Source: Stramenopiles sp. TOSAG23-2
Taxonomy: Eukaryota
Direction: 5' to 3'
DNA length: 42,621 nt
Assembly: GCA_900128395.1 (NCBI GenBank)
Contig: LT649299.1
Location: 1-42,621, forward strand
In this document: in pieces, positions 1 through 42,621 of the stretch
Layout of the letters: each line of letters starts with the position of its first letter
Position numbering within the stretch: the first letter of the stretch is position 1
Notes under the pieces: model-generated
Told to the model about the DNA's origin: nothing
Seen by the model: only the letters and a program-made list of their open reading frames with translations
The model's database searches: none
Program-made: the position numbers and the translations under genes

Positions 1-241
1 ATGGAATTACAGGGGCGTGTGCCATGTAAAAATTATATCCCCACTATGAGATATATAATAATTTAAAGATTTTATTTATATTTTAAAATAAAAAATTAAT
101 TTTTTATTTCTACCCATGACAATTCCGTCAAAAGAATTATACGGTTCGTATCATATGATATGATACCAGGTCAGTTTTACACATATTTAAAATAATATAA
201 TATTTTACGATACCTCTCTCCTACCTACGCTGTTATTTTAT

Positions 242-826
242 TTAAAAATCTAATGAACCAATACCCTCATTGTTTTTTTGATTATCATTATAATTATTAT
301 TCATATTTTTAATATTGGCATTTGTATCATTATTGTTTGTGCTGTTATTCTTATTTACAAATATTAAAATTGATTTATCTTTAATCAATAATAAGGCAGA
401 AAATTTTTTATACAAAAATTTAATATCCATAATTTTTTTATCAAAATCTCCATTTGATGGCTTTTCTAATAATAATTGTTGTATATTTGATTTCAAATTA
501 TTGATAATATGTAATATTCTGGTTCGACGCTGTGTAGTAGTTGAAAGCAATTTATTATTGCTATTATTGTTTTTTCTTGAATTATTATCAGCTAAGTCTA
601 AATTTTTAAGTTCTTTTTCAAATGTTGTTGCGACACCATAATAAAATCCGAATTCTTCTCCTAAATTATTACCATAATTTACACCTGTTGAATATGCGTT
701 GGAATCAATTAATTTATCTTCCAATTCTTTTATTGCCAACTCACGCCCTAGTTTTATATATACATTTTCTATATCATTTACAGCTGAAAAAATATCTTCA
801 TTGTCACTATTTATTAATTCATTCAT
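242..826 (-). CDS. LTO1: LTO1/ORAOV1-like protein (Yae1_N domain; CIA adaptor for ABCE1/Rli1)
   Basis: N-terminal DIFSAVNDIENVYIKLG followed by spaced glycines (AYSTGVNYGNNLGEEFGFYYG) and C-terminal IKFLYKKFSALL; size typical of the family. Confidence 0.6.
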   Translation of the reverse strand: MNELINSDNEDIFSAVNDIENVYIKLGRELAIKELEDKLIDSNAYSTGVNYGNNLGEEFGFYYGVATTFEKELKNLDLADNNSRKNNNSNNKLLSTTTQRRTRILHIINNLKSNIQQLLLEKPSNGDFDKKIMDIKFLYKKFSALLLIKDKSILIFVNKNNSTNNNDTNANIKNMNNNYNDNQKNNEGIGSLDF

Positions 827-1567
827 TTTTCGTCATGCCTTAAAAATACAGATACATTCACATATACTTAATTAAAAGAGAATCAAAATTGATATTGTTA
901 TTTGCCTATATATTCGTCTTATATTTTTATCATACAGATATTTATATTGACTTATTGCCTCATATATCTACCATTTTGGCTTATGTTTTCTATGCATAGC
1001 GTATATTAGACCATATATACGAACCTCGTAGAATATATAATAATATTTTTTATTAGTAGTAGTAGCTAGGCCTGCTGGGCTGGGCCAGCTGGGCCAGCCA
1101 TGAGGGCACAGCACTGTATAATACCACTGGTGGTAGTTGGAATGTGTTAAAAAATAGCTTAATCTAATAATGACGTGACGACTTTTTTCTTAAGTAGGTA
1201 CACTATCGGACTATCGGAACTACCTCTCTACCAAATATTTATACATAAATTAGTATAGTAAATTTTAGTACTTAAATTGGTTTTGAAATCCACTAGTTTC
1301 AATATACAGTAAATATTATTTCAAATAAAATAATAATAAAAATAATAATAGGTGCATACCAGGCATACAGTAGTTGCTAGATCTTTTAACAGGATTACTA
1401 ACTATATAATATCTGGCTATAATATCAATATATATATATTTATTTATAGTCCGTCGTCTATCAACATTATTCCATATTTATGATACACTTTTTTATAATA
1501 AATTTCTATCTATACAGATATCCAATTAGTATCGTTAATATTTTTGGGTTGATTGAATAAGTTAAGG

Positions 1568-3316
1568 ATGGAACTGATAGTGTGTGTAAAGGGAAACAAG
1601 AATATAAGAAGTAGAAGAAGTACAACCACAACATATACATCTTTTTTTTTTCTATTATTTATCTATCTTCTTCATCATCATACCACTAACGCTGCATATC
1701 GTTGTCAACGTGAATGTGTAAAATGGTCCGGGAGACGTAGCAAAGCAGATAAAGTAGGTTTTTGTCCAAATTTTAATTGGAAAAGCTGCCCGGTAACAGA
1801 AAATCTAGATACATCTGATTGGATGGCAGAAGAAATATATAAACATGTAATAAAACAAATGGGTACAAAAGGAGTACCAAAGATCAAAACGTGTAACGAG
1901 ACGTTAATACGATTTTCTTGTTTTATGGTATTTCCAGTATGTGAATCTGGAACTCATTCAATGCGTTTATGTGATAAAGATGACGAATTACTTAATAGTT
2001 TAAAATCATCTTGTCCCCATACGAACGTGACCATATTGAGCAATTTGATCAAACGAGCTCGTGATACGCATACATTATCAACACAAACCTCCTGTTTCCC
2101 GTTTGACTATAAAGGACCTGGACAATATGTTTATTGGTATGTCGGTTTTTTATTATGTACCATTTTCAGTGCATTATCTAGTGTTGCATTTAATTTACAA
2201 AAGTTAAGTATTAATGAAAATGATTTGTCCAATGATCCGAAACCAGTATATTTACAATGGAAATGGGTTTTAGGTTTAGTATTTCTAGTAACTGGCAGTT
2301 TAGTTGATTTTGTTGCATATGGATTAGCCCCACAATCATTATTAACACCATTAGCTGCATTGGTATTGGTATGGAATATATTAGTTGCAAAATGTTTCGG
2401 TGAGCAACCAGGAAAACGAGAGATTATATCGGTTTTTATTATATTTTCTGGCACCACATTAACAGTTGCCTTTGCAGATCATTACACACCATCATACTCC
2501 ATGGAAGATGTACGACAATTGTATCGCGAACCAAGAATGGTTGCATATGCCATTTTTGTACCAATTTTCATATGTTCACATTTATACGTGTTGCGAAATA
2601 TACAAAAAAACAACAGAATTAATGATACTAGTTTAGATGAACAGACAAAAATGTTTTATTCACGGATTGAATGTATATGTTATGCAGGCACAGCTGGTGT
2701 TATTGGTGGCCATGCGATATTATTTGCCAAGCAAGCGATGGAACTTTTAAAAAGTTGGGGTGCAGGGGAGAATATATGGGTCTATTACGAGATGTATTTA
2801 ATTTTAATCGGTGTGATTTTAGGTTTATTTGGCAATGTGTCATTTTTAAATACGGCATTGCGATATTACGACTCTTTGCAAGTGATACCAATTTACCAAA
2901 CATATTGGATTATCTTTGGTACAGCTTCTGGTTTAGTGTTCTTTGATGAAATTGGTGAAATGTCTGGAACACAAATTTTCTTTTTTTTCGTCGGATGTTT
3001 AATAAGTATAGCTGGTGTTCTCGTATTAAGTTTAAGACAAACTGTACGAATCAATACGAATGGTGGAATTAATGTCGATGTTGGTGATATGAATAATATT
3101 GATAATAAAGATGGTGGTGATGGTAATAATAGTAGTGGTGGTATGAGTAGGCATAGTGAAGAAGAACAAGAGGAGGATACAAAATCATTATTACATAATA
3201 CATCGGTTGATTCCTTATGTGATTTAGATGAAGATCGTGGGGAAGATGAAGCTACAGATTTTGGCACAATCAATATTGAAGTGGAAGTTAATAATGGCGG
3301 GGAAGATGGACAGTAA
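1568..3316 (+). CDS. NIPA-family Mg2+ transporter with N-terminal signal-like segment and Cys-rich Frizzled-like (CRD) domain
   Basis: NIPA motifs WKWVLGL, DFVAYGLAPQSLLTPLAALVLVWN, FLNTALRYYDSLQVIPIYQ, GLVFFDE; about 9 TM segments; 10-Cys region at ~1700-2100; first ATG at 1568 (ORF track starts at TTG 1553). Confidence 0.88.
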   Translation: MELIVCVKGNKNIRSRRSTTTTYTSFFFLLFIYLLHHHTTNAAYRCQRECVKWSGRRSKADKVGFCPNFNWKSCPVTENLDTSDWMAEEIYKHVIKQMGTKGVPKIKTCNETLIRFSCFMVFPVCESGTHSMRLCDKDDELLNSLKSSCPHTNVTILSNLIKRARDTHTLSTQTSCFPFDYKGPGQYVYWYVGFLLCTIFSALSSVAFNLQKLSINENDLSNDPKPVYLQWKWVLGLVFLVTGSLVDFVAYGLAPQSLLTPLAALVLVWNILVAKCFGEQPGKREIISVFIIFSGTTLTVAFADHYTPSYSMEDVRQLYREPRMVAYAIFVPIFICSHLYVLRNIQKNNRINDTSLDEQTKMFYSRIECICYAGTAGVIGGHAILFAKQAMELLKSWGAGENIWVYYEMYLILIGVILGLFGNVSFLNTALRYYDSLQVIPIYQTYWIIFGTASGLVFFDEIGEMSGTQIFFFFVGCLISIAGVLVLSLRQTVRINTNGGINVDVGDMNNIDNKDGGDGNNSSGGMSRHSEEEQEEDTKSLLHNTSVDSLCDLDEDRGEDEATDFGTINIEVEVNNGGEDGQ

Positions 3317-3636
3317 AATTTATTGGTGTGTTAAAATCTAAGGTTATATATATACGTAATAATTTTACACTCTTCCCGTGTTAAGTACGAAGTAATACGC
3401 TTCGTTTGCTCAATACTCAAGATATCGCAAGAATAATATTCTATCCTACGAGCTACTATTAGTAAAGCTCTAATGCACCTCTGCAAACTAATTACTCTAC
3501 AAGCACTGAGTAGGTTTCTATCCTTCCGTGCTCGATACGTATAATTTTTTGTTATGGGGGAGTTATTTTGATGTACAATTATTGGTAATGAGATTAGAGA
3601 CAATTTTTTCAGTCACTATATTTTTTCCCTTTTTTT

Positions 3637-4703
3637 TTACAATTCATTATTACTATTAAAATTATTATTTACAGAGCTATCCCTTCCATCATCCGCCGAA
3701 ATCATTTTTTTCTCCTTCTCCATTTCTTCCTCATCTTCCCTGGCTCCTTGATCATCATCTTCATCATTTGTTAAATGATATTTTGTGATGTACAATTGAA
3801 AACACGCATTTGTTTCTTTCTCACGTTCTATCCACTTTGATATAATTTTCAAATCATTATGATTATTTAATGGTACTGGTGTTACAAGTAACGTTTCTTT
3901 AAAATACTTCAATTTAATTTTTTCATTCCGTTTAAAATCCAACGGAATATCTCTTTCATGAAAATATATGTATATATTATATTTCAAATTATACAAATTA
4001 TTCCATACCGCTTGTTCATCTTTCAAGGTGGTATGGCAACGTGTAAATACATAAGGACAGACTTCAATTAAAATGTCTGGTCTATACGTACGTATAACAT
4101 TTAAACTTGACAAAAATGCGTCAAATTCACATCCTTCACAATCAATTTTTAATATTTTAACATCGATTTCAGTTGATAAATGATCTGTATCCTTCTTGTT
4201 CCATTTGATGATAATTCTGATATTAATAAAATTTTCAAAAATAATTTCATATGGTCATTGCATTTTTCAATATTTTTACTTATAAACGTTGCTTTATCAT
4301 TTGAATATTGATCAAAGATATCATCGTTATCATCACCATCATCGATATGATCATTATTAAAAAATGCATCTATAAACATATTGTTACATAATTTTTGAAC
4401 GTTTTCTTTTTCATATACATTAAATGTTTTGAATATTCGTGATTCGGGGGATTGGATTTGATTATGTATATTAAATTTCGTAAAACTAATTTGTATAGGT
4501 TTTCTCTTTTTTGATAAATTCGGACCACTGGATGGGCCATGTCTTCGTTGGCTCCCTTTCCTTCTTTGTCTATTTATATTGGCATTCGTTTTTGCATCGA
4601 TTGCTGTAGTAATGCATGATGATGATAACAATAATACAACTAAAATGATATCTATTAAATGGATGAATTTGAAAAGGATAATATTAGTATGGGATTTATT
4701 CAT
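3637..4703 (-). pseudogene. FkbM-family SAM-dependent methyltransferase, frameshifted/internally deleted
   Basis: Frame open 4254..3637 reads IDVKILKIDCEGCEFDAF...RPDILIEV (FkbM signature); N-terminal hydrophobic signal/anchor is in a different frame (4703..4149); no motif I (DxGAxxG) in either frame. Confidence 0.7.
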
Positions 4704-5640
4704 TATGTTTATTTTTAATTATATTTTTTAATTACAATGATATATAAAAAAATAATGATATACTGTAATATCAAGAAGAAGTTGAAATTTGTATTTGTAC
4801 ATTTATATATAGTATTATTCCAATTATATACCGTGTCCTCCCGACTATTATTACTTGAAATTACAGGAGCTAGTCGTCTACAGTATATGTACGTGCACAC
4901 ATGTATGTCCACATTTTTATATTCTTTTTATTCTTCTTCATTGTTCATTTTGGTCCATCATTTCGTCATTCGTCGAATGTTTTTATACCTTAACCTGTTA
5001 CCTGATGATGCGAAAAGAGGTTAAAGTTGCTAGCTCTAGTCGTATATTCTTGATAGCAGTTAGCAGTAATCAAAATAATATATTGAAATTATACAGGTTA
5101 AGGTATAATAAATAGACGTTTGAAAACTTAATACAAATCGTTTTCTTCCTGTAAGAGAAAATTTTATATACTCGTATATATTACCATATTTGTATACTTC
5201 GTGTACTATATAAAAAATAGCAGAGCGAGTCAAGCAAAGTCGACGACCAGTAAAAAAAAACAAAGAGATACAACAACCAACGTCAAGTTTTGATTCTTCT
5301 GAATCTATAAACCACGAATAATTCTCTTTCACAGGGCTTTCCGGGTTGGTTATATCTTTCCCTTTCACTTTATGATAATACTGATACTATTAATAGTATT
5401 CACCATTTAGTAGTCCTTAGGGATTATTATACTATTATAAAAAATTTAAACTATAAAAAAGAGAATATTTACCTACCTAGAGAGCGCATAATTATGCTTC
5501 GTACGAGTACTTCGTATCATATGGTCATATATAACTTATATAGTTTAGGTAAAATTATTACACACATTATTTTTTTATCATTTAAATTTGTTAAATTCAT
5601 GATACGAAAAATGTACTCTCTCTCTCTTCCTTTTTCCCTC

Positions 5641-6984
5641 TTATCTTGCATCTTTATTTGGATAATTCAAAATAACCTCATTTCCATATGGTACAAAATA
5701 TGCATAAAATTGAAATAAATCCGTCCATGGTGGCAACGCTCTATCGATACCAACTCTATATCGTTCTGGGTTACGATCAATTTGTACAAAAAAACGTGTT
5801 GTTCCAATAATTGGATTATCAAAAGCATAAAAACTGTCAACATATTGCCACCCCGAATGGGCACCACCACGCGATATTTTATATCGGAGACAACCTGCAT
5901 CATCATTACGTTGATGTATTGAAATTAATTTTAAACCCGGTGCCTTTTTATCAAAAGCAAAAAAAGAATAACATTGATACCATTCTACTTGTTCCGGATC
6001 TCTAGTTACATTGAAACGATGTGGTTCCCAATTTTCCTTTACATTCCATATAAGTGTGGAATAGCCAAAGAAATGCAAGCGTTGAAACCAGTAACCAATT
6101 GGCGGCCTTGGTGTTATCTTATGTCTATCTGGATCTTCCATATCATGTACATTAATTCGTGATAAACCAGGTTTGGGATCAACGTATGCGTAAAAAGAAA
6201 AGTCTTTTTCCATTTTACAATCTTCATTATTAAACATACGCCTTCCTGTTACTACTGGAATCTTGTTAGCATTATCATCGGATGTCTTGTTGCTGCCATT
6301 GTTCTCATTTTTATCATCATCTGCTGGTAATAATAGCAATGGCGACAGTTTAGAACGGACTGGTTCCCGTTTTTGAACTACATCAAATCTATGCGTATCA
6401 TGACAATATCGTTTAAATGCAAAAAAACTATACATATACATCCAACCAACCGTAGGTATATCTTCAGTAGTAAATTTATATCGTTGTGGTTTGTTTGAAG
6501 TCCAAACGTTTATCCGAAAAATAGACATATATGGATCGCCCCATACCATTTGCGAGGCTTTCAACATTTCAGTATTGCTTGCTGGATATTTCTTAGGTTG
6601 CCGCCATTTCGTTGGAAATGTTTCTGATGGTTTATAACCTTTCGGATTAAACCATACTCGTGTCATTTTTGGACCATCTTCTTCACCTTTTAAACAATCT
6701 GGCTTTTCATTAACAGTTTCCCCAGTTTTATTATTATGATACAACTTCTTGCCAGGATAATCTGGATCTTCAAGTTCTTCCCAATGCATCGGATCATTAT
6801 CATCAATGTCCTTTTCCGAGTCATCGTCGTTTCCATTATTATTATCTGCAACGTTATCCACAGATGGATCTTCCCACACGGTTTCCCCAGTTGTCGGGTT
6901 GTGATAGTATGGTTTTCCAGTCGCATCATCCCAATATTCTTGCCATTCAGAATGGACTTGAGTTGATGAATCCCATTCAGCCAT
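5641..6984 (-). CDS. Two WW domains plus about six ~43-aa W-x4-F[FY]A[FY] repeats
   Basis: WQEYWDDATGKPYYHNPTTGETVWEDP and WEELED...KLYHNNKTGETVNEKP; C-terminal repeats YSFFAF, FSFYAY, LHFFGY, YSFFAF, DSFYAF, FQFYAY. Confidence 0.85.
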   Translation of the reverse strand: MAEWDSSTQVHSEWQEYWDDATGKPYYHNPTTGETVWEDPSVDNVADNNNGNDDDSEKDIDDNDPMHWEELEDPDYPGKKLYHNNKTGETVNEKPDCLKGEEDGPKMTRVWFNPKGYKPSETFPTKWRQPKKYPASNTEMLKASQMVWGDPYMSIFRINVWTSNKPQRYKFTTEDIPTVGWMYMYSFFAFKRYCHDTHRFDVVQKREPVRSKLSPLLLLPADDDKNENNGSNKTSDDNANKIPVVTGRRMFNNEDCKMEKDFSFYAYVDPKPGLSRINVHDMEDPDRHKITPRPPIGYWFQRLHFFGYSTLIWNVKENWEPHRFNVTRDPEQVEWYQCYSFFAFDKKAPGLKLISIHQRNDDAGCLRYKISRGGAHSGWQYVDSFYAFDNPIIGTTRFFVQIDRNPERYRVGIDRALPPWTDLFQFYAYFVPYGNEVILNYPNKDAR

Positions 6985-7504
6985 TTCCTTTGATTTGGTA
7001 AACTTTTACTACTCAGATATATACTATATGAAAATATTTAGAAAGAGTGAACCCTGTATAGATATATATGTATAGACATAACCAGCTATATATATATATA
7101 TTATCTGTATAAAGTGAAAGTATTATTACTAATAATAGTATTAATAATAAAAATAATACGAAAAAGAAGTATATATAATATATATTATTAGTAGAGCTAG
7201 TAGTTTTGTGCAAATACCTCCTGGTGGTATTATACTGTAACAAAACGAAATAGTCGATTTTGCTCGACGTTCTCGAGAACCGTTATTGTATCTATACCTG
7301 GTAAATACTGTACCTGGTATAATACTAAAAGACAGACAGTATAGCACTAACAGGGAGAATTCTCCGTGGCACTAATAAATACTGAAAAAAGCTGCTGTGC
7401 GCGATCTGGCTATCCAGCTTCCTGACAATGCTGCGTCTATGTTAAAGAGGATAAAAGAGTACTATAGTACTACCAGGTTATGTTTTTACAATTATTCCAA
7501 AATG

Positions 7505-10500
7505 TTACAGAATGCGTTTCCTATTTTTATCGATTTGCTTTTTAGCTTCCAAGATATGAAGCAAGCCAACTTTCACACGCTTGTAATCATGCTCCATGCC
7601 TTCCCATAAACCAAGTATCATAGCTTTATCAAGTTCGTTAAATTGATTCAATAAATCATCTTCCGTACCATACCTAGCTTCTTCTTCATCCACGTAGTAC
7701 GGATCATATGGTACTTCATCATCGAGTGCCATCATATCTCCTTTCTTCAATTCGGTAAAGTCTAATCCAGCAATTCTTGCTTTTGCTTCCCTTTCTCTTC
7801 GTAATCTAGCCTCCATACGTTGTTGTTGCCGTACTTTTTCTTCTTGCATTGCTGCATCTTTAGCTCGTAATCGCACAACTTCATAATTCAATTTAACTAA
7901 ATCTTCTTCCATCTTGTACTTGTCGGCTAATTTCTTCTCAGCAATCTTTTGTTGCGTTCGTAACACTGATGCGCCTCCAGTACTGTTTTCTATCGAGTCA
8001 TTCACTTCATCTTTCCAACTCTGCAAGTCACTTCTCATATTTTGGACAAATAGTTGAGCATTGACCACTTTATTTTGCAAAAAATTCCATTTGTTTTTAG
8101 CTTGTCCAAGTGACGCTGTAAGCCTTTTCTTTTTCTTCTTTTTAACGCCTTTCGTAAATGCATCGATGGCAGATATTGAAATATCCTCTTTGCCTTTTTT
8201 CTTTTTCTTTCTCTTCGGTTTCACTACAATGGTCTTTGGTGTCTTAATGTTGATTTTTTGTTTGTGGGGTGATTTTCTTGGGGTTTCTATGTCTTCATTA
8301 TCACCTGTTTTGACTATAACTACCTCTTCGTCTGTTGCATTGTCATCTTTTTTCATTATATACTCAGAGGAAGTATATTTTTCACTTATAATACGACTTT
8401 CTATGCTTTCAACTTCGTCATCTTTTGTACGGCTTCTACTGCTATGGGAAGAAGAAGAATGTGAAGAGCGTGAGGAACCACTCCCTGAGGATGAATAAGA
8501 AGAGTAGGATGATCTAGACGATAGACTACCACTATCACTACGTGGGGATGATGAATAGGAAGAGAGGGAGGACTCACTTTGCGTTTCATCGTATGAAAGC
8601 CACTGGCGAGCACCAAATAATTCTATTCCACCTCCTAATTTTTTTTGAACATCTTCATCAGGGTCACTTTTATTTTTAGCCCTATCGTTTTCAATACTAT
8701 GGCGAAAGCGATCTGGCAAATTATATATAATTTGCTCTTTAAATGCTTCGATTATGCCACTGCTGTTACCAAATGAATATACTAGGCCAGAATTACTGAT
8801 GGTTAAAGAGTCTGAGTAACCACACGATATACTTTTCACATTAGTTTTCTTTTTCAATGTCATGTAATGTTCATATAAATCCTTTGCAATTGCATATAAC
8901 ACTTTTACGGTGACATTTATCATACGTTTAAATTCCCATGGCTGATCACGAATACGCTTGACCGCTTCTACATGCAATTCTTGTATCTTAAATAATAGAG
9001 CTTCATCCGTCATTGGTAAATTATCATGAAAATATTTAAATGTTGCATCTATCAACCATTCTCTTATCTCATTTGATGCTTTTTGCAATTCCGATAGACT
9101 TATTATTCGATACCGTGGCAAATGTTTATCATGAAATGTACTTTCAGCATATTCTCGTAGATCATTTATTAGTACTTCAACACCATCTTTGATCTTTTTA
9201 ATTTTCTCGTTGTAAGTACTAGTCATTAATGTTGGCTTTCGAATGCTTTGGCAAACATTTTCCCCATGTTCCCTAAACGTTTCAATGTGTTCATCAAGTA
9301 TGCTTTCAAAGAATCTTCGAAAGTCTGCAATGGAGACAGGATTATCTCGTGCGTTTAAAAATTTAGCGACTCTTGTCGATGCATCTTGGTCAAAAAATGA
9401 TTGTGTCCATTTAAACTGTTCATATATACCCAATATTTTTTGCTCTTTAGCCGTCACTTTGGAAAGGAAATATACTGGTCTCCAGCTCGATCTATTGCAT
9501 ATCGTACAAAATGCCGTATGTCGTGTTCTACTTTCAAAATAAACATCGTTGTGGCATTGCATACACTGCGTCGTATGCATATCATATTCAGATAGCAAAT
9601 ATTGCCATTCAATGACATCTAATAATTTATTGATGCCTTCATCAGATATGACATTTTCATTCAAATTAATTTCAGATAAAATTGGCAATTCTTGCAAACT
9701 TAACGATAACGCATGAATATGTTTATCATTTAATCCTAAATTGGACCAATTTACAATTCCTTTTCTAAGTTTTGGTTGCAATGGTTTGCGAAATTTTATT
9801 TTTTTTGCTACTGCTGTTTCCATCTTATCAATTCCTTTTGCAATTTGTTCAACCGGTGTCGATGGCCTTCGATATTGTTGCTCTGGATCATCGTCAAAAA
9901 CATTTTCGAGGCGTTGTTTTGTTTGTGGCGAAGCATGTACGCCATCATTTTCCAATAGTTCATGCAATTCCCGAGAAGGCGGACGTAAAGGATGATTTGC
10001 AATTGAATCCAATCTTTCTATTCCATGCATATTTCGTTTCATGTCCTTCTTTCCCGTATTTATAACAATGCCTATAGCTTGTAACCTAGCTACTTCTGCT
10101 TTTTGATTTACTTCATATTCAAACATTTTTCGTATTAGTTCTCTATCTACTTCTGCATTTAAATTAGCGCAATTATTTGTAAATATTCGAATAAATGTTT
10201 TTACATGCATTGACATAACAGCCGCTTTTGGTTTTAAATCATCATATTCATCGATGATCCATTTAAATGCTCTGTATGGTGGGGGAAAGTATCGTTTTCT
10301 TATTTGCTTCGCTTCAAATTTTTGCACTAAGAAGTTAATGAAGTCCCATTCATCTACATATCCAAATCCATCAGGCGTCGTGTCTAATATTTTTCGATAA
10401 CCTAAACCCCACGTACTTATATGCATCCGAAAAAGTATACGGCGAACTTCAATTTCTAACAGTTCTCCTGACGTGCCTAAATTTAATGCACGAAAGACTC

Positions 10501-12175
10501 TTTGCATCTCGTTCAAAAAATTTCCGGTTTGAGTTCTTTCAAAATTGCTTTGTAGTTCTTCCATTTTGTCCGCAGAGATTTTGTTCCCAGGCAAAACATG
10601 TTTAGCATCTTTTGCAAAGATCCAATCAGGTTCTACGGGCATTTTCATTATATCCGTATCAAGCATACGATCTAGAAATTCCCTTCTCCAACATCCATCC
10701 TCATTTAATGCATCCTCACGATAAACTGTAACTTCTTTTAAATTCTCCACTCTTTCTGATGTTGTATGACCAAGCCTGCCATTAAATCCGGACCAACCAC
10801 AACTATATACGGTACCCAAGGCATCTCTGATCAATGTATGGTGGGCACCAACACTAAGTTCTTTGACATGGACATTGTCTAATTTCACTGTTTTATCCCA
10901 AATAACCGGGACAGGAGCTAAACGTTTAGTCAAGGTTGGATCATTCGTACTTAATTGTCCACCTTTATTACTACCAAAACTATATACAACACCATCGGTG
11001 GATGATATGACTGTGTGATAACGACCACATGCAACTAGCTCAAAACGTATATCGGCTAGCTCGGGCACATTAATAAACTGCGGTTTATATAAACATCTAA
11101 CATCCATTTTTCCATGCCCTAATTGGCCTTCAAGTGCTCTTCCCCACGTCCATACATCGCCAGCATCAGTCACTGCACAAGTATGCAAATCACCACATGC
11201 TGCAACTAGTACATTTTGATGTTTTAATTTTAAAATTTGTTTCGGTGCATTTAAATTCTCAAAAAATTTACCATGTCCCAATTGCCCGACGCCATTGCTA
11301 CCCCAACTAAATATTTTGCCGTTTGTTAATAATGCGATGCTATGTTTACTACCACCACCAATTGTCTTTATGTGATTGATTGTATGTACGGTTCCATCAT
11401 GGCATAGAAAATTACAATTAATTTTTTGTGGCGAATTATATTGTGAAAGTGTCTTATCATCTCCAAGCCCAAGTTGAAGACTAGAATTTTCACCAAAACT
11501 ATAAAAGATCATTTCATTTGTACGTAGATCTCTACCAATTACTAAAGAATGGCTTCCATATGCACCTACTTTTAATACTCGTGTCCTATTGAAACATGCA
11601 ATTTTTTTTGGCCCATCTATATCTAACGTATTATTATGCCCAAGTTGACCAGAACGACCAACACCGAATGACATGACTGCGCCTGAATTTGTACGTACCA
11701 ACGTATGGAGCATACTGGAAGACACTTCTGCAACAATAAACTTTTTCAATGAACTGACCAATGTAGCACGTGTTAATTTAATTTTAGACGATGCGCGTGC
11801 TAACATAGTACCATCTTTTAATGTTTGATAATCATTAGATACACCACCACCTAAACGTAATTTTGGAAAATTGTAGCCTGATTGATAATTTAATAACTGC
11901 CTCTCATCCGTCACTGGCTGCATTCTTTGCTTTCTGTGCCTTGCCCAACCATAGTCTAGATCCCCTAACCCATGTTCTTCCTCCCATTCTTCCAAAGGTA
12001 AATCCAATCTACTATGTCTAAATGTAACATTCCTCACTATACGTTTTTGTCTTGCAGCGCACTCCTTATATATTCTATTATAGTCTCGTTGCATGCGTGC
12101 TTTTTCACGTTTTCGCTTAAGCTTTGCTAACTCATCCTCTTTCTGGCGTTGCCGCGCCGCATCAATATTCGACAT
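7505..12175 (-). CDS. RCC1-repeat protein with inserted EF-hand-like, LRR and CxxC-CxxC modules; Ser-rich and coiled-coil C-terminus
   Basis: 1556-aa uninterrupted ORF; six consecutive RCC1 blades (e.g. ACGDLHTCAVTDAGDVWTWGRALEGQLGHG) plus a distant seventh (VKSISCGYSDSLTISNSGLVYSFG). Confidence 0.9.
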   Translation of the reverse strand: MSNIDAARQRQKEDELAKLKRKREKARMQRDYNRIYKECAARQKRIVRNVTFRHSRLDLPLEEWEEEHGLGDLDYGWARHRKQRMQPVTDERQLLNYQSGYNFPKLRLGGGVSNDYQTLKDGTMLARASSKIKLTRATLVSSLKKFIVAEVSSSMLHTLVRTNSGAVMSFGVGRSGQLGHNNTLDIDGPKKIACFNRTRVLKVGAYGSHSLVIGRDLRTNEMIFYSFGENSSLQLGLGDDKTLSQYNSPQKINCNFLCHDGTVHTINHIKTIGGGSKHSIALLTNGKIFSWGSNGVGQLGHGKFFENLNAPKQILKLKHQNVLVAACGDLHTCAVTDAGDVWTWGRALEGQLGHGKMDVRCLYKPQFINVPELADIRFELVACGRYHTVISSTDGVVYSFGSNKGGQLSTNDPTLTKRLAPVPVIWDKTVKLDNVHVKELSVGAHHTLIRDALGTVYSCGWSGFNGRLGHTTSERVENLKEVTVYREDALNEDGCWRREFLDRMLDTDIMKMPVEPDWIFAKDAKHVLPGNKISADKMEELQSNFERTQTGNFLNEMQRVFRALNLGTSGELLEIEVRRILFRMHISTWGLGYRKILDTTPDGFGYVDEWDFINFLVQKFEAKQIRKRYFPPPYRAFKWIIDEYDDLKPKAAVMSMHVKTFIRIFTNNCANLNAEVDRELIRKMFEYEVNQKAEVARLQAIGIVINTGKKDMKRNMHGIERLDSIANHPLRPPSRELHELLENDGVHASPQTKQRLENVFDDDPEQQYRRPSTPVEQIAKGIDKMETAVAKKIKFRKPLQPKLRKGIVNWSNLGLNDKHIHALSLSLQELPILSEINLNENVISDEGINKLLDVIEWQYLLSEYDMHTTQCMQCHNDVYFESRTRHTAFCTICNRSSWRPVYFLSKVTAKEQKILGIYEQFKWTQSFFDQDASTRVAKFLNARDNPVSIADFRRFFESILDEHIETFREHGENVCQSIRKPTLMTSTYNEKIKKIKDGVEVLINDLREYAESTFHDKHLPRYRIISLSELQKASNEIREWLIDATFKYFHDNLPMTDEALLFKIQELHVEAVKRIRDQPWEFKRMINVTVKVLYAIAKDLYEHYMTLKKKTNVKSISCGYSDSLTISNSGLVYSFGNSSGIIEAFKEQIIYNLPDRFRHSIENDRAKNKSDPDEDVQKKLGGGIELFGARQWLSYDETQSESSLSSYSSSPRSDSGSLSSRSSYSSYSSSGSGSSRSSHSSSSHSSRSRTKDDEVESIESRIISEKYTSSEYIMKKDDNATDEEVVIVKTGDNEDIETPRKSPHKQKINIKTPKTIVVKPKRKKKKKGKEDISISAIDAFTKGVKKKKKKRLTASLGQAKNKWNFLQNKVVNAQLFVQNMRSDLQSWKDEVNDSIENSTGGASVLRTQQKIAEKKLADKYKMEEDLVKLNYEVVRLRAKDAAMQEEKVRQQQRMEARLRREREAKARIAGLDFTELKKGDMMALDDEVPYDPYYVDEEEARYGTEDDLLNQFNELDKAMILGLWEGMEHDYKRVKVGLLHILEAKKQIDKNRKRIL

Positions 12176-12915
12176 GATAACGCCACTTTAAATAATTAAA
12201 ATTAATATATTACACGCGTGTTTTAGAGAGAGCGGCTGTATATGTTTATAAGTATGTAGAAGATGGGTTTATCAGGTTTTATTATATATAGAGTATACTA
12301 TACATGTACATACATGTCTTTTTATTTGTGTTAAGTATACCTATTTAATATTATTATATTTATTATATTATTATTATTATGTTTTTTTATTAACTACTAA
12401 TATAATAATAAAAATAATAATACTGTGTCCTTCTTCTTCTAAATAACTATTGATGCTAAAATTATTATAAAATGCTGTGGTGGACCACAGTGTGGACCTG
12501 CTGGACGAATATGCGCAAATATTGAAAATAATATTATTTTCGCCGGATAAAAAAATTAAACAACACTTAAAAAAAATAAAATGTCTGTTCAAGGCTCCTC
12601 TTTAACAATACTATTCTTTGTACTTAAATATAACAAATTCCTATCATTTTCATAAATGACACTTTATCGATAGGTAGACAAAATGAACGGTTGTACTGAA
12701 AGACTACAATCGTATTTTCGTACGTTAAATTTGTGGTCAAAAACCTTAGTTTTAAGGAGATTGAATAATACAAATCGGACATGTTACTTCTTACATTATC
12801 AATACTAATACAAAATGAAAGTGACCAAATTCACGAAATATTAGACAAAACTTGAAAAACGTGCGACAAAATAAAACTATACAGCATTGTATTTTAGATG
12901 TATTGATTATTACAA

Positions 12916-13214
12916 GGTGCTGCGGCTGGTTGGAGTGCAATGCAGTATATCCAATGTATGTCGTACAAAATAGATTATTAGTTTCACCAACTGGATATTA
13001 TAAAGGAATGCTTGATTGCTTCGCTAGATGTTACAAAGAGGAAGGTCTACGAGTGTTTTCGCAAAGTTATACTGTATCGTCTGTACGTATTTTACCATAT
13101 AAAGGCATTGATATAGGATTATATGGTTTTATGCGTGAAAAACTAGTACCTGAAGGTGAAATGCCTAGCGTGCCTTTGAGCTTAGTAATGGGTGGTGGTG
13201 CTAGTTGCGTCTCT
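12916..13214 (+). pseudogene. Mitochondrial carrier (SLC25) fragment
   Basis: GAAAGWSA then a frameshift into AVYPMYVVQNRL...YKGMLDCFARCYKEEG...VRILPYKGIDIGLY...SLVMGGGASCVS; only about one of three carrier repeats; no credible start. Confidence 0.75.
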
Positions 13215-13377
13215 TTGCAGTATTTGAAAAAGCTATTGGTTTTTTTGGAAAAAATCAAAAATAGAAACAAAATGATACGCAACACATGTATGATAAAAAT
13301 ATATTTAAATTTATTTTTTGATACGAGTTGATATTTATGTTGTCATGTATTGTATTTTACTCCTCTCGCTACACCAC

Positions 13378-13423
13378 AAAAAAAAAAAAAACAAAAAGTA
13401 AAGGTCTCTAACTTTCGTTAGAG
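13378..13423 (-). terminator. Pol III terminator (T-runs) preceded by a 7-bp GAAA-tetraloop hairpin, downstream of the tRNA
   Basis: Minus strand CTCTAAC-GAAA-GTTAGAG (13423-13406), then a T5 run and a longer T-run. Confidence 0.6.
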
Positions 13424-13441
13424 GTATTGTTGAGAATCTAT

Positions 13442-13514
13442 TACTCAATACGGGGATCGAACCCGTGACCTTGGGTTTATTAGACCCACGCTCTACCGAC
13501 TGAGCTAACCAAGT
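13442..13514 (-). tRNA. tRNA-Ile(AAU)
   Basis: 73-nt cloverleaf: D-stem GCTC/GAGC, anticodon stem TGGGT/ACCCA with loop CTAATAA, T-arm ACGGG-TTCGATC-CCCGT; acceptor ACTTGGT/ATTGAGT with three G-U pairs; discriminator A. Confidence 0.93.
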
Positions 13515-13960
13515 CACGAGAAATCATATTAAATGACTTCTTGGATTATTTACATGTTATAGAAAAAATGAAAATTTTGATATATATAATAATACGTAAA
13601 AAATTGGCAAGGAAAAGGTTGTTGTTTTTCTTGTTTAAGGTATCCTGTGCTATTTTCCTGCTAGAAAACGATTTAGCTTGGGGTTTGCAGTAGTACTGTA
13701 GCAAGTATATAGCACTACAGTAGAGCTACTTGGACACGAAGGACGAAGGAGACAAGACGACTAATAATAATTATAAGTGCATATTATTATTATTATTATG
13801 TACTATTAGCATTAGGAACAACCACCACAAAAAATCATATATATATATATACAAAAATATACTAATACAAACATTTTAATAGTATAGTACAGTATGTACT
13901 GTATTCATAATTCGCATATAATATTTATTATTTGAAACAAAGGAAAAGAACTGTAACATC

Positions 13961-15106
13961 ATGCCACGGAATACAAATACAAAGCGTAAAAGAAGGGTGC
14001 AAGCAGCTGCTACAATTGTAGAAACATCGTTTACCAATCAACGAAAAAAAAATAAATTAAAACATACTGCTGCAGCTGCTTTATTTTATGTTGATGATGG
14101 GACAAAAACAGCAAATATAAATAATAATAATAAACAATTAACTGTATCATACAACCAAGAAAAAAAGAAAACAATTAAACGAAATACGAGAAACCATAAT
14201 TCTTTGCAAGTTGTACCAACAGAAGATTTATGGGGAAGTGATGATACATCTTCGAAGAAAAAACTTAGTAACAAAACTATTATACGTAACTCGTTTATTC
14301 CCTCGTTCCAAGAGGAGGAAAGGCGTAAAAAAGCATATAATAAAGCACGTAGACTTGCGTCTAGAAATGAAATAGCAAAGAGAGTTCCTTCCATCGACGT
14401 GGCTGGTTCTGGCGCATCGTATAACCCGCCAGTGAAGGAACACAAACAGTTATTAAACGCAGCAATTAACGTGGAAGTAAAACGGCGTAAAGAAATTGAA
14501 GATCGTAAAAAACGTTTAAATCCACCTTTACCACTATTAGATCACTCATTAGTTGAGGATGATAATGAAGACGACGATGATGACAACATTGAAGATGGAA
14601 AATCTATTTCCATCAATCCACCCGTAAAACGTGAAAATAAACATAATCGCGCAAAAATTAATAAAAAGAAATATTTAAAACTAAAAGCAAAAGAATTAGC
14701 AGATAAAAAGAATAAAAAATTTTTAAATCATCAATTATCACATATTAAAGAATTAACAAAAGAAGTTGTTGTAAATGAAAAGGAAGTTCAAAAGCGTAGG
14801 GAAGATATACAACGGAAAAAGAAAATCTCAAAAGAATCAATTAACCCACCAGTGAAAAGAGGGGGCAAAACAATTGAAAACCCATTTCCAATCGATGTGC
14901 CATTATCTGATGAATTACATGGAAGTATGCGTAAAATTCAAGCTATTGGCAATCCATTTCGTGAACGTATGCATAAAATGATGCAAAGAAATTTAGTCGA
15001 AGTCGGTGCAAGGCGTAAACAAAAGAAACGTCGTATGAAATTGAGAGATCGTGATAAAACATGGAAATTACAACCAGAAGAGAAAAGAGAACTAGTCGAA
15101 GAATAA
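13961..15106 (+). CDS. NOP53: Ribosome biogenesis protein NOP53/GLTSCR2
   Basis: LFYVD (Mtr4 arch-interacting motif), DLWG, GASYNPPVKEHKQLL, DVPLSDELHGSMRKI...GNPFRERMHKMMQRNLVE; basic composition. Confidence 0.9.
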   Translation: MPRNTNTKRKRRVQAAATIVETSFTNQRKKNKLKHTAAAALFYVDDGTKTANINNNNKQLTVSYNQEKKKTIKRNTRNHNSLQVVPTEDLWGSDDTSSKKKLSNKTIIRNSFIPSFQEEERRKKAYNKARRLASRNEIAKRVPSIDVAGSGASYNPPVKEHKQLLNAAINVEVKRRKEIEDRKKRLNPPLPLLDHSLVEDDNEDDDDDNIEDGKSISINPPVKRENKHNRAKINKKKYLKLKAKELADKKNKKFLNHQLSHIKELTKEVVVNEKEVQKRREDIQRKKKISKESINPPVKRGGKTIENPFPIDVPLSDELHGSMRKIQAIGNPFRERMHKMMQRNLVEVGARRKQKKRRMKLRDRDKTWKLQPEEKRELVEE

Positions 15107-15782
15107 AACTCTCGCTTTGTAAAACAAAGAGAGAGATAAAATAATATACGTGTGTCGTTTAGAGTATTTGTATATATATATATAAATAATAAGAGTATAT
15201 CAGTATGAAATATATTAGTATTAGTGCACTAATATTCCTATCAAAATTTTTCTTTCCTTGCGTAAGAATTAGCACCTGGCTACGCTACACGCTACGCACC
15301 TGGCCATTATTATTTTTTTTTAGTATACTTGTAGTTTTTACTTGGTACAATAAGTTCTAGTGCTCTACTGTACTAAGTTGCCTAACTTTAACTTCACTAC
15401 TTGTAACAATTATTACCAGGTATTATTTCAATTATAAAATAATAATAAAATTAATAATTATTTATTAATGTTGCTAATAATAATAATAGTGCAATAATAT
15501 ATATATAGAATATAACAAATAATAATATTAATTAATATAAATGATGAGATGAGCTTACCTGTGGGGATATTATTAATATGGCACTATGTAAAAAACATAT
15601 TTTTCTACTATTTCTGTGTCTGTGCAGCCTATTTTTAATTTAATCTTACAAATATATATGTACCTTTCCATCAAATAATATCGCCACGTGTTTACAAATA
15701 TATAACAAACAGAATAGTAAAACAAAATTAATAATAATCAAAACTTATATTTTTGTAACACAAAAAATAGCAACAAAACAGC

Positions 15783-17018
15783 ATGAATAATAATAATTAC
15801 ATGCGAAAAAGACAACGCACAGGTGATAATAATAATGCTTCAAACAATTCGTCATCTTCATCGTCCTCCTCGTCATCTTCGTCGTTGTCTAACCAAGCAA
15901 TACAAGAGCAATACAGACACGGTCGTAAGAAGGTCTTTGTATATCTACAACAATGTGGTGGATTACGACATTATGAATTGAAAAAGGATAAAAAAACAGG
16001 TCACATTAATACAAAATTTATGATTGGAAAAGGCACATATGGTCAAGTATTTTTTGTCAAAGATATAAGGCCAAATACGGATTCAAAATATAAATATTGT
16101 GCTTTGAAAAAGATATTTTTTCACAATTCTAACGATGGATTTCCAAAAAGTTCAATTCGTGAAATATCATTGTTGCGTAAAATTGATCATCCATCCATTG
16201 TAAAATTATTAGATGTTGTTGTTGGAAAAAAGAAACAAGATGGTGTATATTTAGCATTTGAATATTGTCCAAATGATTTAGGCCGTATATTGAAAACTCA
16301 TGGCAAAGTTTCTCCATTTAAACCACCACATATTAAGCGAATCATGCTGTCCCTGTGCGAAGGCATTGAATATCTACATCGTCATTTTATAATGCATCGC
16401 GATTTAAAAGCTACAAATATATTATATACAACTAATGGTGAAGTAAAAATCGCAGATTTTGGAATGGCACGAGTGTATACAAAACCACATGGGAAGTATA
16501 CACCAAAAGTTGTTACAATGTGGTATCGCTCTCCAGAAGTATTATTGGGAACAAAAGAATATGATGAAAAATGTGATATATGGTCATTAGGTTGCATGTT
16601 TGGCGAATTGATTAAAGGAGATGGTATAATAAAAGGGGAGAAAGAATTAGATCAAATGATTAAACTTATAAAATTTATTGGTAAACCATCTACTGATGAT
16701 TTAAATGAAGTAAAAGATTATCCTAATACAAAAATGTTGGAGAATCAATTAAAAAAAAAAGATTTTGGTGGTAGTAGCAGTACTGGTAGTTCAATAATAA
16801 ATGGCATCGAAGTATTTAAAAATGAAAACAAATTAACAGATGAAACTACAAAATTATTAAAAGCTATGTTATCATTTAGTGGAACAAATCGTATTAGTGC
16901 AAAGGAATGTTTAAAACATCCATATTTTTTAACAGAAGGACCAAAGCCATCAAGGCCAAATATGATGCCGAAGTGGAATGATAAAAAATTACAAGCTAAA
17001 TTTGATGAAGGGCGTTAA
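15783..17018 (+). CDS. CDK10: Cyclin-dependent kinase, CDK10/CDK11 group
   Basis: GKGTYG, ALKK, GFPKSSIREI (PISSLRE-like), HRDLKATN, DFG, TPKVVTMWYRSPE. Confidence 0.8.
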   Translation: MNNNNYMRKRQRTGDNNNASNNSSSSSSSSSSSSLSNQAIQEQYRHGRKKVFVYLQQCGGLRHYELKKDKKTGHINTKFMIGKGTYGQVFFVKDIRPNTDSKYKYCALKKIFFHNSNDGFPKSSIREISLLRKIDHPSIVKLLDVVVGKKKQDGVYLAFEYCPNDLGRILKTHGKVSPFKPPHIKRIMLSLCEGIEYLHRHFIMHRDLKATNILYTTNGEVKIADFGMARVYTKPHGKYTPKVVTMWYRSPEVLLGTKEYDEKCDIWSLGCMFGELIKGDGIIKGEKELDQMIKLIKFIGKPSTDDLNEVKDYPNTKMLENQLKKKDFGGSSSTGSSIINGIEVFKNENKLTDETTKLLKAMLSFSGTNRISAKECLKHPYFLTEGPKPSRPNMMPKWNDKKLQAKFDEGR

Positions 17019-17517
17019 TCATTCGTATTAATATTTAAAATACACGAAAATCTATTATATTTTTTAAAAAAATATAAAATAATTCTCTTATATATAATAT
17101 TTTAAATATGTACCGTATCATTTATTATAAAATAATAAAATTACAATATGCATATTAATTTTTTAAAGACCCCGCGTTCAAAAGAATCCAGGGAGCTTGC
17201 TGCTTCGACTTGGGTTAAATACCACATGTCGAGACATTCAAACAGCGGTTATTTTAAGGCATGCGCCTAATACTAATCGTTATGCATTATACGGTCGTAT
17301 TATTATATATGGATGCATCATACAATACTCTTTCTTCGTACTTTTTATTGTATCATATCATATGCATTATCATAAAAAGCCTCTCGCTGTAAAAAGTGTG
17401 TTTTTTGTATATATATGGGCATATTCTTACAACAGTATCATACGATGTGTCATCATCTGTCTTCGATTTCAAAGAGATAGATATACTATTTAAAAATTCT
17501 CTCTTGTATTTTTATTT

Positions 17518-18420
17518 TTAATAATCGTCGTCATTATGTATAAAATGTTTGCTGTACGTTATATTATGGGTTGGTTCAGTTTTTGAATCAAATGCATGTG
17601 TAGAAGTAGGTCGTAATCTTGAACGTAAAACTGCATGTTTGCCTATTGTTTTCCATTTTTCATCACCAGGACTTTCTGACCTTATTTCATCAGATGGAGA
17701 TGTGCGTATTGCTGAAGGTCTAAGTTTTTTCAAAGGTGTTTTAAATTTATTATCATTATCCTTATTATCATCGCTTGTTCCAATACCTAATTCTTCATTA
17801 TTATTTACATTGTTGTTGTTGTTGTCATTATTATTATCATTATCGACACTACTAGGACTATGTACAGCGTTATTATCAATATCTTCTTTATTTTCACTAT
17901 CAGTTTCATCATTATGTTTCTTTGCATCAAATATTTTGTTCTCTATAGTATTCATCGTTATACCAGTAAAGTCATTGTCATTTAAATCGTCTCTATCTTT
18001 GTTGAAACTTTTCTTTGTTTTAAAAGGTGTTGTTTGCTTCTGCCTGCTACGAGTAGTACAACATGATGAAAAGCACGATTTATTATTATTATTATTATTA
18101 TTATTCTTTTTTCGTTGCCTTTTTTTCTTTCGCTTTTTCAATTTATCTTTACAACAACCTAATTTTTTAAGAAATGCGGCACAAAAATCTTCAGCTCTAT
18201 CTGATAAATGATAATGATAGTATTCGTAATGCCCTGTTAACTCAAAATGCAATCGTTTTGCATCTCTTTTATCTTTTCTATATTGTTTTGCTTCTTTATG
18301 ATAATATCTATCATCTATAAATCTCCATACACGTCCAAAATTAGTTAATAATGCCCAAAATATTGGTGCCGACAATATTAGAAAGACTTCTTTGAAAAAC
18401 CAATCGTATCTCCTCGGCAT
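17518..18420 (-). CDS. Hypothetical protein with one N-terminal TM segment and a low-complexity tail
   Basis: 300-aa ATG-initiated ORF in AT-rich DNA; hydrophobic VFLILSAPIFWALL; Cys pairs near basic patches. Confidence 0.65.
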   Translation of the reverse strand: MPRRYDWFFKEVFLILSAPIFWALLTNFGRVWRFIDDRYYHKEAKQYRKDKRDAKRLHFELTGHYEYYHYHLSDRAEDFCAAFLKKLGCCKDKLKKRKKKRQRKKNNNNNNNNKSCFSSCCTTRSRQKQTTPFKTKKSFNKDRDDLNDNDFTGITMNTIENKIFDAKKHNDETDSENKEDIDNNAVHSPSSVDNDNNNDNNNNNVNNNEELGIGTSDDNKDNDNKFKTPLKKLRPSAIRTSPSDEIRSESPGDEKWKTIGKHAVLRSRLRPTSTHAFDSKTEPTHNITYSKHFIHNDDDY

Positions 18421-19598
18421 CTTGAATTTTTCGATCCGAATATTTGCTGGATATATACTATAATATTTTGTGTATCAACTTTCCATGATTAACATAAGTT
18501 GTATTGTGAATATAGACTATGCATATGAAGATATATATGATGATGGTGATTTAGTCTTGTGTCTTGTATGTGATGATAATAGCAGCACTGATGTGAGCTA
18601 ATAAGTGGTGCAACTAAAAGCCTATAATAATAGTAGAGCTAGCCATAATATTATACAGTATTTATAAGCGGTATTAATATTTCATAAGCCTGGTAAGCCT
18701 ATAATAGAGAGTAAGCTACTGTACCAGGTATGATAGACTACCAGACTAATACAAGGTATTATAAAGGGATTCATATAACAAAAAAGAAAAAGGCTGTTTT
18801 TTGTTTTTTAGACGACGTACTATGTATACGAATACTAATGTACATTGTAGTAATTTTAAATATTAAGGATAGCTGGATAGCCTAATAGCCTTAGATAGCC
18901 TGAATATAGCACATTCTAATTCGCAAACCTTTAACCAGATTGGACCTTAAAAAAGTACAGTAATTGGCATAATAATTGAATATTCACTTGCGATTGCATT
19001 TTTATCACACTCTACTGTACATATCATTTAATATATATATATGTATATATCTATAATTTTGTAACTATGTTAAGTTATGTTAATATGTACAGCTATGTAC
19101 ATACATCATGCACATTTTTCTATATATCTAGTTAGTTTGTTAGTGTTTTATATTAAAATTTGGTTGCTATGTTATAATAGCCATGGGGGGATTACTAAAA
19201 AATTTACCGTAATTTTTTTAGTAATTTACTAAAATTTTAGTAATTTACTAAAATATTTTTATTGCAGGTACATAGCATGGGTGATTTGTTAAGGATGATA
19301 TATACATTTAGTAATTTAGTCTATTCAAGTTTTTGGATACTTTTTTTGTGGCAGTGTCTCGAGCTCAAAAATCAATTTCACAACTTTTCCTTTGACAAAA
19401 GTGGAGATCTCGTGGAGCTTTAAATCGGAATTTTTTTTTTTACAAAATGAATCAGAGAGTAGTTAGCTGTACTTTTTTTTCTGAACAAATGGTTTTTTTG
19501 TTTTTTGGTTTTCACAAAATTTTCTTGCTATCCTCTTGCTATTTTTTTCTGTAGGAACAAAATGTCTATTAGACTACCATTCTAGTAATTTTGTATCA

Positions 19599-19627
19599 AG
19601 ATCGGAAGAGCGTCGTGTAGGGAAAGA
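19599..19627 (+). other. Illumina TruSeq adapter contamination
   Basis: AGATCGGAAGAGCGTCGTGTAGGGAAAGA, 29-nt exact match to the start of the TruSeq read-2 adapter. Confidence 0.98.
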
Positions 19628-19891
19628 AATTTGTTAAGGATGATATATACATTTAGTAATTTAGTAATTTATTAGTAATTTGTTTAGTAATTTTTAATCC
19701 ATCGTATGATAGTGCTAAATCAGAATTACTAAAATTTGTTAGTAAATTGGGACTAAAAATTGTCATTTTGATTGGGACATTTTCACAAAATGTACTTATT
19801 ACAGTGCATCATAGATAAAATTATTATAAGTTAGATTTTAAGCATCAATTAATATATATATACGCACACACACACACAGTAAATTGTAATG

Positions 19892-20291
19892 AAAATTTAT
19901 GTTATCCATGTGTGATTTATTATTTTGTATATCATATGACATATATATTTATAAATTATATGATTGTAATGGTATGATATGTCCATCCTAGACCCTCAAT
20001 TAAAACAACACACTATAGAAAAAATACAAAAAACGAAAACTTAATGCTGAAAATACATACATATTTTATATGTTCCTACGCTAGAAAATGTTTCATTTTT
20101 TGCATATTGATTGATTACTATATAATTGAAGACATATCAAAATTTTATGCAATTCTGATGTTATATAAAAATTTACGTTATCCATGTGTGATTTATTATT
20201 TTGTATATATATATATAAATTATATGATTGTAATGGTATGTCCATCCTAGACCCTCAATTAAAACAACACACTATAGAAAAATACAAAAAA
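19892..20291 (+). repeat. Imperfect ~125-140-bp direct repeat inside the transposon
   Basis: GTTATCCATGTGTGATTTATTATTTTG...TCCATCCTAGACCCTCAATTAAAACAACACACTATAG at ~19892-20033 and ~20168-20291, with small indels. Confidence 0.85.
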
Positions 20292-20819
20292 AAGTTGCTT
20301 CACCTTTAAATAAAACAGTACACTATGGGAAAAGAGAATATGATATTTTAAGGGTTGAAATTAGACAAAACAGGATTTTCTGCAAGTCTGGAAAACACGT
20401 TTAGTAATCCCCCCATGGCTATGTTATAATAATGTGTTGTAGCGGTGGTGCGAGTTGCCGTGCCGGTGTGGTGCAATTTACAGTAAAAGTATAAAATACC
20501 GTATTATTAGAATTATTACGGGCTATGAAAATCATTCATCTCCCATCAATAAACCCAATCAACCTGGCCCGCTCTCTGGCGGCACGATAAAACAGTTTGT
20601 TCATTTGTCAAAAATCTATTTTTGCACAGGGGGTTTTGGAAAAAAAAGAAAGCGATACATATTGCTAGTATTGAAATAGCGGACAGAAATAACGAAGGTG
20701 GTAGAAAAATATTAATACCTGGAGCTATTCCCATAAAAAATAATAAGTGCACAACAAGAGTATAAGTGTAATTTGCAGAGTATAAATCAACTGATAGTTT
20801 AAATGAACGTATACGTATT

Positions 20820-21149
20820 ATGGATAATGCTTTATCAACTCAAGGTGGATGTTTCGGTTCAAGCAGTGCAAAGGAAATAAGAGCTAGTATGGAATTATCC
20901 TTGATGAGATGGAGGCTTGCAAAACGAAAAGCGAAACATTTACCTGTTTTAGCAAATGTGAGTTGGCATGTCAGTGACTTGTTAGACGATTTAAATGAAT
21001 TGAAAACGGATCGTGCAACGATAGAATTAGAAATATCGCAAACAAAAATGGAAATTGACAAAGCGATGGTGGAAGTTGCTGAGAAAGTTACTAAACTTCG
21101 TAGCAAACTTGGGATCGAATTTAATAGTGATACATTTCGAGTTGGTTAA
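20820..21149 (+). CDS. Coiled-coil protein fragment, probably the 3' remnant of a degraded gene
   Basis: 109-aa ORF with heptad pattern; protein-like reading extends upstream (FAEYKSTDSLNERIRI) but is broken by stops/frameshifts toward the transposon. Confidence 0.4.
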   Translation: MDNALSTQGGCFGSSSAKEIRASMELSLMRWRLAKRKAKHLPVLANVSWHVSDLLDDLNELKTDRATIELEISQTKMEIDKAMVEVAEKVTKLRSKLGIEFNSDTFRVG

Positions 21150-21491
21150 AAAATAACGTTTTTTATTATTGTTTATTCCTGTATTATTAATAAATTAATA
21201 CTAAAACGTATTATTGTGTGAATATATTTTTTCTGTATTTTTAAGGGGATGCAGGGATGCACGGATCCTCTGCTACTGGCACTTTAACTTGGATGATACT
21301 CCAAGCTACTCTGTGTGTCTGGACGTCTGGATGGACCTATATGTGCATATCTCCCTGTATATAATATTATTATTATCGGTAAGACGGACGCATCATATAC
21401 ATATAAGTCGTATGTATGCATCTTTGTTTAGATAATACATTAATATATTTTTTTCTGTTTGTATTTTTATCTTATTTTTATTTTATTACTC

Positions 21492-23580
21492 ATGACGGAT
21501 TTGAAAATCAAAAATGATACAGAATATGAAACATATGAAGCGCCAAATCCTACTGTAAAGCCATCTGATTTTGAACATAGGTTTACTGGGACGGAAGAAA
21601 AATTAACACAGACGCAATATGATTTTATTATTATTGGCTCCGGGAGTGCTGGGTGTGCCTTGGTAAATCGCCTGTGTGACGAAAGGCCTGATTTCAAAAT
21701 TTTATTGCTTGAAGCTGGAGGTGAAGCACATAATTCTAAAGTCGTAAAGGACCCTCAAAAATTTACACAACTTTGGAATACTATGATTGACTGGCAATTT
21801 ACCATGGAACCAATGAAGGGTTTGAGAAATCGAAATAGTGATACACCGAAACAAGTGATGGCTGAAAGAGGTAAAACTACTGGTGGTACATCCACAATAA
21901 ATGCTATGATGTGGGTTAGGGCATCGAAAGAAGATTGTGATAGGTGGGAAAATGCTGGAGCAAAGGGATGGGAGTATTCGAACGTATTAAAAAATGCAAA
22001 AGCAATTGAGGCTGTTCAAGACTATGAGGAATTACCAACTGAACTGCGTTTAAATCGTGGGCAAAATGGCCCTATCGAAGTCCATAAAGTTAAATATACT
22101 AAATTGGATGATGCATTTTCAAAAGCATGTGCAAAACAAGGGTTTGTTGAAACCATTGATTATAATGCAGAAATGGCAATTGGAAACAAAGAAACTAGTG
22201 CAAAAGGTATCATAGCTCAAGCCCAATTCAATGCTGGTGCTACTTCAGGAAGGCAAGATGCATTTTCAAAATTCATTGAACCAATTATGCAATCACAATT
22301 TGGTAGACCAAAATTATATATTGCATCGTCTACATTTGTTCGTAAAATATTGTTTGAAAAACGCAATGAAGAGCCGTATCCCCGTGCCATTGCTGTTGAA
22401 GTGGAATTAAATAATGGCACGATCTTAAAAATACCGGCAAGGAGGGAAATAATATTATCAGCTGGGGCTGTTGGGTCCCCCCATTTATTACTACTTAGTG
22501 GTATTGGAGATCGAGAACATTTAAACGAATTTGGGATCAAATGTATATCACATGCTCCGGGTGTAGGAAGAGAGATGCAAGATCATGCTGGATGTGGCAT
22601 TGGCTTTAGTTTTAATGATGACGTTGATTTGTCACCAAAATATATAAATTCACAAGCCATGTTTGGCTTTCTACAGACAAAAACAGCAAAAGAACTTGAA
22701 GAAAAAGATGGGCAACCTCGTGGCATGGATATTCAATTTATGTTAGATGCGCGTGGTTTAAGTAACACAGCCCGACGAAACATTCCTCCATTATTGTTTA
22801 GACCAGAAAATCGCGGTAAATTAATGCAACATTTGAAAGAACAATATCTATATCAATTTAAGCTATGGGACGAAGAAAGAGCAAAGTGGGGAACAGGGCG
22901 GGAGAAGCGTAATGGGGGTATTGGAGTTATATTAAATCAATGTGTATCTCGTGGAAGAGTTCAACTTCGTTCAGGAGATCCTCATATTGGGCCAAAAATC
23001 GATCCAGGGCAATTGACAGATAAAGATGAAATTGACTTGAAAGCATTGGCTGATGGCATGAGAGAAATTTGGAAAATTGTAAATACAGAACCGTTTAAAT
23101 CGTATATTGATTGGAATTCTGGGACAAGTTTATCAAACATTGATATAAACAATGATGATCAATTACATCAATATTTACGAATGGCAACCGGTTCTACTTG
23201 GCATTATAGTAGTACATGCAAAATGGGTGTAGCTGAAGATCCATTAGCTGTATTAGATAGTAAATTGCGTGTTCGAGGTGTTATTGGGTTACGAGTGGTA
23301 GATGCCTCTGTTATGCCACAAGGTAAGAAATATCCACACATACACACACACATATACATACATACATACATATATATATTTATATATATACAAGAAGGAA
23401 ATATTTAAACTAACAAGAAATACGATTCATTTACCGCAAGTTACATCTGGTAATATAAATGCACCAACGATGATGATTGGTGATAAAGCTGGGGAAATAA
23501 TAGCAATTGATTATCGTGCAGACAATGCAAGCGATCTATGGGAAGAGGTCGGCAATGCACATCCCATGTCAAATTTGTAA
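21492..23580 (+). CDS. GMC oxidoreductase (choline/alcohol dehydrogenase-like); exons 21492-23322 and 23441-23580
   Basis: YDFIIIGSGSAG, LLLEAG, RGKTTGGTSTINAM, IILSAGAVGSPHLLLLSGIG, WHYSSTCKMG, LRVVDASVMPQ/VTSGNINAPTMMIGDK restored by splicing. Confidence 0.92.
23323..23440 (+). other. Spliceosomal GT-AG intron (118 nt) containing (CA)n/(CATA)n microsatellite
   Basis: GTAAGA donor, AAACTAAC branch point (~23407-23414), CAAG acceptor; removal restores the GMC motif MPQVTSGN. Confidence 0.88.
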
Positions 23581-24285
23581 ACACTATTTATACAGGTATT
23601 CTCTTATATTGGTGTTTAACACCACTAGATATATTTTAAATATGATATTGGCCTCCTCTCCGCAAAAAGGTGCAGCACTAAATTTAGGTCCATATTATTT
23701 TTCATTTAATGCACTTAAAAGAACTCTGAAAATCATAAAAAAAGGTGCAGGTAGCACCTGCTGTGTCCATGCAATACCACCGTGGTATCGTCTATTAATA
23801 TTTTACCATGGAACAATATTAAAAATATAATAATAACTAATAACTACGTAATCCAGTAGTACCTTAACTACAGTTCTCCCTGGTTTTACAGAGTACCTGG
23901 TACAGTACAGGCCCTGGTAGTTCGCCTGTATTACAATGGTATTACCGGTTCAATAGCAGGTGACGAAAAAAAAGGCCACAGCATTAGCTAAAAATAGTTG
24001 GTTGCACACATACAAAATGTTTTTTTTTTTTAAAACTTTTTGAAAATATATATATCGGGGATATTGACATATATATATATAGACCATTTTGACATAGATA
24101 TAATCCATTTTAAAATAGTCTTCGTTAATATATATAAGTGCGTAACTACAGTAACAGATAAGGAATAATTTTTAAAATTATTTTTTCTAAATAATATTTT
24201 ACAAACAATTATATAAAAATAGACATGCCCGCATGTGCATATACCTGTTACATCATTTGAAAAAAGAGAAACAACTATAAACAAT

Positions 24286-25551
24286 ATGAATTTTTTTATT
24301 TTTTTATTATCATTTGTCATTACATTCCTATCCTATCCATTGCCTGTAACATCTGTTCCGAATGTTATATGGTATGCACCTTTCTTTAGTGGTGGTGGAT
24401 ATTGCTCCGAGGCAATTAGCTTTGTATTAGGATTGTACAAAAAAGGAGTTAATATTAAAATAATTCAACACGGAGATTCATTTAATCAAAAATTTGTTGA
24501 AGGTTTGCCAGACGATGAGCGACTGATGTTAAGGGATATGATTGGTAGTCAGCTTGATCCTCGAACAAGTATTGTAATTTGTCATTCAGAACCAGGTGCA
24601 TGGAACCCATCCTCTTGGAGCCATGTGAATTGTCCACCAGCTTATGAAACAAGCTTGTATACAATAGGACGAACTATGTTTGAGACTGATAGGATACCGA
24701 CAGGGTGGGCCAAAAGATTGAACAAAATGGATGAAATATGGGTACCTAGCCAGTTTCATTTGGGTACCTTTACGAAGGATGGGCATTTGGATACTAAATT
24801 AAACGTTCTCGGGGAGCCTGTTGATACGGACTTTTTCAATCCAACCACAGCAGGAACAAATTTTCGGTTTCCAGATTTAGGTAAGAATAAAGACAAAATT
24901 AAATTTTTAAGTGTATTTAAATGGGAAAAACGTAAAGGATGGGATGTTTTGTTAAAAGCATATTTCAATGAATTTCATAAAAATGATCGCGTCGTATTGT
25001 ATCTATTATCCAATGCTTTTCATAGCACTTCTGATTTTCAAGGTGAAATTGAAAAATATATTAAAAATGTATTAAAATTAAGCATTGAGGACTTGCCAAG
25101 TATTTATGTATTGAAAAGTGGAATACCACAAAACTTAATGCCGACATTGTATAATAGTGTAGATGCTTTGGTGCAACCATCGAGAGGGGAAGGGTGGGGA
25201 AGGCCACATTGTGAAGCGATGGCATCGGGCTTACCAATAATTGCAACTAATTTTTCTGGAACGACCGAGTTCATAAATGAAGAAAATGCATATCCTTTAG
25301 ATATTAGTGGAATGACCGAAATATTGGAAGGAGCATTTCAAGGTCATTTTTGGGCAGAACCAAGCAGTCAGCATTTACAATTATTGATGCGGAATATCGT
25401 TGACAATCCAGATGAGGCAAAAAAGAAAGGAGTCAATGCAAGAGATACAATGTTAAAATATTATGCACCAGATGTTATGGCTAATGTTGTTTCGAAAAAA
25501 TTAGAAGAAATTGATGCTAGAATAAATAATTTCAAGAATTCGGATCTTTAG
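24286..25551 (+). CDS. Glycosyltransferase family 4 (GT-B), signal peptide/anchor
   Basis: TMFETDRIP, MDEIWVPS, FLSVFKWEKRKGWDVLL, PSRGEGWGRPHCEAMASGLPIIATN (E-x7-E); MNFFIFLLSFVITFL N-terminus. Confidence 0.92.
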   Translation: MNFFIFLLSFVITFLSYPLPVTSVPNVIWYAPFFSGGGYCSEAISFVLGLYKKGVNIKIIQHGDSFNQKFVEGLPDDERLMLRDMIGSQLDPRTSIVICHSEPGAWNPSSWSHVNCPPAYETSLYTIGRTMFETDRIPTGWAKRLNKMDEIWVPSQFHLGTFTKDGHLDTKLNVLGEPVDTDFFNPTTAGTNFRFPDLGKNKDKIKFLSVFKWEKRKGWDVLLKAYFNEFHKNDRVVLYLLSNAFHSTSDFQGEIEKYIKNVLKLSIEDLPSIYVLKSGIPQNLMPTLYNSVDALVQPSRGEGWGRPHCEAMASGLPIIATNFSGTTEFINEENAYPLDISGMTEILEGAFQGHFWAEPSSQHLQLLMRNIVDNPDEAKKKGVNARDTMLKYYAPDVMANVVSKKLEEIDARINNFKNSDL

Positions 25552-25839
25552 ACAATGTCAATAATGATGTTGACTGTAATTCTTTTGAAGAGTTATATAA
25601 GTACGAGGAGCTCGTAAAAAAATATTGAAAAAAAATAAATTAAAAATCCAATATATATTTTTATAATTTAAAATTATCATATATACTTGTGTCTAGTAGT
25701 ATAGCAAAGTTTTATATTCTTTTTTATAAATCATTAATATATATATATATTAATATTATTATATAAATGTGTACACCACGGAACAAACAACACAACAACA
25801 ATAACAACAAAATATCTTTTGTTACGCACAAAAAAAAAA

Positions 25840-27642
25840 TTAAGCATTAAACCATGATTGTGACTGCTCAATAAATTTGTTTGATGCATAATATGATTGT
25901 TTTGATTCTTCTAATTCTGCACGTAATCGTTGTAACTCTAACCCTTTTTCAAAATTTTCTACCAAACTTTCCATATTTGATTTTGGTGCTTCTATTTTAT
26001 TACCATGTTTTCTTTGCTTTGATCCTCTCCGTCTATTTTTACCACTCCCAGTACTTTTACCACCACTAGCCATCATACGGCTACGATTTTGATAAACATC
26101 TCTTAATATTTTATGTTCTCTACTCGTTCCTTTTTTTCTTCTTAAATTATTTTTTGATTTAGTTTTGTTGTTACTATTATTATTATTACCACCTCCATTG
26201 TTACTTTTATTATTAGCTGTTGGTGCTCCTTGCATTAATTTCTCACTATTAACTTTAAAATCAAATTGTTTTGCATACTCCATAGCTTCTCGTAATTTTG
26301 CATAATCAAATGGTCTATCTGGATTCATATCCATTTCTCGTTGTGATGGACGTTTTGCATATGCTGGATGAGAACCTTTATTTTGTACTATACCGGATGA
26401 TATTTTTCTCATTTGAGATAATTCGGATCTTAATTTAGGTAAACTTGCAACTTTTGGTAATTTCACACCTTGTGTCATTGCTGGTGGCAATGACGTAGAT
26501 GCTACATTATTATTGTTGTTATTGTTTCTAGTATTATCAATAAATGGACCTTTGCTATGAAGCATGGATTCGATACCATTATACAAGGAACCTGTACTTC
26601 TTCTTACATTATGAGAATTATGATTGATCGTTTTCTTTTTATTTGGTTGTTGCGGACCGGTTACTATATTATTTTTATTGCGTCTAAATGATTTTTTATT
26701 TTGTTTCAATGATGACTGTTTTTGCTGTTGTTGTTGCGGTTGTTGGCGGTATCTTTTTGGTTGAGATAATGGTCGTTTATAATATGTATCTTTGTAATAG
26801 CCTACACCATTTTTATCCATTTTAAATATATATCCTTTTTTAGCACCTTTAAAACATTTTGATTCTACAAAATTTTTACTTTCACCAGTATCTGGACGAC
26901 GTTGTTGAGATGTTTTTTGTGCAACTTTTGTTTGTCGTTTTGATATTGATGGTGCTGTCTTTTTCATTATTGCTGCAGATTTGAAATTGTTATTATGATT
27001 ATCATTATTATTGTTCGTACTACCTTTTTTCTTCAAAACATCTTTTGATAAGATCATATGATTATTAAATTCAGAAAAATTTTCAAAGTCATCTAAAAAA
27101 TCTAACTCATCAAATAAACTTTTTACTACTACTCTTTTTTTTGGCGGTGATATTAATGCTGATTCTTCCTCGGAGTCTTCTCCTTCATTGTCTTCTTCTT
27201 GTTGATCATGTTCCATTATTTTTTGTGGTGCTTCATCATCGTCATACCTACCAATGTTGTATTTATCGTTTGCGTCTGGTCTATATTTATCATAATCAAA
27301 ATCATCTTCGTCTTCATTATATATTTTAAAACTAACATTATTATTATATTCGTCATCTTTTTTATAGAAGTTGTTATTAGTATTAATAAATTGATTATTA
27401 TTATTATTATTATTATTATTAACATGATTATTAATACTACTAGTATTACTAGTAGTGTAATTATGATTATTATCGTATTTGCTTATCGTTGCATTTAGAC
27501 CTTTATTATGCTTTTCCATTATTTCTTTCTCACGTTGATATTTTGCAAATAATGATTCATAACCTTGTGGTTTCCGAGGTTTCACTGCAACTTTTGCAAT
27601 TTTTTCTTCCGTTCCAAGTGGAGCACCGTTGAATAAAAACAT
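25840..27642 (-). CDS. Hypothetical low-complexity protein with a short Gly/aromatic module and C-terminal coiled coil
   Basis: 600-aa ORF; FVESKCFKGAKKGYIFKMDKNGVGYYKD; LVENFEKGLELQRLRAELEESKQS. Confidence 0.75.
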   Translation of the reverse strand: MFLFNGAPLGTEEKIAKVAVKPRKPQGYESLFAKYQREKEIMEKHNKGLNATISKYDNNHNYTTSNTSSINNHVNNNNNNNNNQFINTNNNFYKKDDEYNNNVSFKIYNEDEDDFDYDKYRPDANDKYNIGRYDDDEAPQKIMEHDQQEEDNEGEDSEEESALISPPKKRVVVKSLFDELDFLDDFENFSEFNNHMILSKDVLKKKGSTNNNNDNHNNNFKSAAIMKKTAPSISKRQTKVAQKTSQQRRPDTGESKNFVESKCFKGAKKGYIFKMDKNGVGYYKDTYYKRPLSQPKRYRQQPQQQQQKQSSLKQNKKSFRRNKNNIVTGPQQPNKKKTINHNSHNVRRSTGSLYNGIESMLHSKGPFIDNTRNNNNNNNVASTSLPPAMTQGVKLPKVASLPKLRSELSQMRKISSGIVQNKGSHPAYAKRPSQREMDMNPDRPFDYAKLREAMEYAKQFDFKVNSEKLMQGAPTANNKSNNGGGNNNNSNNKTKSKNNLRRKKGTSREHKILRDVYQNRSRMMASGGKSTGSGKNRRRGSKQRKHGNKIEAPKSNMESLVENFEKGLELQRLRAELEESKQSYYASNKFIEQSQSWFNA

Positions 27643-28770
27643 TACTGTTTCTTAAAGTTATTATTATTCTGTTGGGTATTTAATTTTCTCCAAATAAAGT
27701 TAACAAGAATTATTATTGATGTCTTCGTTTATTATGTGAATGAATATGTTCTTAATTTCTTTTTAATTTTTCATATACTGAATAAAAATATACATGTAGA
27801 AATTATGAGATGTTACTACTACTATTATTATCAATATTTTATATTACTGTAATTACTCAGATATAGATCTATGTTTTAGTTTTCAATCAATATTTTTTAT
27901 TATTATTTTATTCTTTCTACTTTTTTTTTAATAATTTTAATAACGGTCTTCATAATCAACCATCCTCGCACTTATACCGGTACAGTACCTGGTACAGGTA
28001 TGATAACCGGGTAATAGCTGTTACCGAATGCTAGAGCTACTGTACAGTGTGCCTGGCCTGGTACAGTTGCTTAGTCTATCATCTATAGACGACTAGCTCT
28101 ACTGTACCAATAACAGTACAATTGAAAATCCAAAGTGAGCTTAAGGAATTAATCTTTCTGCCTTCTTTATTTTAATTTACGGGCTAGTTTAAGTTCAGTA
28201 GCGTTGTTAGATTCCAGTCAGCTTAAGCTACAACTAAACTATTAGGAACACACAGCAGGAGAGCAGCAGTAATAAGTGGTAGAAATGTTGAGTTGATAGG
28301 GATATGTCTCTTGTTTACCTGTGTACGTGATAGTATTCGCCTCGTATATGTCATTGTAGTGCTAATCTGTTAGTAAACTTGCCAAAATCGGTCGATTGCA
28401 ATGAATGGTTGTTCGTGGCTCGAAATTGCCGAAGGTAGGCCACAATTTCAAAGAAAAAGTAATAGTGAATTGGATTCATACTATGAAAAAAAATATATAT
28501 ACCTATCGATAATGCTATAGACATACTATGTAAATTGAATTTATATTATTAAACACCTCTGCTGCCTTATAAATAGACTATAGAAAAAGAGAAGAGAGTG
28601 TGTCTTTGTGATAAAACTTATAGAAAGTCAACAATATAAGCAATCAGAAATATAATAACAAATTATAGTTTCATATTTTATAATAAAACAAATACAGCAA
28701 AAGAAGAAAGCATATACATATATATATAATTTATAATTAAAAAGAAAAAACATATTACAACAAATACATC

Positions 28771-30972
28771 ATGCCACCAAAAAGAAGAAAGAAGAAATCG
28801 AAAACTAAGAAAGCGTCAGACCCAACCTTAGCAAGTGAGTTTGCAAACTTAAGCGTAAATGAACGCGCAAAGATGGCTGTAGAAGCTAAAAACATGGGAA
28901 ATACTGCATTCGCTGCTGGTAAATACAGAGAAGCTGTCGGGTGCTTCACTGATGCGGTACAACTTGATCCAAAATCAACTGTATATTTAAGTAATCGTTC
29001 CGCTGCTTACATCAAATTAGGTGAAAACAAAAAAGCACAAGCTGATGCGGAAAAATGTATCGCTTTAGACAAAAACTGGGTGAAAGGTTACATCCGTTTA
29101 GGTTCTGCTCTGTTTGCACAAGAGAAATACGAAGATTCTGTTGCTGCATTGAAACTTGGAGAAGCAATTGAACCTGAAAACAAAGCTGTTACCGATGGTA
29201 TTGAAAGAGCAAATGCTGAAATTGCTAAAATCGAAGAAGCCAATAGGGAAATTCCACCAGAAGAGCGTACTATTATTGGTATTGATTTGGGTACCACCTA
29301 TTCATGTGTTGGTGTATGGAAAGACGATGGTGTCAAAATTATTGCAAATGAAGAAGGTAGTCGTACAACCGCATCTGTTGTTGGTTTCAGTACCGACAGT
29401 GGCGAAAGGTTTGTTGGTGCACCGGCACAGCGCCAAGCTTCTATGAACCCAAAAAATACCGTATATGACGTCAAACGTTTAATTGGTAGTGGTTACGATG
29501 AAGAAAAAGTTTTGAAAGATATTGAAATGTTCCAATATGAAGTTTTGAAATCACCTGAAGGCAAGCCTATGGTGAAAGTTGAACACAATGGCGCAGATAC
29601 CCAATTAGCACCGGAACAAGTCAGTGCTATCATTTTAACTAAAATGAAACAAATCGCTGAAACATTTTTAGGCCATGAAGTTAAAAAAGCAGTTATCACT
29701 GTACCAGCATATTTCAGTGATTCCCAACGTGCAGCTACTAAAGATGCAGGTGCTATTGCTGGCCTTGAAGTCATGCGTATTATCAATGAACCAACTGCTG
29801 CTGCATTGGCTTATGGTTTGGATGATAAAGATGAAGCGAAAAAGAAAAACATTTTAGTATTTGATTTAGGTGGTGGTACATTCGATGTTTCCATTTTAGC
29901 CATTGAAAAAGGTATTTTCGAAGTTAAAGCAACTGCTGGGGATACACATTTAGGTGGTGAAGATTTTGATAATATTTTACAAAATCATGTACAAAAAGAG
30001 TTCCAACGCAAGAACAGAAAAGCTCCATCTATTGCAGACAACGCACGTGCATTGAAACGTTTAAGACAAGCGTGTGAAAAAGCAAAAAGGCAATTATCAG
30101 CAAGTACAACTGCTTCGATAGAAATAGATTCTCTTGTCGATGGTATTGATTGTGCAATAACGATTACCCGGGCTAAATTCGATAGTTTATGCGATGAACT
30201 TTTCCAAAGATGCTTAGACACTGTCAAATTTGTATTGAAAGATGCACAAATGAAACAAGAAGACATCGATGATATTGTACTTGTTGGTGGTTCCACCAGA
30301 ATCCCAAAAATTCAAACTGTACTTTCAGAATACTTCAAAGGCAAAGATTTGTGCAAGACTATCAATCCAGATGAAGCTGTTGCATATGGTGCAGCTGTTC
30401 AAGGTGCTATTTTAAGTGGTGCACGTAACGCAGCAACCGATTCTTTGTTATTAGTTGACGTAACTCCTTTGTCATTAGGTATCGAAACTACTGGACGTGT
30501 CATGAGTACTTTAATCAAACGTAACACCCCAATCCCAGTGCGTAAAACTAAAACTTACACTACGGAAGAAGATTATCAAACGGAAGTTGATGTGTGTGTA
30601 TATGAAGGTGAACGTCAGTGTGTTGATGGCAACAATTTACTTGGTAAATTCACTATCTCTGGTCTTGAACGTGCAAAAAGAAATGTTCCACAAGTTGATG
30701 TTACATTTGACATCGATAGCAATGGTATGTTGCATGTTGTGGCAAAAGATCAAGTAACAGGTGCACAAGCTGATGTTACCATCACCAATGACAGAGGTCG
30801 TTTAACCAAAGAAGAGATTGAAAAAATGGTCGAGGAAGCTGAGAAATTTGCAAAAGAAGATGAGGAACGTGTAAAGGAAATTGAACGTCAAAATGCAATG
30901 GAAAGACAACAAGAAGAAGCAAGAAGGCGCGAAATTGAACAATTAAAAGCAATGGGTATGCAAATGTCATAA
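28771..30972 (+). CDS. TPR-Hsp70 fusion protein (3 TPRs + cytosolic-type Hsp70 with short lid, no EEVD)
   Basis: TPRs AKNMGNTAF / YLSNRSAAY / WVKGYIRLG; Hsp70 signatures [49 protein letters not shown]. Confidence 0.95.
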
Positions 30973-31071
30973 ATACGCGTATGATATTTTTTTCTGTATG
31001 CATATTTTGCATGATGTAGATTTGTATAGCGACACTCTAATGTTTTATAAAATAAAAAAAAGGGGGGGGGG

Positions 31072-31214
31072 GGACGAAAACCATTGATTCTCATTGCACC
31101 AAAAAAATGTCCAATTCCATTTACACGTTGATGTATTGTTGTTGACTCTTCTTTTTTATTATCATCCCCATCATTATTACTTTTTGTTGAATCACCATAA
31201 TGCGCTGCATTTGT
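31072..31214 (-). repeat. Inverted 143-bp copy of 32690-32832, abutting a G12 run (probable chimera/assembly artefact)
   Basis: Reverse complement matches the dehydrogenase CDS except for a few bases at one end; poly-G at 31062-31073. Confidence 0.9.
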
Positions 31215-31569
31215 TAAGTGGGCGTAAGTCATAAAATATACGAAGAGTATCATATTATAAATATTAAATATAATATTATATTTAATATTTTATTAAAAAT
31301 ATTTTTAAAAAAATATTACTATACAGGTATGATGATATGTCATTTATATGTCATTTAGCATACGAATAGCATTAACTTTGTTCACTCATCTCTACGGCAT
31401 TGTTTGTTTCCATAATTATATAATTATGTACCAGGTATGGCACTATGAAGCACTGAACCCCAGGAATAAAAAAATACGCATAGCAAAGATACGAACAAAT
31501 ATTACATCTTTTTTAGGAACGAAACAAATAGGAGAGAAAGATATAGATAAATTTCACAAATCTCAAACA

Positions 31570-33100
31570 ATGCCATTCAAATTTAACAAGCGAGATGTTT
31601 TGCTTGTAACAGCTGGCGCGGTTGGTGCTTCTATTGCTACCTACGTATATTTATATTATAATAATAATAAAGTGACAAATAAAAGGATTGCCAATAATAA
31701 TAATAATAATAATAATAATAATCATAAGAAGAAGAATATTATTAAACCTTCTGAATCATCTTCTGCTTCTACTAAAATAAAAACTGGAAAAACATCTGGA
31801 ACGTATCTTATTCGTGCTCCAGTACTTCGCGAGTTTGTTGCTAAAGTATTGGTAAAGTGTGGTTGCTACAAAGAAGATGCGAAGAAAGCTGCAAAGGTAT
31901 TGATATTAGCTGATTTAAGGGGGATTGACTCTCATGGAATTGCAAGATTGATGGCCTACTTTTCAATGTTAAAAAATAATATAATTAACCCAAAACCAAG
32001 GATTAGAATAATTAAAGAAACTGCTTCGACTGCAACGGTAGATGGAGATAATGGCTTAGGATTGATTGTTGGACCAAAATGTAACGAAATTGCAATGGAA
32101 AAAGCAGAAAAAGTTGGCAGTGGATGGGTTAGTGTACGAAATACCCACCACTATGGAATTGCTGGTAGTTATTCTCTTGAATGTTTGAAAAAAGATATGA
32201 TTGGCATATCGATGACAAATTCAGGATCGGTGGTTGCTCCGTTATATGGTAAAAAACGATATTTAGGGACAAATCCAATTGCAATTGCATTTCCTTGTAC
32301 AAATAAAGGTCGACCAATGATTATTGATATGGCCACTTCCGTAGTGCCTTGGGGGAAAGTTGAAGAATGTTCCAGAACAGGGCAAAATTTAGAAGGAAAT
32401 TGGGCAATCGATTCAGATGGATTGGAGTGTACAGATCCTGATAAAGTATTAGGCGAAGGTGCTTTGATGAATTTAGGTGGTCATCGAATTAATAGTGGAC
32501 ATAAAGGTTATTGTTTAGCAGCTATGGTTGATATATTATGTGCAGTTCTTAGTGGTGGAAATTGGGGGCCCACCGTAGATGGGTTTACTACAAATGCAGT
32601 CAATTATGGTGATTCAACAAAAAGTAATAATGATGGGGATGATAATAAAAAAGAAGAGTCAACAACAATACATCAACGTGTAAATGGAAACAAATGCAGT
32701 CAATTATGGTGATTCAACAAAAAGTAATAATGATGGGGATGATAATAAAAAAGAAGAGTCAACAACAATACATCAACGTGTAAATGGAATTGGACATTTT
32801 TTTGGTGCAATGAGAATCAATGGTTTTCGTCCAGTAAATGAATTTCAACAAACAATGGATTTATGGATTAAAACATTTCGTAATTGTCCTCCAATTGATG
32901 AAACGCAACCTGTTTTGATACCAGGAGATCCAGAATATAAAGCATCGCTTGAGAGAACAAAAAATGGTATACCTGTGAAATTATCTGTTTGTTGTGATTT
33001 ACAAGATATTGCATCGGAATTAAATATACCTCCACCTTTTGATGTAAACAACATGCCTGATTTAAAGAATGTAAAAAGGGTTATTATAGATGCAACTTAA
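31570..33100 (+). CDS. Ldh_2-family (malate/L-lactate/sulfolactate/ureidoglycolate-type) dehydrogenase, interrupted by a 100-bp tandem duplication
   Basis: ADLRGIDSHG, VDGDNGLG, RNTHHYG, LGTNPIAIAFP, DMATS, HKGYCLA, GHFFGA, VLIPGDPE; N-terminal hydrophobic anchor; removing one repeat copy joins the two ORFs. Confidence 0.9.
32590..32789 (+). repeat. Exact 2 x 100-bp tandem duplication
   Basis: 32590-32689 is identical to 32690-32789; causes the frameshift. Confidence 0.95.
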
Positions 33101-33174
33101 AAAAGAATAAAAGAGTGGGGTAGGTGGGATTAAATTTTAAAAAAAATATTTAAAAAAAATTTTTTTTATATTTT

Positions 33175-33951
33175 TTAAATATTTTTCATATTATAACACG
33201 CTACGAAAAAAATGTACACTAAAATATTTTTATTATGCATACGAGAAGTATCAAATAGACGGCACTTAACATTACTTTCTCCAGTAATAACAAAATGTTC
33301 ATTGTCTTTCATTTCTATTATTTTATTATCTTTATGAGTAAGATCATTTACTCTCTGCTGCTGCTGCTGCTGCTGTTTTTTCTTGTTCCTAGTATTTACC
33401 CTGGCTTTCATTTTACTACGTTTTAATATATCATTGACAGCTTGACGCTTCCGTCGTGCTACTTCTTTTTCCCATCGATGCAAAAAGGTATATGTATTGC
33501 CTAGATCGCATAAATCTTTTGGGATTTTTCCATCAAATGTTTTTGCTTCCGTATTTGCATTTGCATCTATTGCTAAAAATCTAACTAGATCTTCATGCTC
33601 ATTATGTGCAGCATAATGCAACGCCGTCCAACCCAATACATGATTTCTTGAATCTATATTTGCACCATATTCCAAACATCGCTTGACTATTTTTAATTTA
33701 CCTAATTTCGCAGCTTTATGCAATCGTTCATTTAATCGTACATCAGGCCCAACTAAATCATCAAAATATTCACCACCGATATTATGGAAAACTTTATCAT
33801 TATCACCAACGATACTATATGGTCCATGTTTTGAAAAATATGCAAATGGATCTGATCTTGCTTTTCTTGGCAATGTTATATGTTGTTGTTCTGGTTTTTT
33901 CATACGTTTTTTTTTCGTATGTTTTTTCATTCTTTTTTTCATTTTTTTCAT
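33175..33951 (-). CDS. Ankyrin-repeat protein
   Basis: LHKAAKLGKLKIVKRCLEYGANID, GWTALHYAAHNEHEDLVRFL..ANANTEAKTFDGKIPKDL. Confidence 0.85.
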   Translation of the reverse strand: MKKMKKRMKKHTKKKRMKKPEQQHITLPRKARSDPFAYFSKHGPYSIVGDNDKVFHNIGGEYFDDLVGPDVRLNERLHKAAKLGKLKIVKRCLEYGANIDSRNHVLGWTALHYAAHNEHEDLVRFLAIDANANTEAKTFDGKIPKDLCDLGNTYTFLHRWEKEVARRKRQAVNDILKRSKMKARVNTRNKKKQQQQQQQRVNDLTHKDNKIIEMKDNEHFVITGESNVKCRLFDTSRMHNKNILVYIFFVACYNMKNI

Positions 33952-34628
33952 GTTGCTATATTTACTAAATAGACACTATAAAAATCTGTTTGTATTTATC
34001 CAAGTTGTGTTATAAATGCTTTCTTTGTATAACATGTTCACATGTGTCGTCTTTAGTCGTGTATACAAGGGCATTCTGTAGATTATATATATCTATCTAT
34101 CTATATAGACTATATAAACATCTATGGTACAATAGCTACAATTACAATTGTACACACAAAGGTGACATGTACAGTATAGTAGCTACAAGGCACAACCAAG
34201 GCAAGGTTTTTGTCATGATGATATGTGTGCATTCCAACGAATTAATATAGTAGCTAAAATATAATATATCTATTTTCCTTAATAGCGGCGGTAGTCGTCG
34301 GTCTTCTATTATAGTTTTTTTTATTTTTTTATTTAAAAAAGTTTAAATTTTAAAAAGACTATATACGCATCTTGGTATACAGATTTACATCACACATACA
34401 AATATAGATATACATATACATATAATATTTAAGCTAAAATGTTTCACCATCTATTAGGATAAATACGTATCAAGAATAAGCGAAAAGTTGCTGCTTCATA
34501 TTTTGGATGTAATAAAATTCATATTTACAATCTATATAATATAATACACACTGGTTTCAAAATTATTATAATTTATTAAAAGATCGACTAAATATAATAA
34601 TAATAATAATATAGTACAAAGAACAACA

Positions 34629-37196
34629 ATGAAACCGAGAAAAAAAGGTGTGGCGTCTGCTGCTGGGGAAGTGGATGATCAACAAATCGTTGCAAAAGGA
34701 TTTAAAGGGAGGGGGTATGTACCAACACCACGTTCACAACTTGTCAATTTATCATACAATCAATTAAATTTACGGCGTAGAAAAATTATTTCCAAAATTG
34801 AAGGTTTAAAAGATTCAATAAAAGCGTTACGTTGCGATCCAGAAATGTTACAAGTTGCATATGAGCAAAATATAAATTTACAAAATAGGGATATAGAACC
34901 ACCATTGCCACCACCATTTGTACCAAATTTAGATGAAGTTAGTGAATATCAATTAATTGTTGATCCAAAAACATTAATTGAAGAGAGTGTATTATCATAT
35001 AATGAATATGCCAGAGAACGTTTGCGTGTTATATTTGACTTATTTGACCATCGAGAAAATGGATCTTGGAATTTGCATGATTTTGCAACGTATTGTACAC
35101 AATCATTGAGGCAGGAGGAATTTCAGCATGAATTATTTAGTCAAAGAACATATGAAACGATTATTTTAAAACGATATGCAAGTGCACAAAAAAAAATTGG
35201 TTTAGATTATGAAGGTTTCGTACGTTTGCATTGGGATTGTAGATTGACACGAACTTTACATGATGATTTAGGTATTTTGGAAATGGATTTACGTAATATA
35301 AAAGATAGAGAAAAAGAACGAATATATAATTCAATAAATTTAATAAGTAAAACAATGCCAATTCAAGTTTTGTTACCGGGAAAAACAAGGAAATTTTTAG
35401 AGAAAGAAGCGAGGAAAGAAGTACGAAGACAAGAAAGAGCAGGTGAACGTATACGAAAACCGAAAATACCACAATATTTAGAGTTGCCAGATGGTGCTGT
35501 TTTACCAGAACATGTACGTTTATTTGTATATGACTTGTATCAAATAGTTATAACGAAGGAACATGGACGTGAAATCATTTGTAAATATGGATGGACGGAT
35601 GATGTTCCATATGTTTTAATCGATGATTTAGTTATTCAAATCATGAAAGATACGCAATATATAACTTTATCAGAAATAATCAGAAAAGAGGAAGAGAAAA
35701 CACAAAAAGAATTACAAGAAAAAATGAAAGCATTAAATGATAATAAAAACAAAAGAAGAAACAATCGCAATAACAATAAGGATAATAATAATACTGAAAC
35801 AAAGAAAAAGAAAAAGGATCGTAATAATAAGAAAAATGGAAATAATATTTTAAATAAAAAAAGAAATTCTGGAGGATATGTACAAATCGTACCATTTGTT
35901 AAAGAAAAATTACAGCATGATATGCATTATTTTATTCAAAAAACTGCTTTACGTGTAAAGGTAAATTGTTTACTATTTAAAGGTAGAATGGAAGCAATTG
36001 GTAAAACATATGAAAAGCGTAGAGCAACGGATCCATTACCATTAAAGAAGAAAAAAAAGAAAAAGTTAGCCGCTTTACAAGTAGGAAAAGTTGATGATGA
36101 TCGATTAAAATCAGGCGTTGTATTGCAAAGTGAAATAGTCATTGGGGATGTTGATAAACGTATGTTTTCCAACGCATTGGGTGCTGAAAATCTTGTTATA
36201 ATGCAAGTGGATTGGTTAAAATTAGAAGCAACGGATTTAACAGAATTATTAGATTCAATTGAAGCACCAGACAAAGTTGAAACATTTATAACGGTTGATT
36301 TTGCTGTGCATGATTTCATCCCATCGGATCGTTTAGATACATTGGAAATGGGGTTTCGTGGAATTTTAAATAAATATTTAAAGCCTATTTTTCAGGAAAT
36401 ACCACAATATGATTCATTCACAATTGAATTGGTTGAAGGTGAAGGTACTCGTGTATATCGATTATGTATTTTTTTCGCTGGTAAAGCTATGCATATTAGA
36501 GGAGCGTTTGGTTTTTATATGCCTATTGCAAATTTATTACGCAGTTTATCAATTCGTTTTGATATATCACCTGGGGAGAAGAACATATTTTCACAAAATC
36601 GTGCAAAATTAGCAATATTAAATGATATCTTTAAATTACGTGGTAGCATGTCATTTACACTTCCGCGTAAACATATATTGGAATTTTTAACGTGTTTAAT
36701 GGAAGCAATTGATGAAAATCCAAATATTTTGCCTTATAAATATACAAAAGAATTTGCAAAATGGTTCCATGATTTCATTGAATGGATGGATATGCATGAA
36801 AGTGAAATAACTATGGTTACGTTATTACATTATATCAATGAATGTACATGGTTTCATGATCTTGTTGGGAGTAAATATATAGCAAAATTGGGTGAAATTT
36901 TAGAAAATCCAGGTGGGTTTGTTAAATATATTGAAGAATTATGGCAAGAAATGTTGTATATGAATTTTGAAGATACCCAAGGTCACGTTCGACGTGGTTT
37001 GCATCATTATAAGCAAAACGAATATACAAAACTTGATTATGATTTAGTATGTTTACATGGTTTGTTTGTTGATTCGATCAAAGGAATTGCAAAAGTGCAA
37101 TTTCAATGTTCCGAACGTGGATTGAAGTTTACCATGACAAATATGCAAACGCAATTGTTTAGTAAAATGGTGTTGCATAATCCTGGTGGTAAATAA
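34629..37196 (+). CDS. Hypothetical 855-aa protein with EF-hand-like pair
   Basis: LRVIFDLFDHRENGSWNLHDF and degenerate GLDYEGFVRLH; uninterrupted long ORF. Confidence 0.75.
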   Translation: MKPRKKGVASAAGEVDDQQIVAKGFKGRGYVPTPRSQLVNLSYNQLNLRRRKIISKIEGLKDSIKALRCDPEMLQVAYEQNINLQNRDIEPPLPPPFVPNLDEVSEYQLIVDPKTLIEESVLSYNEYARERLRVIFDLFDHRENGSWNLHDFATYCTQSLRQEEFQHELFSQRTYETIILKRYASAQKKIGLDYEGFVRLHWDCRLTRTLHDDLGILEMDLRNIKDREKERIYNSINLISKTMPIQVLLPGKTRKFLEKEARKEVRRQERAGERIRKPKIPQYLELPDGAVLPEHVRLFVYDLYQIVITKEHGREIICKYGWTDDVPYVLIDDLVIQIMKDTQYITLSEIIRKEEEKTQKELQEKMKALNDNKNKRRNNRNNNKDNNNTETKKKKKDRNNKKNGNNILNKKRNSGGYVQIVPFVKEKLQHDMHYFIQKTALRVKVNCLLFKGRMEAIGKTYEKRRATDPLPLKKKKKKKLAALQVGKVDDDRLKSGVVLQSEIVIGDVDKRMFSNALGAENLVIMQVDWLKLEATDLTELLDSIEAPDKVETFITVDFAVHDFIPSDRLDTLEMGFRGILNKYLKPIFQEIPQYDSFTIELVEGEGTRVYRLCIFFAGKAMHIRGAFGFYMPIANLLRSLSIRFDISPGEKNIFSQNRAKLAILNDIFKLRGSMSFTLPRKHILEFLTCLMEAIDENPNILPYKYTKEFAKWFHDFIEWMDMHESEITMVTLLHYINECTWFHDLVGSKYIAKLGEILENPGGFVKYIEELWQEMLYMNFEDTQGHVRRGLHHYKQNEYTKLDYDLVCLHGLFVDSIKGIAKVQFQCSERGLKFTMTNMQTQLFSKMVLHNPGGK

Positions 37197-37685
37197 AAAT
37201 TTTACGAAGTATGATACTCGGTAATTAAGAGTAATATGTTGTATCAGTATTTGATAATTCTTTTATTCCCCTTCAAATCTATCAAAAGAAAATAATACAA
37301 CTAAGCTATACAGTCTGCGTACGCACGTACGACTCTTTCTTAAAACCTTAAGTTTTGGGGGGGAATTCGGCCTCAAGGCTGTCCGTTACGCTTTTATATT
37401 CTATTTTTTCCAAAAATAAACTTATTGCCAAATAGTAGGTCAGCCACACAGGTCAGCACCTTGAAATAGTAAATGACCTACAAAATAAAAAAAATATGTA
37501 TTTAATCAACAAGGTCTGATTGTCATGTTTCGTTGTTGTTATAAAAATATTGAGAGATAATTGTATTATATTATTAATGTACATAGTGATATTTACATTT
37601 TATTAAAATAATAAAACAGTGTGAAATATATATATATATATATATATTTAATTAAATCAGAATTTTCTAATTTTGAAGTGAAATC

Positions 37686-38369
37686 ATGTCAAAATCAAAT
37701 GTGAAAATCAATCCATCCTTATCCAAAAAAAACGACATTTGTAACAGTGATGATATAAAATCATGGGGGACAGAAATGAAACCTAATAATACAAGTTCTA
37801 GATGTCGTCGAGGGGAAAACTTGGTAAATATAAAAGATGAATGGGAACATCAACATAAAATTGATTTAAAGAAATCAGGATGTTGCACAGCAATGTTGCA
37901 TAAACCTGGGGGTATAGGCCTTGCCAGGAATATTGGTGATCATATGAAGCGAGATGATTTACGGCATCGAATGTATGGACCCAAGGCAAGGGTACATAGA
38001 ATGCCAGATTATTCACAAGACTTATTTCGCAAACATTTTAATCTAAAACATATTAACGAGGCTTTAAACCCACTTGGTTTCTTCGGGAAATTTAAACAAA
38101 AAGTTACTGCATGGCATAAAAGTGATTGGCATTTTCGCATGGCTTTTTTAGAAGTATGCTTACTTCAACCAATAGTTTGGTTTTATGTCTTGTTGTTTTT
38201 TTCTGCGTTTGCATTTTGTCGTACTACACGTGAATATTTAGAAGTTGGTTTGTGCGATGGGAGTGCTCGGGAAGACCTAATAGAAATCATGTCAGGCACC
38301 AATGTTTTAAATGCTTTCTTATTTGTTTTCTATATTCAGCGTTGTTATAAATGGTTTATACCTTATTAG
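37686..38369 (+). CDS. Membrane protein, possibly a 3'-truncated bestrophin-like channel
   Basis: Two hydrophobic segments; FLFVFYIQRCYKWF resembles the bestrophin/YneE TM2-exit motif; ORF stops immediately afterwards. Confidence 0.4.
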   Translation: MSKSNVKINPSLSKKNDICNSDDIKSWGTEMKPNNTSSRCRRGENLVNIKDEWEHQHKIDLKKSGCCTAMLHKPGGIGLARNIGDHMKRDDLRHRMYGPKARVHRMPDYSQDLFRKHFNLKHINEALNPLGFFGKFKQKVTAWHKSDWHFRMAFLEVCLLQPIVWFYVLLFFSAFAFCRTTREYLEVGLCDGSAREDLIEIMSGTNVLNAFLFVFYIQRCYKWFIPY

Positions 38370-38404
38370 ATCTTCCAGGTCCAAATCTACGTTTTCCCAG
38401 GAAG

Positions 38405-38514
38405 ACTAGAGCTAGCTAGCTCTAGCTGGCTAGCTCTAGCTCTAGCCTGGCGAGCTACTGTATTTGTAGCTCTAGCTCTAGCTAGCTAGCTAGCTCTAGC
38501 TACGTAGCTAGCTC
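38405..38514. repeat. TAGC/TAGCTC simple-repeat cluster
   Basis: CTAGAGCTAGCTAGCTCTAGCTGGCTAGCTCTAGCTCTAGC...; amplified form of the TAGAGCTA motif seen in other intergenic regions. Confidence 0.8.
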
Positions 38515-38953
38515 CCACAGAGCTGATGTGGCAATTTAAAATTCAATATTTATATTGATACCTGTTGTATTATTATTAGTATTCAAGTTTTTTTAACAGT
38601 TGTACAGGTACTAGAGCTACAGTATAATACTGTATCTACAGTAGTATACCAGGACTACCAGACCAGCGTTTTAGAGAGGATCCTCTCTCTATAAAACCAG
38701 CGTCGTCAGACGACTCTTTCTCGAAAAAGAAAAGTGCAAAATAATTTCAATAATAATAATAATAATAGTAATACTATTTATATTATAGCACTATATATAT
38801 TTTATATATACCTGTATTAACATCATCTCAACTTTGATTACATTGTTCTTTCTTACTATTTATGTCGTTTACACTGTTTTATCACTTTTTCCATCTTAGA
38901 TTAGTCTGGTAGCATCGTATGCAGCACCTGTACAAATTTTTGTTTTTCATTAT

Positions 38954-39517
38954 ATGGCATACTTGAAAAAACGAAGCGCACGTGTATCAAAAGGATTGCG
39001 AATATTAGCAGCTATAAGATTAAAAGAAACTGATGGCATGCCCGTTGAAATTGAGAAAAATATATACATAGGAAGTATTGGGGCAGCTATTAATAACGAT
39101 AAATTGCTTGAAATTGGCATCACGGACATATTATCATTATGTGGTGATATTGGATGTGAAAAAATGGACAATGTTGTGTATAAATATTATAATGTTTCTG
39201 ATAAACCAGAAAAAAACATGGAGTTACTTGTAATTTTGAAAGAGTGTATAAATTATATAGATCAAGTGATTAGTAAAAATGATAACAACAACAATAATAC
39301 GAAACGTAAAAAAATATTAATCCATTGCATGATGGGTAAATCACGGTCTGCGACGATTATTATAGCGTATTTAATGTATAAAAACAATATAGGGTGGATG
39401 GAAGCATTAAGATGTGTACGTGAAAAACGATCTATTGTCGAACCAAATCTAGGTTTCATAAGTTTATTGAAACAATTCGAAAAAGATCATTATCTCTGCA
39501 CATATGATATATCATAA
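38954..39517 (+). CDS. Atypical dual-specificity protein phosphatase
   Basis: IYIGS, general-acid loop VSD, catalytic IHCMMGKSRSATIIIAYLM, VREKRSIVEPNLGF. Confidence 0.93.
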   Translation: MAYLKKRSARVSKGLRILAAIRLKETDGMPVEIEKNIYIGSIGAAINNDKLLEIGITDILSLCGDIGCEKMDNVVYKYYNVSDKPEKNMELLVILKECINYIDQVISKNDNNNNNTKRKKILIHCMMGKSRSATIIIAYLMYKNNIGWMEALRCVREKRSIVEPNLGFISLLKQFEKDHYLCTYDIS

Positions 39518-39740
39518 CTGAAAAACTAACGAATATAAAAAATATAAATTTTAATTTAATATGGAGGGTATCATAGGAATTAATCATATCATATATCATA
39601 AGTAAATTAAAAAATAAAGTTATGCATTTTTAATAAACAAACATATTATATTAAAAATATTTATAAAAAAAATATTAAATTTTACGAACTTCGTATCATG
39701 TATAATGCATACCTTTCCAGCTTTCTGTACGTTTTATTTT

Positions 39741-40949
39741 TTAGATTTTTTTCACTTGAATATTTGGCAAAAATGCTTCTTCTTCTGTCATATCATATAT
39801 TAATCGACATAAATTACCATCAAGATGATTACCTTTAAACGCTTCTATTGCCTTGATTGGAATATACGCACGAACAACATATTCAATAGAGTTTACAAAC
39901 AATTCCCATTCAAACATTTTCAAACTTTCCATATCTTTTTTTTTCACAACAATATCATTTGGTTGTTTCATATTGTTGTGAAAATTTACATCCACAAAGT
40001 CAATGTGTCGCTTCAATTTTTTTTGCTTATTATTATTATTATTATTATTACTATGCATATTAGCAATAGTAGTATCATCATCAAATAAGAATGGGGATAA
40101 TTTATTTACAATATGTTTTGGTAATTTAGAAGCATCTTTTGGAACATGATTCAACCATACATTTACAAGCAATGATATACGCTTTGTATCATGAAGCAAT
40201 AAACCTTTCTTATTATTATTACTTGATGTTGATGATAATGATGGAATAAGTTCTGTGCATGCGGCATGTAGAAATCTACCATCAAATGTTATATGCCTTC
40301 CTTGTTTCGGCCAACTAATGTATACATTTTCACCTGCTTTGCCTTCAATTGAATCGGCATACATTGGCGGGGCTGTTTTTTCCATAATTATGGTTGGTGC
40401 TGCTTTTGGCAAGTTACTTATATACGTAACAGTTGCCATATGCGGGAAAATGGATACACCATGATGTTCTAAGTTATAATCTTTATCCCAATGAAAGCCT
40501 ACTCCACCATCATCAGGATCTACTACTAGTGTCCACCATTCTGCGCCCGATATCGTTGGGTCATAGTTTATACCTTTTGTATGGTGCCTAAAAATTCTTT
40601 TTACCAATTGCTCCAGCTTAGTCCTTGGTTTATCCTCAGATGCATACAAAAAGAAAGTATCACCAGAACTATAGTCATCGTCATCTTCCATCTCTCTGGC
40701 TGTAAAGGCGATATCGCAATCTTTACTAAGCGTTGCATACGATGCATCATCCATCCGTTCATCAAAAATATTTTCATAGCATTGAAAATCATAGTTTAAT
40801 GAACCGCCGAAAATTATCCTACCATGTTGATCTAAATTTATTGCAAGTTCTTCTTCTTCTTCTGAAGATGGACTCAAAGAATCTTCGTCGCTACTGTTAA
40901 TTTCTTTCTCTACTAAACGCTTTCGCTTCTTTTCTTGGATTTCATCCAT
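39741..40949 (-). CDS. Putative 2OG-Fe(II) dioxygenase-like protein
   Basis: GAEWW, FHWDKD (HxD), FDGRFLH (distal His), KRISLLVNVW (2OG-binding Arg strand). Confidence 0.65.
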   Translation of the reverse strand: MDEIQEKKRKRLVEKEINSSDEDSLSPSSEEEEELAINLDQHGRIIFGGSLNYDFQCYENIFDERMDDASYATLSKDCDIAFTAREMEDDDDYSSGDTFFLYASEDKPRTKLEQLVKRIFRHHTKGINYDPTISGAEWWTLVVDPDDGGVGFHWDKDYNLEHHGVSIFPHMATVTYISNLPKAAPTIIMEKTAPPMYADSIEGKAGENVYISWPKQGRHITFDGRFLHAACTELIPSLSSTSSNNNKKGLLLHDTKRISLLVNVWLNHVPKDASKLPKHIVNKLSPFLFDDDTTIANMHSNNNNNNNKQKKLKRHIDFVDVNFHNNMKQPNDIVVKKKDMESLKMFEWELFVNSIEYVVRAYIPIKAIEAFKGNHLDGNLCRLIYDMTEEEAFLPNIQVKKI

Positions 40950-42573
40950 GGTGATAATAAGTTATCATATAATATTGTAAATAGATATAGGTATGTCAAT
41001 ATATTATTATATATACTAGTAGTCGTCTATACAATAAATATATTTATATATTAATATTGCGGGTACTACCAGTATACCAACGCCAATATCAATTTAAAGG
41101 TGTAACAAGTAAAAGTGGGAATTACAACATTTACATCAACAATTTGAATGGTGGTAAATATATTCATCATCGTACACAGATTAGCACATTACAAAATATA
41201 ATATGTTTGTTGTTTTATATATTATTGATTATTATTTGACTAGCTATAGTACATCAGGTAGTGCTATAAAATAATCAGTGTTATTAGTATACCACATTGT
41301 GGCGTTGCATTGGGTAAAAAAAATTTCGATTAATTATTTTTACTTGTTTTCTAGATTTACAGGTGTACCAGGTAGTATTCAATTAAATTTTATTAAGGAC
41401 TCTCCTCAGACTCAGTGCAACAACAATTAGTTGTACCAGTTAGAGTACAGGTTAAGGTACGTGCGTACGTCAGTATCCAGTATCCAGTATCCATACTGTA
41501 CTGCTGTGTACTGTATGACATAAAGCTAAATTTAAATTAATATACTACTGTGTATAAATCTAATAAAACTATAAAACTTTTGTTTTTGAGCTACTAACAA
41601 CATACATCACGATTTATTTGTACGTGTCCGGACACATTTAAACTTTCCTTTCCATATATGTACACACAATTTGCAAATACAGTAATGGATTATCTCAACA
41701 CATATACGAAAATATAATATAATAATAAAAATCAAGACGAAAGTTTGATCGTATAATATGTAAATAAAAAGAAATGACATCGTTGATAAATAATGATAAA
41801 ATTGATCATAAAATTGTACAACATCTTTTTTGCCTTGTACAGTAAAATAATCTAAATAAATATTGAAAAATATTAATAATTGATATTTAATCTAATATAG
41901 ATAGATAGATAGATGAAATTAATGTTCGTTATTCTTTTTTTTATGATATTTATGTTTATGTACACACATATAATTTCCTGTTTAAATAATAATATTATAT
42001 CTACTATCATTTTCCATTATATTATGTCTATTTATTTCATTATTATTACTCTTTCTAGTACCTTAATTATTACATATTATTTACGTTATTATTAGTTATA
42101 TTTAGTTAGTAATTTTAAGTGATTCATAATTTTTAAGTTATCAATTGTTGTTTTATAGTAAGAACCTATTCGTAAGAATGTTTTGGGATCCACCACAATA
42201 AATATCAAAAATTCACTCGTCACATTTCTGCTTTCTGCTATCATCCATTGTATTTGCTTCTTATTTCTCTTTTACCACAAATATTAATATATCCTCCTTG
42301 GATACAAATACATATATTCAAAAGTATAGGATATAACTAACTGACAAACGAGAATTATTTCACAAACAAAATTTACATAAGATATATAATTGAAACATAT
42401 TCACATTTTTTATATATCACCGTTTAATTTTATTTGTTGTTGCTGTATTAACTCAACAGAAGAATTGATATCAATAAAAAATAAATTATTTTTTTACAAA
42501 CAACACACAAAATTTAAACATTTTCTTGAGAAAATTCGTTGAAAATTTATTAAAAAAACAAAAACAAAACAAA

Positions 42574-42621
42574 ATGACAATTACAACAACCACGACCACC
42601 ACCTCTTCATTACATTTCCAT
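42574..42621 (+). CDS. Possible 5' end of a gene running off the window
   Basis: ATG after A-rich leader (AAAACAAAATG) like other starts here; open frame MTITTTTTTTSSLHFH to window end. Confidence 0.3.
   Translation, partial: MTITTTTTTTSSLHFH

Follow-up and report, generated by a model that had tools for sequence, protein, structure and literature searches.

A tail-less cytosolic-type Hsp70 with an N-terminal carboxylate-clamp TPR domain in Stramenopiles sp. TOSAG23-2

The link between Hsp70 and Hsp90 is normally made by separate adaptors, which recognize the EEVD tails of the two chaperones. In the window analyzed here (the whole stretch of 42,621 nucleotides of contig LT649299.1 from Stramenopiles sp. 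TOSAG23-2), one open reading frame joins a reader module of this type to an Hsp70 that has no such tail. This raises the question of whether the fusion is a real gene and, if so, what its TPR domain might bind. The features discussed below are:

28771..30972, + strand: TPR-Hsp70 fusion gene (ATG start, 733 aa plus stop, no intron)
28771..28875, + strand: N-terminal extension (aa 1-35; basic cluster, then conserved element)
28876..29181, + strand: three-repeat TPR domain (aa 36-137; clamp K40, N44, N75, K105, R109)
29182..29271, + strand: fusion junction, capping helix (aa 138-158) and short linker (aa 159-167), from the AlphaFold2 model
29272..30420, + strand: Hsp70 nucleotide-binding (ATPase) domain (aa 168-550)
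30421..30447, + strand: interdomain linker (aa 551-559) leading into ..SLLLVDV.., from alignment to Hsc70
30448..30780, + strand: substrate-binding domain beta, SBD-beta (aa 560-670; strands in the AlphaFold2 model)
30781..30969, + strand: shortened lid (aa 671-733; helix A 680-692, charged helix B 694-732)

Scanning the window for Rfam families and tRNAs returned one tRNA-Ile only, unrelated to the fusion gene.

The open reading frame (28771..30972, + strand) is free of stops and frameshifts along its entire length, and an identical 733-aa sequence (P0001, with a cluster of 47 sequences) is present in a public protein collection. The preliminary description of this locus had singled out positions 29200-29300, the TPR/ATPase junction, as the place where reads should be checked, and contigs do bridge the junction, both from RNA libraries and from one DNA run. 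Contigs from RNA libraries cover the gene at 28661-29882 and 29937-31073; the junction is spanned in all three RNA runs, from three studies (28687-29880 with 2 mismatches, 28744-29880 and 28661-29882 with none), and also by contig 28567-29685 of the DNA run. The RNA-library contigs, which are not strict proof of transcription, end near the limits of the open reading frame, and the DNA run continues beyond them.

A fusion of this kind could also arise as an assembly chimera or by read-through of two adjacent genes. Signs of assembly trouble were observed about 100 bases past the stop codon: one RNA contig diverges from the window sequence at 31073, an exact tandem duplication of 100 nt occupies 32590-32789, and an inverted copy lies at 31072-31215. 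However, the frame itself is uninterrupted, the four junction-spanning libraries show 0-3 mismatches, both protein termini agree with those of the homologs P0002 and P0003, and besides the identical protein more than 100 homologs of independent origin, some of them from finished oomycete genomes, share the architecture. Homologs and junction-spanning contigs effectively refute a chimeric or read-through origin, which we regard as extremely improbable.

Hsp70 part and TPR domain

The Pfam HSP70 family (PF00012) was matched at residues 168-720 (E 6.3e-220, profile positions 1-544 of 599), and the alignment to bovine Hsc70 covers Hsc70 residues 6-544, stopping near 544. Both results bear out the earlier reading of a full ATPase domain followed by SBD-beta. 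In alignment A1, which holds 95 family members, D172, K235, E340, D365, G367-G369, and T370 are invariant. The family's ATPase residues align to Hsc70 D10, K71, E175, D199, and T204; D172, K235, E340, D365, and T370 correspond to the catalytic set of Hsp70. The hydrophobic linker and SBD-beta stretch (16 residues) also aligns to Hsc70, with L560, L561, and D563 invariant or nearly so in A1. SBD-beta is the most conserved domain of the family (median identity 72%); of the 14 positions that form a family-specific signature, 8 are located in it. Among solved chains the closest are cytosolic Hsc70/Hsp70 (676 bits), against Ssb1 (596), BiP (594), mitochondrial Hsp70 (537), and DnaK (492). The AlphaFold2 model of the whole protein has a mean pLDDT of 86.9 and clean domain boundaries.

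The lid had been described as roughly one long charged helix ending in AMGMQMS and lacking EEVD. This agrees with the model, in which the short helix A (680-692) is followed by the long helix B (694-732); the C-terminal end reads ...LKAMGMQMS. Neither the helical bundle C-E nor the Gly/Pro tail is present in the model or in the Hsc70 alignment. The protein thus resembles canonical cytosolic Hsc70/Hsp70 (HSPA8, plant Hsc70), the nearest large clade in our trees, in its catalytic residues, in its hydrophobic interdomain linker, and in 59-60% identity over ATPase domain, linker, and SBD-beta. It differs from them in the N-terminal TPR domain, the lid cut after helix B, the absence of both the Gly/Pro-rich tail and EEVD, and the 14 family-specific substitutions.

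Pfam TPR_1, TPR_2, and TPR_8 were matched at residues 40-102 (E 1e-11 to 3e-7; TPR_1 E 1e-11). The repeats start at residues 36 (TPR1), 70 (TPR2), and 104 (TPR3), and the region is modeled by AlphaFold2 as six helices plus a capping helix. The carboxylate-clamp consensus is given as K5N9-N6-K2R6 in PMC2939883. The 733-aa protein matches it exactly, with K40 and N44 in AKNMGN (positions 5 and 9 of TPR1), N75 in SNRS (position 6 of TPR2), and K105 and R109 in KGYIR (positions 2 and 6 of TPR3), so that all five clamp residues are retained as first noticed. Across 109 fusion homologs these residues are conserved in 108 (K), 107 (N), 109 (N), 108 (K), and 109 (R) sequences. Four of the five are among only 8 invariant TPR columns in A1, which argues that selection acts on the peptide-binding groove itself.

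Residues 37-154 align to residues 5-122 of human Hop TPR1 with 64 bits. TPR2B (62), PP5 (61), and CHIP (60) score close to this and TPR2A lower; the clamp domains of SGT, CHIP, PP5, and RPAP3 all match the TPR part at 58-67 bits. The best match outside the fusions is plant Hop (47% identity). Scores this close for Hop TPR1/TPR2B, CHIP, and PP5 do not separate Hsp70-type from Hsp90-type specificity.

In protein phosphatase 5 the TPR domain autoinhibits the enzyme. The TPR domain of the fusion might likewise be mainly an intramolecular regulator that rests on the ATPase or substrate-binding domain and restrains the Hsp70 until an EEVD tail or another ligand removes it, making it a switch and not a tether. 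PP5 is among the clamp TPR matches, TPR and ATPase are joined only by the capping helix and a linker of roughly 10 residues, and the whole-chain model (pTM 0.71) would be compatible with a defined mutual arrangement. However, the joining segment is the least conserved stretch of the protein (median identity 17%), and the stretch between the last residue of TPR3 helix B (aa 133) and the first of the ATPase domain (aa 168), 35 residues here, has a median of 52 and a range of 30-80 residues among 95 members. Poor conservation and variable length argue against a fixed docking geometry. Since such a regulator would also require EEVD-type binding, it is a refinement of that mechanism and not a true alternative to it; we consider it rather improbable.

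Distribution and phylogeny of the family

It had been guessed that similar fusions occur in other protist proteomes. The same architecture was found in 109 of the 120 best database matches, oomycete proteins included, and none of the 109 ends in EEVD. Members are known from oomycetes, diatoms, green algae, and many uncultured marine protists. A library of representative sequences, searched with the whole protein, gave 115,050 matches (E up to 0.001). Most of the top 150 were unusual Hsp70 models, either multi-copy or divergent, with only a handful of fusions among them. This search was not used for family counts and supplied the BiP, DnaK-like, and a few EEVD rows of the trees.

An architecture search combined with phylogeny had been proposed as a check, and the Hsp70 parts of the fusions do form one clade. 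In the first tree it contains 53 of 54 fusion rows (SH-aLRT 100), and in the mixture-model tree 33 of 33 (SH-aLRT 99). The sole fusion row outside it in the first tree, P0014, lies near the root and has the lowest identity to the 733-aa protein (46%); it was left out of the mixture-model tree. In both trees, where canonical Hsp70s from outside plants are few and Ssb and Hsp110 are absent, the fusion clade lies next to canonical EEVD-bearing cytosolic Hsp70s, with BiP and DnaK-like rows outside. By its Hsp70 part the family is monophyletic and belongs to the cytosolic lineage. Within the clade the 733-aa protein groups with P0002 and P0003 (three rows, support 100). It is one of three proteins, among 95 members, that make up the sub-group whose lid is shortest, with 54 residues after the lid start versus a family median of 92, and its AMGMQMS ending recurs in P0002, P0003, and P0276.

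Close relatives without a TPR domain (64-66% identity) were considered as split forms of the gene; they proved to be N-terminally cut fusion fragments starting inside TPR3 or the linker.

In the literature searched, mostly main texts from journals free of subscription, no paper on an N-terminal TPR-Hsp70 fusion was found, in line with the initial statement that no functional study was known. The family is widespread in protists and algae and has apparently never been studied.

Possible binding partners

The locus is best explained as a genuine, expressed gene for a specialized cytosolic-type Hsp70 paralog with its own docking module of the co-chaperone type; that this module binds EEVD we consider fairly probable. 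Judged from sequence, docking onto the EEVD tails of Hsp70 or Hsp90 is the best-supported mechanism. The TPR groove would grip, in trans, the (I/M)EEVD-COOH at the free C-terminus of a canonical Hsp70, of Hsp90, or of both, tethering the fusion protein directly to another chaperone, and clients could pass between the two without a separate adaptor. Having no EEVD of its own, the protein would not be held by its own TPR domain or that of a sister molecule, and it would be invisible to co-chaperones that read EEVD (Hop, CHIP, PP5, class B J-proteins). The basic PPKRRKKK cluster at the N-terminus might in addition direct it to the nucleus or attach it to acidic partners. Docking of this kind had been proposed in the preliminary description, and the exact, near-invariant clamp and the missing tail are consistent with it; the choice between Hsp70 and Hsp90 as partner, however, is left undivided by the scores. 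It had also been proposed that loss of the protein's own EEVD avoids self-binding. The tail is absent, but family-wide, and a TPR-less sister group also lacks it, so the loss need not postdate the fusion.

A complex prediction that paired the TPR part (aa 25-165) and the 40 C-terminal residues of the canonical EEVD-ending Hsp70 P0321, run without controls or a family alignment, gave scores of 0.08 and 0.10 (mark 0.34), which weigh neither for nor against binding. According to PMC11259706, proteins other than chaperones can also be ligands of clamp-type TPR domains, through acidic C-termini and EEVD-like motifs. The clamp by itself would therefore prove an acidic C-terminal ligand at most, and not Hsp70 or Hsp90.

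This bears on a different reading, in which the clamp recognizes the acidic C-terminus of a partner other than a chaperone, or the domain is used for localization, so that the protein would be a site-specific Hsp70 and not a bridge between chaperones. EEVD-less Hsp70s with fixed sites do exist, e.g., the ribosome-bound Ssb. The N-terminal extension would fit such a role: a basic cluster of 14 residues is followed by a conserved ..F/Y-A-x-L-S-x-x-E-R.. element, with pLDDT of 45-76 and predicted disorder to about residue 28. When the extension is long, 52 of 58 family members have at least five K/R within the first 20 residues; when it is short, 2 of 53 do. We take the basic cluster to resemble a nuclear import signal, and a basic N-terminus would suit the nucleus, nucleolus, or ribosome. 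The high conservation of SBD-beta, with its 8 family-specific substitutions, hints at a special client set, and the non-chaperone EEVD-like ligands of other clamp domains (PMC11259706) point the same way. However, about half of the family has no basic extension and still keeps the clamp, and the nearest TPR relatives are all domains of Hsp70/Hsp90 co-chaperones. We consider a site-specific Hsp70 without a bridging role unlikely.

EEVD docking and the basic extension could also act together. The protein would then be a relay chaperone whose clamp grips the EEVD of Hsp90 or Hsp70 for Hop-free client transfer, and in the half of the family with a 12-letter protein motif (the 733-aa protein included) the extension would be a nuclear import signal, ferrying or anchoring EEVD chaperones in the nucleus. 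We hold this combined proposal to be improbable. If true, the protein would be a chaperone that recruits chaperones and is addressed to a compartment, a form of wiring that is not known to have been described for an Hsp70.

The interest of the family lies in a reader module placed inside a tail-less Hsp70, with a clamp that is near-invariant across oomycetes, diatoms, green algae, and abundant uncultured protists of the sea. If the clamp binds EEVD, the family would amount to a natural experiment in how the Hsp70/Hsp90 network can be rewired. It would bear on Hsp70-Hsp70 and Hsp70-Hsp90 tethering, on Hop-independent client transfer, and on how much lid an Hsp70 needs, and it would serve chaperone researchers as a ready-made tool. 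Since public databases already contain the sequences, labeled with generic or misleading names, the contribution is to draw attention to an unstudied family and not to present a new fold.

Comparison with known systems

With Hop/Sti1 the TPR-Hsp70 fusion shares a three-repeat TPR domain with the K5N9-N6-K2R6 clamp. In Sti1, TPR1 and TPR2B bind Hsp70 and TPR2A binds Hsp90 (PMC4403447). The fusion protein, in contrast, has one TPR domain, no TPR2A, and a complete Hsp70 attached, and thus departs from the TPR1-DP1-TPR2A-TPR2B-DP2 architecture of Hop/Sti1; no DP/STI1 domain was present among the 13 Pfam families found in the 733-aa protein (E up to 0.01). Orthologs from Albugo and Aphanomyces carry the database name 'Hsp70-Hsp90 organising protein', which is misleading in view of this architecture. 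In PP5, CHIP, SGT, and RPAP3 a single clamp-type TPR domain brings a working domain to Hsp70/Hsp90 tails. In the fusion, however, the working domain is itself an Hsp70, so that a chaperone would be recruited to a chaperone.

Hsp70T proteins of plants and green algae (T1 types I-IV, T2) have been described as cytosolic-type and EEVD-less, with SBD-alpha altered or missing; in type II the C-terminal domain is deleted and SBD-alpha atypical, and type III is lidless (PMC10687569). The absence of EEVD is a trait they share with the TPR-Hsp70 family. In the passages considered, that paper mentions TPR solely as an EEVD partner. Its main text contains no 'N-terminal extension', 'additional domain', 'Ostreococcus', or 'Micromonas'.

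Leishmania HRP4 combines an Hsp70-superfamily ATPase domain and TPR in one chain, and contact with Hsp70/Hsp90 has been proposed for it (PMC4943205). According to that paper, the order is reversed relative to the family described here (ATPase domain N-terminal, TPR C-terminal), the ATPase domain is divergent, there is no substrate-binding domain, and the protein is restricted to some trypanosomatids. Bacterial proteins in Atlas clusters (Thermodesulfobacteriota, Bacteroidota, and others) also have both Pfam families in one protein. They are DnaK-like, reach feature scores of only 0.85-0.90, and are probably an independent invention.

Gene structure and RNA-library contigs

One ORF encodes the fusion protein: 733 codons at window 28771-30972 on the forward strand, opening with the first ATG and closing with TAA; no comparable ORF was found on the opposite strand of this interval. 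In Pfam searches, residues 168-720 matched positions 1-544 of the 599-position Hsp70 profile (E 6.3e-220), and residues 40-102 held TPR_1, TPR_2 and TPR_8 repeats; no STI1/DP domain was among the matches. When residues 168-712 were compared with solved structures, the top matches were cytosolic Hsc70/Hsp70 chains (676 bits), ahead of yeast Ssb1 (596), ER BiP (594), mitochondrial Hsp70 (537) and DnaK (492 bits). In the alignment with bovine Hsc70, ATP-site motifs, the interdomain linker (..LLL.DV..) and the entire beta-sandwich were present, and the match stopped at about Hsc70 residue 544, within lid helix B. The following elements were predicted by AlphaFold2 from an alignment of 95 family members (A1; pTM 0.71, mean pLDDT 86.9).

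Structural elements of the fusion protein in the AlphaFold2 model (residues)
1 to ~28, disordered N-terminus
29-48, 52-65, 70-82, 86-99, 104-116 and 120-133, six TPR helices
138-158, capping helix
168-550, ATPase domain
560-670 (window 30448-30780), SBD-beta
680-692, lid helix A
694-732, lid helix B, a single long helix

The chain ends in ...LKAMGMQMS. The preliminary description had read TPRs, an Hsp70 ATPase domain, SBD-beta, a cut lid and the AMGMQMS end, and was right on all points of the anatomy.

The stretch was found in public runs: 20 rows across 14 studies, all marine, eight of them RNA libraries. Contigs from three RNA runs (three studies) and one DNA run were placed on the window. 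Each of the three RNA libraries yielded two contigs. The first begins at 28661-28744, reaches 29880-29882 with 0-2 mismatches and bridges the TPR/ATPase junction; the second covers 29937-29944 to 30973-31073 and shows 0-1 mismatches. The break between them, at about 29880-29940, falls on a sharp peak in depth, where conserved Hsp70 sequences from other organisms accumulate. The placed contigs were listed with no insertions or deletions and with no credible splice joint; those joints that were listed had short sides of 21-33 letters within conserved Hsp70 stretches. An identical 733-aa protein (P0001) is present in a public collection, its longest contig being 2337 bases. An artefactual fusion is effectively excluded. 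RNA depth was zero at 28500-28590 and 31139-31200 while the DNA run continued there, a weak hint that the transcript ends near the ends of the ORF.

Downstream, a neighbouring Ldh_2-family gene, which runs at 31348-32712 and then in another frame at 32684-33100, is thrown out of frame by an exact 100-nt tandem duplication (32590-32689 and 32690-32789, 100% identical). An inverted copy (144 nt, 98%) of the duplication spot (32689-32832) lies at 31072-31215, about 100 bases past the Hsp70 stop, and one RNA contig diverges from the window at 31073. The duplication and inverted copy have the look of a chimera from assembly or amplification, not of biology, and leave the Hsp70 ORF itself unaffected. 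The window as a whole is compact, AT-rich (28-37% GC) and eukaryotic, with most genes being long unbroken ORFs. These encode a NIPA transporter, a WW protein, an RCC1-repeat protein, Nop53, a kinase, a GMC oxidoreductase, a glycosyltransferase, an ankyrin protein and a dual-specificity phosphatase. The sole Rfam or ARAGORN match was a tRNA-Ile (anticodon AAT) at 13442-13514 on the reverse strand.

Long ORFs of the window without a Pfam match (E up to 1e-5)
25840-27642, reverse strand, 600 aa, rich in Asn and Gln runs
34629-37196, forward strand, 855 aa
39741-40949, reverse strand, 402 aa

The carboxylate clamp and the TPR-Hsp70 family

Human Hop TPR1 (residues 5-122) matched residues 37-154 of the window protein at 64 bits; TPR2B scored almost equally (62 bits) and TPR2A more weakly (39 bits), and the clamp domains of SGT, CHIP, PP5, RPAP3 and Tom70/71 gave 50-67 bits. 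In Sti1, TPR1 and TPR2B are both described as Hsp70 sites (PMC4403447). The near-equal TPR1 and TPR2B scores thus lean slightly towards Hsp70 as the putative partner, by a margin over PP5 and the dual-specificity CHIP too small to decide the choice. As a less likely competing explanation, the TPR domain may act as an autoinhibitor, as in PP5. Where the clamp residues sit within three TPR repeats has been published as a consensus (PMC2939883). With repeats starting at 36, 70 and 104, residues K40, N44, N75, K105 and R109, the five picked out in the preliminary description, lie exactly at these positions.

A homologue search with residues 1-200 returned 1126 matches. Of the best 120, 11 were Hop-like proteins; 109 carried the Hsp70 motif DLGTT.S, which identifies them as TPR-Hsp70 fusions. 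The expectation of similar fusions in other protists was thus borne out. Named members among the matches listed were oomycetes (Phytophthora, Pythium, Globisporangium, Bremia, Albugo, Saprolegnia, Aphanomyces and Thraustotheca), entered as 'heat shock cognate 70 kDa protein' or, misleadingly, 'Hsp70-Hsp90 organising protein'; the remainder were mostly unnamed metatranscriptome proteins. A protein atlas held further clusters, with known members mainly from Chlorophyta and Bacillariophyta. The family is uncharacterised yet visible in databases, catalogued under generic names; the window gene, an Hsp70 plus a clamp TPR, adds a new member with a short lid.

The clamp was retained almost without exception in these 109 fusions from the best 120 matches (K in 108, N in 107, N in 109, K in 108, R in 109), and none ended in EEVD; two (P0014 and P0072) had somewhat acidic C-termini. 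Eight TPR columns were invariant in A1, four of them clamp residues, with N44 at 99%. Median identity to the window protein in A1 was 44% for the TPR, 17% for the capping helix and linker, 58% for the ATPase domain, 72% for SBD-beta and 31% for the lid. Comparison of 53 fusion rows with 13 canonical EEVD rows yielded 14 separating positions, eight of them in SBD-beta; for example, E633 and K636 replace two canonical Hsp70 prolines. Together with its higher conservation than the ATPase domain, these positions hint that SBD-beta may offer a surface for special clients or partners.

Position among Hsp70s, lid and N-terminus

Over the Hsp70 part only, the window protein is 61-66% identical to fusion relatives and 59-60% to canonical plant Hsc70s. 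A quick 82-row tree (LG+G4) grouped 53 of the 54 fusion rows in a single clade (SH-aLRT 100) and placed the remaining one, P0014, near the root. A mixture-model tree of 53 rows, from which 29 had been removed (P0014, three long-branch rows and 25 others, mostly near-duplicates), agreed: all 33 fusion rows and P0298 were in one clade (support 99). P0298 (598 aa), a TPR-less protein beginning right at the ATPase domain, was nested beside P0305 in both trees and may reflect secondary TPR loss or an alternative start. The sister group in both trees (support 99) comprised four complete Hsp70s of about 610 aa (P0304, P0309, P0313 and P0329) with neither TPR nor EEVD, followed in the 82-row tree by the canonical EEVD clade, with BiP and DnaK-like rows outside. 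This group may represent the pre-fusion state or secondary TPR loss; loss of EEVD may thus have preceded gain of the TPR. The simplest reading is one old fusion; it is not proven, since the canonical rows were mostly from plants and Ssb and Hsp110 rows were not included.

Counted from where lid helix A begins, 54 residues remain in the window protein, P0002 and P0003 (three of 95), and 77-120 (median 92) in the other 92, which keep a short C-terminal '..WLD..' helical bundle and stop directly after it. P0002, P0003 and the fragment P0276, which are 85-86% identical to the window protein in the Hsp70 part, share the (A/S)MGMQMS ending; the lid truncation has therefore been inherited and did not arise by accident in assembly. 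About half of the family shares an N-terminal extension with a basic cluster (14 residues), which we take to resemble a classical monopartite nuclear import signal. Where 25 or more residues precede the clamp lysine, 52 of 58 members had at least five K/R in the first 20 residues, against only two of the 53 members with short N-termini.

Possible mode of action and known systems

Family members join intact catalytic and substrate-binding parts to an exact, strongly conserved clamp, and EEVD is absent throughout. The TPR groove would bind the free (I/M)EEVD-COOH of canonical Hsp70 and/or Hsp90, and gripping it would tether this Hsp70 to another chaperone; without a tail of its own, the protein would escape its own clamp and every EEVD-reading co-chaperone. 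The earlier interpretation is partly supported: the protist fusions, the exact clamp and the EEVD-less end stand, and EEVD docking fits them. That the clamp binds a non-chaperone acidic tail, or that the TPR serves localisation, is a less likely alternative. The wiring proposed for EEVD docking is neat and directly testable, and its component parts are textbook.

The window protein is not a Hop, because it has a single TPR domain and no DP domains. It shares its lineage with canonical cytosolic Hsp70, but lacks the full lid and EEVD. Hsp70T of plants and green algae is likewise EEVD-less, and the main text of that report does not mention a TPR extension (PMC10687569). Leishmania HRP4 is described as an Hsp70-like ATPase domain with a C-terminal TPR and no substrate-binding domain (PMC4943205), whereas the TPR of the window protein is N-terminal. 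Our literature search found no study of an N-terminal TPR-Hsp70 fusion. Several bacterial atlas clusters, from Thermodesulfobacteriota, Bacteroidota, Pseudomonadota and Actinomycetota, pair the two Pfam families, Hsp70 and TPR, within a single protein; these are probably independent fusions with another domain order.
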